This document shows positions 1-64,000 of a stretch of 64,000 nt of DNA, piece after piece. The translations under genes were made by a program, and so were the position numbers. The stretch is from Candidatus Heimdallarchaeota archaeon (lineage in GTDB: Archaea > Asgardarchaeota > Heimdallarchaeia > Heimdallarchaeales > Heimdallarchaeaceae), in contig JAUVXV010000005.1 of the NCBI GenBank assembly GCA_030603365.1, positions 64,001 through 128,000 on the forward strand, read 5' to 3'. A model generated the notes under the pieces. The model was not told where the DNA came from, did not search any database, and saw only the letters and a list, made by a program, of their open reading frames with translations. How positions within the stretch are numbered: position 1 is the first letter of the stretch; every line of letters begins with the position of its first letter.

Positions 1-224
1 GCCTTGGACTTTAATGCAAAGCTAATGATTTTATCTATATTCAAATACGTTTCTTGAACAGAACCATTTCCCAAACAAAATGCTTCATCAGCCATCTTTA
101 CATGAAGTGATGAAGAATCAATCTCTGAATAGATTGCGACAGTTTTTATTTTCAAAAGCCGGCATGCTCTTATTACCCTTACAGCTATTTCTCCACGGTT
201 GGCTATAAGGATTTTATTAAGCAT
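1..224 (-). CDS. accC: Biotin carboxylase of acyl-CoA carboxylase, N-terminal part (runs off the window edge); paralog of 13382..14884
   Basis: Manual translation from the ATG at 224 gives [67 protein letters not shown]. It has the ANRGEIA motif and is very similar to the N-terminus of 13382..14884. Not in the ORF track. Confidence 0.93.
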
Positions 225-244
225 TTGAAAATATTTCACTTGAT

Positions 245-262
245 ATTTATTTAAAGTCTTTT
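245..262 (-). promoter_or_regulatory. BRE/TATA promoter of the first accC
   Basis: Minus strand reads AAAAGACTTTAAATAAAT about 25-35 nt upstream of the ATG. A near-identical AAAAGGCTTTAAATAAAT precedes the second accC (~14905-14922). Confidence 0.6.
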
Positions 263-420
263 AATTCATGATATGATTTATGATGTTAAGATTAAATTGA
301 TTTTATTATGAAAAAACATTTTCTATATTACATATAGAAAGTACCAGAACGCATCTTATTATGGTTGGATATAAAGCTTATTTCGTTTTATGTACAAAGA
401 ATTTTTAATCATGAAAAGAG

Positions 421-2034
421 ATGTCGTTTTTATTCGACTTAAATGATACTAGTTTAATGTATCAGAAACCTAAGAATTTAACTGAGATTCAAGAAAACAA
501 TAAGTATACTACTCTACATGATAAGAGAAAAAAGAGTAGAGAAGGAGGAGGGGAAAAAAGGATTGAGAATCAACATCAGAAAGGAAAATTAACTGCCCGT
601 GAAAGGATTGAACTTTTAGTTGATGAAAATTCTTTCAATGAGATTGATGCTTTTGTTACACATCAATCTACTAAATTTAACATGTCAAATAATCGACCTT
701 TTGGAGATGGTGTTGTTACAGGTCATGCAAAAATCTCAGGTAGGACTGTCTATATTTATAGTCAAGATTTCACAATTTTTGGAGGAAGTTTGGGGAGAGC
801 TCAAGCAACTAAAATTTGTAAAATAATGGATTTAGCAGTAAAAACAGGAAATCCAATAATAAGCTTACTTGATTCAGGTGGAGCTAGAATACAGGAAGGG
901 GTTGCTTCTCTAGCGGGATACGGAGATATTTTCTATAGAAATACCCTAGCTTCTGGAGTAATTCCTCAAATTTCTGTTATACTTGGACCATGTGCTGGGG
1001 GAGCAGTTTACTCTCCAGCTTTAACAGATTTTGTTTTGATGAATAAAGAAAATTCCTTCATGTTTGTTACTGGTCCAGAAGTTGTAAAGGCCGTTACAGG
1101 AGAGGAGATCTCATTCTATGAATTGGGAGGAAGTGAAGTTCATAGTAATAAAACAGGATTATGTCATTTAGTTGGAGAAACCGAAGAAGAGACTTTAGAT
1201 CTTGTAAGGAAGCTATTTTCCTATCTGCCTTCTAACAATTTAAATGATGCTCCATTAGAAGCCAATTTACCAGAAGTAAATAATCAAAAAATTCTCAGAG
1301 ACCTGATCCCAGAAGAAGACAATGAACCTTATGATATGAAGGGTATTATTGGTGTTATCTTTGATTCTGATAGTTTTCTAGAATTGCAGGAAGATTGGGC
1401 AAAGAACATGGTAATTGGTTTCTCAAGGATAAATGGAAACACAGTTGGAATCATCGCAAATCAACCATTATTCTTGGGAGGAGCAATTGATTTTAACGCT
1501 GCAGACAAAGCATCCAGATTTATACGATTTTGTGATTCCTTTAACATACCAATATTGACTTTTGTTGATGTGCCTGGTTTCCTTCCAGGTATTAAACAAG
1601 AACATGAAGGAATTATCAGACACGGAGCAAAGCTTCTGTTTGCATATTCTGAAGCTACTGTTCCCAAAATCTCTGTTATAGTACGCAAAGCATATGGAGG
1701 GGCTTATATTGTGATGAGTTCCAAACATTTAGGAAATGATATTAATTTAGCTTGGCCAACAGCTGAAATAGCAGTTATGGGATCTGAGGGAGCATGCAGA
1801 ATACTCTATAGAGGTAAATTGAAAGAAGCTGAAAATCCAGATCAAGTTTTAGATGAATTTACCAACCAATTCAAAGAAGAATTTGCTAATCCATATCAAG
1901 CAGCTGAATTGGGTTACGTTGACAAAGTTGTTTTTCCAGAAGAGACTAGAAATGAAATTATCGTTTCTCTTAGTATTTTGAGAAATAAAAGAGAGCAAGC
2001 ACCAAAGAGGAAACATGGAATTTTTCCAGTTTAA
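421..2034 (+). CDS. pccB: Acyl-CoA carboxylase carboxyltransferase subunit (PccB/MmdA type)
   Basis: Motifs GKLTARERI, DSGGARIQEG, GPCAGGAVYSPA, DVPGFLPG, KAYGGAY and C-terminal KHG..P. Confidence 0.93.
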   Translation: MSFLFDLNDTSLMYQKPKNLTEIQENNKYTTLHDKRKKSREGGGEKRIENQHQKGKLTARERIELLVDENSFNEIDAFVTHQSTKFNMSNNRPFGDGVVTGHAKISGRTVYIYSQDFTIFGGSLGRAQATKICKIMDLAVKTGNPIISLLDSGGARIQEGVASLAGYGDIFYRNTLASGVIPQISVILGPCAGGAVYSPALTDFVLMNKENSFMFVTGPEVVKAVTGEEISFYELGGSEVHSNKTGLCHLVGETEEETLDLVRKLFSYLPSNNLNDAPLEANLPEVNNQKILRDLIPEEDNEPYDMKGIIGVIFDSDSFLELQEDWAKNMVIGFSRINGNTVGIIANQPLFLGGAIDFNAADKASRFIRFCDSFNIPILTFVDVPGFLPGIKQEHEGIIRHGAKLLFAYSEATVPKISVIVRKAYGGAYIVMSSKHLGNDINLAWPTAEIAVMGSEGACRILYRGKLKEAENPDQVLDEFTNQFKEEFANPYQAAELGYVDKVVFPEETRNEIIVSLSILRNKREQAPKRKHGIFPV

Positions 2035-5000
2035 GGTGATTTTAATGAAAACAAAAAGACAAATCGAAAAAGAGTTAATACCAAATAAAATCATTTGGGG
2101 ATTTTCTCCAAAAGGTATAAGCAATCCACAATTATCTATAGAACTCTCTCTTAAGGGAGGCGTAGGACTTATAGATCTTGAAGGATTTGATGACCACTCA
2201 CTCACTAGTATCATAACTGATTGTAGTACTAAAATTCCAGAAGATAACCTCTGGGGAGTAAGAATCTCTGAAGCTTCTCACATAGAAGTTTTGAATAAAT
2301 TTGACTTCATTCCACTACTTATCTTACCGGATAAAGTAAATGAAGAGTTGTTAATCGGACTAACTTGCAATTATACCTGGATAGTAGCTGAAGTAAATAG
2401 CCTCTCTGAAGCTCAATCAAAAACTGATTGGGCTGACTTCTTTCTTGTAAAAGGATTTGAAGCAGGTGGAAAGATAGGAGAAACATCTTCCTTTATTCTA
2501 ATACAAGAATTCACTGAAGCTGGCTTTCCCTTCATTATTCAAGGTGGATTTGGAGTTTACAACATTATTAGCGCATTAATTGGAGGTGCATTAGGAGTTG
2601 TACTTGAAGAACAATTGTCTCTACTTCCAGAATGTCCTCTTACTAAAGAAACAAAAGATTATCTTTCATCTCTTGATGAAAATGATACCTATATTGTTGG
2701 AGAAAGTTTTGAATTAAAGTATAGACTAGCTGGAAAAATAGCAAATAAATGGATAAGAGATTTCAAAAAATTTGAAAAAAGCTTGACACGTGAAAGCGTT
2801 CAGGAATTATCACACAAAATAGATAAAATCTCAAAGAATTCGTTGTTCTTGTCGGATCCTGAAATTAAAAATTCTTTTCTTCCTCTTGGAGTAGGCTTGA
2901 GATTTGCTTCATTCATATTAGAAAAATTTGGAGACTTGTCTTCTTTTCTAAAAGGAATTGAGAACATAATTAACAGTCAAATGAGTAATCTTTCAGAACA
3001 TTGGCCATTTGCTGAGGATAGTGATTTTGCAAAGAGTCTTGGAATTAAATTACCCATAATTCAAGGACCTATGGCAAATATTACTGATAATGCTAAGTTT
3101 GCATCTAAGGTTTCGGAAGAAGGAGCTTTGCCTGTTCTAGCTTTTGGAGGATTATTAAAAGAAGAAACAGAAGAACTTTATCTAGAGTTTAATTCAAAGT
3201 TTCCAGTAGATGCTCCTTATGCAGGTGGAATTATAGGATTAGAAGTAATGAAAGAGAGACGAGAAGCTCATATTTCCTTGATAAAGAAAAACAACACACC
3301 TTATTGTCTTTTAGCTGCAGGCTCTATTCAACTAGCATCTAGAATCCAAAAAGAAGGTACTAAAGTCATTCTTCATACTCCTGCATTAGCACTTTTCAAA
3401 GAAGCGCATCAAAATGGAATTGAACATCTTATTTTAGAAGGAAGTGAATGTGGGGGACATATTGGCACTCTGACATCATTAACTCTCTGGGAGACGATTA
3501 TTCAGTTTATAGAGAAAGAGAAAACCAATCTTAAACAAAAGATAAATGTGATTTTTGCTGGAGGAATTAGTGATGCGAAAAGTTCTGCTATGCTAGCAGG
3601 AATGATAGCTTGTCATTCAGAGTACATTTCTCCAGGAATACAAATGGGAACAGCTTATTTGTTCACTGAAGAAATTGTTAAGAGTCGAGCTTTAACATCA
3701 CAATATCAAGAACATCTTCTTAATTCTTCTAATACAAAAGTGATAGGATCAACAGTAAATACTCGAGCTAGAGTAATTCCTTCAGATTTTGTAGAATCTA
3801 CATTAGAAGTAGAACTTGAGAGAATTAGTTCAGGATTATCGATACAAGATAGAAAGAAATTATATGAAAAAGATAACTTGGGAGCTCTACGAATTGCAGC
3901 AAAAGCTGAAGTGTGGAATGATAAACACATACCTGGTGGTGATACAACTCAGTTTGTAGCTGCTAGCAAAAAGATTCAGGATAGCAAAGGATGTTACATG
4001 GCTGGAGAACTTATTAGCTTGAAAAGAAACATATTGCGAATTAAAGATCTTCATACTGATGTTGTAAATTCAAGTAGAACATACGTTAAACATCAAATTA
4101 CAGCAATAGAAAAAATGCTCCCTCACGATACTATAAAAGAAGAATCTCACTCTGATACTATATCTTTACCAATTGAAAATAGAGTAGCAATAGTTGGGAT
4201 GGGCTGTATTTTTCCAGATGCTTTGAACATCAATCAATTTTGGTCAAATGTAACTGATAAGAAATATTCGATAACAGAAATTCCTGAATCAAGATGGAGT
4301 ACTGAATTATATTTCAACGAGGATAAAACAGCTCCAAATAAATCCTATTCCAAAATTGGTTCTTTTATAACAGATTATGAATTTGCTTCTATCAAGTATC
4401 GAATACCACCTAAAATCGCTGAGAGGATGGATGAAGTTCAAAAATGGGCTATAGATGCCGCAAAACAAGCTCTAGACGATGCTGGAATTCCTACCGATGG
4501 AAAATCAAGATTGCCTGTTTCTGTAATAGTAGGGAATTCATTAGGAGGAGAGAATCAACGAACTACAAACAAAGGACTTTTTGTTCCTGAATTTCTAAAA
4601 GAAATGAAGAAAAACGAAGTATTTCAAGAGCTTTCAAAAGAAAAACAGAAAGTTATGATAAAACAACTTGAAGTATTCTATACTGAAAAATATCCTCCAG
4701 TAACAGAAGATTCTATGCCAGGTGAATTATCTAATGTGATTTCTGGAAGAATTGCAAATGTTTTCAATTTAACTGGAAAATCTATGACAACGGATGCAGC
4801 TTGTGCTTCTAGTATAGCAGCAATTGATACTGCTGTTAATTCTCTCCTTTCAAGAGAATTTGATGTTGCTCTTTCAGGTGGAGCAGATAGATCAATGGAT
4901 ATTTCCACCTATATTAAATTCTCTAAAATAGGTGCATTATCTGCAACAGGAACAAGACCTTTTGACGAAAAAGCAGATGGTTTCGTTATGGGAGAAGGAG

Positions 5001-8000
5001 CAGGTTTTGTTGTTCTTAAACGTCTAGAAGATGCAATTAAAGATGGAAATAAAATTTATGCTGTTATTGCTTCAATCGGATCTTCTTCTGATGGTAAAGG
5101 TAAAGCAATTACCGCTCCCAACCCAGAAGGACAAAAACAAGCTATTCAAATGGCTATGAGAAAGGCACATATTAATACAAATGAGGTCGATTATATCGAA
5201 GCTCATGGGACTTCTACTATTGTCGGTGATGCTGTTGAATTAAAAGTTTTGGAAGAAGTTTTTGAAAACCGTAAAAGAGAACAGAAAATTGCTGTAAGCT
5301 CTATAAAAAGCCAAATTGGACATCTTAAGAGTGCGGCTGGAATAGCTTCAATAATCAAAACATCTTTGTCTCTTCATCACAAAATTCTTCCTCCTTCAGT
5401 TAATGTGGAAAAACTGAATCCAAAAATAAATTGGAAAGAATCTCGATTGAAAGTAATCACCGAAACAGAGGATTGGAATCTTTCCAATAACGAAGTAGGT
5501 AGAGCTGGAGTATCTGCATTTGGTTTTGGCGGAACCAATTATCATGCGATTTTAGAAGAATTCAATCCTGAAAAAATCCTTTATGAAGAGAAACCCAAAC
5601 ATATTTCTTCAGTTCTACAAGAGGATGATACTGTTCAAGAACAAATTTCTCTTCAAAGTATTCTTCCTAAGCTTTGTTACATGTTTACTGGTCAAGGTAG
5701 CCAATATCTAGGCATGGCTAAACAACTCTATGAGAATTCTGATATAGTAAAGAGATTTTTCGAAAAAGCTGAAAAAATTTGGTACAATTACTATACTTAT
5801 AGCTTCAAGGAAATTGTATTTGGTTCAGAAAAATTGTCAGTAGAATCAAATAAGAAGAGATTAACCGATACAAAGTTTACTCAACCTACCATCTTTGTTG
5901 TAGATGTAGCAATAGCTAATCTCTTAGCAGAAGAGGGGATTGAACCGGACATTGTTGCAGGACACAGTTTGGGAGAATATGCTGCTTTGGTTATTGCTGG
6001 AGTTCTATCTTTTGAGGATGGATTAAGGGCAGTTATTGAACGGGGGAGATCTATGAGCAGAGCTGGGAATTCAGTTCCTGGTGCTATGGTAGCAATTCTT
6101 GCTCCTATAGATAAAGTAACAGAGATTGTCAAGGAAGTAAAAAATAACTATGTTACTGTAGCCAATTACAACTCTAAAAATCAAACTGTAGTATCTGGAG
6201 AAATAGAAGGTATTGAGCAGATCTTAGAAATCTCAAAGAAGAAGGGAATTACAGCAAAGAGACTGAATGTATCTACTGCATTCCATTCAAAGATTGTAAA
6301 ATCAGTTGAGGAAGAGATGGAAAAGGTTCTTGCAAGAATAGAATTCAAAAATCCACGAATACCTGTATATAGCAATGCTACTGGAAAAGCATACCCTTCA
6401 GAGCCAGAACAGATGAGAAATCTACTAGTTGAACAGGTCAGCTCTTCTGTTTTATGGGTAGATGAAATTCAGAATATTTACAATGCTGGTGCTAGATATT
6501 ATGTTGAGATAGGTCCAAAGAAAGCCTTATTCCATTTTGCTAAGGATATCTTAAAGGAGAAAACTGACATTTCAACTTTCATTACACTATTACCTAAAGA
6601 AGATGAGATTGATACAATTCAATCAACCTTGAATCAACTTAGTCAATTTGTTGGTTTTGTTTCATCTTCAGATTCTAGTACCCAAACCAAGGAAACAAGC
6701 TTAAATATAGCAACTAAATCTATAGATAGAATAGTTCTATCATCGGATAATGATTTTCAAAATTTTGTGAAAAATAATAGCAAGTATCTTGAGAATATCT
6801 TGAAAGCAGGGCACGAACTTTATTCAACATATTTAGGAGAAGAAAGAAAATCAGAAAAGTCTCATTCACACTTCGGGATTGACCATCACTTGATTGGTGT
6901 GACAGGAGTAGGAATTGGTCTTCCAGGTAAACAGAGGAATGTTTTCGATGATGAAAATATCGATTCAATCTTAGCTGGGGAGAATTTCATTGATTCTATC
7001 GCTCAGGAAATTAAACAAGACATTCTAGATAAGAATATCAACCGCTTAGTTAAATCTCCTGATGGATCAGCTTCCTTCGAGGAAATAGATGATCTAACTA
7101 AGGTAATTAGCCTAGCAGGACAGATAGGTAAATTTGATCCAGTTGGAGATTTTGGAATAAACGAAAAGTTTCTGAATTCTCTTGACATAACCTTCCAGTT
7201 AGCTATTTGTGCAGGATTAGATGCTTTGACTGATGCAGGAATACCTTTAGTCAAATCTTCATTTACGACTTCAACAGGAAAAGTACTGGAAGGTGAATGG
7301 GCTTTACCTGAATCTCTTCAAGAAGAGACAGGGATAATATTTGCTTCAGCATTTCCAGGTTATGATAATCTAATTAAAGAAATTCAAGAACATAAAAACC
7401 AAGGTGATGATAGGAAATTTAGCAGAAACTTTCTGTTTAAGATTCTTTCATTGGGACATGCTCAATTTGCTCAACTCATCAAAGCAAAAGGACCAAATAC
7501 CCAAATTAATGCTGCATGTGCATCTACTACTCAAGCAATAGGAATCGCGGAGGATTGGATACGTACAGGACGTTGTAATCGAGTAATAGTAATTGCAGCT
7601 GATGATGCCTCAAGTGAAAATCTTCTGCCTTGGATAGGTTCAGGATTTTTAGTTGCAGGAGGTGTTACAACTCAAGATAAAGTCGAAAATGCTGCATTAC
7701 CATTTGGTAAAGATAGACACGGATTAATCATAGGTTCAGCTGCAGCTTCTCTAGTACTTGAGAGTGAAGAAGCATATAATAAAAGAGGAGTAAAACCAAT
7801 AGTAGATCTAATTGGTTCTACTTTTGTAAACAGTGGATTTCATGGTTCAAGGTTGGATGTTCAACATATCTCTCATGTTTTCCAATCTTTTGTTGAGAAG
7901 ATAGAAAAGCAATATAACATTTCAAGAAAAGAGCTAGCAGAAGATGGAATGTTTGTTTCTCATGAAACTTATACTCCTGCTAGAGGAGGAAGTGCAGAAT

Positions 8001-11000
8001 CAGAGATAGAAGCACTCAAAAGAGTGTTTGGGAAGGATTCAAGTAAGATTACTATTGTTAACACAAAGGGTTTCACAGGACATTCAATGGGAGCTGGAAT
8101 AGAAGAGTGTATTGCAATAAAATCTATAGAAAAAGGAAAAATTCCCCCTATTGCTAACATGGACAAAATAGATCCGATTTTCTCTGAGTTGAACTTTTCC
8201 AAAGGTGAAAATCGACGCGTAAAATATGCTATAAGATTAGCTGCAGGATTTGGCTCTCAGATAGCTTTTACTGCTTTTAGACTTAATACATATGAAGATA
8301 GATATGATTTAATTCTTCATGAAGAATGGTTAAATCAACTAGGAGGAGATATGAGAAGTACTTTTCTGGATGGTCGAGTTTTGAAGCTTAGAACAAGATC
8401 TAGACAAGAACAAGTATCTCATGTTGCATCAACAACATCTATTGTTCAAGAAACAGTGGTATTCAAAGAAATTCTCCCTGGTGTGATTTCAATTATTTCT
8501 GAAATAACTGGTTATGAAGCCAATCTGATTGAAGCTGAGATGCACCTTGAAGAGGATCTGGGAATAGATACTGTAAAACAAGCCGAGATTTTTGGTATTG
8601 TTCGAGAAAAATGGGGTTTAGATTTAGACGAAACAGTAAGTCTTGTTGAATTTACATCACCACAAAAAATAGCTGAGTATATTCAAAGTAATATGAAAGG
8701 TGTGAATGATATTGAAACAGCTGTTTCACAAGTCAAAGGTGGTCAGTTTGAGGATATATCCTTTAAGATTAGAGAAGTAGTATCTGAAACAACAGGATAT
8801 GAACAAGATTTAATTGAATACGATATGGATCTTGAAGAAGATCTGGGAATAGACACTATCAAACAAGCAGAGATTTTCGGTGACATAAGAGAAATATTTG
8901 ATTTGCCAGTTGATGAGTCAGTGAGTTTAGCTGAATTCAGGTCAATAAATGACATTGCGAAATATGTGTCTCAGTCTATTGGAGCTGAACAAAAAATCAT
9001 TACAGAGAGCTCTGATGATCAAAAACAAAAACAAATTACAGCTGACAAAGTTGAAGATGAAAAGAGCCTTGTTCGTATTGACAATCTAATTACAGTACCA
9101 GTTCCTTTGAATAAAAAAGATGCTGAGAAAATTACTCTAAAAGATATTTCTTCATTAGTAGTCAACATAAATTCAGATTTGCGGAACAGCTTAACGGAAA
9201 CATTGGTTGAGAAAAAGGCTAAATTTGTTGAACATAATTTACTAAAAGATGAAATTTCTTCAATACCAGAAAAGGAATTTGACCTCTTCATTTTAGTTCT
9301 CCCAGGTGTAAAATCAGAACCTGGTTATATCGACCAAGAGATTTACAGAAAACTTTTTTCGCTATTTCAATCTCTTGAATTGCAGAAAGGAAATAGGATT
9401 GTCGCATTATCTGAAGAGAGTTTCTTTGGTCTTAAAGAAGGTGCTAATCCAATATCTGGAGGAATATCAGGATTTGTGAAAACCTTAGGTTTAGAGTTTG
9501 ATATGCCCTATAAGCACATTTATTCTGAAAACATCGCTGATATAATTCAAGAGCTTGAATACTGGGATGGTATAATAGAAATTGCATTTGATAAAAAAGG
9601 ACGTTTCACTCTTGCTAATCTTGATATTAGTAATTATCTTACTCAGTCATCAAAAATTGATATAGAGAAAGATGATCTGATTTTAGTAACTGGAGGTGGA
9701 CGAGGTATCACCTTCAAATGCATTGAAGCTTTAAGTACAATAGTAAAATCTAAAGTTGCTATAATTGGAATTGAGGACATCTCTGATATTAATTCTGATA
9801 TGCTTCAATTTTCCGATGATGATTTAGAACTAAGAAAACAACAACTTATCAAAGAATTAAAAGAATCAGAAGAGAAAGTTACACCTGTTCTCATAGATAA
9901 ACACTGGAACAGATTCCTTTTCGGCTTAGAAGTTACTCGCAACATTGAAAAACTAAGAAAAATGAGAATTCAGGCAGAATATAGACGCGTAGATGTAACT
10001 AATAAAGAAGCTGTTGAGAAAACAATCAGAGAAATTGAAGACCACTTCCAAACATCTGTTAGTCATATCATACATGGTGCTGGTCTAGAAGAATCAAAAT
10101 CTTTCAAGAAGAAGAAAATAGATTTTTCCAATCTTATAGTTTCTGTGAAGGTTGAAGGAATTTGGAACGTTCTCAATTCTGTTAACACTAAGAAACTAAA
10201 ACGAGTTGTATGTTTCACTTCAATTGCTGGTCGGTATGGTAACAGAGGTCAAGTAGACTATTCTTTTGCAAATGGTTACTTATCTAGACTATGTTGGAAG
10301 CTAAATCAACAGGGTGTATCTGCACTTGCTTGCGATTGGTCTGCCTGGGGAGGAGTTGGAATGGCAACAAGAGGCTCTATAATGGACATATTAACATCTC
10401 AAGGGATTAATCCTATACCTTTACAAGACGGGACTGAAACTTTTGTTAAGCTCTTTCTAAACACAATCGGAAATGAAGTTGTGGTTTCTTGCGGTCTTGG
10501 TCCATTTGAGCAATTATCTAACATCCAATCGGAGATTAAAGAAAAGAAATATCCTATGATCAATAGAATTGAATATTCTGAATCAAAATTCTATGCAAGA
10601 AAGTCAATATCTTCTTCAACTGATCTTTACTTAAACGATCATCAAATTCAACAAACACCTATATTTCCAGGAGTTATGGGGTTGGAAATGTTTGCTGAAA
10701 CATTTGAACTAGTCTCAGCACAGAAACCTGTTAGTTTCACAAAAGTAGAATTCAATACAGCACTGAAGATTCAACAATCACAAGCTAAAGAAGTTTACGT
10801 TGAATATAAATCAGATTTAGGAGAAATGCGGTTAAAATCTGATTTTGTTGCAAAAATCGAACCAAGCAAAACAAGAGAAATAGAACACTTTAGAGTGAAT
10901 GTAGATACTTTATCAAAAAGAAGGAAATCAAAGAAATCTAAACATATAATTAGAGAATCGAAGATTAATCTGCTCACAAAAGAAGATATTTATTCATTCT

Positions 11001-19386: not shown

Positions 19387-21285
19387 TTAATTTCTTATTC
19401 TTCGGTAGTAGTATATACCTGCTATAAAGGGTAATAAAAGAATCGATAGTATGAAACTGTAATGTATGTGAAATTCTGAAATAATTGGAGGTACATGAGG
19501 TTCTCCCAAAGGATAAGGATCTTCTTCAAACCCCACATAATAATGTCCGGTACCGCTCCAGTCAGACCAATAGTTGCCTTCATTGAGAAGAGAGTCGTAC
19601 CAATTATTGTCATTAGCAGATGTATCACTGTATGCTTGAGAATCACCGTTGATGTTATTGTCTTGAAAAGTATTATGATGAATGGCGTTATATTGAGAAT
19701 TAGTAAGGTAAATACCATAATCTTCGTTCTCTTGGATTAAGTTAAATACTATCTCTGAATGATCAGTTCTAACAATTTCTATCCCATACCCTTCGTATTT
19801 GTAAAAAGTATTGTCGATAACATATGCATGGTCAGCTTCATCTAAAACTAGACCATAGTTCAACTCATTGTAAAGCACAATTCCTGAGTTATCACATATA
19901 TTTTCACTTATACTTGCAGAAAGGCATCTATGAATCTCGATGTCTGTTTGTGAAGTTTGTTCAAAGATGTTTGCGGTAATATATGGAGCATTTGAAAGAT
20001 AGCAGGAGATGGATCTGACACTCCTTAAAAATGTATTATCTCCGATTGTCGCATAATCTGCAGAGTTCAAGTGTAAACCAAAGTAATAATTGTCCTCAAA
20101 ATAATTATATGTCACACCACAATATGGCGATTGTTGGATATTCACTGCATATCTTCCTATTCTTCTGAAGAAATTTTGAGTAATATGAGTATCTGGACTT
20201 TCATAGACAAAAATTGCCTCCAAAGGAAGATCGTGAAAATCTTGATTTGCTATGAGAGTATTAGTACAGTTGATAAGGATAATCTGTCCATAAATAGGAT
20301 AAGAAAGTATTAGATCTTCTTCATGTTTGAAGTAACCCAATAGCTTACTATTAACTTCATTAAATCTGATAGTATAAGACTCATATCCTGCAAGAGTCAG
20401 ATGATAAAGAGACAAACCAGACATGTCAAAGCTGTTATTCTCGATTGTACTCCCATCAGAAAAACTAACATACATACCATATTTCAAACTTCCTAAAAGC
20501 TTAGTACTATCACTACAGATATTATCTACAACTATGCATGATCCAGATACTTGAATAGATATTTCACTATAGACATTTGAACTGCAGAGGTTGTTACTTA
20601 TTGTAGAAGAATTTGATTGTGATACTTTTATACCATAATCACTGTTGATACACGTATTGTTATGGATGATTGATGAGTAACTATTTGCTACATGAATGCC
20701 ATATAACTCACCATTTAAACAAGTGTTGTTAGCTATATAATTTGAATATGAATTTGTTGAAGAAATTCCGGTGTTAAGTCGATATATCCCTTCTAAATCT
20801 GAACTAATGTAATTATTTGTAACATTAGCTTGTTCAGTAGCTATTATATCGATACCATAATCATAAGTGTTGTAACAGATGTTGTTGGTAATTATGGAAG
20901 TGTTTGGTGCTACACTGTTGAGACGTATTCCATTGGTATAATATGAAATATAACAGTCTCTAATAATGAAATAAACAGTTGTATCTCTTATTCGTATTCC
21001 ACTTCCCGTTCCTGATGTAATATTATGGTTTTCAATAATATAAGGGTCATCAATTGCACCTATTCCTGGAAAACTGAAACTAGCAAAGTGAGTATCGTTG
21101 TCAACGATAATTGATTCTCGTTCAACATAATTTGTTTTGACAGGTACTAAAGTAGAATTCTCTGAAAGCTTAGCATGGACTATTGGAGTCTTAATTGTAA
21201 TGATTGAGGTTATTAGTAATGGGCATAGAATTATACAAATGAACTTCAATTTTTTGAATTTTGTAATTTTAGCCATATTTTTCAC
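19387..21285 (-). CDS. Surface protein with right-handed parallel beta-helix (NosD/CASH) repeats
   Basis: Signal peptide, repeated GI.(L/I)...NN motifs, GNYWSDW, C-terminal TM plus basic tail. Confidence 0.85.
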   Translation of the reverse strand: MKNMAKITKFKKLKFICIILCPLLITSIITIKTPIVHAKLSENSTLVPVKTNYVERESIIVDNDTHFASFSFPGIGAIDDPYIIENHNITSGTGSGIRIRDTTVYFIIRDCYISYYTNGIRLNSVAPNTSIITNNICYNTYDYGIDIIATEQANVTNNYISSDLEGIYRLNTGISSTNSYSNYIANNTCLNGELYGIHVANSYSSIIHNNTCINSDYGIKVSQSNSSTISNNLCSSNVYSEISIQVSGSCIVVDNICSDSTKLLGSLKYGMYVSFSDGSTIENNSFDMSGLSLYHLTLAGYESYTIRFNEVNSKLLGYFKHEEDLILSYPIYGQIILINCTNTLIANQDFHDLPLEAIFVYESPDTHITQNFFRRIGRYAVNIQQSPYCGVTYNYFEDNYYFGLHLNSADYATIGDNTFLRSVRSISCYLSNAPYITANIFEQTSQTDIEIHRCLSASISENICDNSGIVLYNELNYGLVLDEADHAYVIDNTFYKYEGYGIEIVRTDHSEIVFNLIQENEDYGIYLTNSQYNAIHHNTFQDNNINGDSQAYSDTSANDNNWYDSLLNEGNYWSDWSGTGHYYVGFEEDPYPLGEPHVPPIISEFHIHYSFILSILLLPFIAGIYYYRRIRN

Positions 21286-21395
21286 CTAGTTAATGAATCA
21301 TGTACAATTAAATCTAGATTTAATAAACTTTATCTGGAAACTAGGAATATTAGAAAACAATAATCCTAAAATAGTCTTTCTTCATATTTTGAGTT

Positions 21396-21824
21396 ATGCC
21401 AAGTAAACCTACATATCCGATGACATTCTTAAGAACTAATAATCTAGATGAAACCCGAAATTTCTATGAGGAGGTTCTTAATTTTCCCGTCGCTTTAGAG
21501 CAAAGTGGATGTATCATTTTCAGAATTGGTAATTATGGTTATTGGGGTTTTTGTGAGACAGACAAAGAAATCTCTGATCCAGGACAAGTTTGCTTAACAG
21601 TTGTTGTAGAAAAGAGAGAAGAAGTTGATGAATGGCATAAGCATCTAGTTGCTAGTAAGGTTAAACTACATCGCGAACCTCAAGAAACCTCTCAATACAA
21701 AATCTATAATGGGTTCTATGTTGATCCAACTGGTTATACAATCGAAATCCAAGCTTTTGATAAAGAAGGACAACCTGTTGGTCATGATGATTTCCATACA
21801 ATTTGTCAGTGTGAACACAAATGA
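21396..21824 (+). CDS. VOC/glyoxalase family protein
   Basis: NLDETRNFYEEVL and DPTGYTIEI. Confidence 0.85.
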   Translation: MPSKPTYPMTFLRTNNLDETRNFYEEVLNFPVALEQSGCIIFRIGNYGYWGFCETDKEISDPGQVCLTVVVEKREEVDEWHKHLVASKVKLHREPQETSQYKIYNGFYVDPTGYTIEIQAFDKEGQPVGHDDFHTICQCEHK

Positions 21825-22219
21825 GAAGAGTAACTGGGATAGGGGGAGTTTTTTTTAGATCAGAAAATCCAGAAAAATTACAAGAGTGGTATATTAAATA
21901 CCTTGGAGTTCCTTTTGTAACTGCTGGTTCTGAGAAATTCATCATTTTTCATTGGAAAGAACAAATGAAGAATGAGAAGAACGGTTATACTCTCTGGGGA
22001 CCTATGTCAAATGACCATATATATTTCAAAGAATACAAGAAAGATGTCATGTTCAATTTTACTGTAGATAACCTAGATGAACTTCTTAAGGTTCTGAGAG
22101 ACGAAGGTGTACATGTTTTTGAAGAAATAGAAGAACATCAAGAAGGACGGTTTGGGTGGATTTTGGATCCAGAAAGAAATAAAGTAGAGTTATGGGAACC
22201 TCCTAAAAAGGAGACATAA
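21821..22219 (+). CDS. VOC/glyoxalase family protein
   Basis: RVTGIGGVFF and GRFGWILDPERNKVELWEP. Confidence 0.88.
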   Translation: MRRVTGIGGVFFRSENPEKLQEWYIKYLGVPFVTAGSEKFIIFHWKEQMKNEKNGYTLWGPMSNDHIYFKEYKKDVMFNFTVDNLDELLKVLRDEGVHVFEEIEEHQEGRFGWILDPERNKVELWEPPKKET

Positions 22220-22237
22220 AAATTGAAAAGAAGAGAA

Positions 22238-23878
22238 TTAACTTCTTCTTCTTCTTCTTCTAATTACTATTAGAAATATAGCTGGAATAACTGTCACTAT
22301 TAATAAGATGGATCTGTTATTCTTGAATTCTATAATAACAATTACTGGTGCTCCTAATGGGTAAAGATCTGTTGAATTTGCAATACCTTCAATTGTATAA
22401 TTTCCAATTCCTGACCAGTCAGACCAGAAATTTCCTTCATTTGTACTTATGTCATACCATGTGTTATTGATTCCATCATCAATTCCAGTACAATCTTGAA
22501 AGTTATTATGATGAACTAAATTGTACGAACAGGGGTTGTTTAGTACAACACCATAGTATAGATTTTGAAAGTGGTTGTGGTGAATAAGTGAATAGTGAGA
22601 GTTGTATAGTAGAATTCCATCTAATCCAGAAATAAAAGTATTATTTACAAACGTTGCATTATTAGTGTTGTAAAAAACAACTTGCGTGTCACTATCTTGG
22701 AATAGATTTTCTTCCAAATTTAATAGAGAACATCCAGTAATGTAAAGATTATGAAATTTGATATCATCAAAACGATTATTCGAAATGGTGATATTGTAAC
22801 TGTCAACAACAAAAATTCCTCTGACAACATCTTTCATTAAATGGTTTCTTATTATTGTATTGGAACAATTGTACAGTAATATTTGACTGAAATCATCAGA
22901 AGTCAGAATTAGATCTGATCTATCGACAAAATATCCATATTCCTTTCCATTCACAGTGTTATTTTGCATGGTATAGTCTCTATGTGCAGCATGAGGAACT
23001 GATAAGCTAAATATACTAATACCACCTCCATTGATTACATTATTAGTAACATTGGAAATTGAAGCAAATAAGCTAATTCCATCGTATACACAATTATCTA
23101 TTGTGTTCAGATAGATGAGATTATTAGGGGAATAAGTAATATAAATTCCTTGATCCATATCATCAAAGTAATTGTTATTAATCGTAGTATTTGAACTAGA
23201 TTCTATCTTTATACCCATATTTTGGTGTTCAAACACATTTTCTGAAAGAACTGTGTGCGCTGAATATTCTGTTCTGATTGAAACTCTATGAATCTCTACA
23301 GCATCACCATTTAGAAGATTTTTGTTAATTTCTGTGTACTCACAGTTTCCAAGCCATATGTCATATGAAGTATAAATACTCCCAATATCATAGAAAGAAT
23401 TGTTCACGAGTGAGATATAATCAGAATCAGTTATCATAATTCCATAAGTCATATGAGGTCCATTGATTCCTTCAATCTTATTGTGAGCTATTGTGGCTGA
23501 ATGGGGTGAGATGTTGTGAATTTCAATTCCAATCATATTGCTAGATATAAAACAGTTTAGGATAGAGAAATATTTGGTTGTATCATATATGGATATAGAT
23601 ATACTTTCATTGGTAATTATACTTAGAGAATCAATTAAGAAAGGATTAGAAATTGATCCATTTCCTAGAAAACCATAATCGGTGAAGTTATCATCGTGCA
23701 TAATTTCAATTGGAAGATGCGGTGTTAAAGAATTGAATTTAATGTTTTCTTTTCCGTTGCTATCTAAACCGAGAGTGCTTTTAAAATCAGTGATGGAAAT
23801 TGCAAAGAAAAAACATAAAAGAATCAAACAGGTATAAGTTTTATTTCTTTTCATAATTATCACCTTCATGTGAATCAT
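22238..23878 (-). CDS. Surface protein with parallel beta-helix (NosD/CASH) repeats
   Basis: Signal peptide, beta-helix repeats, GNFWSDW, TM plus RRRRR; paralog of 19387..21285. Confidence 0.85.
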   Translation of the reverse strand: MIHMKVIIMKRNKTYTCLILLCFFFAISITDFKSTLGLDSNGKENIKFNSLTPHLPIEIMHDDNFTDYGFLGNGSISNPFLIDSLSIITNESISISIYDTTKYFSILNCFISSNMIGIEIHNISPHSATIAHNKIEGINGPHMTYGIMITDSDYISLVNNSFYDIGSIYTSYDIWLGNCEYTEINKNLLNGDAVEIHRVSIRTEYSAHTVLSENVFEHQNMGIKIESSSNTTINNNYFDDMDQGIYITYSPNNLIYLNTIDNCVYDGISLFASISNVTNNVINGGGISIFSLSVPHAAHRDYTMQNNTVNGKEYGYFVDRSDLILTSDDFSQILLYNCSNTIIRNHLMKDVVRGIFVVDSYNITISNNRFDDIKFHNLYITGCSLLNLEENLFQDSDTQVVFYNTNNATFVNNTFISGLDGILLYNSHYSLIHHNHFQNLYYGVVLNNPCSYNLVHHNNFQDCTGIDDGINNTWYDISTNEGNFWSDWSGIGNYTIEGIANSTDLYPLGAPVIVIIEFKNNRSILLIVTVIPAIFLIVIRRRRRRS

Positions 23879-24092
23879 CTAACATTCATTTAGTAGAATT
23901 TAAGATTTGTTGACAGCCTTATAAATCCCAATCATCATCTTTTTCCAATGGAACTACTCATGACTTTTGGAATAAATTTAAATTGGTTCATTTTTCCTTT
24001 ATCCAAAGGTGTAATTAAAGTTCAAGTATTACCCTATTCTTCTATCTTTTGTGGGGTTTATATAAGCAAAACAAATTAAGTTAGAGAAAGAA

Positions 24093-25343
24093 ATGGCTAG
24101 AGAAGTGTGGAGGACAGAAGTGATGGAAACTACTCCCCACACTGCACTCGACCTTCTCTGTCATCAAACCAAGAACCTCTATAATAGGGCAATGTATGTA
24201 TTCAAACAACATTATACTCAAACAAAACATTGGCTGTCGTATCAGCAATTAAACAGGCAGCTGAAACAAGAGCCGTGCTACAGAATCTTGCCAGTTCATA
24301 CAGCCCAACACACCCTCAAGCTCCTCTCCCGCAACTGGAATGGATTTGGGAGGGCAATTAGGGAATTTCACAGCAATCCTCAAGCATTCCTTGGTAAACC
24401 CCGTCCTCCAGGATATAGGCCGAAGAATGGCCAACAAGTAGCGATTTTTACTAACCAACAAGCTAAGTTAAGGGATAATAGGTTACTTTTACCCAAGAAA
24501 GTTCCGTTTTCTATCAAAACTCGCTTACCAGACCATGTGAAACTTAAGGAAGTGCGTGTTGTCCCTCGAGGGGTAGGGTATACAATCGAGCTAGTTTATA
24601 GTAAGCTTGTTCCAGAAGTAGAGGTGCAAGGAACAAACATAGGAGCGATAGACCTAGGAGTCCACAACCTTCTCACTTATGTAGACAACATCCAGGGAAG
24701 ACCGATTGTTGTCAAGGATGAAGGAAAAGGGATCAAATCTACTATCAGGTACTATTTGAAAGAAATCAAGAAATTGCAAAACAAGTATGCACAGCAACAA
24801 AGATTAGCATTGAAACAACAGAACAGATTAGAGTACGGACAACGATTTCGCCACCTTCGTGAAATAAAACGTAGACTAGTGAAAGAGTGGATCCATCAGA
24901 TGAGTAGGAAGTTTGTCCAGCTTTGGGTACAAACAGGAATCCAACACGTATATATAGGATATAACCCCCTCTGGAAACAACAAGTGAAGTTAAGGAAGAA
25001 GACCACCCAGATGTTTGTTATCCTCCCGTTTGACCGATTTATCCACGCGCTCAAATACAAGGCTGAAGAGCATGGAATCATTGTTGAAAGGGTAGAAGAA
25101 TCTTACACTTCCAAGTGTAGTTTTCTAGATAATGAATCCCCTCAAAAGCATTCTACTTACCAAGGACGAAGACCCAAACGAGGGTTGTTCAAATCTGCAA
25201 CAGGCGTACTCATCAATGCTGATGTGAATGGGGCATACAATATTTTACTCAAAGGCGATCCGCAAGCACTACCTTCTTGTAGTGTGGGCGGGGTAGGAGG
25301 ATATGTGATTTATCCGCTTAGATGGAGTTTCGAGCTTTATTAA
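24093..25343 (+). CDS. tnpB: TnpB RNA-guided endonuclease (IS200/IS605 superfamily), RuvC-II-rearranged type
   Basis: KNLYN, RuvC-I AIDLG, YIGYN (Gly at the usual Glu), VEESYTSKCS and RuvC-III NADVNGAYNI. Visibly more GC-rich than its flanks. Confidence 0.93.
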   Translation: MAREVWRTEVMETTPHTALDLLCHQTKNLYNRAMYVFKQHYTQTKHWLSYQQLNRQLKQEPCYRILPVHTAQHTLKLLSRNWNGFGRAIREFHSNPQAFLGKPRPPGYRPKNGQQVAIFTNQQAKLRDNRLLLPKKVPFSIKTRLPDHVKLKEVRVVPRGVGYTIELVYSKLVPEVEVQGTNIGAIDLGVHNLLTYVDNIQGRPIVVKDEGKGIKSTIRYYLKEIKKLQNKYAQQQRLALKQQNRLEYGQRFRHLREIKRRLVKEWIHQMSRKFVQLWVQTGIQHVYIGYNPLWKQQVKLRKKTTQMFVILPFDRFIHALKYKAEEHGIIVERVEESYTSKCSFLDNESPQKHSTYQGRRPKRGLFKSATGVLINADVNGAYNILLKGDPQALPSCSVGGVGGYVIYPLRWSFELY

Positions 25344-25350
25344 ATCTAAG
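25255..25350 (+). ncRNA. Putative omegaRNA/reRNA scaffold overlapping the tnpB 3' end
   Basis: Hairpins GCACTAC-CTTCTT-GTAGTGT and GGATA-TGTGATT-TATCC, conserved with covariation in the copy at ~49130-49196. Confidence 0.65.
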
Positions 25351-25385
25351 GAAAAGGTTTTAACGAACAACGAAAAAATCTAATC

Positions 25386-27572
25386 ATGGTTATTAAGGAA
25401 TTCAAATATGACGTTCCTATATTAGATAAGGGATATGCAAACAAATCTCTATACATCAATCTTGATACATATGAAATAAGAATAGATGATGTAACTGAAG
25501 AAATGAAAGAGAAGTTCATTGGTGGTAAAGGTTTCGACCTTTATATGATGTGGAAACACTTGCCAAAAGATAAAAAAACAAAATGGGATGACCCAGAAAA
25601 TGTTCTTTGTATCGCAGCAGGTGCTTTGGGCGGAACAACTAACTTCCCTGGTTCTGGGAAAAGCATAGTAACAGCTGTTTCTCCTCTTACTGATATCATT
25701 ATTGACTCAAATGTTGGTGGTTATTTCGGTCCTTATCTGAAATACTCTGGATTCGATGTTCTAGCTATCCAAGGAAAATCAGATAAGGAAATTTATATTT
25801 ACATTGATGGAGAAGAAGGAAGAATAGTTATCGAAGATGCTGAGGACTTATCATCTGAAACCTACCAGTTAGGTACTATTCTAACAGACAAATATTGCGG
25901 AGAAGAAAAATTCAAACGAGATGTTTCTGTAGTTTCCGCTGGTCCAGGAGCAGAGAACACCCGTTGGGGTTGTCTGAATTTTAGTTATTATGATACCCGA
26001 AGAGGATATGCAAGATACAAGCAAGCTGGACGTGGGGGAACAGGTTCTGTTTTCCGAAATAAGAAACTTAAGGCACTCGTTGTTAAGAAACTCAAAGTGG
26101 TTACAAGAGGTAATAATCCAGCTGATCCTGAAGCTCTAAAAGAGATAGGTAAGAAGCACACACAAGAAATGATACAACTCGATCCCAAACAGAATGAAAT
26201 GAGGATGGTAGGTACAACTCATCTGGTTACAATAATGAACGATTATGATTTATTACCAACTAAAAACTTCAAGTATGGAAGTGATCCTCAAGCTGATAAA
26301 ATTGGTGCAGAAGTTTATCGTAATCTGTTCGAAAAAGGACCAGATCCATGTTGGAAAGGATGTGCGGTCGCTTGCACACACGGTGTAAAGGAATTTGTCC
26401 CTAAAACTGGTCCCTACAAAGGTCAGAAAGTATCAGTTGATGGTCCAGAATATGAAACTATTGGAGGAGTAGGTTCCAATTGGTATGTATGGGATCCTGA
26501 AGCGGTAATTGAGACAAACTTCTATTGTGATACTTACGGTCTAGATACAATTGGTATTGGAACAGGAATAGCTTTTGTTATGGAATGTTATGAATGTGGA
26601 ATTCTAGACAAAGAGAAAACTGGTGGTTTAGAATTAAATTTTGGAAATCAAGAAGCTGCAATGGAACTCATTCATCAAATGGCTAGAGGAGAAGGTTTTG
26701 GGGTCATAGTTGGTCAAGGAGTAAGAAGGATGAAGAAATACTTTGCTGAGAACTTTGGAGCTGATATTAACTTCCTTAACGACATAGGGATGGAATCAAA
26801 AGGCTTGGAATTCAGCGAATATATGACCAAAGAGTCTCTGGCTCAACAAGGTGGATATGGTTTTGCACTCAAAGGTGCACAACATGATGAAGCATGGTTG
26901 ATCTTTGAGGACATGGTCAGAGGTAATCTCCCAACATTCGAGAAAAAGGCAGAAGCTTTACATTGGTTCCCAATGTGGAGAACATCATTCGGATTACTTG
27001 GTTTGTGTAAGCTTCCATGGAATGACATAATACCAGAAGATAATCGAGAATTCGCCGAAGGAAAGATACGCAAAGAAGGTAGTTATGTTCCAGATGATTT
27101 AGCAGATCCTGCAAAAATTCCAGAACATGTCCAGAATTATGTTCAGTACTATAATGCTGTCACTGGAAGAGAAATAGACTCTGTAGAATATATCCGAATG
27201 AGTGAAAGAGTGTATAATTTTCAGAGAACTCTGAATCTGATGTTGATTCCTGATGGAACAACTTACAGAGAAATGGATACTATTCCTTACAGAGCTATGG
27301 GTCCTGTTACAGCAGAAGAATACCTTTCGAGAGAACAAGAGTATTATCTTAAACAGCTTAAAGACGAAATTGGTTTAAATCCGGATGGAATGAGTGTAAA
27401 AGAGAAAATGGGTGCTATTCGCAAACATCGTGAAGAAGCTTATAATAAACTAAAGGATACAGTTTATGAACGCAGAGGATGGACTAAGAACGGTGTTCCA
27501 ACAGTTAGGAAAATAAAAGAATTAGGGATGGATTTTCCTGAGATTATTGAATTAGTAGAACAACATCAATAA
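25386..27572 (+). CDS. aor: Tungsten aldehyde:ferredoxin oxidoreductase family protein
   Basis: SPLT..DSNVGG, AGRGGTG, CWKGCAVAC, GPEYET, CDTYGLDTI, GLCK, YERRGW. Confidence 0.92.
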   Translation: MVIKEFKYDVPILDKGYANKSLYINLDTYEIRIDDVTEEMKEKFIGGKGFDLYMMWKHLPKDKKTKWDDPENVLCIAAGALGGTTNFPGSGKSIVTAVSPLTDIIIDSNVGGYFGPYLKYSGFDVLAIQGKSDKEIYIYIDGEEGRIVIEDAEDLSSETYQLGTILTDKYCGEEKFKRDVSVVSAGPGAENTRWGCLNFSYYDTRRGYARYKQAGRGGTGSVFRNKKLKALVVKKLKVVTRGNNPADPEALKEIGKKHTQEMIQLDPKQNEMRMVGTTHLVTIMNDYDLLPTKNFKYGSDPQADKIGAEVYRNLFEKGPDPCWKGCAVACTHGVKEFVPKTGPYKGQKVSVDGPEYETIGGVGSNWYVWDPEAVIETNFYCDTYGLDTIGIGTGIAFVMECYECGILDKEKTGGLELNFGNQEAAMELIHQMARGEGFGVIVGQGVRRMKKYFAENFGADINFLNDIGMESKGLEFSEYMTKESLAQQGGYGFALKGAQHDEAWLIFEDMVRGNLPTFEKKAEALHWFPMWRTSFGLLGLCKLPWNDIIPEDNREFAEGKIRKEGSYVPDDLADPAKIPEHVQNYVQYYNAVTGREIDSVEYIRMSERVYNFQRTLNLMLIPDGTTYREMDTIPYRAMGPVTAEEYLSREQEYYLKQLKDEIGLNPDGMSVKEKMGAIRKHREEAYNKLKDTVYERRGWTKNGVPTVRKIKELGMDFPEIIELVEQHQ

Positions 27573-27737
27573 TCACTTCTTTTTCTATATTTTTTACCTA
27601 TAATTTGGCTGATTAATCTACTAGGAATATCCTAAACGTTAAATACTTCGTTCATAGTATTGTTTGAACAATACTGTATTTGGGGTTCATAAAAATATTC
27701 TCTGCAGTATCTGTTCTCTATTGAAAGGGGTCAGAAA

Positions 27738-28292
27738 ATGAGTATGTTTGCATCTTTGTTTTCAAGAACAAAACAGGAGAAAAAAGCTAAAGTTCTAATT
27801 CTAGGTTTAGCAGCAGCTGGAAAAACAACCTTAACAAAATATCTGCGTTATGGGGAATTTCAAAGTGACTCTATACCTACTATAGGACAGAATATAGATT
27901 CTTTGGAATTTGAAGGGTGGAAGATTACAACCATAGATGTTGCTGGACAACAGGATTTCCGATTTTTATGGGATGTACATTATCCAGGCACTTCAGCAGT
28001 GATATTTGTTATTGATGCAGCTGATGTGGAGACTTTGCCTGAGGCACGTGATATACTCAGAAAACATGTTTTTAACAATCCTCAACTAGATGATGTGCCA
28101 GTATTGGTTATTGCCAATAAACAGGATTTAGATGGTGCTGTTGAAGCTCCATTGCTGATACAATTATTAGGGTTACACATAGATATGCCTGACAGAACCT
28201 TTGCAGTTTTTGATGCAAGCATACTTTATGGCAGAGGAATAATTGAATCTTTTAGTTGGGTAGTTAATCAATTAGAAATAGAAGATAAGTAG
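27738..28292 (+). CDS. Arf/Arl-like small GTPase
   Basis: Amphipathic N-terminus MSMFASLFSR, GLAAAGKT, PTIG, DVAGQ..FRFLW, ANKQDL. Confidence 0.88.
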   Translation: MSMFASLFSRTKQEKKAKVLILGLAAAGKTTLTKYLRYGEFQSDSIPTIGQNIDSLEFEGWKITTIDVAGQQDFRFLWDVHYPGTSAVIFVIDAADVETLPEARDILRKHVFNNPQLDDVPVLVIANKQDLDGAVEAPLLIQLLGLHIDMPDRTFAVFDASILYGRGIIESFSWVVNQLEIEDK

Positions 28293-28398
28293 ATTTTATC
28301 AACTATTTACATTTACTTGCTTTTCTTCAATTAGTATAGATTTATTAATGTACAAGATTTCAATATGTCAGTGAAATTCAAGTCATTATAGTGGTATT

Positions 28399-30531
28399 AT
28401 GTTAAATAAGAAATTTCAAAAGAAATCAAAGTTAGTTTTACTTCTAACATCCTTCTTAATACTAATTGTTATTCTTTCAGGTAGTTATTTGCAAACATCA
28501 GGAAATCAAATTCCATCCTATGCTCTTCCCGAAATTCTTCTAGTAGATTTAGAATTAGAGGATTCCATAATAAAATATGATATAGATAATCCAATAGAAA
28601 TGGAAGGTTTGTTTGATGATATTTATGCAGCACAACTTGATTATTTCAATCTTGTAGGTTTAACTGTTTCTGTTGTAAAAGATGGATCGTTATTCTTGAC
28701 GAAAGGTTATGGTTATAGGAATTACTCTTCAATGCTGCCAGTTGATCCACTGACAACTCTTTTCCGTTTAGGGTCTATTTCAAAAACGTTTACTGCTATT
28801 TCTATTCTACAACTGATGGAAGATGGTTTAATAGATCTCGATGAAGATGTGAATACTTACCTAACTGCTTTCCAAATTGCTGATACTTATGCTGAGCCTA
28901 TCACAATCAGACATCTGCTCACTCATTCAGCTGGTTTTGAGGAAACGGTGGAATTATCCTTTTTTGAGGTAGCTTCTGAAATGCCAGACTTGGAAGAGAC
29001 CCTAACAACTGGAGCTCCGATGAGAGTTAATCCTCCAGGAGAAGTTGTTTCTTACTCAAACTATGGGTTTACACTTCTAGGATATATTGTTGAAGAACTT
29101 ACAGGAATGCCTTTCGCGCAATATGTTCAAATTGAGATTTTTACTCCCTTTGAGATGAATCATACAACATTCGAACAGCAATTACCTTCTAATTTAGAAT
29201 CAGATATGGCTGTAGGGTATTGGGAAGAAAGAGAAGTTGGGTATTTCGAATATCTTTCAATTAACCCAGCGGCTGGATTGACCTCTTCAGCTGGAGATAT
29301 GGTCAATTTCATGTTAGGAATGTTGAATAATGCTACTTATGATGGAAATCAAATTTTAGAGAACACAACAGTTGAAATAATGCAATCAGCGCAGTTTATT
29401 ACTCATCCCGATTTGCAAAATATGTGTTTTGGGTTATATGAAATGAGCATGAATGATGAATACATTATAGGTCATGGAGGAGATACAGTTTTCTTCCACA
29501 GTAGAATGGCACTATTTCCAGAGCATGATTTTGGTTTGTTTATCTCATATAATAACCGAGAAGGAATAACAGCAAAGTTAGATTTCTTTATCACTTTTAT
29601 GAACTATTACTTCCCTTATCAGAATAACAATATAATACCAATGGAAGATTATACTAAAGGACTATCAGATTTCGCAGGTTTCTATTTGTCTTCAAGAAGA
29701 CATTATAGAGATGCTCCAGAGATTCCTATGGAGATGTGGATGAGATATTTTGGATTAGAATTTGTTTCTACAGGTGAATATCTCAAGATAGTTGGAGTAC
29801 CGATAGAATTTGTTCAAACAGCTCCTAATTATTTCGTAGAGAGAACAGGTCAATACGACTATACGATTGTTTTCTTCAAAGATGAAAAAGGAAGAGTTAC
29901 TCATTTCCACTCAGACTTAGTTGGACCCACTTCAACGTTTGAGAAGCTACATTTTGTCTATCGTAATTTTGAAACTTTTAATGCAATAATAATAGCTTTT
30001 GCTGTAATATTTCTTGTATCTCTAACCTATTGGGGAACAAAGGGGTTGTATAGTTTCATTACAAATAAGAAGAGTTTCCGAAATGTAGATACTATTGCTA
30101 AATGGTGGGTATTAGGGATTCCTGCAACATTCATTCCTTTTGCCTTATACTTGAACACAAAATCCGAGACAGTTATTTTTCTCGAAAAAGAAGTTCCGGA
30201 GATATTTGGAAATATGTTTATTCTCCCTCTTTTCACTTTGATATTTGTGATTGGGCTAGTAATATTGACCTTTATTTCTTGGATGAATTTCATGGGCATT
30301 AAAATCAAACCAAAACCCGAAAAAGAATCAGGAGAAAAAACAGCTAAGGACGAATCTCAAGAAACAACAGATACTGAAAGAACTGTAATTAAGAAAACTA
30401 TGAGGATCGTATTGGAAAAATTAGCGAAATATCAACCAATAATCAAGAGAGTTCACTATAGTATTCTAGCAATATTTGGAATATCTTTGATTTTCATACT
30501 TGGTTTCTGGGATCTATTACGAATTGCTTAA
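28399..30531 (+). CDS. Membrane-anchored serine hydrolase, beta-lactamase/peptidase S12 family
   Basis: SISK, LLTHSAG, YSN and HGG motifs, signal peptide and C-terminal TM helices. Confidence 0.88.
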   Translation: MLNKKFQKKSKLVLLLTSFLILIVILSGSYLQTSGNQIPSYALPEILLVDLELEDSIIKYDIDNPIEMEGLFDDIYAAQLDYFNLVGLTVSVVKDGSLFLTKGYGYRNYSSMLPVDPLTTLFRLGSISKTFTAISILQLMEDGLIDLDEDVNTYLTAFQIADTYAEPITIRHLLTHSAGFEETVELSFFEVASEMPDLEETLTTGAPMRVNPPGEVVSYSNYGFTLLGYIVEELTGMPFAQYVQIEIFTPFEMNHTTFEQQLPSNLESDMAVGYWEEREVGYFEYLSINPAAGLTSSAGDMVNFMLGMLNNATYDGNQILENTTVEIMQSAQFITHPDLQNMCFGLYEMSMNDEYIIGHGGDTVFFHSRMALFPEHDFGLFISYNNREGITAKLDFFITFMNYYFPYQNNNIIPMEDYTKGLSDFAGFYLSSRRHYRDAPEIPMEMWMRYFGLEFVSTGEYLKIVGVPIEFVQTAPNYFVERTGQYDYTIVFFKDEKGRVTHFHSDLVGPTSTFEKLHFVYRNFETFNAIIIAFAVIFLVSLTYWGTKGLYSFITNKKSFRNVDTIAKWWVLGIPATFIPFALYLNTKSETVIFLEKEVPEIFGNMFILPLFTLIFVIGLVILTFISWMNFMGIKIKPKPEKESGEKTAKDESQETTDTERTVIKKTMRIVLEKLAKYQPIIKRVHYSILAIFGISLIFILGFWDLLRIA

Positions 30532-31347
30532 TTCTAGTGTTTCCTTTTTCTTTCTTTCATAATACTCCATCATTCTTCTAGCATCTTCTTCTGGGAAGAT
30601 TCCTAGTTCCTGAAATTTCTCTTTCAGAAAACGATTAAAATACTCAAAAATCGCATCCATTCCTCTAAATAGGCTCTCTTGTGTAAGCTCAGAGAGTAAA
30701 GTTCTATCAAATACAGCCAATCTGTCTTTATCTAGCTTTTTCTCAAGTCTCCGGTAGTTTTCTTGCTTTCTTTCAGCAAATGAATCTTCGAACTTCACTA
30801 GATATTTTCTATAAAAATCAATACAATCTAGAGCATCCCACCATTCTCCTCTAAGAATTTTACTGACAGTATAGCTTATACCCATATGATAATGATTAAT
30901 CCTATGAGTCAAATCAGCTATATCAACATCCCATTTCATTTTTGCAGATTCTTCAATCATCCTTACTAGATGTCTTTCTGGGTCATATAGAATATCAAAA
31001 TTGATTTTATCTGGTCTGGTTTCAGGAGGGAGAAGGTTAAAAGCAAAATCTACCTTGATTTCTTCATCTTCATAAAAAACTACATAGACAGTAGGAAAAC
31101 CTGACATAGACTCAGCTTTAATTCTACCAACTTTCTTAGCAATTTCAAGTCTTTCATTTCTGAAACTATCTCTATCTTCTTCATTAGCAAAAGAAATGCT
31201 CAGATCAATATCAGAATATTCATCAGCTGATTGGGAACCTCCAAGATACAAACCTACAACTCTAGGATCTTCAGTGATTATTTTAGCAACTTTGTTAAGG
31301 AGAGATTGATGTTTGGGTAGATTTTTGAATTTCTCAATTTGATGCAT
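30517..31347 (-). CDS. Nucleotidyltransferase (aminoglycoside/lincosamide adenylyltransferase-like)
   Basis: GGS...DEYSDID pol-beta NTase motif followed by a helical C-terminal domain. Confidence 0.7.
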   Translation of the reverse strand: MHQIEKFKNLPKHQSLLNKVAKIITEDPRVVGLYLGGSQSADEYSDIDLSISFANEEDRDSFRNERLEIAKKVGRIKAESMSGFPTVYVVFYEDEEIKVDFAFNLLPPETRPDKINFDILYDPERHLVRMIEESAKMKWDVDIADLTHRINHYHMGISYTVSKILRGEWWDALDCIDFYRKYLVKFEDSFAERKQENYRRLEKKLDKDRLAVFDRTLLSELTQESLFRGMDAIFEYFNRFLKEKFQELGIFPEEDARRMMEYYERKKKETLELSNS

Positions 31348-31455
31348 AACTTTAATTTAGTTTAAAGATAAAAAAAGATTTGCAGAGAATATACTTAACC
31401 TAACTTTAGTTTTGTGGTGGTGAAAATTTTATAAAGCTTAATATAAAGTAGATTC

Positions 31456-31971
31456 ATGAAAAAAGGACTTAAGATTTTTCTCATCATTTTCATTCCTATA
31501 ATGTTAGGTGTTCTTTCCTTTGGAGGAACTATACTCTATTCTTATCTGCAAGTTGATTATTCAATCGGTGATACAACTGTTGCTTTTGATATCACACCCG
31601 ATTTTATAGAGGGATATGTAGGTTTTATTGAACTTACCACACCAGCTGAAATACAGAATAAGGGGTTGTATTCCATTCGAGATCTCAACATAACCATTAG
31701 TGTTTATGGTGCAAATTTCAGTCTTGCAACTCTCAATGGGGAACTACTCGCAAGTGGAGTAAATCTTATCGGAGATATAATAAAAGGTCAAACTTGGAGC
31801 GATGACATCATTGTTGAAATTACTTACTATATTGCATTTCTGGCAATTTATAGTGGTGATTTTGATATTAATATAGATATCAGCTTAAATGTTGATTTTG
31901 GTATATTTCTAATTCCAATAAATATTCAGACAAATGTTAATGCTACTTGGGACGCACCATTCTCATTATAA
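31456..31971 (+). CDS. Hypothetical membrane-anchored beta-rich protein (LEA_2-like)
   Basis: N-terminal TM followed by an alternating beta-strand pattern. Confidence 0.55.
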   Translation: MKKGLKIFLIIFIPIMLGVLSFGGTILYSYLQVDYSIGDTTVAFDITPDFIEGYVGFIELTTPAEIQNKGLYSIRDLNITISVYGANFSLATLNGELLASGVNLIGDIIKGQTWSDDIIVEITYYIAFLAIYSGDFDINIDISLNVDFGIFLIPINIQTNVNATWDAPFSL

Positions 31972-32030
31972 CTCTCTTTTTTTCTTTTCAAAGGAGAAGT
32001 CTTATATTTTAGAAGATTAAACGCGAATTA

Positions 32031-33149
32031 TTGATAAAAATGAGTGAAGAAGTATCGTATATTGATATGAGTACACTACACAATTTCATGAAAGATGTAT
32101 TCATGGGTTTAGGTTATCCAGAAGAGCAAGCTAAGATTAGTGCAGATATATTGATCGAAGCTGATGTTAGAGGTATCACTTCTCATGGTGTTCAAAGATT
32201 GAGATATTACTATGTTAGAGTGAAATCTAATCAACATCTTGTCACCGATTTTAAAATAATAAAAGATGAAGCAGCTACAGCTGTCATCGATGGTAACCAT
32301 GGTAATGGTCATTATATCTCATACAAGGCAATGAAAATATCTATTGAAAAAGCTAAGAAGTATGGTATAGGGATGGTAGTCGTTAGAAACAGTACTCATT
32401 ATGGTATAGCGGGTTACTATCCTCTCATGGCAATAAAAGAGGGGTGTCTAGGAATAACAGGAACAAATGCAAGACCAGCTGTTGCACCAACCTTTGGTGG
32501 AGAACCTGTGTATGGTACTAATCCTCTTACCTTTGGCTTTCCAACCGATGAAGAGTTTCCATTTGTTTTAGATTGTGCTACATCTATTATTCAGAGAGGT
32601 AAAGTAGAAATTGCTGCTAGAAATAACACTCCTTTACCAGATGGAGTAGTCATTGACAGAGAAACAGGTAAAACACGTACTGATGCAGCTCAATTGCTGA
32701 AAGATTTTGTTGATAATAAAGCTGCTTTACTAGCTTTAGGGGGAGCTGGAGAAGAACTATCTGGTCACAAAGGATATGGTTACGCTACTGTAGTTGAGAT
32801 TCTCTCTGCAGCTCTGCAAGATGGAGTGTTTCTCAAAGACTTATCAGGACTAGATGATGAGGGTACTAAAGTTCATTTCAGAGTTGGTCATTTCTTCATT
32901 GCAATTGACCCATCGTTCTTCATGGGATTTGAGATTTTTAAAGCGATTGCAGGGAATATTTGTAGAGGCTTGCGAAATTCAGATAAGGTTCCTGATGCTT
33001 TTAGAATTTACACAGCAGGAGAAAAGGAATACGAAGCTGAGAAAATTGTTAGAGAAAAAGGCGTTCCTTTAAGCAAGAGTATCCAAGAAGACTTGATTTT
33101 CATGAGAGATGAGCTTAAACTTGCCAAGTATAATTTCTCTTTTAAATGA
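32031..33149 (+). CDS. Ldh_2 family (type 2 malate/L-lactate/sulfolactate) dehydrogenase; likely start 32040
   Basis: ADVRGITSHG, RNSTHYG, GTNP, LDCATS, GHKGYG. Confidence 0.88.
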   Translation: MIKMSEEVSYIDMSTLHNFMKDVFMGLGYPEEQAKISADILIEADVRGITSHGVQRLRYYYVRVKSNQHLVTDFKIIKDEAATAVIDGNHGNGHYISYKAMKISIEKAKKYGIGMVVVRNSTHYGIAGYYPLMAIKEGCLGITGTNARPAVAPTFGGEPVYGTNPLTFGFPTDEEFPFVLDCATSIIQRGKVEIAARNNTPLPDGVVIDRETGKTRTDAAQLLKDFVDNKAALLALGGAGEELSGHKGYGYATVVEILSAALQDGVFLKDLSGLDDEGTKVHFRVGHFFIAIDPSFFMGFEIFKAIAGNICRGLRNSDKVPDAFRIYTAGEKEYEAEKIVREKGVPLSKSIQEDLIFMRDELKLAKYNFSFK

Positions 33150-33156
33150 AGTATAT

Positions 33157-34278
33157 TTATTCACTTCTAATTTCTTCTGGAGGGACGAAAGGAAACACTC
33201 TTCGAACAATATCTTTTGCTCTTTCGAAATGAGAGACCTTTCCTTCGAAATTTTCTAATTCTTCTCTGAATTCTTCGTAGAAGTTTTCAGTGAAATGTTT
33301 TGCTGCCGATTGAAGAATAAAGGCATCACTGTCACTTATAATAAGAGTAGTAACTTTATGTTCCTTGTCTTCAACAACTATGAGTTTTTTATCACCAAAA
33401 CTTACTTTCCGAAGATCCGTTTTAGCACCGGTAGTCTCAGAAATCAGCGCCTTTAGAGCTGTGACAGTTCCAGATACTAGTACGTCTTGATAAGCTAGAT
33501 CAACTGCCTTACCTCCAATTCTCACTGAAAAGAGTAATAGACCAGCATCATTGAAGATGAGTATCTTGTTAATTTTCGCAGGTAGTAGATAAACATAGAA
33601 TGGATTGAAGATGAAAGCTAAGGCTAAGATACCAAAGGTGATACTGAAAGGAATAGCTCCATAAATTTGGAAAGTGTTAAATGTCCATCTCTCGAAAACC
33701 TTGAGTGAAGCAAATACAAAACCAATTCCAGTTGCAGTAGCTATTAAGAAACTTATTCTTTTGAGTTTTTTATATTCCGCTCTCATTGTATCTTTTGTAT
33801 AAACATAAAACGCTTCTCCAAGTACAAAAGCTTGAAAGATGTTTAGCAAAACCCTTGAAACTCGATACTCTGGAGTTTCTGCATATACACCCGTAGATTC
33901 TATGCCGTAAAGAACCTCAAGTATGTATACAATTATGTATCCTCCTAGAAGTGTGGAAGCAGTTGCTAAGAGGAAAGTATTCGGTTTTTCATTACGCATG
34001 AATTCTAAATAGAGAAAGAGTACGAAAAGAGCTATACCTGAAGGAATCATGTGAAATTCTTGTAAAGAACTGTAATCAGAAACGATGCCATTTCGCCAAA
34101 GAATGAAAATAATGATCTCTAATACTCCTTGAAAGATTACCAAACCAAATAACCAAATGAACCATGTAAAACCAGTAATCCTGTCTCTGTATCTCCTATA
34201 CAAGAAATAAGCTAGGATGATACTAATAATAACCATCTGAGCAATTTTGATGTATAATTCACCATAACTAGAAGCCAT
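33157..34278 (-). CDS. Seven-TM membrane protein fused to a C-terminal longin-like domain
   Basis: Seven hydrophobic segments in aa 1-232, then ILIFNDAGLLLF...DVLVSGTVTALKALISE...LRKVSFGDKKLIV. Confidence 0.7.
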   Translation of the reverse strand: MASSYGELYIKIAQMVIISIILAYFLYRRYRDRITGFTWFIWLFGLVIFQGVLEIIIFILWRNGIVSDYSSLQEFHMIPSGIALFVLFLYLEFMRNEKPNTFLLATASTLLGGYIIVYILEVLYGIESTGVYAETPEYRVSRVLLNIFQAFVLGEAFYVYTKDTMRAEYKKLKRISFLIATATGIGFVFASLKVFERWTFNTFQIYGAIPFSITFGILALAFIFNPFYVYLLPAKINKILIFNDAGLLLFSVRIGGKAVDLAYQDVLVSGTVTALKALISETTGAKTDLRKVSFGDKKLIVVEDKEHKVTTLIISDSDAFILQSAAKHFTENFYEEFREELENFEGKVSHFERAKDIVRRVFPFVPPEEIRSE

Positions 34279-34334
34279 CGAATATGCTTAAACGTGCTGA
34301 AATATAAATTTAGCCCTAATTTAACATGAAGAGA

Positions 34335-34436
34335 TAAGAGAGGGAAGGGTGTGGTTCCCCTCCCACTAAGCTCTGCTGGTGGTTAAAACTAGCGAGGGGA
34401 CGCTAGTTGAATTTGATATGTGGGGACATATCAACA
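34335..34436. ncRNA. Putative structured small RNA with G-/C-tract loop hairpins
   Basis: Perfect hairpins AACTAGCG-AGGGGA-CGCTAGTT (34387-34408) and TTGATATGT-GGGG-ACATATCAA (34413-34434). TCCCCTC (34356-62) is complementary to GAGGGGA (34394-34400). Confidence 0.5.
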
Positions 34437-34623
34437 TTAGACTTAAGAGAAAATACTATTTAAACCCCCAAATTTTCATAATACTTTCGTTTCACCATAC
34501 GCTGAAAGTAAAACAGATTCAATAGATAGGCGGTTTTTGGTTTCGTTGTGTAGGTGAAAACACAATAATGACTAAATGTGTGTGATGGAAATTTTATATA
34601 GGTAAGATTGTAATATACTTGCA

Positions 34624-34989
34624 ATGGATTCCGAAGTAGAGAAACAAGATTATGAGTTGCTCTTACTCCTCAGTACTTTAGGAGCTAATAAAATTCGAGC
34701 AATACTTATCTTGGCACACCTATACCCAAAAGCGATCACTGCCACACAACTATCAACTCTGCTTGGATATTCGATGAAAGCAAGAACAATCTATCGAGGT
34801 ATATTAGATGACCTACAGGAAAGAGAATTAATCTTTCTAGACAAACTCACTCCCAAAGTAGCCAGCATTCGATTAAATCATGAGAACGAGTTACTCAAAA
34901 GACTAATCGAAATGTCTCAGAACCAGGGAGGAGAGTATCAAAAGGTAATCGATGAACTATTGGTGAAAAAAGATGAAGATGAATGGTAA
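34624..34989 (+). CDS. Small winged-helix transcriptional regulator
   Basis: ITATQLSTLLG...IYRGILDDLQERELI HTH-wing pattern. Confidence 0.6.
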   Translation: MDSEVEKQDYELLLLLSTLGANKIRAILILAHLYPKAITATQLSTLLGYSMKARTIYRGILDDLQERELIFLDKLTPKVASIRLNHENELLKRLIEMSQNQGGEYQKVIDELLVKKDEDEW

Positions 34990-35596
34990 ATACCAATCAC
35001 TGCTTCGAGCAGATAGAAAACCCACTCTAACTGTAAAAAGGGCGTTATTCTATTTAGTATTACTAGTATCTCTAGCCCTGTTTATCTCGTTTTTCACCTC
35101 TTTAAGTTATTCACAAACCTTTGATAGATCTTTTACTGATTTTAACGCTATACCTACTATTCCAACTGATTATGTAGCAGTCTTTACAACAGAACTAATT
35201 AACGAAGGATATAGAGATTTAAACGGTATCATCATCTCTTTACCAACTTGGGGTATTGTAACTCTAATCACCTCAGGTGTAGGATTTGGATCAACTATTC
35301 TGAGTTCAACTCTCTCAAAAACAATGTTATTAGAAAATAAGAAATGGTTGAAAACTTGGACAAAGAAAGGGAAAATAACTTACCACTATTTCTTTAAGAT
35401 GGTGAAAATAGATCTGGGGGAGAATAGAATAAGCATACTTAAGCTGAAGAATAAGTATAGAATTAAGATACAAATTGCAGAGGGTTTAGATCTTTCCAAA
35501 TATGGGTTCTCTTTAAAGAATAACTATTTTGTAGGATATTTTGTAAAAGAGGAACTGTCTAGTACTATTCATTTACTCAGTACTCAACTGCAATAA
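34973..35596 (+). CDS. Hypothetical membrane protein (2 TM)
   Basis: Two hydrophobic segments; overlaps the upstream regulator, so probably co-transcribed. Confidence 0.6.
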   Translation: MKMNGKYQSLLRADRKPTLTVKRALFYLVLLVSLALFISFFTSLSYSQTFDRSFTDFNAIPTIPTDYVAVFTTELINEGYRDLNGIIISLPTWGIVTLITSGVGFGSTILSSTLSKTMLLENKKWLKTWTKKGKITYHYFFKMVKIDLGENRISILKLKNKYRIKIQIAEGLDLSKYGFSLKNNYFVGYFVKEELSSTIHLLSTQLQ

Positions 35597-35645
35597 TTCT
35601 CTTATTGCTTCTGTTCTTACTCTTCTAACTATCCTACTTTCATTA

Positions 35646-35729
35646 CTCGAGGACTCTTGTACAGAGTCCCACTATTGCCCTAGAGTGTAGAGTGGTGGAA
35701 ACTCTACATCTTGAATTATTCCGCTCGAA
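35646..35729. other. Double-hairpin structured element between convergent genes
   Basis: GGACTCT-TGTAC-AGAGTCC and TGTAGAGT-GGTGGAA-ACTCTACA. Confidence 0.45.
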
Positions 35730-35737
35730 TGTTTCGT

Positions 35738-37078
35738 TTAAGCTGTAGCTTCATTACCATTAGCAATATGCTTTCGCAGATAAGAAAGATCCTTAGATGC
35801 TGGCTCTTCTTTCTTATATTGACCAAAATTACCATTTTGTAATTTATCTTCGATTTTAGCTATGGTACTATCTAACAACCAGTCCTTGTCAACTCTCCAT
35901 TTTTTCTGCTGCCAGTCGAAATTATCATACTCAAAAGTCCAATAGAGACCATGTTTTCCAAAGAAATCAAGTGAGTAGATTTTATAATCCTTTAAGGTAC
36001 TCCAAATGAGATAATTAATCTTGGATTCGTAGTATGGCGGCATTGTAAGTCTGAGGAATATTCCTTTGTTGAATAGCTCTAAATGTGATTGAAATGGAAT
36101 TCTCTCTTCATGGAAGAAGCGGAAAATTTGAGCTTTTTCTTTTTCAGGAACATTTTCTATGAAATATGCTCGTGTAGCATGTTGTTCAAATAACTTACGA
36201 CTGAAATTCCAGCGTGGGTGAGTAACAAGGTTGTTCATGACTAAATTATAGTATTTCCTACCAAAATCAACTTTAGCATTGTGCATATTCTTGTCATCAA
36301 AAAACTCACTGAGATTGAATAACAAAATTTCTTCAGCACTTGTAAGTTTCTCCTCATTAGAGTTTGAAACTTGTTCATTCTTCTTGCTAAGATGTTTGTA
36401 GTAGTCACTATAATGTTGAATCAAATCTGTTTGCTTTGACCTAATATCAATAGTTCTTCCATTAGTTATTGAAGTTGTTAAGTCTTTTAGTAGTTCAAAA
36501 TGGAGAGGTTCTATTGTCTGAAGATCAATAGCAGATGGTAGTCTAGGTAGCGAAACGCTTTTAGATAACCTTTTTTCCCAGAATGAAATTAGATCAAATG
36601 GTTCTGGATCTTGAGTATAGTGGGGTAAGGGTTGTGGCCTGGTGAACCGATAACCCATAGATTTCATTGTGAAAAAACTGTCACAATATTCTTGTTCAAC
36701 TAAATGCTCAAGATACTGGTTAAATAACTGCTCAGTATTCTCCGGGAGCTCGAAATGTGCATAGATTCCATAACTTTCACCATAAAAACGGTTGTATGCT
36801 CGAATATACTTGTGTTCAGATAAGGCATTTTGCAATAAAGTAAACTGGTGGAGAGAACTTATTGAAAATATAACTCCATATCTATAAAGTGAAATTCGTT
36901 CTGGAACAAAAGATGCGAATGGTGTTCGGAGAATTTTCCGATCTTTAAGTGATTTAACGCGTCGAATCATTGTTTGTGGAGAAATTTTTAGTTTCTCTGC
37001 TTGCTTGGAAAATGGTTCTAACGGATAATTCTGCAATACATGCAGTATCTTTTTGTCAAGTATGTTTAAATGATCCAT
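35738..37078 (-). CDS. Long Lrp/AsnC-like winged-helix transcriptional regulator
   Basis: LDKKILHVLQ..P..PFSKQAEKLKISPQTMIRRVKSL N-terminal wHTH followed by alpha/beta domains. Confidence 0.75.
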   Translation of the reverse strand: MDHLNILDKKILHVLQNYPLEPFSKQAEKLKISPQTMIRRVKSLKDRKILRTPFASFVPERISLYRYGVIFSISSLHQFTLLQNALSEHKYIRAYNRFYGESYGIYAHFELPENTEQLFNQYLEHLVEQEYCDSFFTMKSMGYRFTRPQPLPHYTQDPEPFDLISFWEKRLSKSVSLPRLPSAIDLQTIEPLHFELLKDLTTSITNGRTIDIRSKQTDLIQHYSDYYKHLSKKNEQVSNSNEEKLTSAEEILLFNLSEFFDDKNMHNAKVDFGRKYYNLVMNNLVTHPRWNFSRKLFEQHATRAYFIENVPEKEKAQIFRFFHEERIPFQSHLELFNKGIFLRLTMPPYYESKINYLIWSTLKDYKIYSLDFFGKHGLYWTFEYDNFDWQQKKWRVDKDWLLDSTIAKIEDKLQNGNFGQYKKEEPASKDLSYLRKHIANGNEATA

Positions 37079-37109
37079 TTTTTTGACCTCTTTTTTTTGT
37101 TATTGTTGT

Positions 37110-37400
37110 TTGCGAAGAAACAACCGGAGAGATCAAGAAGGTGGCTTGTACAAGAAATGTAGCCTCCGCAGTTTGCAGTCTAGCGTGCAATATCTTGTAC
37201 AAGACCCTCTCGATATCCCCTTCGAGAGAACCCATTTAGACCTCTAACTTTGTTTCTTCGTGGTTTGACCCCTTGTGTTTGAGTTCGAATTAGCTTCCTT
37301 TGACCTTTCCTAGTGGAAACCTTAATGGGGGGATTAATGACCTAGTTTCCCCCCAGGTTTTCCTTTCTCGCCAAATGAGGAAAGGGGTGGGGTTTCTGGC
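37110..37400. ncRNA. Putative ~290-nt multi-stem structured RNA
   Basis: Long-range pair CGAAGAAACAA/TTGTTTCTTCG, plus CTTGTACAAGA/TCTTGTACAAG, CTCTCGA/TCGAGAG, GGGGGGA/TCCCCCC inside AAACCT/AGGTTT, and CCTTTCTC/GAGGAAAGG. GC is elevated and there is no ORF. Confidence 0.55.
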
Positions 37401-37430
37401 GATTTTGATTTTTAATTCAGCGTGATCTTA

Positions 37431-37658
37431 TCATCCAGTTGCATACCCATGAGTTCCTATTGGCACATCCTCAACCGGACCTGCTCCTCCAGGACTATAC
37501 CCTATTGGCACATCTTCAACTGGACCTGCTCCTCCAGGACTATACCCTATTGGCACATCTTCAAGAGGTTCAGAAGTTGTAATCATTATTGTTCCTGCAA
37601 CCAAAGCAAGAATTGTTACTAAACAAAATACCCCAAGTACTTTTTGTTTCTTTTTCAT
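37431..37658 (-). CDS. Small secreted precursor peptide with tandem 15-aa repeats
   Basis: MKKKQK plus a hydrophobic h-region, then EDVPIGYSPGGAGPV x2 and EDVPIGTHGYATG. Differences between the two full repeats are synonymous in this frame. GGTGG SD-like and TTAAATA TATA-like elements lie upstream. Confidence 0.75.
   Translation of the reverse strand: MKKKQKVLGVFCLVTILALVAGTIMITTSEPLEDVPIGYSPGGAGPVEDVPIGYSPGGAGPVEDVPIGTHGYATG
37456..37564. repeat. 45-bp tandem repeat (about 2.4 copies) within the peptide gene
   Basis: CCTATTGGCACATCYTCAACYGGACCTGCTCCTCCAGGACTATAC at 37456 and 37501, partial at 37546. Confidence 0.92.
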
Positions 37659-38334
37659 TTATTTTCCACCAGCTTTATTCGAGCTCAAGTTACCATGTGT
37701 ACTAGTATTATTTAAGAGTTGTTACAATTTTCCATGTTTCTTAAAAAAGTGGAAAAAAGTAACATGACTCATGTCTAAATGCATTACATGAAAGTTTGAC
37801 GGCTCTGTTAAACTATTTTTGTCGGGATATTAAGAAGATATGACCTAATGGTCTATGTAAGGCAAATTCCGTTTTACCTTACAGACGTGAAAATATCTGG
37901 GTATATATGCGGGGAATATTGCTTAGATTATTTTTCTTTTAATAATAAAAAATTGTTGAACAAAGAGTGCATTCTTTTGAGTAATTCTACTGTTAGCTAA
38001 ACAAAATACTAGATAAAATCAACATACTTTCATTTAATGATTAATTAAGTATTGACATAAATGATTAGAGGGCTTGAATCAGTGATTTGTTTTTCTACAA
38101 AAAATCGATGTTTATCTAGAAGAAGAGTTGAGTCGATATCGCATTAAGAATAACTACAAAAAAAATCATATTACACTATTTTCTTCAAATTTGGAATTTT
38201 TTCAGAAGTATTTCTTAGCTGAGAATTTTACTTTAAAAACAACTCTTTTAGTATACAATCTGTCTTACAAAATTTCTCTATTTTAATTTACTACTATCTA
38301 TATACTTCTGTCAAATAGGATGCTAAAAAAGTAG

Positions 38335-38733
38335 TTATTTTTTAATCGCATAAGCAATTTTCAGAAATAATCCACATCCTGTACAAAACTCTGTTTCTTT
38401 TGAATTCACTGTTTCACAATTTGGACAAACAAGTAGTTCTTCTTTTGCAATTCCTTCTACTATTTTCTCTTGTTCAAGATCATCTTTAGGTTCTTCCTTG
38501 TTTTGTGATTTAACAAATTTTCTCATTTTAAAAGCTAGAACAGTAAATACAATTAGCAGGATGGAAGATACAAAAGCTATAAGTATACCAATTATTGACC
38601 AAATTAAACTTAAATGTACTCCAAAAACTATACCTCCGATGGCTACCAAAGGTAATGCGAATACAAATATAGTTAACAACAGTAATCCAAATGTGGTTGA
38701 TTTCTTTTTATTTTCATTCTTCTCCTTATTCAT
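38335..38733 (-). CDS. 2-TM protein with C-terminal zinc ribbon
   Basis: CPNC...CTGC. Confidence 0.75.
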   Translation of the reverse strand: MNKEKNENKKKSTTFGLLLLTIFVFALPLVAIGGIVFGVHLSLIWSIIGILIAFVSSILLIVFTVLAFKMRKFVKSQNKEEPKDDLEQEKIVEGIAKEELLVCPNCETVNSKETEFCTGCGLFLKIAYAIKK

Positions 38734-39121
38734 CTATTTTGACCTCTTCCTCAGGTTCTTTTAAGAAGAAACCACATTTTGAGCAATTTTCTTGGTCAGC
38801 TGAATTACGTGTTTTGCATATAAGACAAATTTTCAAATTTAAGGACTGATTACAATAAACACAGTTTTTCCGACTAAGAGGATTTGTTTTATTACATTCA
38901 GGGCAGATCGAGATATCTTTTCTCTTCCTGAAAGAGGATCCAAAAACTAAAATAATGGATGAAAATGCAATTCCTAAAATCCCCCCTATAATGTATCCCC
39001 TATTCATAGTTTGATCTATGACAACTATACCTATATATAGACAGTAGACCGATCCCAGGAATATAATTATTAAACCAATGTTGATAACCTTATTGTTGAC
39101 TAAGAAATTACATCTTTTCAT
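38726..39121 (-). CDS. 2-TM protein with double zinc ribbon
   Basis: CPEC..CVYC..CLIC..CSKC. Confidence 0.75.
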   Translation of the reverse strand: MKRCNFLVNNKVINIGLIIIFLGSVYCLYIGIVVIDQTMNRGYIIGGILGIAFSSIILVFGSSFRKRKDISICPECNKTNPLSRKNCVYCNQSLNLKICLICKTRNSADQENCSKCGFFLKEPEEEVKIDE

Positions 39122-39179
39122 AACAATATTAACATTAGGAAAATGATGATTTAAGTTTTAGCTATGATTTCTAATTCTA

Positions 39180-40400
39180 CTATTTATGCTTAAAGAATTG
39201 CTTTGTGCTTAGTACAGTAAGAGCTAATAGTGATAAAATAAGCAAACTGAAACTGTAATTTATTGTTTTGATTGTTGGTGTTTCAAGATATTCAACTGAT
39301 GGAAAAGGATCATTAGCTTCTGCTGTTCCATCGATAGGATAAGGCATTTCCATATGCCAATCCGACCAATAATTACCTTCTTCTGTCTCTTCATCAAACC
39401 AAATATTTTCTGTTCCATCGTCACAAGCTTGAGAATAACCTCCAAAGTTATTATCTATGAAAGTATTATGGTGGATGATATTAACATCAGAAGCATAATT
39501 GATATAGAGACCATAATCTTGGTTTCTTTCAAATAGATTGTTAGTTAGAACACAATGATCAGCACTATCTAATCTCATACCATTATCATTAAACTCGCAA
39601 GTATTGTTAGCTAAGTTTACTCTAGAGGAGTAAGATAACAATGTTCCAGCAAAGCTATTTTTCGTACAAGTGTTATTTGTTACTGTCGTTCCTGTCGAAT
39701 ATTTTAACCAGATTCCATGCCAATTGTTGTACTTACAAGTGTTGTTTGTAACTGTGCTTCTGGATGAGGAATAAAGAAGAATTCCTGCATTAAAATTATT
39801 ACTACAATTATTACTAGATAATCTATTCTCTGGTGATTCAAAAATAAAGATTCCATGATTAATATTGTTAAAACAATTATTATTTGAAAGTGTTACATTA
39901 GATGAATTGAGTATCTCAATTCCATTAATGTTACTGCTACAGGAATTATTAGCAACTATGGCTCCAGAACATTCTCTTAAACTGATGCCATCAAATTCAC
40001 TGCTCACACAGCTATTATTCATAACTGACACAGTACCCCATGAAATGCAGTCTGAAATCGTGATTCCTACCCTCGATGCTTCTATGTAGCAGTTCAGTAT
40101 AATAAAAAATTTAGAAGTGTTCCAGATTGAAATACCATATTGAGCTGAAGTTACTATCAAGTAATTCTCTATTAGGTACGGATTTTCAGTTGTTCCTAAA
40201 CCTGGAAAACCATAGTTGATGAAACCTTCGTCATTGTCTATTTCTATTGGACCATGAGTTACATAAGAGTCAATTAAAGAATTATGAGTATTATTGAATT
40301 TGCTAACACTAGAATGATCCTCTGAATTGTATACTTCAGAACCAGATATTAAGCAAAAGCTGAATATCAGAACAATCAGAAGTTTTTTCATCTTTTTCAC
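39180..40400 (-). CDS. Surface protein with parallel beta-helix (NosD/CASH) repeats
   Basis: Regular NN.C..N...GI.L repeats, GNYWSDW, C-terminal TM. Confidence 0.85.
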   Translation of the reverse strand: MKKMKKLLIVLIFSFCLISGSEVYNSEDHSSVSKFNNTHNSLIDSYVTHGPIEIDNDEGFINYGFPGLGTTENPYLIENYLIVTSAQYGISIWNTSKFFIILNCYIEASRVGITISDCISWGTVSVMNNSCVSSEFDGISLRECSGAIVANNSCSSNINGIEILNSSNVTLSNNNCFNNINHGIFIFESPENRLSSNNCSNNFNAGILLYSSSRSTVTNNTCKYNNWHGIWLKYSTGTTVTNNTCTKNSFAGTLLSYSSRVNLANNTCEFNDNGMRLDSADHCVLTNNLFERNQDYGLYINYASDVNIIHHNTFIDNNFGGYSQACDDGTENIWFDEETEEGNYWSDWHMEMPYPIDGTAEANDPFPSVEYLETPTIKTINYSFSLLILSLLALTVLSTKQFFKHK

Positions 40401-40521
40401 TCAAAGAGAATTATCGTTCTAACACTAATAAACGTAATGCAGAATCTTTCATAAATTCAAAATCCCAATTCTCTCTTTTATTTGAAATGTTTAAATATCC
40501 ATTTGTGCAAATATTCAAAGT

Positions 40522-41229
40522 ATGGAGTTGAGATGTTCGTTCTGTGGAGGAGAAGTAAACGAACTTAAACATGTTGATACAATGAAGAAGAAAGCATACT
40601 GTTCTTTTAGATGTACTATTGCTGATAGCATTCCAAGATTGGTTCTTTCTTTATTCTTAACTACTGGACTTGGAGTTATCTTAATTCTTGTCGGAGTTTC
40701 GAACGATTCTTCCAAAAATGTTATTATATTTAGTATTCTATTTGGAATTACAATTTTAGGAATCTTAATCTTCATTATTATAGGTTCAACGCACAATCCG
40801 AATAACCAATTACAAAGTAAAGAAAGAATATCCTTTCAAAAGATTAGATATGAGAAGATGAAGGCAGAAGAAAGTTTTACAAAAGCTCAACTTATTTATC
40901 CAGAATCACCTACAATTTCAAAAATTGCTCAACTTGTTTCTCCTGAAACATCTGCAATCTCAAAAAATACTATCCAATGTTTTTATTGCAAATCTAAGAT
41001 TGATTTCTCTAATTCAGAAGATCAAATAATCTGTATGAGTTGTGGAAATAAAATCCCTTTCTGTGATTTATGTGATGATTACATAGAATCAGAAGCTGAA
41101 ATTCTTCAACTTGAACCCTGTGGTCATATCTTTCATAAAAAAGAACTTCTAGAATGGGTAAAAAGTAATAAAATCTGTTCTAAATGTCAAGTAACTATGA
41201 CTTTTGTAGATGTTAGTCCAGATTTTTAG
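40522..41229 (+). CDS. Membrane-anchored RING-H2-like zinc-finger protein (putative E3 ligase)
   Basis: N-terminal CSFC..YCSFRC finger, 2 TM, a zinc ribbon, then CDLC-x15-CGHIFH..E..W..CSKC. Confidence 0.75.
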   Translation: MELRCSFCGGEVNELKHVDTMKKKAYCSFRCTIADSIPRLVLSLFLTTGLGVILILVGVSNDSSKNVIIFSILFGITILGILIFIIIGSTHNPNNQLQSKERISFQKIRYEKMKAEESFTKAQLIYPESPTISKIAQLVSPETSAISKNTIQCFYCKSKIDFSNSEDQIICMSCGNKIPFCDLCDDYIESEAEILQLEPCGHIFHKKELLEWVKSNKICSKCQVTMTFVDVSPDF

Positions 41230-42398
41230 AGTTTTCTTTTTCGCTTAATCCAACCTACTAGCATTACAATTGAAATAGCTATTACAAATGATTCAGTAGA
41301 TGCTTCTGTTGGTGATGAATATCCTTCTTCAACTGATTTGATAATGTAATCTATTGTAAGATAAACAAATGGCCAATCAAATTCTGCTAAACTTGACGTA
41401 AACACAACGACCATGTCATAGTCTGGCATTACTTGTATTATCTGTCCAGCCCAACCTAAAGCTAGATATGCATTCATCTGTGGGTAGACCCACCATTGGT
41501 ACCCATACCATGACCAACCACTAACCACCACTGTATTATTTGACGCTTGATCGACCCATTCCTTTGAAACTATCTGAGTTTCATTCCAAGTACCATTATT
41601 TAGAAAGAGAAATCCAAACTTTGCCATATCTCGAGGTAATAGATGAAGATCAGCTCCTCCAAAGTAAATTCCTTGTGGGTCTTGAGACCAGAACACATCG
41701 GTAAAACCTACAGGTTCGAAGATATGCTCATTTGCATACTCAAAAGTGGAATTTCCTGTCGCTTCTTCAATAATTGCAGAAAGCAGATGAGATCCTCCAG
41801 AATTATAGTTAAAAACAGTTCCTGGTTCTTCATCCTTTCCTCTGCTTAAGACAAACTCGACCCAATTATCACTTGCTTTCATCTGTACAAAACTATTTTC
41901 TGGCAAATAGTAAGAAATATCTTCTCTCCAAGAAATACCTGATGTCATGGTTAGTAGATGATAAATAGTAACATTTTCTCTTAATTCAATATTAGGTACT
42001 GAAACATTAACAAAGAAATCCAATATTTTCTGATTTACACTTTCTATAACCCCTTCCTCAATTGTAATACCAATCAAAGTTGAAATAAAACTTTTAGTAA
42101 CTGAATAGACAGGATGAAGAATTCCAGCAGTATAGTAACTGAGATACTCTTCAACCACTAGGTACCCATCCTTAACAATGAGAACACTGTCAATGTTGAA
42201 GTTATTTTCATCAATATACTCAAACATCCTATCTATTGTTTGTTCATTCATTCCTACATCTTCGAAAGAAGCTTTTTGCCACCCATTAGTGGGCCAATAG
42301 TCTCGTTCTATAACATCGCTTAAAACAGGATATGAAATAAATGAAGATAACAATAAAACCACAAACATTATGTAAACAGTAAGTGTTTTGTTTCTCAT
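41226..42398 (-). CDS. Serine hydrolase, beta-lactamase family, membrane-anchored
   Basis: SVTK, LLTMTSG, YNS, GWAGQ. Confidence 0.88.
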   Translation of the reverse strand: MRNKTLTVYIMFVVLLLSSFISYPVLSDVIERDYWPTNGWQKASFEDVGMNEQTIDRMFEYIDENNFNIDSVLIVKDGYLVVEEYLSYYTAGILHPVYSVTKSFISTLIGITIEEGVIESVNQKILDFFVNVSVPNIELRENVTIYHLLTMTSGISWREDISYYLPENSFVQMKASDNWVEFVLSRGKDEEPGTVFNYNSGGSHLLSAIIEEATGNSTFEYANEHIFEPVGFTDVFWSQDPQGIYFGGADLHLLPRDMAKFGFLFLNNGTWNETQIVSKEWVDQASNNTVVVSGWSWYGYQWWVYPQMNAYLALGWAGQIIQVMPDYDMVVVFTSSLAEFDWPFVYLTIDYIIKSVEEGYSSPTEASTESFVIAISIVMLVGWIKRKRKL

Positions 42399-42491
42399 AT
42401 TGACACCTAAATATAGGCTTACAGATGCTCAAACAGTTATATATATTCACAAACTAATTTTGTGTTTTTATACTAAATTCTGAATCATCTA

Positions 42492-42866
42492 TTGACAGAC
42501 ATGGCTTTAATATGGGGAGATACAGAAGATACTCAAAATGCTTCTAAACAGTCCTTTGAAGAAAGTATCGAGAGGATTCTAAAAGAAAAAGGAATAATAA
42601 GTCTGGATGAATTAATGGGGCTTATTAGTCATGATAATAATCTTCTAACAGATTATCAAAGGATTTTGAAAGGAATAGATAAATTGATTGAAGATGGAAA
42701 AATAATTATTGATCATGAGAAAAATATCCGAATGACAACTCTTTCTGTTTTAGGAACAGATGGATTAAATGAGCTTCCTATTTGGGATTTAATACATAAA
42801 GAAGAGGATGTAGAACTGAAAAAAGAAATTATTCGAAGATATAACCAGATCAACCCTTTACTCTAA
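42492..42866 (+). CDS. Hypothetical protein (possible wHTH)
   Basis: ORF fills the intergenic space with host-like composition. Confidence 0.5.
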   Translation: MTDMALIWGDTEDTQNASKQSFEESIERILKEKGIISLDELMGLISHDNNLLTDYQRILKGIDKLIEDGKIIIDHEKNIRMTTLSVLGTDGLNELPIWDLIHKEEDVELKKEIIRRYNQINPLL

Positions 42867-42937
42867 TTATTTCTTTGTCCATTCATTGGAAAACATTTGA
42901 ATAGGATAGATATTTAGTTATTACAGATAAATTATCA

Positions 42938-43876
42938 ATGTTGTTTGAAATGAAATATGTTTATGGACCAGTTCCATCCAGAAGATTGGGAAAATCTCTT
43001 GGTATTAGCCCAATTCCTGATAAAACTTGCAATTACACATGCATATACTGTCAATTAGGAACAACCACTAATTATACAAATACAAGAGCAATGTTCTATC
43101 CTGTAGAGGATATTCTTGACGAAGTAAGGTATGCTCTCAAACAAGAGAAGGAAATTGATTTTATTACAATTGTAGGAGAAGGGGAACCACTCCTTTATGA
43201 AGGATTAGGAACTTTGATATCAGAACTAAAGAAAATTACATCAATCCCTATAGCAGTAATAACAAACGGTGCTCTACTTTATAGAGAAGATGCGAGAAAA
43301 GACATTTTAGAAGCTGATGTAGTTTTACCGACATTAGATGCAGATTCCGAAGAACTATTTCGAAAAATAAATAGACCTCACAAGGATATTAAACTTGAGA
43401 AAGTAATTAAAGGATTTAAAGAATTTCGTAAAGTCTTTGCTAACCAAATTTGGTTAGAAGTTATGCTGATAAAGGATTTGAATGATGATGTTGAATCTCT
43501 TAAAAAGATTGAGGAAATAATAAATCAGCTCAAAGTTGATAGAGTATACATAAATGTACCAATTCGTCCTCCTACTGAATCATGGGTTAAGATTCCTCCA
43601 ACAAATCGATTAATAATTGCTCAAGAGATACTCAAAGCAGAGAGTATAGCTCATTTTGAAGAAATACTCATAGAGAGTGTAGATAGAGAATCTCCTCCTT
43701 TTAATCAAATTTTAAATATACTGAAAAGACATCCCTTAAGAAATGAACAGATGTATACTCTATTTCCTGAAATGTCTAAAAAGGAAATTGATTCCATGCT
43801 AGATGAGATGAAAAACAAGGATCTAATAGAATCTATTCTTTATAACAAGAAGATATTTTGGGAAACAAAAAAATAG
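42938..43876 (+). CDS. Radical SAM protein (COG0731-like)
   Basis: YGPVPSRRLGKSLG, CNYTCIYC, GEGEP. Confidence 0.9.
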   Translation: MLFEMKYVYGPVPSRRLGKSLGISPIPDKTCNYTCIYCQLGTTTNYTNTRAMFYPVEDILDEVRYALKQEKEIDFITIVGEGEPLLYEGLGTLISELKKITSIPIAVITNGALLYREDARKDILEADVVLPTLDADSEELFRKINRPHKDIKLEKVIKGFKEFRKVFANQIWLEVMLIKDLNDDVESLKKIEEIINQLKVDRVYINVPIRPPTESWVKIPPTNRLIIAQEILKAESIAHFEEILIESVDRESPPFNQILNILKRHPLRNEQMYTLFPEMSKKEIDSMLDEMKNKDLIESILYNKKIFWETKK

Positions 43877-43968
43877 AATTTAGGATTTATGCTAGAATGA
43901 AGAGTGATTTAGTTTTTTAATAGTTTATAGAAGATAGTGAATTAAAGAAAGAGATTATCGGGAAATAT

Positions 43969-44820
43969 TCAAATCAATTCTTTATTTTGAAATCTTTTTT
44001 TCCATTCTTTTGGTGCAACAACGGGTGGATGAACATATCGCTCAATTCTAGTTATTTCATCAATTTTTTCCAAATCCTCTTGTGATAGAGTTAATTCCAA
44101 TGAAGCATAATTGTCTTTTATATGATCTAAACTTGTAGCTTTTGGAATAGGATAAGCACCTTTACTTATTACCCAAGCTAGGCAAACTTGTGCGGAACTT
44201 ACTTTGTTTCTTTTTGCTATATCAATAATTATAGGATCTTTGAGAGCCTTACCTCTACCTAATGGGGAATAAGAAATAAAGTTGACATTCTTCTCATTAA
44301 GAGACTTTAGTAGTTCAGTCTGTTGTAGGTATGGATGATGTTCAACTTGATTTGCATAGATCGGCTTATCACATGCTTTAATAGCTGCTTCAGTTTGTTT
44401 GGCAGTGAAGTTTGAAATGCCTATATGCTTAACTTTTCCATCGTCAACAAGTTTGCTTAATGACCCTAAAGTATTTTCATGAGAATATCCTAGTGCAAAA
44501 GCTGGCCAATGGATATAAATGATATCAATATAATCAAGTTTAAGTTTTTCAATTGATTTAAGAGTGGATTTGTAAGCAAATTTAGGTTTAACTCTCAACG
44601 GATGAACTTTTGTTGCAATGATTAACTCATCTCGTTTTACTATTCCTCCATTAAGGACTTCATATAATCCTTTTCCTACACCTTTTTCATTACCATAGGA
44701 TTGTGCAGTGTCAACAAACCTGTAACCCATCTTTATTGCTTCAATTGTTGAAAATCTAGCAGCTTGAGGTTTGAGCATCCATGTACCCAATCCAATCTTA
44801 GGAAGTTCTTTGTCAGACAT
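43969..44820 (-). CDS. Aldo/keto reductase
   Basis: IGLGTW, DTAQSY, IHWP, GISNF, YSPLG, IPKA. Confidence 0.92.
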   Translation of the reverse strand: MSDKELPKIGLGTWMLKPQAARFSTIEAIKMGYRFVDTAQSYGNEKGVGKGLYEVLNGGIVKRDELIIATKVHPLRVKPKFAYKSTLKSIEKLKLDYIDIIYIHWPAFALGYSHENTLGSLSKLVDDGKVKHIGISNFTAKQTEAAIKACDKPIYANQVEHHPYLQQTELLKSLNEKNVNFISYSPLGRGKALKDPIIIDIAKRNKVSSAQVCLAWVISKGAYPIPKATSLDHIKDNYASLELTLSQEDLEKIDEITRIERYVHPPVVAPKEWKKRFQNKELI

Positions 44821-44881
44821 ATACTGACAAAACTGATAAAGATAATTTAAGCTTTCGGAGAATCTACTAAAAACTTATATT

Positions 44882-46462
44882 TTGCATATTGTTAGGGATG
44901 CTATGGAATATCGCATGGTTTTCGATGCAGGTTCTAAAGCATTGAAATGTGCCATTGCAGACGAAAATAACACCATCTTAGCCATGGAACATATTATCCC
45001 TCAAGCTATACAATCAGCTGATGGTTTTGGTAGAAGCTGGGAGCATTCGAAATATTGGACTAATTTATTGGATTTAGCAGAAAAAACAATTAAGAAATCA
45101 AAAATCGATTCACAGAAAATTAAGTATATTACTTCCTCAATTATCAGACCCAGCTGCGTTTTTACTGATGAAAATTTAGACCCTCTTTATATTGGGGCAA
45201 GCTTTGATGTTCAGGGAATAGACTATGGAGATGAAATAGATGAGAAGTTTGAGAAATTAACTGGAGAAACTCTCTATCAACAAACAGGACATTTCCCTAA
45301 CTTTCTTATGATACCATCCAGATTAGAATTCCTAAGAAATAATCCTGAAAAGATTGATAACAAAAAAATTACTCACTATTTACCTGTAGATAGTTGGATT
45401 CTTGTTAAATTTGGTGGAGAAGTTCATACAAATTATACCAGTGCAATGGAATCTGGTTTCTTCAGTCTTAAGGATAAACTCTGGCATGATGAGTGGCATT
45501 CAATTTTTGAAATTAATGATGATTTCTTCCCCCCTACTGTTCAATCAGGAGAAATAGTTGGGAATATTTCCACTTCAATCCAAGAGAGACTAAATCTAAA
45601 CTCTGAAACAGAATTAGTTGCTGGAATACCAGACACTCAAGCTGCACTGCTTGCATCCAATTCCATAACTCCAGGAAGAATGGGCGTAGTTTTAGGGAGT
45701 ACAACTCCAGTTCAACTTGTAACAAAAGAACTCTATACAGATGATCAAGAACGAACTTGGACAACGGGAATCTCAGTAAAAAACCTTTGTGACAATTATA
45801 TTGTAGAGGCTCATACAGGAATAACTGGACAAGTAGTGAAATGGGCAGCTCACCTTTTTGATAATAAACTGAATACTAAATTCTTAGAACCTTCAAAAAA
45901 ACAATATCATAACCTAAAGGTAAAATATCAACAATTTGATGAGTATGAACAAGAAGAATCAGAGGAAAACATTGCTACTCATTCAGTATTTGCTAACCTA
46001 GGTCCTTCTACGTTAACTAGCTCAAATCGAGCTGCAGGGGAGTTTTATTTTCCAAGCCCAGGTGGAATTGAAGAGTTTTTCATTCACCAGAATCAGCTGG
46101 TCGGAGCAGTCTTTGATAATATTATGTTTGCTGTATCTAGAAATATTGATTTAGCAAAAGAAGTAGCAAAAATGGAACAATTTACTTTATCTCTCCTAGG
46201 GGGGTTGTCTCGTTATACATTACTCAATCAGCGGTTTTCGGATTTATATAACCAACCAGTTTTATACTTATCAGATCATGAAGCATCAATTCACGGATTA
46301 CTAAAACTGTGTGATATTGCTAGCGGAAAAATAAAAAATCTGTTAGATTATCAAAAGGAATTCTCAACTACAGATGCGATTGTTAAACTAGAACCCCGTT
46401 CAACTATGTCATCTAAACTTCAAAATAAATATAAGAAATGGATGAGTATAACTAAGATTTAG
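44882..46462 (+). CDS. FGGY family carbohydrate kinase
   Basis: FDAGS..KC, PDTQAA, VLGSTTP, GGLS. Confidence 0.82.
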   Translation: MHIVRDAMEYRMVFDAGSKALKCAIADENNTILAMEHIIPQAIQSADGFGRSWEHSKYWTNLLDLAEKTIKKSKIDSQKIKYITSSIIRPSCVFTDENLDPLYIGASFDVQGIDYGDEIDEKFEKLTGETLYQQTGHFPNFLMIPSRLEFLRNNPEKIDNKKITHYLPVDSWILVKFGGEVHTNYTSAMESGFFSLKDKLWHDEWHSIFEINDDFFPPTVQSGEIVGNISTSIQERLNLNSETELVAGIPDTQAALLASNSITPGRMGVVLGSTTPVQLVTKELYTDDQERTWTTGISVKNLCDNYIVEAHTGITGQVVKWAAHLFDNKLNTKFLEPSKKQYHNLKVKYQQFDEYEQEESEENIATHSVFANLGPSTLTSSNRAAGEFYFPSPGGIEEFFIHQNQLVGAVFDNIMFAVSRNIDLAKEVAKMEQFTLSLLGGLSRYTLLNQRFSDLYNQPVLYLSDHEASIHGLLKLCDIASGKIKNLLDYQKEFSTTDAIVKLEPRSTMSSKLQNKYKKWMSITKI

Positions 46463-46466
46463 TCTT

Positions 46467-48206
46467 TCATTCACCCAAATCTCTCATGATATCAAAAATT
46501 TCTTTCTCCTCTTCTTCGACTTCTTCAGGAAGAGCATAAATTGTTCCCAATAAAGAAGCTCGATATTGAATCTTAGCTGCCATTTCTACTTGTTGACAAA
46601 CAGTCCAAGCTTTATCTAATGAACCACCGCAGCAAACATTTCCATGATTAGCAATGAAAACTGCTAGGTTATCCCCTAGAGCTTCAACCGCATTATTTGC
46701 CAAATCATCTGTACCAGCCATTCCAAATTCTGCTACCTCACACCCTCCAATAAATGGAATGACTTCATCAACTATAGGACCAATTGGCATACGCGCAATC
46801 GATAGAGCTGTAGAATATGGTGCGTGAGAATGTACAATGGCTTTAATATCTTCTCTTGCTTTGTAAATAGCTAAATGCACTCTTCTCTCAGAAGTTGGAT
46901 TTCTTTGACCAACAATTGTTTCTCCTTCTTCATCAATTAGAACTATATCCTCAATTCCCATTTCTTCATATTTTACAGTACTAGGAGTAACAAGAAAAGC
47001 ATCTTGACCATTAGGTAATTTTACCCGAACAGATACATTACCAGCTGTTCCAACAATGTATTCTTTCTTAATCATCTCAATACATACTTTGATGATTTCA
47101 GTAATATGACTTGAGTACATTTGAAGTGTAGGCTGAATATCGGAGAATTCATCAGATTTATCTGCATGTACATCAGTTGGATCATATCCTTGTAGAACTT
47201 CAGGATTTTTAACGTTCTCTGGTATTTGGTTGTTCAGAATTTTTTCGATTCCATCTACCATCATCATTGAATGACGATGATTTGTATCAAAAGTATCTCC
47301 TCCCACATGAGGGGTAACTATCACATTATCTAATTCTAGAAACTCATTATCCTGATCAATGGGTTCTATGGAAAAAACATCCAAAGCTGCACCAGCAATC
47401 TTTTTCTCTTTCAATGCGTCTAAGAGTGCATCCTCATCTACAATTGATGCTCTTGCAGTATTAATGAACAAGGTATGTTCCTGAATCAATGCAATTTGTT
47501 CTTCTCCTATCATATCATCTGTTTCATCTGTAGGTGGACAATGTAAGGTAATGATGTCAGAATTAGACATTAATGTATCCAAATCAACTGAGTTCCCTTG
47601 GATAGCTGTTAATCTTTGAGGCAAAACATAAGGATCAAAAACTAAGAACTTAACGCCAAAAGGTAGAAGAAGCTTAGCCACGTTAAAACCAATCCTTCCC
47701 AATCCCACAATACCAACTGTTTTACCACTTAGTTCAAATCCTTTGAATTGATTGTAATATTTTATGTAATCTTCAAAGTCATTAACCTGGAAAGCTTCCT
47801 CAGAGTGGAGGATACGTTCTATTGAATGGAGTTTACGAGCAAGACTAAGTATTAGTCCTACCGTTAATTCCGCTACTGAAATTGTATTTCTATTTGGTGC
47901 AAAAAGTACTGGAATACCTTTGGATGTTGCTGTTTCCAAATCAATGTTATTTGGGTCACCTCTTGTTGAACCAATTATCTTAAGATCAACTTGTTCAATA
48001 ACTGATTTCTTAACATTATCTCCCTCACAGATGAATATCTCAGCACCAATATCTTTTATTCGCTTGATAAGATCTTCATCATTGAAGTATAGGTTTTTTG
48101 TATCTCGCCAGCTCTCATAAACTATCTCATCTTTCAGGAGAATTTTCAGTTTCTCAAGAGCTTCTGGAGAGAAATCAGCTGTAATATATGCTTTCATTTC
48201 ATTCAC
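46467..48206 (-). CDS. Fusion of D-2-hydroxyacid dehydrogenase and class II aldolase (FucA-like)
   Basis: N-part has GIVGLGRIG, INTARA, LDVF..EP and TPHVGG. C-part has GNVSVR, PTSE..H, HSH and NHG. Confidence 0.88.
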   Translation of the reverse strand: MNEMKAYITADFSPEALEKLKILLKDEIVYESWRDTKNLYFNDEDLIKRIKDIGAEIFICEGDNVKKSVIEQVDLKIIGSTRGDPNNIDLETATSKGIPVLFAPNRNTISVAELTVGLILSLARKLHSIERILHSEEAFQVNDFEDYIKYYNQFKGFELSGKTVGIVGLGRIGFNVAKLLLPFGVKFLVFDPYVLPQRLTAIQGNSVDLDTLMSNSDIITLHCPPTDETDDMIGEEQIALIQEHTLFINTARASIVDEDALLDALKEKKIAGAALDVFSIEPIDQDNEFLELDNVIVTPHVGGDTFDTNHRHSMMMVDGIEKILNNQIPENVKNPEVLQGYDPTDVHADKSDEFSDIQPTLQMYSSHITEIIKVCIEMIKKEYIVGTAGNVSVRVKLPNGQDAFLVTPSTVKYEEMGIEDIVLIDEEGETIVGQRNPTSERRVHLAIYKAREDIKAIVHSHAPYSTALSIARMPIGPIVDEVIPFIGGCEVAEFGMAGTDDLANNAVEALGDNLAVFIANHGNVCCGGSLDKAWTVCQQVEMAAKIQYRASLLGTIYALPEEVEEEEKEIFDIMRDLGE

Positions 48207-48214
48207 ATTTTTAG

Positions 48215-49018
48215 TTAAAACATCAGTTTTCTTAATTTTAACATGTTCTTCATTTCGCCTTTTACTTCCAAGTTTCCACTTGAATAAGCCTTTATTGGAT
48301 TGATCTGTTTAGTCATCATTTTCACGAAAACTGTTGAATCCATCTTTACCTGAACAGCTGCTTCTTCATCAACACCTTCCGAAAAATCTAACCCTTCCTC
48401 ACCATTAATCTTGAATAGAAAAGATTTGGAAATATCTGGAAAAGTAATCATTAGAGTGTTATACCAATTCTTGAATGCTTTCTTCACTTTCTCAGTATTG
48501 TAACGATCAATTATACTTTGTAGACCATCATCATAATTATAGTCTGATGGAATCTGTGTTTCTTTTTTGGTTGGAGCTTTACTGATTTTAATAGGAATTT
48601 GTTTCAATACTGCTTTCTTAGGAGGAGCTGGTCTTGATATCGTTTTGGTTGATGTTTCCTTTGGTACAGCTACTTCTGATTTAGATGACAATGAGGGTCG
48701 AATTATTTTCAAAGACGCAGAAGGTGCAGTTTGTACAATTTCGTTTTCTAATACCTTAAAATCTATTTTTTTCAATTTTACTAATGCTTTAATTGCGATA
48801 ACTATTCCTGCTATTAACATTCCAAACCCCATTACAGCAAAAATTAACATGAAAATTAGAATCACTTTCATGTATAGAGAAGCAGCTAGCTCAAAATCAA
48901 CAATTTTTGCAAGAAGAACTGAAGCAGAAATAAGTAAAACTGACCCAGTTGCAAAGAATGCTATGAAACTGATAGTCATTTGTCGAATAACAAAATTATT
49001 CCTTAATCTATTGCCCAT
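48215..49018 (-). CDS. 2-TM protein with C-terminal SCP2 (sterol/lipid carrier) domain
   Basis: NPIKAYSSGNLEVKGEM SCP2 signature after a Pro/Lys-rich linker. Confidence 0.75.
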   Translation of the reverse strand: MGNRLRNNFVIRQMTISFIAFFATGSVLLISASVLLAKIVDFELAASLYMKVILIFMLIFAVMGFGMLIAGIVIAIKALVKLKKIDFKVLENEIVQTAPSASLKIIRPSLSSKSEVAVPKETSTKTISRPAPPKKAVLKQIPIKISKAPTKKETQIPSDYNYDDGLQSIIDRYNTEKVKKAFKNWYNTLMITFPDISKSFLFKINGEEGLDFSEGVDEEAAVQVKMDSTVFVKMMTKQINPIKAYSSGNLEVKGEMKNMLKLRKLMF

Positions 49019-49067
49019 GAGACAGTTTTTCTTTTAAACTTTATGAATTTTTTGTGTCATTCAGTCA

Positions 49068-49353
49068 TGTTGTGGGTGTTTTATAGAGGTTATCATAAGA
49101 TCTGGAAGATGACTGGCTTACAGTCTGTACTCACTCTAAAGGATAATTCACGTATCCTCCTACCCCGTCCACACTCAAAGAGTGCTTACGGATCGCTTAT
49201 TAGCTCCTCATTCATAACTGGGAGTATAGGAATGGATTCCATTTCTCTTGTACCTTGACCACAATCTATGGAAGGAGGTGGTCTGCAAAGTCTACACGAG
49301 CGGTAAACCCTATTCCTATACTTTAAGACTGTTTGCTCTATATAAACCCAACA
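49068..49353 (-). ncRNA. Stand-alone TnpB omegaRNA-like cassette or non-autonomous derivative of the tnpB element
   Basis: 49196->49131 aligns with tnpB 25255-25325. 49356->49332 resembles the tnpB promoter 24047-24070. An 11-bp stem pairs 49223-33 with 49312-22. Confidence 0.7.
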
Positions 49354-49559
49354 AAAATGTAAAATAACTAGATGACAGAATTACTTTATAAATTTTGATG
49401 AAAAAAGGTTTTCCTATATCATGTAAAACTTTTCTTCGAGTTTAAAAGTCAAAGACTCTATTATATTTACAGAGGCTAGCATCCTTAGAGCTGCACATCC
49501 CCTACCTTCTATTTCTCAAGTGCTAGCTTCTTCTCTTTCATTTCTACGATAAAAGATTC

Positions 49560-49841
49560 TTATCCGCCTGAAATAAAAGGAATTATAGAAATAATTTGAT
49601 CAGCTGTAAGAGTAATTTCATCCAATTCGTCATTATTGACATTTCTCTTATCTAATTGAATAAAATAAAAATCCTTTATCTTTTCTTCACTATAGAGCAA
49701 ATTTTCCATCGCTTGCCCATATTTGTCTCTAAAGAAATCAAGAGCATTTTGAATTGATGAGTTCTCCTTTATTTCAATTTGGACGTATCTCTCTTTGGTA
49801 ATAGATCTTAACTGTCCAAAGCATTGAATAGAGACTTTCAT
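49560..49841 (-). CDS. moaD: MoaD/ThiS/SAMP ubiquitin-like sulfur carrier
   Basis: Beta-grasp pattern with C-terminal PFISGG. Confidence 0.8.
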   Translation of the reverse strand: MKVSIQCFGQLRSITKERYVQIEIKENSSIQNALDFFRDKYGQAMENLLYSEEKIKDFYFIQLDKRNVNNDELDEITLTADQIISIIPFISGG

Positions 49842-49878
49842 GGTAGACCTAACTCAAGAACTTATTTAAGCGCTTCTT

Positions 49879-50442
49879 TCAATCAAATTTCTCCAAAAAT
49901 TTATCTTTGATTTCAGGAGGATGCCAGGGGATATTTTCTAGCTTATGGATATCTTCTTCAACAAGAGTATGGAGTACAGACAATTCCTTAGCAGCAAGTA
50001 AATCTATTAGTTTGCCATTAAGTGTTTCAGTATCTTTCATAACATCGACTGATTGGACATTTTTGATTCCCATCCCAGATATCATTTCTTCATAAGCAAG
50101 ATTAGAAGAAACAGTTTGTTGGCCTCCCGTTGTGGCATATGAACCATTATCTAAAACAAGAATTTTCAAGTTTTGTGGCTTATGAAAAGCTATGGTAGCC
50201 ATTGAACTTAACCCCATAAGAAAGTTGCCATCACCAGTAATAACAATAACTTGTTTATTAGGTTGAGATAAAGCTAATCCAAAACCTACAGCCATTGGTA
50301 ATCCCATACTTCCTCTTAAGTAAACTTGAGGTTGATGAAGATAAGCAAATACTTGACGGCTAACATTACCATTAGAGCTAACAATTAACTCATCTCCCTT
50401 AAGCAAATCTTGTAAGCTTCTAACTACTTCATCGCCTTTCAT
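49879..50442 (-). CDS. comE: Sulfopyruvate (or phosphonopyruvate) decarboxylase beta subunit
   Basis: GSMG and the GDG..LM..DN TPP-binding motif, TTGGQ. Confidence 0.7.
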   Translation of the reverse strand: MKGDEVVRSLQDLLKGDELIVSSNGNVSRQVFAYLHQPQVYLRGSMGLPMAVGFGLALSQPNKQVIVITGDGNFLMGLSSMATIAFHKPQNLKILVLDNGSYATTGGQQTVSSNLAYEEMISGMGIKNVQSVDVMKDTETLNGKLIDLLAAKELSVLHTLVEEDIHKLENIPWHPPEIKDKFLEKFD

Positions 50443-50936
50443 TCATCCATTACCCCCTTTTCAACAAGAATACAAACAACCGTTTTATTTGCATTCATTT
50501 CTTCTAAAGCTCTATCAATTGTGTCTTGCCAACCTTCTTCATAGAGAATCTCATAGGGAACATTGTAAGCATTAAGAACATCTTCTGTAACATCTCCCAT
50601 AAGAAGATGTTCAGGAAAAGTAGCATCAGGCTCTAAACCTCTATAGCTAACAAAAAGAAGCAAAGGGATCTGATAAAGTTGAGCAAGTGAAGTGAGTACA
50701 TCACCAATAGTAGCTAATCCAGAATTTTGCATCAAGACAAAAGAATTTTGTCCTCCTAAATAATAACCACAAGAAATACCAACAGCTTCATCTTCACGAG
50801 TGGCAGGGATATAGTTTATTTTGTCACTTTTTTCAAGTTCAATCAAAAGTTGTTTGAAATATGAACATGGAACACCAGTAGCTAGATTAAGACCATGTTT
50901 ATGTAAGTAAGAAATAAGTTCAACTGAATCAATCAA
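50439..50936 (-). CDS. comD: Sulfopyruvate (or phosphonopyruvate) decarboxylase alpha subunit
   Basis: GVPCS, REDEAVG, MQNSGL, SYRG. Confidence 0.7.
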   Translation of the reverse strand: MIDSVELISYLHKHGLNLATGVPCSYFKQLLIELEKSDKINYIPATREDEAVGISCGYYLGGQNSFVLMQNSGLATIGDVLTSLAQLYQIPLLLFVSYRGLEPDATFPEHLLMGDVTEDVLNAYNVPYEILYEEGWQDTIDRALEEMNANKTVVCILVEKGVMDE

Positions 50937-51015
50937 ATGAATCTACCTTAAGTAAGTGGAAAATTAATAATAGCTATAAATAATTTGCTTAAAGAAAAGA
51001 GGAAAAAATTGGCAG

Positions 51016-51579
51016 TTATCGAGTTTCTACAGTTAAACGTTCAAAGTATGCAGAGATATTCTCAACTAAAGCGACAAAGACTTGATCGACATTCAAACCA
51101 GTTTTAGCAGAAGTTTCCATATAAGGAACATAAAATCCTGACCATTCACTAAGTTGATCAGCATACTCTTGAGCATATTCAGTAGGAACAGCATTAGGTG
51201 TTGATTCTCGAAGATCAGCTTTGTTACCGATTAAAACAATAGGAACGATACGGTTCTTGTTATTACGAATTAATTCATGTAACCAATTGGGTAAGACTGA
51301 ATAAGTTTCTGGACGAGATATGTCAAAGACAAGCAACGCTCCAGCAGTACCTCTGTAGTAGACTTCTCTAACAGCTGAAAATCTCTGTTGTCCTGCAAGA
51401 TCCCAAATTTGGAGTGTATATTCAGTATTTTTGGAGACCGTTTTTTTAACAGCAAAATCAGCTCCAATTGTCATAGAATATCCTTCTTTGAAACTCTCTC
51501 CTAAATATATACGACGAAGGGAAGTCTTTCCGACTGCTCCTTCTCCTAAAAGGGAAACTTTGAAAATTCTTTGGCTCAC
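51016..51579 (-). CDS. Rab-like small GTPase
   Basis: GEGAVGKTS, TIGADF, WDLAGQQRF, YYRG, GNKAD, ETSAK; no C-terminal Cys. Confidence 0.9.
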   Translation of the reverse strand: MSQRIFKVSLLGEGAVGKTSLRRIYLGESFKEGYSMTIGADFAVKKTVSKNTEYTLQIWDLAGQQRFSAVREVYYRGTAGALLVFDISRPETYSVLPNWLHELIRNNKNRIVPIVLIGNKADLRESTPNAVPTEYAQEYADQLSEWSGFYVPYMETSAKTGLNVDQVFVALVENISAYFERLTVETR

Positions 51580-51734
51580 TATAACACCATCTCTTCCTAT
51601 ATAATTTCACTCATTTTTGTTATTTAAACAATGTGATATAGGGAACGCTCACAGAACTTCTTGTTAAGTTTTTCTAATAAATACACTTGAAAGTTTTTGC
51701 CACAAAAAAGAAATAATAGTAAGTCATAAATGAC

Positions 51735-52199
51735 TTGATGGAATATACAATCCGTGAAATAGGTCATATTGAATCACCATTTGAACAAGGTGATGAAGTA
51801 CCTATCCAACCAAGTTTTTCAGAAGCTTTTGGTACTATTATAATAGACCCAGAATTCGTTGAAGGATTAACAGAAATAGAGGGTTTTTCTCATATCATTC
51901 TTTTATACATATTCGACCGAGCTACAACTGTAGACCTCAAAGTTGCACCTTATCTAGATGAAAAACCTAAAGGTATCTTTGCAATCCGCCACCCAAATAG
52001 ACCCAACAAGATAGGTTTATCCATAGTGCAGTTAGTTAAAGTAGATAAAAATAAACTTCTAGTTAAAGGGATAGATGTTCTTAATAATACTCCACTCATT
52101 GATATCAAACCTTTTGTACCTGAGTTTGACATCAAAGGGATAGATAATACAAAGATTGGTTGGTTAGCTAACAAACTTCGTAAACAAGAAGGTGAATGA
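51735..52199 (+). CDS. tsaA: tRNA m6t6A37 methyltransferase TsaA/TrmO
   Basis: GIFAIRHPNRPNKIGLS and TPLIDIKP. Confidence 0.9.
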   Translation: MMEYTIREIGHIESPFEQGDEVPIQPSFSEAFGTIIIDPEFVEGLTEIEGFSHIILLYIFDRATTVDLKVAPYLDEKPKGIFAIRHPNRPNKIGLSIVQLVKVDKNKLLVKGIDVLNNTPLIDIKPFVPEFDIKGIDNTKIGWLANKLRKQEGE

Positions 52200-53286
52200 T
52201 ATTTCAAAAGTAGACTGTGCAGTTGTTTTAGCCGGAGGAAAAGGAACTAGACTACTACCCTTGACGACAAACCTTCCTAAACCTTTAGTACCCGTGACGC
52301 TTACTCCAATGATCGACTTTGCAATTAAACAGCTGACAGATGCTAGAATATCAAAAATTATAGTTGCAGTAAAATACCTTGGAGAACAAATTAAAGATTA
52401 TCTTCTTACATCACCTAAATTTGAATCTTTAGATATTTCAATACCTGATATCGATCCTAGTGGAACAGCTGATGCAGTTAGAAAAGTTGCTGATCAAATT
52501 GATGGTGATTTTGTTGTTTCAATGGCAGATATTGTTTGTGATTTATCAGTTAATAAAATGCAGAAATTCTTTTACAAAACAGATGCATATGCCACGATTA
52601 GTCTAAAAAATATTGACTTCCCAACCAAAAAATTCGGGGTCATCTTATTAGATAAAAATCAGAATATAGATATTTTTTTAGAGAAACCAAAACCTGAAGA
52701 GATGCTTTTCACAACCCTAGCTTTTGCTTACCGTCCTGTTGCTGAATTTCATCAAAACTTAGTTAATACAGGAATTTACTTTTTTAAGAATAGAGCATTA
52801 GAAATCCTCGATAGCTTTAATGACATTAACGATTTTGGAACAGATTTCTTCCCCTATTTATTACAAGAGAAGTTTAAGCTCAACGGTTTTGTTGATGATT
52901 ACTATTGGCTAGACTGTGGAAATGTGAAAAGCTATCTTTGGGCAAATTACGATATTATGCGTGGTTTTGTTACCAATTTTACTCCACCTGGAAAATCTGA
53001 GAAAGGAATAATAGTTGGAGATAATTGTACCTTATCTGATACGGTTAAGATTATCCCTCCAGTTGTTCTGGGAAACAATGTTTTAATTCAAGAAAATGCA
53101 ACTATAGGTCCTTTTACTGTTATTCATGATAATGTAAAGATTGCCAGTAATTCTAAGATAGACCACAGTGTAATATGGCAAAATTCCGTAGTTGAAGAAG
53201 ATGTCTTGGTGGAAAAATCTGTGGTTTGTAATAATGTGAAAATTGGGAAAAGCAGAAGAATAATAAACTACTCAGCAATAAGCTAA
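52192..53286 (+). CDS. NDP-sugar pyrophosphorylase (mannose-1-phosphate guanylyltransferase-like)
   Basis: LAGGKGTRLLPLT..PKPL, FLEKP, WLDCG and C-terminal hexapeptide repeats. Confidence 0.88.
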   Translation: MNDISKVDCAVVLAGGKGTRLLPLTTNLPKPLVPVTLTPMIDFAIKQLTDARISKIIVAVKYLGEQIKDYLLTSPKFESLDISIPDIDPSGTADAVRKVADQIDGDFVVSMADIVCDLSVNKMQKFFYKTDAYATISLKNIDFPTKKFGVILLDKNQNIDIFLEKPKPEEMLFTTLAFAYRPVAEFHQNLVNTGIYFFKNRALEILDSFNDINDFGTDFFPYLLQEKFKLNGFVDDYYWLDCGNVKSYLWANYDIMRGFVTNFTPPGKSEKGIIVGDNCTLSDTVKIIPPVVLGNNVLIQENATIGPFTVIHDNVKIASNSKIDHSVIWQNSVVEEDVLVEKSVVCNNVKIGKSRRIINYSAIS

Positions 53287-53297
53287 TTTAGTGAGAT

Positions 53298-53948
53298 ATG
53301 TTGAATATAAAGAAAATGAAATCAGTTCGTCGTTTATCAATTGTTTTACTAACTATCTATCTTCTTAATCTTACCATGATCCCTCTGCAAGCTCAGAATA
53401 CAAGTGTACTTTTTAAAGATATGAACATGATACTTGATGATGTAAGTTTCTACAGTGGAGTAAGGATTGTAGTATTTTTCTCACCTTCATGTTATGCTTG
53501 TAAAGAAGAAGTTCCAACCTTAAAAAAAATAGAAGAAAATTACAATGTTAGTATATTCATGCTTGATGTTCATCAACCTCTTACAAATGAGACATTAGTT
53601 GATTTTATTGATGAAATGGATATACCAGAAGAATGGACGCTTGGATTTGTTACTGATGCTTCCTATTATGGTTTCAACATTTCATATTTTCCGGTTACTA
53701 TTGTTCTTGATGATGAAGGTAGAATTGCCGCAGATATCTTAGGAGCTGCAAGTTATCTTTTTCTAGAAGATAGTGTAGTAAACGCAATAGAACACAACAC
53801 AGATGAATATTTTACAGATAGGATAGAAGATCCAGGAAGTAAGCTTGATGTGATTTTCATTGTTGTTGGTGTTATAGTAGCAGCTGTCGTCTTGTACTTC
53901 TTGATTAAATCTATACCACCCAAGAAGAAGAAAGAAGAAGTGGATTAG
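53298..53948 (+). CDS. Secreted thioredoxin-like (TlpA) protein with C-terminal TM
   Basis: CYAC and YFP.T.VLD..G. Confidence 0.8.
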   Translation: MLNIKKMKSVRRLSIVLLTIYLLNLTMIPLQAQNTSVLFKDMNMILDDVSFYSGVRIVVFFSPSCYACKEEVPTLKKIEENYNVSIFMLDVHQPLTNETLVDFIDEMDIPEEWTLGFVTDASYYGFNISYFPVTIVLDDEGRIAADILGAASYLFLEDSVVNAIEHNTDEYFTDRIEDPGSKLDVIFIVVGVIVAAVVLYFLIKSIPPKKKKEEVD

Positions 53949-54877
53949 GTTATCTTTGATCCACAACTCACACAAGTTTTAGCGTTGTCATAAACTATTA
54001 ATCCACAGATGGGACAAAAAACTGAAAAATCTTGCTTAATAGGAACTTCTATAATTTTATTCCCAGTTTCTATGTATCGGATTCCCTTAACTTGTGGTAA
54101 GACATTATTTCTTGGTTCTTTCTCATGATTCATAAGAAGATGACCAATTTTGATTTTTCTACTATCTTTCCAGATGAAAATGAAGAAACCTACAGCTATT
54201 ACTGCAGAAATATAGGTCATGACTAGCTCTGAATATATAAAGAACATACTTGCCCAACCTCCAGTTAATTGCAATAATATTAAGAAAATAAATGGTAATA
54301 AATATCGTACTACTGGATTTATTGCAAATAAGGTGTAGAAAATACTTCCTCCTGTCTTAACTCCCTTGTATCTCCCTATTATAGTTATTAGATTTTTTAC
54401 TAGAATAAATCCAAAAATATGCAACATAATCATCAACATAAAAGGAACGGTCAAATCACCTTGGCTACTATAATTTAGTAGTAGTTCTCTTAGCATTGTA
54501 AGAATCTCATAAAGAGCTACAAAAACACCTGCTAAAATAACAGAAAAGAACGCGTAATTAGTCTTCTTCTTGTTTTCAACACCTATATTGTTTCTTCTCC
54601 AGCTCATAACCTGTAATCCCATTAGAACAAACATAAGTATAAGATAACTCGAATCAACGATTCTCCAAGTTATCCACATTTGCTCTGGAGAATCTTCTAG
54701 AGCAATGAATAAAATTCTATTAACCATTTCAGCGATATAATAGAGCATCATCCCGAAACCTGCGAACTTTAACCAGAAAAAAGAGAAACTTTCATTTCCA
54801 TAATTATTCGCAATTTGAATCTTTTTACTCAATTTATCTTCTCCATAATTGCTTACAGATTGACTATTGTTGGTCAT
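53945..54877 (-). CDS. Multi-TM hypothetical protein with C-terminal zinc ribbon
   Basis: About 6 TM segments; CPIC...CVSC. Confidence 0.7.
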   Translation of the reverse strand: MTNNSQSVSNYGEDKLSKKIQIANNYGNESFSFFWLKFAGFGMMLYYIAEMVNRILFIALEDSPEQMWITWRIVDSSYLILMFVLMGLQVMSWRRNNIGVENKKKTNYAFFSVILAGVFVALYEILTMLRELLLNYSSQGDLTVPFMLMIMLHIFGFILVKNLITIIGRYKGVKTGGSIFYTLFAINPVVRYLLPFIFLILLQLTGGWASMFFIYSELVMTYISAVIAVGFFIFIWKDSRKIKIGHLLMNHEKEPRNNVLPQVKGIRYIETGNKIIEVPIKQDFSVFCPICGLIVYDNAKTCVSCGSKIT

Positions 54878-54966
54878 TATTTTTCGGTTTGAACTGCTTC
54901 TGAAGTACTTATAAACTTGTTTTTCAAGTTGTGATATTCAGAAATAATAAGATGATGAAGAATTAT

Positions 54967-56433
54967 CTATTTTTCGTTGTTATCTTCTTTTAGTTCTTTT
55001 ATTGATTTCTTGTCAGTAGCTTTTGGTTGACTACCTGGCAATTCCTTAGGAACAGGAATAGTTTCAACATCTGTTGGCTCTCCAATATACCCTCTAACAT
55101 CCTTAACAATCGAATCTGTTTTGATTTCAATTGGTTGAATGTCCTTATCGATACTAGTATCAGTAACGATAGGATCAATTTTTTGTTTAATTTCTGTAAC
55201 AGTTTCAATTGGGTCAACATCAGGTTTCATATCTGGTTTTGTTACAATAGGATCAATATCTGCTTTAATTGATGAAGCGATATTTATATTATGAACTTCA
55301 ACATCCACACCTTTTGAATCTTCACTAATCGATTCTACTTCACCTCTTAATCTAATTCCTTCTTCATGTTGTAGTTCTATACCTTTTGCAATCTTTTGCT
55401 TTAACTCTACTTTATCATCAATAACTTCTACATCAGGTTGAGAAACAATTCGAGTAAATTTGATTTTTGTAGTGATTCCAATAATATCACTTACTAGAGG
55501 AATGAGTCTCTGGAAGAGTTTATTAGCTCCTTCTTTCCAAAAGATATATTTTTTTTCAGAATCATAAGAATAATTCATATCAGTGATTGAGAATCTCTTA
55601 AGAGTAATGTTGTTTGTATTTTGTGCCAGTTCTAGAGTTCCCTTCCTATCGTGATCTGTTAATTGTAATTCCTTGATTAACTTGACTTTAGAAGCATCCA
55701 TGTTTGATAGAAAACTTAACAGAGATATGACCATGAGTAGAATACTTAAAGGTAGAATATAATCCCCTAATGTTGAAGTATATGGGAGTTTCAAGCCTAA
55801 AAGAATTCCTCCAGCAACAAATCCAAATATTTTCAAAATCAATAGAATATTTCTTTCTTTACTATATTTATATGGACCAAAAAGTGAGAAATAAATCCAA
55901 TAGTTGAGAGATTCAGGATTAATATATGCTCTTGACTGCATGCCAAGAAAATTGCTTCTTTCAATTTGCTTCTGATCTTCTATCTCTCTTATTTGTGAGA
56001 ATTCAATATGGGCAGAAGCATAATCTTCTCTCTTTTGTTTGATTAAAAGTTTAAAGTAATTCTTTCCTTGTTTTATAGAACTTACAAAAGAAATATCTCT
56101 GAACCATACTTCTCGAGGACCTATCGTTATAGTCTCCAATTTGGTAGATTTACTCTTTTTAGATAGATCGCTGAACCATCCTACAACTGAATAATGAACT
56201 GAAATAGTAATAGGTTGTCCTGTATCGTTTGTGATAAAAACTCTAACAATCCCTCTCGCTTTTTCAGGTACTTGATCGATAATGGGAAGGAGTACATACG
56301 AAATTTCTTTGATTGTCTCCATTTCGATGTTTTCTCGGAGTTCCTCATCTACATCTTGGTAATGAGTAAATTTGGAAACGAATTTTGTAGCAAAAATAGG
56401 ATTTTCTACAATTTCATTACTCATATCTCTCAA
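54967..56433 (-). CDS. Hypothetical 2-TM protein with low-complexity DPI repeats
   Basis: Long ORF; IDPIVT, VDPIET, IDPIVT and IQPIEI in the tail. Confidence 0.7.
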   Translation of the reverse strand: MRDMSNEIVENPIFATKFVSKFTHYQDVDEELRENIEMETIKEISYVLLPIIDQVPEKARGIVRVFITNDTGQPITISVHYSVVGWFSDLSKKSKSTKLETITIGPREVWFRDISFVSSIKQGKNYFKLLIKQKREDYASAHIEFSQIREIEDQKQIERSNFLGMQSRAYINPESLNYWIYFSLFGPYKYSKERNILLILKIFGFVAGGILLGLKLPYTSTLGDYILPLSILLMVISLLSFLSNMDASKVKLIKELQLTDHDRKGTLELAQNTNNITLKRFSITDMNYSYDSEKKYIFWKEGANKLFQRLIPLVSDIIGITTKIKFTRIVSQPDVEVIDDKVELKQKIAKGIELQHEEGIRLRGEVESISEDSKGVDVEVHNINIASSIKADIDPIVTKPDMKPDVDPIETVTEIKQKIDPIVTDTSIDKDIQPIEIKTDSIVKDVRGYIGEPTDVETIPVPKELPGSQPKATDKKSIKELKEDNNEK

Positions 56434-56609
56434 TTAAGCATTTGTCTTTAACTTAATAATATTTTCCTTAATTTCTTCCAATAAACCTAAGATAAGATTT
56501 TAAGAAATCCATTACCTTTCACTGTGACTTGTTCTGGAAAATAGACATTACTAGTACTGTAAAAATCTTTAATAGATAATTTTGTTTATACAGTATACAG
56601 TGAAACATT

Positions 56610-58643
56610 TTGAGACCAGATGAGTTTGATCTTCCTAATGAATTCTCTCGATATGAGAAGTTTATACAAGAAGATTTCGAAAATTTCCATCCGGTTTTCT
56701 TAAAATATCAAGACATGGGTTTCAGTTTTTTTCAATCAATTGTTTATGCTTCGGATGATTTAGCTAATACAATAAGTGTTCCTGAGATTTCAAAAATAAA
56801 TTACACACAATTGACAATGATAGGATACTTCTTGCTTTCTCAATACAAAAAAGTATTAACTTTTCCAATACCTGAAGATAACTTTGAAGCAATGTTCTTT
56901 AGATTTAAATCAGCACAATATGTTGGAGAAAAAGATATTGTTTCAGCGTTGCTCGCAAATACAATTGCTTTACTAGTAGAGCTCAAGAAAAATGAACCAC
57001 AGCTTCACAAAAATTTCTCAATCATCTTGTCTATCGAAATTGCTTCAATGAATTCTGATGTTCTATCCATTCAAAAGTACTCTAAAGAATTCAAATCTAT
57101 GATACTAAATACGGTTTTGATAAAAGAATATCCTCTGCTAGCTTTGCAAGTAGTTAGCGATTTAGCATATCGAGAATTTCGAACTGGAGATGAAGCATAT
57201 TCAGGCTGGCTAGAAATCTACAAAGAGCTTGCCGAAGCATTGAATATGGACACTAAAAGACTGGATTGCTATACAATGCTTGGAGGATTGTACAGATTCA
57301 AAGGTTATCTTGAAGAAGCTTCTGAATATTATAGCAAAGCTATTGTTATGGCAGAAAATATCGGTAACAAAGAATTCATTGCATCGCTAATCGCTAATAT
57401 GGCTGATTTAGAACAAACAAGAGGGAATTTAGAAAAAGCATTTCTTCTTTGTCATGAAGCTCTGAAAGATCCAGAGATATCTAAGTCAAAACCATCTATT
57501 TACATAAACTTGTCAGAAGTTCTGATTAAACAAGAAAAATATACTGAAGCATTAAATTATCTAGAAAAAGCTCTCCAATTGACCAGTCAAAAATCTCCAA
57601 TTGTAAATTTGCTATATGGTTTCGCTCTAACTAAAATACCAGGAAAGAATAACTTCAATGAAGGAATAAAGTATCTGCAAAAAGGACGATTCTTAAGTGA
57701 ACAATCAAAGAATCAAAGATGGCTAACAACTTGCCATTATTACCAAGGCAGAGTGTATCTTGATACTTATGATTTATCAGCAGCAATTGAATCATTCGAA
57801 AAATGTTATAAGCTAGCAATTCTGAGTGAATTTCAATATATTGTTCTTTCTCAACTATATCTCGCAGAAGCCTATCTTCACAGATATAAGATATCTCAAT
57901 CTGAAACTGATCTATCGGAATCAGAGAGATATTTAGCTAATGTTATCTCGATATGCCAAGAACAAGAATTACCAATTTTAGCTGAAGTACTTTACATCAG
58001 CGGACAACTGTTAGTTGCTCTTAATGAATTGGTAGATGCAGAATTTGTTTTCATGCAAGCAAAGGAATTAGCTGAAGAAAATAATAATCATCAACTGGTA
58101 AACAGATGCTCTTCAAGTGTTGAAAAAATACAAACAAATCAAATAGAAAAGCCAATGGTTATTATAAATGAGATAACAGACATAATCAATGATCTAGCTA
58201 AAAATTCCTATATTAAGAAAACTAAAAAAATGCCTCAAATTTATTTTCTGAACATCTTTACTCATGAAGGAAAATATGTCTACTCTTACTATTTCAACAG
58301 ATTATTTACAATTAATGATGTGTTGATTTCTGGATTAATTTCTGCAATAAGAACCATGTCCTCTGAAGTGTTTGGAAGCGGTTTAAGGGGTATCGATTTT
58401 GAAGGAAAAAGACTTCTAGTTGAAAGTTTTGGAAAATTCTGTGGAATATTAGCTTGTGACAGAGACAGTTTTAATGCACGAACTAAATTGTATAACTTTG
58501 TCCAAAGATTTAATCAGAAGTTTGAAAATTCTTACGAGAACATCAATGAAGCTGAAATACTAGCTAAGATTCAGAAAGAAGCAGATTTTATGATTGATAT
58601 TATTTTTGAAAAACCCGAGAAATCAATTATTCCACCTCAATAA
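56610..58643 (+). CDS. TPR-repeat protein with C-terminal longin-like domain
   Basis: TPR helices (LGGLY..G.LEEA.EYY.KA) and C-terminal NIFTHEG...DVLISGLISAI...LRGIDFEGKRLLV. Confidence 0.75.
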   Translation: MRPDEFDLPNEFSRYEKFIQEDFENFHPVFLKYQDMGFSFFQSIVYASDDLANTISVPEISKINYTQLTMIGYFLLSQYKKVLTFPIPEDNFEAMFFRFKSAQYVGEKDIVSALLANTIALLVELKKNEPQLHKNFSIILSIEIASMNSDVLSIQKYSKEFKSMILNTVLIKEYPLLALQVVSDLAYREFRTGDEAYSGWLEIYKELAEALNMDTKRLDCYTMLGGLYRFKGYLEEASEYYSKAIVMAENIGNKEFIASLIANMADLEQTRGNLEKAFLLCHEALKDPEISKSKPSIYINLSEVLIKQEKYTEALNYLEKALQLTSQKSPIVNLLYGFALTKIPGKNNFNEGIKYLQKGRFLSEQSKNQRWLTTCHYYQGRVYLDTYDLSAAIESFEKCYKLAILSEFQYIVLSQLYLAEAYLHRYKISQSETDLSESERYLANVISICQEQELPILAEVLYISGQLLVALNELVDAEFVFMQAKELAEENNNHQLVNRCSSSVEKIQTNQIEKPMVIINEITDIINDLAKNSYIKKTKKMPQIYFLNIFTHEGKYVYSYYFNRLFTINDVLISGLISAIRTMSSEVFGSGLRGIDFEGKRLLVESFGKFCGILACDRDSFNARTKLYNFVQRFNQKFENSYENINEAEILAKIQKEADFMIDIIFEKPEKSIIPPQ

Positions 58644-58697
58644 TTTCTATTCATAGAGAAAACGTTTTTTATTTGGCTATTCAAAATCATTATACTG

Positions 58698-59888
58698 ATG
58701 ACTGTATTTGATTATACGAACGTCTCATCATCAGCATTTCAATTAAGATGTACTGCCTGTGGTGATGTTCATAACATTCAAGCAAAACACAGAACTTGTT
58801 CCTGTGGAAAAGTTTTGTTTGTAGATTACGATCTTGAGAAAGCCAAAGAAACTTTAGATTTAGGTTCTATTCAATCTAGACATAGATACAATATATGGCG
58901 AATGGCTGAAATTATGCCAGTTTTTGAAGAGAAACATCGATACAGCTTAGGAGAAGGATGGACACCCATTGTTAATCTGAAAAATATTGGTGATAAATTA
59001 GATCTACAACATCTTTACATTAAAGATGAAAGTTTCAATCCAACAGGTTCTTTCAAGAGTAGAGGTTTATGTGCAGCAGTTTCAAGAGCAGTTGAATTGG
59101 GGATAAACGAATTTGTTATCCCTACAGCTGGAAATGCAGGAGCAGCTTTAGCTGCATATGCTGCTAAAACAAATTCTAATGCTCATATCTACATGCCAGA
59201 AGATACCCCTCCTTTCATTGTCACAGAAATTAAAGCTCTTGGTGCAGATGCTCATCTGGTTAAAGGATTGATTACAGATGCTGGAAGAATAGCTAAAGAG
59301 CAAGGTGCAGCTAATAATTGGTTTGATGTTTCTACACTCAAAGAACCCTATAGAGCAGAAGGCAAAAAAACAATGGGTTTAGAGTTAGCTGAGCAGTTCA
59401 ATTGGATTCTTCCTGATGCAATTATTTATCCAACAGGAGGAGGAACTGGAATAATAGGAATGTGGAAAGCTTTCGATGAATTAGAAGAACTAGGATTAAT
59501 TGATGGTAAAAGACCAAAGATGATCTCTATCCAATCTAGTACCTGTGCTCCTATAGTGAGAGCATTTAAAGAAGGAAAAGATTATGCTGAATTCTGGGAA
59601 AATGCTGAGACAATAGCTGCTGGATTAAGAGTACCTTCTGCAATTGCCGATTATTTAATTCTAAATACTATCAGAGAATCGAAAGGAACTGCTCTAGCTG
59701 TAGATGATTTAACAATTAAAATAGCTATGACTCAGTTGGCAAAAGAAGAAGGTATAATGTTGTCAGCAGAAGGTGCTGCAACTATAGCTGCTTTAGAGCT
59801 TTTGCTAAGTAACGGTGATATACAAACAGATGAGAAAATAGTTGCTTTTGGAACAGGTTCTGGTTTGACTACTCCAGAAGCATGGTGA
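58698..59888 (+). CDS. thrC: Threonine synthase (fold-type II PLP enzyme)
   Basis: LGEGWTP, NPTGSFKSRG, TAGNAG, EGKKT, PTGGG. Confidence 0.85.
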   Translation: MTVFDYTNVSSSAFQLRCTACGDVHNIQAKHRTCSCGKVLFVDYDLEKAKETLDLGSIQSRHRYNIWRMAEIMPVFEEKHRYSLGEGWTPIVNLKNIGDKLDLQHLYIKDESFNPTGSFKSRGLCAAVSRAVELGINEFVIPTAGNAGAALAAYAAKTNSNAHIYMPEDTPPFIVTEIKALGADAHLVKGLITDAGRIAKEQGAANNWFDVSTLKEPYRAEGKKTMGLELAEQFNWILPDAIIYPTGGGTGIIGMWKAFDELEELGLIDGKRPKMISIQSSTCAPIVRAFKEGKDYAEFWENAETIAAGLRVPSAIADYLILNTIRESKGTALAVDDLTIKIAMTQLAKEEGIMLSAEGAATIAALELLLSNGDIQTDEKIVAFGTGSGLTTPEAW

Positions 59889-59893
59889 AAAGA

Positions 59894-60841
59894 TTAAATC
59901 TTTGGAATGATTTCTTCAGCCATTACTTTCATTTGCTCAATTTCCTTGTTCATTGGGAACATAAAGATGAATTGTTCGACTCCAAGTTTTTTATAAACCT
60001 TTAACCATTCTCTGATTTCTTCAATAGTTCCATGCATAGAACCTTCATATCGTTTTTCTATTTCCTCTTGGGAGAATCCACGTTTTTCAGCTACTTCTTT
60101 CCATACAGCTTTTTTCTCTTCTTCTGATTCATAGATTCTAGTCCAGACTCCATAAGATCTACGCAAAACATCTGGTTTTCTATTGTATTTCTCACAGAGT
60201 ACATCTAGTTGATTCATTTTATCTTCAAAATTTTCAGGAGTATAAGCCCAAGCTAAATTAATTCCATCAGCATGTTCAGCTGCTAGATTGAGCATTTTTG
60301 GTCTTCCATACATTGTTCCAACCCAAATATCAGGATGTGGTTGTTGAAAGGGTTTTGGAAAAGAAACAGCATTATTCAGCTGATAATACTCGCCTTTGAA
60401 ATCTGCTCGCTCTTGAGTCCAAAGATTGCGAATTACTTTAATTCCTTCTATCATTTGTTTTAGTCTGATTCCAGTTGAAAGAAACTCTAAACCATATTGA
60501 TCATACTCAACTTCTTTCCACCCTCCACCATAGCCAAATTCTATTCTTCCTTTAGAGAAATGATCAAGTGAAGCCACTTGTTTAGCCAGAACTGAGGGAT
60601 GCCTATAATTATTACAAAATACAAGAGAACCAATACGAAGTTTTTCAGTATAGGAAACAGCTGCCATCATAGCTGTAAAACATTCGTAAGCTAAAGTATC
60701 AGTAGCATCAGCTGTCATCATAAAATGGTCAGAAAACCAAGCATGAGTGAATTTGTTATTCTCAGCGAATTGAACCATATCTTTTATTTGTTCGAAATTA
60801 AAACCAAATTGTGGTTCGACCTGTAAACCATAGAATGTCAT
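59894..60841 (-). CDS. LLM-class (probably F420-dependent) oxidoreductase
   Basis: WFSDHF, RHPSVLAK, LDHFSKGR, PKPFQQPHP. Confidence 0.88.
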   Translation of the reverse strand: MTFYGLQVEPQFGFNFEQIKDMVQFAENNKFTHAWFSDHFMMTADATDTLAYECFTAMMAAVSYTEKLRIGSLVFCNNYRHPSVLAKQVASLDHFSKGRIEFGYGGGWKEVEYDQYGLEFLSTGIRLKQMIEGIKVIRNLWTQERADFKGEYYQLNNAVSFPKPFQQPHPDIWVGTMYGRPKMLNLAAEHADGINLAWAYTPENFEDKMNQLDVLCEKYNRKPDVLRRSYGVWTRIYESEEEKKAVWKEVAEKRGFSQEEIEKRYEGSMHGTIEEIREWLKVYKKLGVEQFIFMFPMNKEIEQMKVMAEEIIPKI

Positions 60842-60888
60842 GAATAGATAGAAAAAAGGAGATTAATAAATGGTTAGGTTCAAAGAAA

Positions 60889-61836
60889 TTAGACCTTGGG
60901 CATTATTTTATCCTTAAAGATTTTCATCTGCTCTACTTCTTCCTTTAATGGGAAGAAGAGTATCAAATGGTCTGCTCCTATTTTTTTGTATTCATTAATT
61001 TTTGAAACAATCTCATCTGGCGTTCCATGCAGAATTTTAGATAATCTTTGTTCAAGTTCATCAACCGTGATTTTCTGATGTTCAGCTGTCTCTTTTAGAT
61101 ACTTTTCTTTCTCTCCCCCGTCCTTGTAGATTTGTGTCCAAGCTCCATAAGACTTCTTCATATCTTTGTAGTCTCTACCATACCCATCCATCATGTTTTC
61201 CAGCTTGTTAAATTTCTGTTCTAATTCTTCAGCTGGAACTGCCCAAGCAAAATTTACTCCTTCACCATATTTTGCTGTTAAATTGAGAATTTTATCTTTT
61301 CCGCTTCCAACTCCTATCCATATTGTAGGATGAGGTTGCTGATAGGGTTTAGGTGCAGCAACAGCATTTTTAATTTTATAATACTTACCATCAAAATTGG
61401 TTCTTTCTTCTGTCCATAAACTTTTGACAATTTGAAGAGCTTCCTCAAACATAGCTAGTCTTACTCCACCACTTGGAAAATCAATTCCATACTGGTTAAA
61501 CTCTAGTTCTTTCCACCCTGTTCCAAATCCAAACTCAACTCTACCATGACTAAAGTGGTCAAGAGTTACAAATTGTTTTGCCAATACAGCTGGATAACGA
61601 TAGAGATTACATAGCACTAAAGGACCTATTCGCAATTTTTCAGTTTTCGCAGCTGCTCCCATCATCGCTGATATACACTCAAAACATTCAGTATCTACTG
61701 AATCTTCTCTCAGAAGAAAATGATCTGAAAACCATGCATGAGTGAAATCTATTTTCTCAGCTGTTTGAACTATGTCAAAAATCTCTTGCCAATTATATCC
61801 CATTTGCGGTTCGATTTGAACACCAAAAGTAGTCAT
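60889..61836 (-). CDS. LLM-class (probably F420-dependent) oxidoreductase, tandem paralog
   Basis: WFSDHF, RYPAVLAK, LDHFSHGR, PKPYQQPHP. Confidence 0.88.
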   Translation of the reverse strand: MTTFGVQIEPQMGYNWQEIFDIVQTAEKIDFTHAWFSDHFLLREDSVDTECFECISAMMGAAAKTEKLRIGPLVLCNLYRYPAVLAKQFVTLDHFSHGRVEFGFGTGWKELEFNQYGIDFPSGGVRLAMFEEALQIVKSLWTEERTNFDGKYYKIKNAVAAPKPYQQPHPTIWIGVGSGKDKILNLTAKYGEGVNFAWAVPAEELEQKFNKLENMMDGYGRDYKDMKKSYGAWTQIYKDGGEKEKYLKETAEHQKITVDELEQRLSKILHGTPDEIVSKINEYKKIGADHLILFFPLKEEVEQMKIFKDKIMPKV

Positions 61837-61962
61837 GATTAAGAAATAAAGAGGATTTTAATAAGTTTTTACTCTATTTCTTTAAAAGCAATTTTCTGTA
61901 ATATTCTAGAAGTAATGGAGCTAGCTCAATTCTTTAATCGTTTCATTGAGAGATGATAAGAA

Positions 61963-62295
61963 ATGAAAAATAAAAAAATTTCAAGTATAATAGTTACCAC
62001 AATGGTTATTCTTTCTCTTATTTTGTTGATTCCAACATTGGAAGTAAGAGGAGACGATTCTGGTAATGACGTCATAATACACAGTCCCAACGGAACTACA
62101 GAAGTGTTGTTTTATAACAAATTAACAGTTAATTTTACTGTTGAAAAAGGAGACCCTCCATGGATCTATACTGGTGCACATATTTATCTTAATGATCTAT
62201 GTGTAGATTCAACATCAGGTGGTTTAAGTTCTCCTTTTGTAAAAACCTACTATCCTGAAGGATACGCAGGCTCATATAATGTTCGACTACTTTAG
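61963..62295 (+). CDS. Short secreted protein with Ig-like start, possibly truncated
   Basis: Signal peptide then I.SP..T; stops abruptly without an anchor. Confidence 0.45.
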   Translation: MKNKKISSIIVTTMVILSLILLIPTLEVRGDDSGNDVIIHSPNGTTEVLFYNKLTVNFTVEKGDPPWIYTGAHIYLNDLCVDSTSGGLSSPFVKTYYPEGYAGSYNVRLL

Positions 62296-62485
62296 AGACA
62301 ATTATTAGTAAATCTTTTCTTTCTTTTTCTTTTTTTAACTTCCTTCTATAGGCAGACAATTCATTAGCTCTATTAGTATGATTTCTTCCAGCAATAATAA
62401 AAATATTTCAAGAGATAAAGATTTCATGTAGGGTTTAGTGATTACTTTTGTAAGATAAAAAAATGATCTGGGGGGAATTAACAAA

Positions 62486-63172
62486 TTAGAGTTTCTTTTT
62501 TCGTTTGTAAGATTTTAATATCACTATCATAAAGAAAATAAATGTTGAGATACTAGAAAACACGTAGCTTGCTTGATTAGTCTGTGTTGTTTGAGAAAAT
62601 GTTGGTGTTGGTGTTGGTGTGTCGAAGACAACTGTTTCATTATTATATTCATAGAAATATGTAATAGTAGATCTTGCAACTTGAATGTTTAGTTTTTCAG
62701 TGATAACGGGAACAGGAACTGAGCAGCAATTTATATAGTCAAACCAAAATGTATAGTTCCCTAAAGGAAGGATTTCTTTCTCATAATTATGTATATAAAA
62801 CGTAATGTATGAAATCTTAGTTGATAAACCTGAAGGAACATTATAGCTCCCAGCAACCCACTCAATAAATAATGCTGGAATAGCATAAAGACTCTTATTT
62901 TCGAAGTTTACTAGGAAGCAAGGAAATGGTATTAGAGAACAAGTATAATTTACCCTTATATTAAACTGTGTAGGATTTTCAATTTGAATCTGAATCTCAA
63001 ACTGAACAAAGGTGAAATGATTGACACTATTTATTATATATACTGGGGGATAGTTTGCATCTAAAACACTTACAACTAAGTACTCCTCATATGAAAAGAC
63101 TTGCAGTGACCCTGTGAAGAATAACGATGAGAATAGAATGGTGATTATCATCCATTTTAGTTTACGTTTCAT
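62486..63172 (-). CDS. Hypothetical surface protein (signal peptide, PT linker, C-terminal TM)
   Basis: TPTPTPT linker, TM, KRKKKL tail. Confidence 0.7.
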   Translation of the reverse strand: MKRKLKWMIITILFSSLFFTGSLQVFSYEEYLVVSVLDANYPPVYIINSVNHFTFVQFEIQIQIENPTQFNIRVNYTCSLIPFPCFLVNFENKSLYAIPALFIEWVAGSYNVPSGLSTKISYITFYIHNYEKEILPLGNYTFWFDYINCCSVPVPVITEKLNIQVARSTITYFYEYNNETVVFDTPTPTPTFSQTTQTNQASYVFSSISTFIFFMIVILKSYKRKKKL

Positions 63173-63686
63173 TCTCCTGTCTAACTCCTATTTCTAAGAT
63201 TTTGAGAGTAAAATACTCATTACTTCTACTTCTCAATTATATATCTGATTTTACTATATAAGAACTATGACAAAAATTATTATGGAACCTATCTTCTTCA
63301 ATAAATCCTTTTTCCTCATGATGTTTATATACTTTCTTTTCCTTAAATATATGGAGCTACCTTACTAATCAATTGCAGTCTTTCATTTGCAGTCTTTCGC
63401 CAAGACAAGAGATGAGAACAGACTCAATTGTTAAACACCTCTTATACTAGGTTTTCAATATTAGCTCCACGTTCTCATCCAATAAATGCATTTTTCGAAC
63501 TCAATTTATCTTGCCTTATTTTCTTTCTGTTTTAATACTGAAAAAGTTCTAAATAATCAAGATGAGTGAATATTCCAATTTTAAGCTTGGTAAAGTTGAT
63601 CTTGAGACTGAGAAAGCTCATTGTCACACTAAACCTTCATCTGAAAAAAGGAATAATTAAATATTAGTTCCCTTAATCTAATATGT

Positions 63687-64000
63687 ATGTCAATTGTCAA
63701 ATTCTTTGATGATATGGATGTAAAGGACTTTCTGTGGCTATCTGCAGCTTTTATAATCCTATTTGTTTCTGGCTTCGTAATAGGTTTTGTAAGAGATTTT
63801 CTTTGGATGATTATTCTTGCAGGAGTAATAGCAGGATTTTTTGTTATATGGTTATTGATGTACACATTGATAAATTGGCAGGAATGGAAAAAGGAAACTG
63901 AGCTGTTGGTCGAATTACCAAGTTTTCCTGAACCAGATTTCTGTGATATGTGTAGTAAAGAGCTAGAGGGTGGGGAGAGAAGAACTGATGGAGAATTCTT
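63687..64000 (+). CDS. 2-TM protein with zinc ribbon, partial (runs off the window)
   Basis: Manual translation MSIVKFFDDMDVKDFLWLSAAFIILF...WLLMYTL...FCDMCSKEL is open to the window end. Confidence 0.65.
   Translation, partial: MSIVKFFDDMDVKDFLWLSAAFIILFVSGFVIGFVRDFLWMIILAGVIAGFFVIWLLMYTLINWQEWKKETELLVELPSFPEPDFCDMCSKELEGGERRTDGEF

What the first reader, a model, noticed from the sequence alone, without database searches (positions are those of the whole stretch)
8470..8975. Both carrier domains have Thr, not Ser, at the phosphopantetheine site
Seen: ACP1 is DLGIDTVKQAEI (ACT at 8570-8572) and ACP2 is DLGIDTIKQAEI (ACT at 8855-8857). No Ser-type ACP is evident in the cluster. Established: PfaA-type ACPs read LGIDSIK and PPTases modify that Ser. 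The change occurs twice, so a sequencing error is unlikely. Inference: the fused PPTase may be specialised to load Ppant on threonine, which would explain the fusion. The alternatives are inactive ACPs or CoA-tethered chemistry.
Basis: partly seen in the sequence, partly recalled or inferred. Interest (0 to 1): 0.78.

Follow-up and report, generated by a model that had tools for sequence, protein, structure and literature searches.

The report
Threonine-type carrier domains, Asgard synthase
Both carrier domains of a giant fatty-acid-type synthase in an Asgard archaeon have threonine where studied carrier proteins have the serine that holds their swinging arm; this is the rule in a large bacterial and archaeal enzyme family that keeps its own arm-attaching enzyme, so an undescribed threonine-linked arm is likely but unproven.

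Summary
Observation confirmed: Thr2186 (8570-8572) and Thr2281 (8855-8857) occupy the phosphopantetheine (Ppant) serine position of two ACP domains in a 3,371-aa ER-KS-AT-KS-ACP2-KR-DH-PPTase synthase of a Heimdallarchaeia-group genome. It is not decay: 329 Thr versus 10 Ser among ACPs of 120 homologues, all four Thr codons used, catalytic residues conserved, and the site switches only between Thr and Ser. I found no Ser-type carrier in this genome (89% complete), so the intact fused PPTase has only Thr sites to act on. In 121 Desulfobacteria-class genomes a dedicated PPTase accompanies the synthase (34/35 versus 2/86), and none of the 35 has both FabF and FabD (56/86 of the others do). Best reading (0.7): Ppant is attached to Thr by a cognate Sfp-type PPTase; not shown biochemically, and E. 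coli ACP S36T is not modified. The family resembles Type R/S lipid synthases (Shulse and Allen 2011), a paper that never mentions threonine. This scan has reported the same trait before in other genomes (72 notes match these words).

The parts
8462..8710 (+). ACP1 (aa 2150-2232), Thr2186 at the Ppant position (codon 8570-8572)
8747..8992 (+). ACP2 (aa 2245-2326), Thr2281 at the Ppant position (codon 8855-8857); Pfam PF00550 match
2015..12130 (+). 3,371-aa type I iterative fatty-acid/polyketide-type synthase, ER'-ER-KS-AT-KS-ACP-ACP-KR-DH-PPTase
2072..2974 (+). first FabK/PfaD-like barrel, lacks the His seen in the second (probably non-catalytic; boundaries approximate)
3026..4084 (+). FabK/PfaD-like enoyl reductase, His482 conserved in 113/114
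4178..5575 (+). KS1, Cys930/His1064/His1103
5669..6604 (+). acyltransferase, Ser1318/His1424 invariant in 204/204
6887..8299 (+). KS2, complete Cys1835/His1983/His2023 triad (not a chain-length factor)
9092..10444 (+). ketoreductase region, Tyr2749 invariant in 194/194
10502..11404 (+). PKS-type dehydratase, His2876 and Glu3043
11462..12127 (+). fused Sfp-type PPTase, His3245/Asp3262/Glu3264/Lys3300/Glu3301/Lys3305; the only PPTase found in the genome
421..2034 (+). acyl-CoA carboxylase carboxyltransferase (extender supply); conserved neighbour
12127..12888 (+). alpha/beta hydrolase overlapping the synthase stop; candidate thioesterase (inferred)
12889..13377 (-). biotin carboxyl carrier protein
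13382..14884 (-). biotin carboxylase

Best explanation
The two domains are working acyl carrier proteins whose 4'-phosphopantetheine arm is attached through the hydroxyl of threonine instead of serine. The fused Sfp-type PPTase, a member of a subfamily that accompanies these synthases, docks on ACP helix II, uses Glu3301 as base and transfers Ppant from CoA to Thr2186 and Thr2281 (inferred from Sfp chemistry). The arm then carries malonyl units, made by the flanking carboxylase and loaded by the AT, through KS, KR, DH and ER cycles to give a reduced acyl chain, probably released by the adjacent hydrolase (inferred). Shown: position and conservation of Thr, intact catalytic residues, PPTase co-occurrence, anticorrelation with FAS II. 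Inferred: the covalent linkage, the product, and the release step.
For: (1) Thr is the norm: 329 Thr vs 10 Ser in 357 ACP-like domains of 120 homologues found with the whole protein; of 1,057 distinct well-formed ACPs from all searches 932 have Thr, 124 Ser (99 of PfaA type), 1 other (part of this set was found with ACP-derived queries). (2) Selection is on the residue: all four ACN codons are used (34/27/25/20). (3) Ser forms are nested inside Thr clades of an AT-domain tree (P0083; P0017 and P0060 with Ser-Thr-Ser; P0071; P0161), so the site toggles between the two hydroxyl residues. (4) Thr is not needed for the fold: a free ACP-fold protein in the same genus has Lys, Glu or Asn there, and degenerate ACP-like copies inside the synthases lose the motif. 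(5) KS, AT, KR, DH, ER and PPTase catalytic residues are nearly invariant (PPTase Asp 127/127, Lys 126/126, Glu 125/125). (6) In this genome the only PPTase found is the fused one and no Ser carrier was found. (7) In 121 genomes of the class of Desulfospira, 35 carry the synthase (34 Thr, 1 Ser); the dedicated stand-alone PPTase is in 34 of 35 against 2 of 86 others; FabF 7/35 vs 65/86, FabD 3/35 vs 64/86, both 0/35 vs 56/86. (8) A predicted ACP1-PPTase-CoA-Mg complex scores 0.68 against a best control of 0.17 (mark reached by 58 of 80 solved and 2 of 110 mismatched pairs; runs agree in at least 96% of contacts; partner pLDDT at least 80) and places Glu3301 against Thr2186; this may reflect likeness to the solved Sfp-carrier complex.
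Against: No biochemical evidence. E. coli ACP S36T is described as unable to take Ppant and non-functional (PMC3340395), so ordinary AcpS does not do it. I found no paper reporting a Thr-linked Ppant (library incomplete). No PPTase residue could be tied specifically to Thr: the few PPTases fused to Ser-containing members share the same signature. The genome is 89% complete, so a Ser carrier could be missing from the assembly. The FAS II anticorrelation is among related genomes, and most of those bacteria also have a second AT-bearing megasynthase (PfaA-like with Ser ACPs where I read them) and, at least in Desulfospira, a free Ser ACP.
Confidence: 0.7

Rival explanations
1. The domains stay unmodified and act as non-covalent shuttles or docking units; the chemistry runs on acyl-CoA, or the PPTase domain binds CoA without transferring Ppant.
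For: S36T blocks modification in E. coli. Archaeal ACP-independent, CoA-based fatty-acid routes have been proposed (own knowledge). ACP-fold proteins without a Ser exist in this genome.
Against: Does not explain why the site is limited to Thr or Ser, why ACP copy number expands to 2-6 as in Pfa synthases, why an AT is invariant, or why the PPTase keeps its Mg ligands and general base.
Confidence: 0.11
2. The Thr carries a different CoA-derived group, or the PPTase serves an undetected Ser carrier in trans that does the real carrying.
For: Desulfospira keeps a free Ser ACP and has no AcpS-size PPTase in the PF01648 search, so there the dedicated PPTase could serve that ACP. The window genome is incomplete.
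Against: In the 24 other genus genomes the PF00550 hits were the synthase and the small Ser-less protein (13 of those small proteins read); the transferase is a normal Sfp-fold enzyme.
Confidence: 0.08
3. Ppant goes on another hydroxyl of the ACP, such as the invariant Thr that ends helix I or the Thr/Ser before helix IV.
For: Column 13 is Thr in 99% and column 63 is Thr/Ser in 97% of family ACPs.
Against: The helix I motif is also present in Ser-type tandem ACPs such as PigH; in the predicted complex the residue touching the catalytic Glu is Thr2186.
Confidence: 0.05
4. The codon is read or edited to Ser (recoding, editing or Ser mischarging of tRNA-Thr), so the active fraction has ordinary Ser.
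For: ACY-AGY and ACN-TCN are single-base neighbours; in-family Ser sites use AGY or TCN codons.
Against: All four ACN codons occur, in archaea and several bacterial phyla; the AT active-site Ser is encoded as Ser in 204/204. Selection would simply fix Ser.
Confidence: 0.03
5. The ACPs are inactive and the cluster is decaying.
For: Thr at this site is the classic inactivating change.
Against: Open 10 kb frame, synthase found in 26 of 30 family genomes, conserved synteny with carboxylase genes, invariant catalytic residues.
Confidence: 0.03

Closest known systems
'Type R' and 'Type S' secondary lipid synthases (Shulse and Allen 2011, PMC3098273)
   Same: PfaA-like core KS-MAT-KS-ACP(n)-KR with its own PPTase and linked acetyl-CoA carboxylase genes; PPTase motif hShxH and no hRxhLS motif; found in Elusimicrobia, Chloroflexi and Desulfobacteria; the paper already suggested Type S is the core fatty-acid synthase of D. 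autotrophicum, which lacks fabA/fabZ.
   Different: The paper never mentions threonine or serine and calls the second KS a CLF, whereas its catalytic triad is intact in this family. The window protein adds N-terminal ER barrels, a DH and a fused PPTase, has two ACPs and is archaeal. I could not retrieve the named strains' sequences.
PfaA tandem ACPs of PUFA synthases (TIGR02813) with PfaE
   Same: Homologous tandem ACPs with the same helix I and pre-helix II motifs; KS and AT homologous (883.8 bits).
   Different: PfaA-type ACPs read D-S-I-K-R, this family D-T-V-K-Q; score below the 1010.1 cut-off; single polypeptide; PPTase of another subfamily.
Sfp-type PPTases (Sfp 1qr0/4mrt, human AASDHPPT 2byd) and the fused PPTase of fungal FAS alpha
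   Same: His, Asp, Glu, Lys-Glu, Lys active-site residues align with Sfp; C-terminal fusion to a megasynthase as in fungal FAS.
   Different: All characterised ones modify Ser (own knowledge; PMC13001928 abstract). The N-terminal half resembles AcpS more than Sfp does, and helix II docking residues differ (Phe3273/Ala3277 vs Sfp Ile118/Phe122).
E. coli ACP S36T mutant (PMC3340395)
   Same: Same Ser-to-Thr change at the same position.
   Different: Engineered, unmodified and non-functional; here Thr is the natural, selected state with a dedicated PPTase.

Membership tests
Acyl carrier protein / PP-binding (PF00550) | Profile match above the curated cut-off | tested here: met
   45 bits vs cut-off 20.8, best stretch aa 2251-2318; both domains match a family HMM at 95-100 bits
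Acyl carrier protein / PP-binding (PF00550) | Conserved Ser at the start of helix II | tested here: not met
   Thr2186 and Thr2281
Acyl carrier protein / PP-binding (PF00550) | Covalent 4'-phosphopantetheine at that residue | not testable with these tools
   needs mass spectrometry; only a predicted complex is available
PfaA (TIGR02813) | Whole-protein score above cut-off | tested here: not met
   883.8 vs 1010.1
PfaA (TIGR02813) | KS-MAT-ACP(4-6)-KR order with Ser ACPs | tested here: not met
   extra KS between AT and ACP, extra ER, DH, PPTase; two Thr ACPs
Type R/S secondary lipid synthase (Shulse and Allen 2011) | KS-MAT-(KS-like)-ACP(n)-KR core with own PPTase and linked carboxylase genes | tested here: met
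   window; Elusimicrobiaceae and Anaerolineae homologues with PPTase and carboxyltransferase directly downstream
Type R/S secondary lipid synthase (Shulse and Allen 2011) | Second KS is a CLF; 3-6 ACPs; PPTase on a separate gene (Type R as worded) | tested here: not met
   KS2 keeps Cys-His-His in 204-205 of 205; two ACPs; fused PPTase
Type R/S secondary lipid synthase (Shulse and Allen 2011) | PPTase has hShxH (P1b') and lacks hRxhLS (P0) | tested here: met
Type R/S secondary lipid synthase (Shulse and Allen 2011) | KS phylogeny groups with the named strains (Koribacter, Solibacter, E. minutum, Roseiflexus, D. autotrophicum) | not tested
   their sequences were not retrieved
Sfp-type PPTase | Pseudo-dimeric ~220 aa domain with His, Asp-x-Glu and Trp-x-x-Lys-Glu-x-x-x-Lys | tested here: met
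Sfp-type PPTase | Transfers Ppant to a carrier Ser | not testable with these tools
   no Ser carrier found in this genome; activity untested

The most novel reading that the evidence does not exclude
A cross-domain family of type I synthases (Asgard and Thermoplasmatota archaea, Desulfobacterota, Bradymonadales, Anaerolineae, Elusimicrobiota, Saprospirales) naturally uses O-phosphopantetheinyl-threonine, installed by its own PPTase subfamily as a carrier/transferase pair separate from the cell's Ser carriers, and serves as the main fatty-acid synthase in lineages that lack FAS II.
Probability: 0.55. Interest if true: 0.85.

Novelty: new variant of a known kind. Interest (0 to 1): 0.7.

Why it matters
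The Ppant-accepting serine is treated as invariant, and Ser-to-Thr is used as an inactivating mutation; annotation rules would call these carriers dead. A natural Thr linkage would be a new form of a textbook modification and could give a PPTase/tag pair that does not cross-react with AcpS or Sfp, useful for labelling and pathway insulation. It would also make the synthase a credible fatty-acid source for organisms described as lacking fatty-acid synthesis (Bradymonadales, PMC7460792) and for Asgard archaea, which bears on the lipid history of eukaryotes. The test is one mass-spectrometry experiment, and cultured hosts exist (Desulfobacula toluolica, Desulfobacter, Lujinxingia).

Tried and rejected
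Literature: ten searches found no report of Thr-linked Ppant, of this motif, or of the synthase in Asgard archaea; the library lacks most subscription papers. The E. minutum genome paper was not held. Fusion as a consequence of Thr: rejected. Free small ACP as the true PPTase substrate: raised, rejected because it has no Ser/Thr at the site. A PPTase residue specific for Thr: not found; only 5 PPTases fused to Ser-containing members and 8 canonical ones were available. Sequencing runs: no RNA holder listed, so expression was not assessed; three of four runs laid gave only short or partial pieces. Plasmid collection: only distant matches below 60% identity. Naming Type R strains through cluster look-ups failed. 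The root of the AT tree is unreliable (long outgroup branches), so I use only the nesting of Ser forms in supported Thr clades, not the direction of the first change. The Fisher value is not used as evidence because the genomes are related. No separate fold prediction was run.

Full report
1. Observation. The stretch lies in a 3,371-aa ORF at 2015-12130 (+). The residue at the Ppant position is Thr in both carrier domains: Thr2186, codon ACT at 8570-8572, and Thr2281, codon ACT at 8855-8857. Alignment to solved carriers (PigH, AcpM) puts this Thr in the column of their Ser. A contig from a public run matches 8744-9015 without a difference, and both ACPs are Thr in every same-genus locus read, with varying third codon positions.

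2. Anatomy. Pfam and NCBIfam give ER(FabK/PfaD-like)-KS-AT-KS-ACP-ACP-KR-DH-PPTase. Neighbours are a carboxyltransferase (421-2034), an alpha/beta hydrolase (12127-12888), BCCP and biotin carboxylase (12889-14884), conserved in order in Heimdallarchaeota loci. The closest homologues are named Heimdallarchaeota, and the ACP region is found in 26 of 30 genomes of the family. Catalytic residues are intact here and nearly invariant in about 200 homologues: KS1 Cys930, AT Ser1318 and His1424, KS2 Cys1835/His1983/His2023, KR Tyr2749, DH His2876, ER His482, and PPTase His3245, Asp3262, Glu3264, Lys3300, Glu3301, Lys3305. The PPTase aligns with Sfp over its active site.

3. Thr is the family norm. In the 120 best whole-protein homologues, 329 of 357 ACP-like domains have Thr, 10 have Ser, and the rest are degenerate copies that have lost the motif. 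Over all proteins collected, 1,057 distinct well-formed ACPs split into 932 Thr, 124 Ser (99 with the PfaA-type Arg at +3) and one other; part of this set came from ACP-seeded searches and is biased. Named carriers include Heimdall- and Lokiarchaeia, Kariarchaeum, Poseidoniales, Desulfobacula, Desulfobacter, Desulfospira, Desulfomonile, Lujinxingia, Anaerolineae, Elusimicrobiaceae and Saprospirales. A profile search finds 1,401 clusters at E 1e-30 or better, a count that includes PfaA-type Ser proteins. All four Thr codons are used. On an AT-domain tree, Ser-bearing members sit inside supported Thr clades in several places, and a further all-Ser member turned up in Desulfobacteria (G068). So the site exchanges only between the two hydroxyl residues. 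In-family Thr is followed by Val in 900 of 939 cases, in-family Ser by Ile in 14 of 16, which suggests a trade of one methyl group; this is a small sample and an inference.

4. What could the PPTase modify? The genome search found one PPTase, one AT and KS domains only in this ORF. Relatives showed a small free ACP-fold gene, also present here at C2:76942-77190. It has Lys, Glu or Asn at the site and so cannot accept Ppant there; it also shows that the fold does not need Thr. With the caveat of 89% completeness, the conserved PPTase has only Thr carriers available. A predicted complex of ACP1 with the PPTase, CoA and Mg scored 0.68 against a best control of 0.17 (mark reached by 58 of 80 solved complexes and 2 of 110 mismatched pairs; runs agree in at least 96% of contacts; partner pLDDT at least 80) and lists Glu3301-Thr2186 among its contacts. 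Sfp-carrier complexes are solved, so this shows likeness and correct register, not chemistry.

5. Fusion is incidental, the dedicated PPTase is not. Of the all-Thr proteins, 123 have a fused PPTase and 55 that reach through the DH do not. In those the PPTase is the next gene (Ca. Leptofilum, Elusimicrobiaceae, Desulfobacter curvatus) or lies elsewhere (Desulfobacula, Desulfospira). In 121 genomes of the class of Desulfospira, 35 have the synthase; the stand-alone PPTase of this subfamily is found in 34 of them and in 2 of the other 86. These PPTases share a signature absent from 8 canonical Sfp-type enzymes of the same phylum, but the five PPTases fused to Ser-containing members share it too, so no residue can be assigned to Thr selectivity.

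6. The synthase appears to replace FAS II. In the same sample FabF is above cut-off in 7 of 35 synthase genomes against 65 of 86 others, FabD in 3 against 64, and both in 0 against 56. Desulfospira has no stand-alone FabF/FabB or FabD. Bradymonadales were reported to lack FabB/F and FabI/L (PMC7460792), yet Lujinxingia has the Thr synthase beside carboxylase genes. This suggests an essential, working enzyme, which needs loaded carriers. The genomes are related and most have a second megasynthase, so this is support, not proof. In the window genome, three PlsY and 14 DegV homologues but no PlsC were found, compatible with use of free fatty acids; the product is unknown.

7. Comparison with what is known. 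The family matches the description of Type R and S secondary lipid synthases (PMC3098273), which were defined from genomes and never characterised there; the paper contains neither 'threonine' nor 'serine'. I could not test membership against the named strains. It is not PfaA. E. coli ACP S36T is described as unmodifiable (PMC3340395), which is the main evidence against and the reason the finding is surprising. No paper on Thr-linked Ppant was found.

8. Verdict. Real, strongly selected, family-wide. Most likely Ppant is linked to Thr by a cognate PPTase (0.7); rivals are unmodified shuttles (0.11), another group or a trans carrier (0.08), another residue (0.05), recoding (0.03) and decay (0.03). 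Novelty: new variant of a known kind. The scan has reached the same reading in other genomes; those notes are not independent evidence and did not set my odds.

Noticed in passing
G000:C2:76942-77190 (outside the window); L172-L184, L191: A free 80-85 aa ACP-fold protein with no Ser/Thr at the Ppant site is conserved across the genus and family, usually beside the same ~310-aa and ~430-aa genes. Function unexplained.
   Followed up: partly
window 6887-8299: The second KS keeps a full Cys-His-His triad in 204-205 of 205 homologues, so it is probably an active condensing or priming domain, not a chain-length factor.
   Followed up: partly
G000 whole genome (for example C14:96219-100529): 14 DegV (fatty-acid-binding) homologues and 3 PlsY homologues, one PlsY about 3 kb from a DegV; no PlsC or MBOAT found.
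   Followed up: no
window 3-239 and G000:C9:61137-64239: A second biotin carboxylase and a second carboxyltransferase (81% identical to 421-2034) lie just upstream of the window, facing each other.
   Followed up: no
L137 (G030:C1), L144 (G027:C1); P0017, P0060: Two single-contig Heimdall genomes have a Ser-Thr-Ser ACP array in one polypeptide, a natural internal control for the loading experiment.
   Followed up: partly
L075 (Lujinxingia litoralis): Bradymonadales, published as deficient in fatty-acid synthesis, carry this synthase next to BCCP and carboxyltransferase genes.
   Followed up: partly
L049 (Desulfospira joergensenii): A free Ser ACP remains beside rpiB-like and glyA-like genes while no fabF or fabD was found, suggesting loss of FAS II around it.
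   Followed up: partly
L185-L188: Other genomes of the same archaeal class carry a small AcpS-size PPTase, a ~620-aa gene and a free Ser-type ACP in one cluster, unrelated to the synthase.
   Followed up: no
window 24093-25343: IS605-type TnpB/Cas12f-like gene.
   Followed up: no
window 17639-18223: Gtr1/RagA-family small GTPase, an Asgard eukaryotic-signature protein, next to NreA.
   Followed up: no

What the first reader, a model, noticed from the sequence alone, without database searches (positions are those of the whole stretch)
37431..37658. Secreted tandem-repeat propeptide: candidate archaeal peptide signal (pheromone/RiPP-like) precursor
Seen: 75 aa made of a Sec-type signal, then (EDVPIGYSPGGAGPV)x2, then a diverged third unit EDVPIGTHGYATG. 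It has no anchor or folded domain. It has its own promoter-like elements, a ~680-bp upstream region, and lies upstream of a structured element and a wHTH regulator on the same strand. Established: Bacillus Phr/PapR-type propeptides, yeast alpha-factor and multi-core RiPP precursors have a signal plus one or more short cores. Inference: an exported, processed signalling peptide with two variants; I know of no description of this in Asgard archaea. The neighbouring regulator has no evident TPRs, so it would not be a standard RRNPP system.
Basis: partly seen in the sequence, partly recalled or inferred. Interest (0 to 1): 0.82.

Follow-up and report, generated by a model that had tools for sequence, protein, structure and literature searches.

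The report
Asgard archaeal repeat-peptide signal candidate
A real, conserved gene in one genus of Asgard (Heimdall) archaea encodes an exported string of short repeated peptides, always paired with a double-Lrp DNA-binding regulator, and it evolved by stripping a larger secreted protein down to its tail and copying that tail, which makes it a credible but untested candidate for peptide-based cell-to-cell signalling in archaea.

Summary
The 75-aa ORF is real. Orthologues occur in 17 of 24 other genomes of the genus, exactly those holding the orthologous regulator, and in none of 58 other class genomes searched. Each has an export signal plus 2-7 units: a constant x-P..D-x-P-I-G frame and a strain-variable core.

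The ORF is the syntenic orthologue of a secreted Ig-fold protein ending in an invariant FDPP tail. That protein preceded a tandem Lrp/AsnC regulator in 69 of 69 evaluable Asgard loci. In this genus the Ig domain was lost, through visible intermediates, and only the tail was amplified.

The regulator has no TPRs, so this is not RRNPP. A conserved 15-bp inverted-repeat box, unique in the genome, adjoins the peptide's TATA box. In one relative, peptide and regulator diverged together while the flanking DNA did not.

Best reading (about 50%): the peptide is exported, cut into units, re-imported and sensed by the regulator. Cleavage, import, binding and expression are all untested. No description was found in the literature searched. 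This scan has noted related double-Lrp/secreted-peptide cassettes in other Asgard genomes.

The parts
37431..37658 (-). Repeat-peptide precursor ORF, 75 aa
   Evidence: orthologues in 17 other genomes of the genus
37572..37658 (-). Putative Sec signal peptide, residues 1-29: basic N-region (+4), hydrophobic core, Thr at -3 and Ser at -1
   Evidence: Ser or Ala at -1 and a small or aliphatic residue at -3 in all 13 short orthologues; SignalP not available
37527..37571 (-). Unit 1, residues 30-44
37482..37526 (-). Unit 2, residues 45-59
37434..37481 (-). Unit 3, residues 60-75, with the divergent end
   Evidence: the last unit differs or is truncated in nearly all orthologues
35738..37078 (-). 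Tandem Lrp/AsnC regulator, 446 aa, two HTH-RAM halves in one chain; candidate receptor
   Evidence: Pfam HTH_AsnC and NirDL-like HTH; AlphaFold pLDDT 90; Foldseek NirDL 4ch7 E 1e-8, then Lrp/AsnC proteins
37720..37764 (.). Inverted pair of asymmetric 15-bp boxes (37720-37734 and 37750-37764); candidate operator of the regulator
   Evidence: conserved across the genus and in G028/G030; the only such pair in the genome, while single boxes elsewhere occur at shuffle level
37709..37716 (-). Archaeal TATA-like box of the peptide gene
   Evidence: conserved column block in the promoter alignment, coordinates
37665..37689 (-). Conserved 5' leader, complementary to 37279-37295
37079..37430 (-). Conserved structured intergenic element: invariant block 37368-37403, a hairpin with a GAGGTCA-type loop, about 3 such motifs per locus, and a segment complementary to the 5' leader (37279-37295)
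   Evidence: 58 motifs in 18 loci against about 1 in shuffles

Best explanation
This is a two-gene peptide-signal module. Shown: an exported multi-unit precursor is encoded directly upstream of a single-chain double-Lrp regulator, with a private conserved operator-like palindrome beside its TATA box. The precursor descends from a secreted Ig-fold protein of which only the C-terminal tail was kept and multiplied. Inferred: (1) Sec export and signal cleavage after residue 29. (2) Cleavage at the equivalent small-residue/x-Pro junctions releases 15-19-residue acidic peptides; in the ancestral form the tail may be freed at the invariant Asp-Pro bond. (3) Re-import by an Opp/Dpp ABC transporter. 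(4) Binding in the cleft between the two RAM domains, whose conserved arginines would suit an acidic peptide. (5) The regulator then acts on the palindrome and changes transcription of its own cassette, a feedback loop. The constant frame would serve processing and docking, the variable core strain specificity, and the copy number signal dose.
For: Co-occurrence: peptide and orthologous regulator are present together in 18 genomes and absent together in 7 incomplete ones. Ancestral module: 69 of 69 FDPP genes are followed by the regulator, and 36 of 37 evaluable regulators are preceded by an FDPP gene. Synteny and a graded series run from full domain (G027, G030) through partial (G028) and remnant forms to signal plus repeats. 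A profile of the repeat units scores the G027/G030 tail at 18.3 bits, top of 149 FDPP tails and above all 3087 control C-termini (max 7.6). Units are homogenised within a genome (9.7% DNA difference against 38.6% between genomes), the pattern reported for Phr and fungal pheromone precursors (PMC5199041). In L223 the promoter, intergenic DNA and two flanking genes belong to this genome's clade, but peptide and regulator both deviate; the regulator tree rejects the sister relation shown by the flanking gene (p-AU 8e-45). Three Opp/Dpp systems and about 23 family-5 binding proteins exist in the genome. Lrp RAM domains are ligand sensors, and the NirDL cleft holds a large acidic ligand (own knowledge).
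Against: No experimental or expression evidence. Known Lrp/AsnC effectors are single amino acids, not peptides (own knowledge). The co-divergence case is a single locus and could reflect recombination. Peptides of 15-19 residues are long for Opp import and would need trimming. No processing peptidase is fixed to the locus. No regulon beyond the cassette was found, so the output of the circuit is unclear. Strict gene adjacency is also expected if the regulator merely controls the gene, or if the ORF acts in cis. All genomes are kin, so the counts are not independent.
Confidence: 0.5

Rival explanations
1. The gene is a regulated output, not a signal. The regulator senses a metabolite and controls a secreted or membrane-tethered acidic Pro/Gly-rich product (metal or surface binding, protease decoy, antimicrobial), and the repeats are a disordered linker expanded by slippage.
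For: The operator-like palindrome at the peptide promoter is expected under this reading too. The ancestor is a generic Ig-like fold of the kind common in surface proteins. The mature part is acidic (net charge -4 to -21). Cleavage of the signal is only predicted.
Against: It does not explain why a 13-residue frame stays constant while the core varies by strain, why one dedicated regulator copy accompanies each FDPP gene across Asgard lineages, or the joint deviation in L223.
Confidence: 0.2
2. The ORF is a cis-acting leader or arrest peptide, SecM/VemP-like. Ribosome stalling at proline motifs, relieved by secretion, refolds the intergenic RNA and sets expression of the regulator.
For: Signal, spacer and C-terminal proline motif upstream of a co-oriented gene is the anatomy of monitoring substrates (PMC10987492). 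FDPP is present in 147 of 149 representatives, mostly 12-25 residues before the stop. A conserved structured intergenic element exists, with complementarity to the 5' leader.
Against: No arginine precedes the proline motif, unlike RAPP/RAGP. The Pro-Pro pair is lost in nearly all units of this genus. The downstream gene is not part of the Sec/YidC machinery. Tandem amplification and strain-variable cores are not expected. Most ancestral modules have gaps under 100 nt with no such element. The leader-3' helix has 28 A-C against 7 G-U oppositions on the mRNA strand, so it is not clearly an mRNA helix.
Confidence: 0.17
3. The peptides are extracellular ligands of a membrane receptor, for example the multi-pass protein 33157-34278, and the regulator acts downstream.
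For: That gene lies directly after the regulator in G027, G030 and G028 and three genes away in most of this genus. It has about six predicted helices and a soluble C-terminal domain. No import step would be needed.
Against: The malate/lactate dehydrogenase-like and small GTPase genes share the same synteny. The gene was not found beside other module copies examined (L054, L055, L056, L064, and the C6 and C2 copies of this genome), whereas the regulator always is.
Confidence: 0.08
4. It is a multi-core RiPP precursor (cyanobactin- or dikaritin-like), with constant recognition sequences and variable cores that are cyclised or modified.
For: A constant frame alternating with a variable 4-9-residue core resembles such precursors (resemblance from own knowledge).
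Against: No modifying enzyme is conserved at the locus; the nearby radical SAM gene was seen beside it in only one other genome. The precursor has a Sec-type signal rather than a leader. The constant frame is the part inherited from the ancestral tail.
Confidence: 0.05

Closest known systems
RRNPP peptide quorum-sensing pairs of Bacillota (Rap-Phr, PlcR-PapR, NprR-NprX, AimR-AimP)
   Same: Small Sec-exported propeptide next to a 250-500-aa intracellular regulator; C-terminal mature peptide; intragenic duplication with one diverged copy (PMC5199041, PMC10075063).
   Different: The partner is a tandem Lrp/AsnC protein with no TPR. The host is an archaeon. The peptide gene lies upstream of the regulator. 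Units are 15-19 residues and acidic. The ancestor carries a folded Ig domain.
Fungal alpha-factor-type multi-copy pheromone precursors
   Same: Signal followed by homogenised tandem units of variable number, with spacer-like constant parts (own knowledge; parallel noted in PMC5199041).
   Different: No Lys-Arg Kex2 sites in this copy, and the linked gene is a cytoplasmic DNA-binding protein, not a GPCR. No homology is implied.
Lrp/AsnC (FFRP) regulators and the NirDL/AhbAB siroheme decarboxylase fold
   Same: HTH-RAM architecture, doubled in one chain as in NirDL; 15-bp box beside the TATA element as for archaeal Lrp proteins (own knowledge).
   Different: Obligately paired with a secreted gene. 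An H-x-Y-x-R string occurs in only 15 of 62 family members, so the decarboxylase motif is not conserved. Scores are far below the NCBIfam cut-offs for AhbA, AsnC and LysM.
SecM/VemP/ApdA arrest peptides
   Same: Signal, spacer and C-terminal proline motif upstream of a co-oriented gene with a structured gap.
   Different: No RAPP/RAGP arginine, the downstream gene is not Sec/YidC, and the motif is repeated.
Haloferax volcanii disk-forming-signal quorum sensing (QarABC; PMC13464002)
   Same: Archaeal density-dependent signalling by a secreted factor.
   Different: That system uses a two-component pathway and a signal described as a small molecule; no gene-encoded peptide or Lrp receptor.

Membership tests
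RRNPP | Propeptide of 10-100 aa | tested here: met
   75 aa; complete orthologues 62-142 aa
RRNPP | Sec signal peptide | tested here: inconclusive
   n/h/c anatomy and the -3/-1 rule fit in 13 of 13 short forms; SignalP not available
RRNPP | Receptor of 250-500 aa, directly adjacent | tested here: met
   446 aa, 352 nt downstream; adjacent in all loci with enough DNA
RRNPP | Receptor carries TPRs | tested here: not met
   confident alpha/beta model (pLDDT 90) matching NirDL and Lrp/AsnC; no TPR family in Pfam
RRNPP | Mature peptide is re-imported and binds the receptor | not testable with these tools
   importers exist in the genome; import and binding need experiments
RiPP precursor | Co-clustered modifying enzyme and dedicated peptidase or transporter | tested here: not met
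   none conserved across 20 loci of 6-16 kb
Sec-monitoring arrest peptide | RAPP/RAGP-like motif near the C-terminus | tested here: not met
   no Arg before the A-G-P of this peptide; the ancestral motif is FDPP; other arrest motifs are not excluded
Sec-monitoring arrest peptide | Downstream gene is secA, secDF or yidC | tested here: not met
   the downstream gene is the Lrp-type regulator
Sec-monitoring arrest peptide | Ribosome stalling controls the downstream gene | not testable with these tools
   needs toeprinting or a reporter
Lrp/AsnC fold (regulator) | N-terminal HTH plus RAM domain | tested here: met
   present twice in one chain
Siroheme decarboxylase AhbAB/NirDL (regulator) | Conserved H-x-Y-x-R catalytic motif and family score | tested here: not met
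   string in 15 of 62 members; 18 bits against a cut-off of 140
Asp-Pro self-cleaving secreted modules (FrpC SPM, GDPH proteins) | Autocatalytic, often Ca-dependent Asp-Pro cleavage in a homologous domain | tested here: inconclusive
   the ancestor has an invariant Asp-Pro and an acidic D-x-D-x-D-G loop, but fold searches gave only generic Ig matches (best Z 10.0, rmsd 2.7, 101 aligned)

The most novel reading that the evidence does not exclude
Asgard archaea (Heimdall-, Hod- and Thorarchaeia) carry a widespread, multi-copy peptide-signalling family in which a double-Lrp protein is the peptide receptor. The ancestral signal is a tail released from a secreted Ig-fold carrier, perhaps by Asp-Pro cleavage. 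In this genus it has been streamlined into a pheromone-like multi-copy precursor with strain-specific cores. This would be the first gene-encoded peptide signal with a cognate receptor in archaea that I could find described, and a receptor fold independent of RRNPP.
Probability: 0.4. Interest if true: 0.9.

Novelty: new variant of a known kind. Interest (0 to 1): 0.72.

Why it matters
Archaeal cell-cell signalling is poorly understood, and I found no gene-encoded peptide signal with a known receptor described for archaea in the library searched. This locus names a candidate ligand, receptor and operator, all short enough to synthesise or express, so the question can be tested without culturing the organism. 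It concerns the archaea closest to eukaryotes. It would extend Lrp/AsnC proteins from amino-acid sensors to peptide receptors. It also shows, with intermediates, how a multi-copy propeptide can arise from the tail of a folded secreted protein. Even if the signalling reading fails, the obligate two-gene module is an undescribed Asgard family: 339 clusters at 50% identity, and every member with a source name is labelled hypothetical.

Tried and rejected
Complex prediction of regulator with the repeat region: verdict 'no answer', so it is used neither for nor against binding.

Protein-database search with the peptide found only itself.

Pfam, NCBIfam and ESM Atlas gave no name for the peptide or the FDPP protein. 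Rfam gave nothing above chance. Viral contigs held no relative of the regulator.

A regulon scan found no second box pair, and single boxes at shuffle level. The box is not enriched upstream of distant FDPP genes compared with random upstream regions (p 0.44; many start calls there were uncertain). No general palindrome was found upstream of them either.

RNAalifold on the intergenic alignment gave 7 pairs and no covariation. The variable-length hairpins align poorly, so compensatory changes were seen only locus by locus.

RNA evidence: two runs held under 10% of the words. Four short contigs of related strains lay on the repeat in one metatranscriptome, but contigs cannot show strand or level and collapsed repeats inflate depth, so expression is not shown.

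Sigma-70 promoter scanning does not apply to archaea. Literature searches found no description of the module.

Full report
Observation. The ORF at 37431-37658 (-) encodes 75 aa exactly as described. Two 45-nt copies are 96% identical, with a partial third, and the gene is single-copy in the 3.65-Mb genome. Source names on homologues of the neighbouring regulator place the organism in Heimdallarchaeaceae.

Conservation. A profile of the repeats finds orthologues in 17 of 24 other genomes of the genus and in none of the 58 other genomes of the class searched. These 17 are exactly the genomes that hold the orthologous regulator. The seven without the peptide, 72-86% complete, also lack it. Every orthologue with an intact start has a basic N-region and a hydrophobic core, followed by 2-7 units. 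In all 13 short forms the residue before the first x-Pro is Ser or Ala, with a small or aliphatic residue at -3, as expected of a cleaved signal (judged by hand). Units share an x-P..D-x-P-I-G frame and differ between strains in a core of about 4-9 residues; the last unit is different or truncated. Synonymous codons vary freely in the frame. Units within a genome differ by 9.7% at DNA level against 38.6% between genomes. This is a protein-coding gene under selection, with concerted evolution of its repeats.

Origin. Upstream of more distant regulator homologues lies a secreted protein of about 150-170 aa ending in F-D-P-P, a Gly-rich spacer and a second proline motif. It folds as a generic Ig-like sandwich (pLDDT 88; no specific match). 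It occurs in 95 of 301 Asgard genomes, often in several copies, and forms 339 clusters at 50% identity. FDPP is present in 147 of 149 representatives. All 69 evaluable copies are followed by the regulator on the same strand within about 8-216 nt. Conversely 36 of 37 evaluable regulators chosen without regard to their neighbour have such a gene upstream; two further paralogues examined do not. This genome has two intact modules elsewhere, on C6 and C2. In G027 and G030 the full-length protein occupies the same position as our peptide, with regulator, multi-pass membrane protein, dehydrogenase and GTPase genes shared. Its tail scores highest of all FDPP tails against a profile built only from the repeat units: 18.3 bits, against a maximum of 7.6 for 3087 control C-termini. 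G028 has a shortened domain with one tail. Several lineages of this genus keep a remnant of 25-40 residues with 2-3 tails, and the rest have signal plus repeats only. So the domain was dispensable here, and the tail was kept and multiplied. From memory, the sizes of the closed genomes G027 and G030 (3.08 and 3.33 Mb) match Ca. Heimdallarchaeum from laboratory enrichments; I did not verify this.

The partner. The 446-aa protein is a single-chain double Lrp/AsnC protein (pLDDT 90). It is closest in architecture to NirDL and then to Lrp/AsnC regulators, with no TPR. The decarboxylase motif is not conserved. His89, Tyr91, Arg97, Arg144, Arg289 and Arg294 are largely conserved. That they line a cleft for an acidic peptide is my inference.

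Non-coding elements. Beside the peptide's TATA box (37709-37716) lies an inverted pair of asymmetric 15-bp boxes (37720-37764). It is conserved across the genus and in G028 and G030, and is the only such pair in the genome. An asymmetric box suits a pseudo-dimeric Lrp, so autoregulation is likely but untested. The 352-nt gap to the regulator is conserved and structured (z -4.07). It has an invariant block, a hairpin whose stem changes in compensating fashion around a GAGGTCA-type loop, and about three such motifs per locus (58 in 18 loci against about 1 in shuffles). A segment at 37279-37295 is complementary to the 5' leader in most loci. Its mismatches (28 A-C, 7 G-U) do not favour the mRNA strand, so its nature is open.

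Co-divergence. Contig L223 belongs to this genome's clade by promoter (75% identity), intergenic DNA (79%), the small HTH gene (88-95%) and the membrane-protein tree (sister to L213, 99/99). Yet its regulator is only 63-68% identical to clade members: 69% in the first RAM domain against 87-96% for the others. The regulator tree rejects the L213-L223 pairing (p-AU 8e-45) and membership of the clade (p 0.001). Its peptide is also the most deviant of the clade. Two coding regions changed while the DNA between them did not. This fits ligand-receptor co-evolution, but it is one case, and recombination cannot be excluded.

Mechanism. The most likely reading (0.5) is export, cleavage at x-Pro junctions, re-import through one of three Opp/Dpp systems, binding to the regulator, and feedback at the palindrome. 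Only the anatomy, linkage, descent and conserved sites are shown; every biochemical step is inferred. Rivals are a regulated secreted product without a signalling role (0.2), a cis-acting arrest or leader peptide (0.17), a ligand for a membrane receptor such as 33157-34278 (0.08), and a RiPP (0.05).

Comparison. It works like RRNPP systems, where duplicated and diverged peptide copies are documented (PMC5199041). It fails the TPR criterion of that family (PMC10075063), so it is not a member. It fails the RiPP and RAPP/RAGP tests. The archaeal quorum sensing I found described uses other parts (PMC13464002). No paper describing this module was found. Earlier notes of this scan report the same cassette in another genome, the FDPP module, and other double-Lrp proteins paired with tiny exported peptides. 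They are unchecked leads and not counted as support.

Verdict. The feature is real, conserved and undescribed, and its evolutionary derivation argues that the tail peptide is the working part. Signalling is plausible but unproven. Interest 0.72; new variant of a known kind.

Noticed in passing
window 37079-37430 and 37665-37689: Conserved structured intergenic element with repeated GAGGTCA-type motifs and a long-range complement to the peptide's 5' leader. The strand is unresolved (A-C versus G-U counts lean antisense for the long helix, sense for the hairpin). It has no Rfam match and may be a new cis-regulatory or antisense RNA.
   Followed up: partly
window 37770-37900: Further conserved blocks upstream of the operator (TTGCCTTACA, CCGACA, TGTAATGCA) in most orthologous loci; possibly sites for other regulators or a divergent promoter.
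   Followed up: no
G000 C6:50310-52040 (L071) and C2:108172-109852 (L072): Two intact FDPP-protein plus double-Lrp modules in the same genome; the C6 copy is followed by a small response-regulator-like gene. A fourth paralogue (C14:169666, L073) follows a different, C-terminally anchored secreted protein.
   Followed up: partly
window 33157-34278: Multi-pass membrane protein (about six helices by hydropathy) with a soluble C-terminal domain and no Pfam or NCBIfam hit; a second paralogue follows it in G027, G030 and G028.
   Followed up: partly
window 34624-35596: Overlapping pair: a highly conserved 121-aa HTH-like gene (74-95% identity across the genus) and a fast-evolving two-helix membrane gene (26-66%), convergent on the regulator.
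   Followed up: partly
window 41226-42398; L002, L004, L058, L062, L063: A secreted, C-terminally anchored serine hydrolase of the beta-lactamase/peptidase S12 type lies directly or closely upstream of the peptide in several relatives; a possible processing enzyme, but absent from the locus in others.
   Followed up: partly
L218:7712-9640, L219:2924-4780; G000 contigs C4, C7, C11, C12, C15: Family-5 peptide-binding proteins flank the cassette in several relatives, and this genome has about 23 of them, many in tandem arrays away from permease genes.
   Followed up: partly
L054:5727-9166 (G025): Two regulators in tandem with one FDPP gene between them; the first has no FDPP gene upstream.
   Followed up: no
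L013:1-1749 (G036): Secreted subtilase-like protein with an N-terminal run of pentapeptide repeats of the S-V-P-Y-W type; a chance hit of the peptide search.
   Followed up: no
window 35738-35800: The regulator's C-terminus carries variable Asn-Gly repeats in relatives, low-confidence in the model.
   Followed up: no

What the first reader, a model, noticed from the sequence alone, without database searches (positions are those of the whole stretch)
49068..49356. Orphan omegaRNA-like cassette 24 kb from its TnpB: same promoter, covarying scaffold, no ORF
Seen: minus strand 49196-49131 (GCGATCCGTAAGCACTCTTTGAGTGTGGACGGGGTAGGAGGATACGTGAATTATCCTTTAGA) matches tnpB 25255-25322 (GCGATCCGCAAGCACTACCTTCTTGTAGTGTGGGCGGGGTAGGAGGATATGTGATTTATCCGCTTAGA). 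Differences are compensatory (CCGC/GCGG vs CCGT/ACGG; CACTAC/GTAGTG vs CACTC/GAGTG) or fall in loops. Its upstream TTTTGTTGGGTTTATATAGAGCAAA resembles the tnpB upstream TTTTGTGGGGTTTATATAAGCAAA. The 1.2-kb ORF is replaced by a ~100-nt stem-loop (AGTATAGGAAT/ATTCCTATACT, GACCAC/GTGGTC). Inference: selection on RNA structure suggests an independently transcribed trans-acting guide RNA that gives TnpB a second target, or a MITE-like derivative.
Basis: partly seen in the sequence, partly recalled or inferred. Interest (0 to 1): 0.78.

Follow-up and report, generated by a model that had tools for sequence, protein, structure and literature searches.

The report
Guide-RNA mini-transposon keeps hidden hairpin
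A 345-base, protein-less offshoot of a TnpB "jumping gene" in an Asgard archaeon carries a complete guide RNA aimed at its own empty insertion site (a known kind of element), and it has also kept one small piece from the middle of the lost gene, which turns out to be an RNA hairpin conserved inside the nuclease gene itself that I found described in no paper I searched.

Summary
Window 49387-49043 (minus) is a 345-bp ORF-less mini-element of a Heimdallarchaeaceae TnpB family: left end, TATA promoter, 100-nt hairpin, full omegaRNA scaffold with its terminal pseudoknot, right end. A second copy lies on contig C13; about 28 copies at about 20 sites occur in 12 genomes of the genus. It sits at TTTAT^AAAG, the TATA box of an SCP2 gene; relatives show the empty site. 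Its guide is its own flank, so the 'second target' is that empty allele. The nearby tnpB is not its parent. Stand-alone omegaRNAs are known, and this scan had already reached that reading for what appears to be the C13 copy. New here: the 5' hairpin is a retained piece of the tnpB ORF (RuvC-I codons). The same helix covaries in 37/37 full-length genes of this clade, persists in distant ones, and is the only strongly folding ORF window upstream of the scaffold. Its role (TnpB loading/processing signal, RNA stabiliser or regulator) is inferred, not shown. No cognate transposase was found, and no RNA data were available.

The parts
49388..49392 (-). Transposon-adjacent motif TTTAT (outside the element; first part of the host SCP2 TATA box)
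   Evidence: Empty allele TTTAT|AAAG in G029, G030, G016, G002, G014; T at -2 in 50/54 and at -1 in 52/54 left ends before the AT
49364..49387 (-). Left end: 10-nt spacer, then TGTCAT-NNN-GTTAT (family consensus TGTCAT-NNN-GTCAT)
   Evidence: Same motif at the same distance at both ends of tnpB copies and minis
49339..49346 (-). TATA box TTTATATA of the left-end promoter; predicted start about 49322-49316, where full-length copies have their ATG
   Evidence: Sequence; spacing as in short-left-end tnpB copies; start site is inference, not measured
49223..49322 (-). 5' hairpin module derived from tnpB codons about 187-219 (RuvC-I region); core helix GACCAC/GTGGTC at 49283-49278/49262-49257
   Evidence: Model built only from minis hits tnpB ORFs at RuvC-I (best E 2.3e-8, top 10 hits at one place); covariation among minis and across minis plus ORFs
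49043..49198 (-). omegaRNA scaffold: P1 49192-49188/49168-49164, inner hairpin 49184-49172, P2 49157-49141 with loop GTGAA, P3 49138-49134/49088-49084, terminal TTCAT 49047-49043 (pseudoknot partner of the P2 loop)
   Evidence: paired positions substitute about half as often as unpaired ones
49055..49068 (-). Right-end motif ATGAC-NNN-ATGACA, inverted copy of the left-end motif, 10 nt from the terminal AT
49023..49042 (-). Predicted guide = host flank (SCP2 promoter to just before its ATG at 49018)
   Evidence: Follows the terminal pentamer; matches the empty allele; no TAM-adjacent near-match elsewhere in the genome or in viral contigs
24093..25343 (+). Full-length tnpB (416 aa, RuvC D187/E336/D377 intact, no zinc-finger cysteines); same clade, different end subfamily; one of several possible trans suppliers, not the parent
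24663..24730 (+). The same RNA hairpin inside the window's tnpB ORF (GACAAC/GTTGTC, codons D198-N199 with V206-V207)
25255..25387 (+). omegaRNA scaffold and right end of the window tnpB; its terminal AT is the AT of the aldehyde oxidoreductase start codon at 25386

Best explanation
A non-autonomous, mobile mini-transposon made from a TnpB element by two internal deletions. Shown: it keeps both ends, the promoter, one mid-ORF RNA hairpin and the whole omegaRNA; it has spread to about 20 sites in one genus; it inserted here after TTTAT, leaving flanks that rejoin exactly to the empty site seen in relatives. Inferred from TnpB biology: the left-end promoter makes an RNA of about 300 nt; TnpB supplied in trans by one of the genome's 8 or more full-length copies binds it, recognises TTAT plus the 20-nt flank, and cuts the element-free allele, so that repair from the filled allele restores or spreads the element (retention/homing). 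The filled allele escapes because TTCAT replaces TTTAT. The retained hairpin is a cis RNA signal also needed by full-length tnpB mRNA; I think it most likely recruits TnpB or licenses trimming of the omegaRNA (about 0.4 within this model), ahead of 5'-end protection (0.3), translational feedback (0.15) or a role in transposition (0.15). The mobiliser is most likely an IS607-type serine recombinase acting in trans through the shared AT dinucleotide (inferred; not found).
For: Second copy and family. Empty sites and no cassette in 15 orthologous loci. TAM consensus. Pseudoknot kept with a two-sided change: loop GTGAA with end TTCAT in three minis against GTGAT/ATCAT in 45 ORF and 13 mini copies. 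5' module: 82% of cells paired, 34 two-sided changes, 0/500 shuffles, slid controls 34-46%. In 37 non-redundant tnpB CDSs both polymorphic pairs of the helix pair 37/37 (shuffled 31.0 and 29.5) and rank 1 and 8 of 4,985 column pairs in a test that keeps relatedness; codons 190-213 fold at mean z -2.69, all other windows between -0.82 and +0.39; synonymous variation drops to 0.48-0.57 there. IS607 tnpA or remnants at 23 of 195 loci of the wider clade, Y1 at none. Stand-alone omegaRNAs and restorative homing are established (PMC10055086, PMC10691335, PMC13565253).
Against: No transcript, binding or cleavage data. No transposase gene inside any of about 50 complete elements with these ends; the genome's own IS607 elements have other ends. 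No covarying pairing between hairpin and scaffold, so a joined bipartite fold is unsupported. Other multi-copy minis (type B; Lokiarchaeia G047) carry a different 5' hairpin with no detectable match to RuvC-I, so this hairpin is not the only way to make a lasting mini. Among changed pairs in five copies, 21 are kept and 20 broken.
Confidence: 0.68

Rival explanations
1. Same mini-element, but the hairpin is only a generic 5'-end stabiliser: any strong hairpin at the transcript start lets an untranslated omegaRNA survive, and the RuvC-I hairpin was the piece at hand.
For: The module starts at the predicted start site and its lower stem is longer in minis than in ORFs. Type-B minis and Lokiarchaeia minis use unrelated 5' hairpins. 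Deletion products without a hairpin were seen only as single copies (L270, L277, L041, L406).
Against: It does not explain why the hairpin is under selection in the middle of full-length mRNAs across 35-100% protein identity, nor why minis keep its bulge and internal-loop layout and invariant bases.
Confidence: 0.2
2. A host-domesticated trans guide that redirects TnpB to a virus, another element or a host promoter.
For: Three sites are shared by 2-5 species, one with a decayed left end; the guide here covers a host promoter.
Against: The guide equals the flank of a recent insertion absent from all orthologues; no other target in genome or viral contigs; every site has a different guide; at a shared site the mini is no more conserved than its flanks and the guide carries an 8-nt indel; TnpBs keep their catalytic triad.
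Confidence: 0.04
3. The ends are true terminal inverted repeats with a 2-bp AT target duplication, moved by an unrecognised DDE-type or Cas1-type transposase, and the hairpin is a DNA-level or RNA-level mobility signal.
For: Ends are symmetric about the AT; an AT duplication and a 2-bp AT crossover give identical sequences; symmetric ends are reported for DDE-linked TnpBs and Asgard Cas1-TnpB loci (PMC10691335); no cognate serine TnpA found.
Against: The outer 10 bp vary freely in sequence (29-62% left/right identity at most positions) while their length is fixed; no IS630 or Cas1 over cut-off in the genome and the one IS4/5-type DDE gene lacks the motif; wherever a transposase adjoins this clade it is IS607-type; G-U-type intermediates favour RNA.
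Confidence: 0.1
4. Inert relic of a decayed tnpB; conservation reflects recent origin.
For: No expression data.
Against: Minis form their own old lineage (70-89% alike, at most 61% to any ORF copy), have jumped to about 20 sites, and show two-sided changes in both RNA domains.
Confidence: 0.03

Closest known systems
PATE-like, protein-less IS200/IS605 derivatives of Geobacillus stearothermophilus that encode omegaRNAs (Meers et al., PMC10055086)
   Same: Both ends kept, no protein, omegaRNA that needs TnpB in trans, AT-rich TAM (TTTAT for ISGst2) and a similar terminal motif, guide = flank.
   Different: No Y1 TnpA in 24/24 genomes of the genus; ends are inverted motif pairs, not same-strand subterminal hairpins; a second, mid-ORF RNA domain is retained.
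Stand-alone mobilised omegaRNAs of OMEGA systems (Altae-Tran et al. 2021, as summarised in PMC10691335)
   Same: Effector-less, transposase-less, mobile guide RNA loci beside effector-encoding copies.
   Different: Shown there to work in trans; here untested, in a zinc-finger-less TnpB clade with no solved relative detectable by sequence.
IS607 family (IS607, IS1535, ISC1926, CboIStron; PMC6188088, 10.1101/2023.11.20.567912)
   Same: Short repeated motifs and an imperfect inverted repeat near the ends, a shared dinucleotide at both junctions, serine TnpA beside distant members of this TnpB clade.
   Different: Junction is AT after TTAT, not GG after a G-rich TAM; the two ends are symmetric; no cognate TnpA found.
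Cis-inhibitory mRNA region of AmaTnpB (Nety et al., PMC10278001)
   Same: A part of tnpB mRNA far upstream of the omegaRNA that may regulate the RNP.
   Different: That region lies next to RuvC-II and is thought to pair with the omegaRNA; this one lies at RuvC-I, folds on itself, shows no covarying pairing with the scaffold, and is kept by the minis.

Membership tests
Stand-alone omegaRNA / PATE-like mini-element | No protein-coding gene between intact transposon ends | tested here: met
   345 bp, no ORF, both end motifs
Stand-alone omegaRNA / PATE-like mini-element | Scaffold homologous to the tnpB 3' RNA, with loop-to-terminus pseudoknot | tested here: met
Stand-alone omegaRNA / PATE-like mini-element | Mobility: copies at unrelated sites, empty alleles | tested here: met
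Stand-alone omegaRNA / PATE-like mini-element | Transcribed, loaded by TnpB in trans, guides cleavage | not testable with these tools
   No RNA holder listed; needs biochemistry
IS200/IS605 (Y1) | Y1 HUH TnpA in cis or in the genome | tested here: not met
   0 of 24 genomes of the genus; 0 of 195 clade loci; genomes are 72-92% complete
IS200/IS605 (Y1) | AT-rich tetra/pentanucleotide target outside the left end | tested here: met
   (W)TTAT
IS200/IS605 (Y1) | Conserved subterminal hairpins at both ends | tested here: not met
   Hairpins form in some right ends but not in the cassette or C6-type ends; the conserved feature is an inverted sequence motif (read by eye)
IS607 (serine recombinase) | Serine TnpA associated with the element or its TnpB lineage | tested here: inconclusive
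   NF033518 TnpA beside 35-48% relatives; none inside elements with these ends
IS607 (serine recombinase) | GG dinucleotide at termini and target | tested here: not met
   AT at both junctions
IS607 (serine recombinase) | Short directly repeated motifs and an imperfect inverted repeat near the ends | tested here: met
   GTCAT twice per end, inverted between ends (definition from PMC6188088)
IS607 (serine recombinase) | No target-site duplication | tested here: inconclusive
   Flanks rejoin to the empty site with one AT; a 2-bp crossover core and a 2-bp duplication cannot be told apart by sequence
Asgard Cas1 (aCas1)-TnpB transposons | aCas1 gene; GTTCACTCA motif downstream of tnpB | tested here: not met
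   No Cas1 over cut-off in the genome; motif not at these right ends
Known Rfam RNA family (ribozyme, SRP, RNase P, sot RNAs) | Match to a covariance model | tested here: not met
   Nothing at gathering score; best E 0.99

The most novel reading that the evidence does not exclude
In this widespread zinc-finger-less TnpB clade, a second RNA domain hidden in the nuclease's own active-site coding sequence, about 570 nt upstream of the omegaRNA, is a required part of making or using the guide RNP (loading/processing signal or second RNA subunit), and these Asgard minis are a natural deletion scan that joins the two essential RNA parts into one minimal guide.
Probability: 0.3. Interest if true: 0.8.

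Novelty: new variant of a known kind. Interest (0 to 1): 0.55.

Why it matters
The mini-element itself is a known kind. What it reveals matters more. TnpB guides are assumed to lie at the gene's 3' end, and TnpBs are screened with codon-optimised genes and 3'-only RNAs, which would erase a mid-gene RNA signal. If this hairpin is needed, it would explain failures in such screens for a large clade with no solved structure, hand over a ready-made 300-nt minimal RNA, and make the open question of how TnpB finds and trims its own guide testable with one synonymous recoding. Separately, the family has spread through a whole Asgard genus with symmetric AT-centred ends and no visible transposase, and here it landed in a TATA box while its right end rebuilds a near-copy at the same spacing.

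Tried and rejected
Rfam at gathering and E-value thresholds: nothing. Y1 TnpA, IS630, Cas1, tyrosine integrase and the genome's own IS607 or host serine recombinases as cognate mobiliser: absent, or not flanked by these ends. Guide targets in genome and viral contigs: none; element ends and scaffold in viral contigs: none. Pairing of the module loop (CCTCC) with scaffold GGAGG: complementary but invariant, and the loop pairs internally; rejected for lack of covariation. HDV-like ribozyme and bulge-helix-bulge readings: checked by eye, geometry does not fit. Type-B and Lokiarchaeia minis as independent retentions of the RuvC-I hairpin: no detectable homology. Host domestication at shared sites: mini not more conserved than flanks. 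Public runs: no RNA holder listed; four DNA contig sets cover pieces of the locus, none spans or joins across it. PDB sequence search: no hit. (structure string mistyped), the pair tests (index off by one) and the end-finder were my errors and were superseded; still mis-called the end of several minis, including the three GTGAA copies, which I read from alignment A2.

Full report
Host and setting. The window is G000:C9:64001-128000. TnpB relatives at 60-87% come from Candidatus Heimdallarchaeota / Heimdallarchaeaceae. The genome (89% complete) holds 8 full-length and several contig-edge copies of a roughly 417-aa TnpB that lacks zinc-finger cysteines and keeps RuvC D187/E336/D377.

Observation. 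The quoted strings are present (49196-49135 and 25255-25322), the match is E 2e-10, the compensatory changes are as stated, and the promoter likeness is real but weak (E 0.096). The stem-loop exists and the predicted RNA folds better than all 100 shuffles (z -3.07).

True extent. blastn found a second copy on C13 (85.5% over 352 nt). Comparing all copies defines the ends: left, TT-AT, 10 variable nt, TGTCAT-NNN-GTCAT; right, the inverse motif, 10 nt, then the terminal AT. The element is 49387-49043, 345 bp. Over 56 end pairs (about six spurious) the motif positions agree between left and inverted right end at 66-100%, most spacer positions at 29-62%. Other subfamilies use other motifs with their own symmetric spacing (TGTAAC, 12 nt; CGTTAT, 13-14 nt). 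The window's tnpB belongs to the last group, and its scaffold/right end is only 54% like the cassette, while minis are 70-89% alike and at most 61% like any ORF copy. It is not the parent; the minis are an old lineage of their own.

Mobility and target. A model of the 5' module finds 27 non-ORF hits in 12 of 31 family genomes, all in one genus, and one more turned up later. They fall at about 20 sites with different neighbours where checked. Fifteen orthologous SCP2 loci lack the cassette; G029 shows the intact junction TTTAT|AAAG with matching sequence on both sides, and G030, G016, G002 and G014 show the same box. That box is the TATA box of the leaderless SCP2 gene (29 nt from its first T to the ATG); the right end rebuilds TTCATAAA at the same distance (sequence). 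Left flanks give (W)TTAT.

The omegaRNA. It continues through a TAGAG/CTCTA stem to the terminal pentamer, which pairs with the loop of the GGATA/TATCC hairpin: GTGAT/ATCAT in 45 ORF and 13 mini copies, GTGGT with ATCAT or ACCAT, GGGTT/AACCT in distant relatives, and GTGAA/TTCAT in the window copy and two G016 minis, a two-sided change. [quoted passage not shown] Paired positions substitute at 4-13% against 9-30% for unpaired ones in five copies, although changed pairs are kept and broken about equally. The guide is therefore 49042-49023. It has no TAM-adjacent match with at most 1 mismatch in 12 nt in the genome and no exact match in viral contigs. By the established model (PMC10055086; PMC13565253) its target is the empty allele.

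The 5' module. It is a long irregular hairpin that covaries among 22 minis: 82% of cells paired, 34 two-sided changes, 0/500 shuffles, slid controls 34-46%. A model built only from minis also hit inside tnpB genes, and nhmmer placed its ten best CDS hits on the same stretch, the RuvC-I region from the DLG motif to the KGI motif (best E 2.3e-8); alignment A5 shows the homology. The mini thus arose by two deletions, one from the start codon to about codon 187 and one from about codon 219 to the scaffold. In 37 non-redundant CDSs the helix between D198-N199 and V/I206-V/I207 pairs 37/37 at both polymorphic positions, linking a silent third position to a V/I change (C-G 16, T-A 14, T-G 7; C-G 25, T-A 11, T-G 1; never C-A); I205 is ATT in 37/37 and K208 is AAG in 35/37 against 36% gene-wide. 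Against 4,985 comparable column pairs of the same genes, which keeps relatedness, three hairpin pairs rank 1, 8 and 17; the paired states change 11 times on the tree. Codons 190-213 are the only strongly folding 24-codon window (mean z -2.69 against synonymous resampling; others -0.82 to +0.39) and the deepest synonymous trough outside the 3' RNA. The signal persists in 53 TnpBs at 35-49% identity and in some phage-borne ones. Across minis and ORFs the core is 95% paired with 6 two-sided pairs. In G000 the core model gives 13 hits; the 11 listed are the 2 minis and 9 tnpB ORFs. I found no covarying pairing between hairpin and scaffold. Hairpin-less deletions exist but were seen only once each; two other multi-copy mini families carry unrelated 5' hairpins. 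I found no paper describing this hairpin; the nearest is a cis-inhibitory stretch near RuvC-II in AmaTnpB (PMC10278001).

Mobiliser. No Y1 TnpA in 24 genomes of the genus. Among 195 loci of the wider clade, 23 have an IS607 serine TnpA or remnant and none a Y1. But no element with these ends encodes a transposase, the junction is AT and not GG, and the genome's own IS607 elements have other ends. I therefore call it IS607-lineage, not an IS607 member; an AT-duplicating transposase is not excluded.

Mechanism. Shown: anatomy, mobility, empty site, RNA-level selection on two domains, origin of the module. Inferred: transcription from the left-end TATA box, loading of TnpB in trans, cleavage of the empty allele and repair from the filled one, serine-recombinase mobility, and the hairpin's role.

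Verdict. A new variant of a known kind. Interest 0.55.

Noticed in passing
window about 49520-49470 (minus), between the ThiS stop and the cassette: A long-loop hairpin (arms GAAGCTAGC / GCTAGC(C/T)TC) is conserved in the same intergenic region of G029, G016, G024, G008, G017, G012 and G023, which lack the cassette: a host RNA or terminator-like element.
   Followed up: no
window 25383-25388; G000 C3:62206-62292: The window tnpB's right end supplies the AT of the aldehyde oxidoreductase start codon, so its guide would be the first codons of that gene; a remnant on C3 sits the same way at another start codon.
   Followed up: partly
L010 (G000 C3:19500-19300), L009 (C15:222800-223010), L022, L219, L446: A second family of ORF-less omegaRNA minis ('type B') with a different 5' hairpin of unknown origin; one copy inserted after TTAT upstream of the SCP2 orthologue in G015.
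   Followed up: partly
L390-L393 (G047, Promethearchaeota): Four ORF-less omegaRNA minis whose 5' part includes a tnpA-derived stretch and several small hairpins.
   Followed up: partly
L037 and L250 (G017 C127, C138): An IS607 element of the 620-650-aa TnpB type appears to have inserted into a mini, separating its 5' hairpin from the scaffold.
   Followed up: no
G000 C14:340883-343453, C16:152796-155367, C16:51327-54000: Three IS607 elements with serine TnpA and unusually long (620-650 aa) TnpB-like ORFs, with their own end motif.
   Followed up: partly
G000 C14:84500-86700 and C3:29350-31500: Two roughly 500-aa TnpB/Cas12f-like genes with a conserved, structured 300-nt leader and a long structured tail wholly outside the ORF.
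   Followed up: no
G000 C15:328334-329065 and C2:49039-49788; L059-L078: Two solo serine-recombinase-like genes (about 245 aa) are syntenic across the whole family, one next to a small GTPase: apparently domesticated host genes.
   Followed up: no
tnpB codons 10-35 and 217-226 (window about 24120-24200 and 24740-24770): Milder troughs of synonymous variation (0.55-0.68) in the Heimdall clade may mark further overlapping signals.
   Followed up: no
L032 (G016 C54) versus L013 (G016 C174): Two near-identical minis differ in the inner scaffold hairpin, one matching full-length tnpB copies: minis seem to recombine with their parents.
   Followed up: no
window 46467-48206: A 579-aa fusion of a D-2-hydroxyacid dehydrogenase and a class II aldolase directly downstream of the SCP2 gene; the mini's promoter points into this unit.
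   Followed up: no
L014/L015 and L098/L128: A mini and two full-length elements lie immediately after tRNA gene 3' ends.
   Followed up: no
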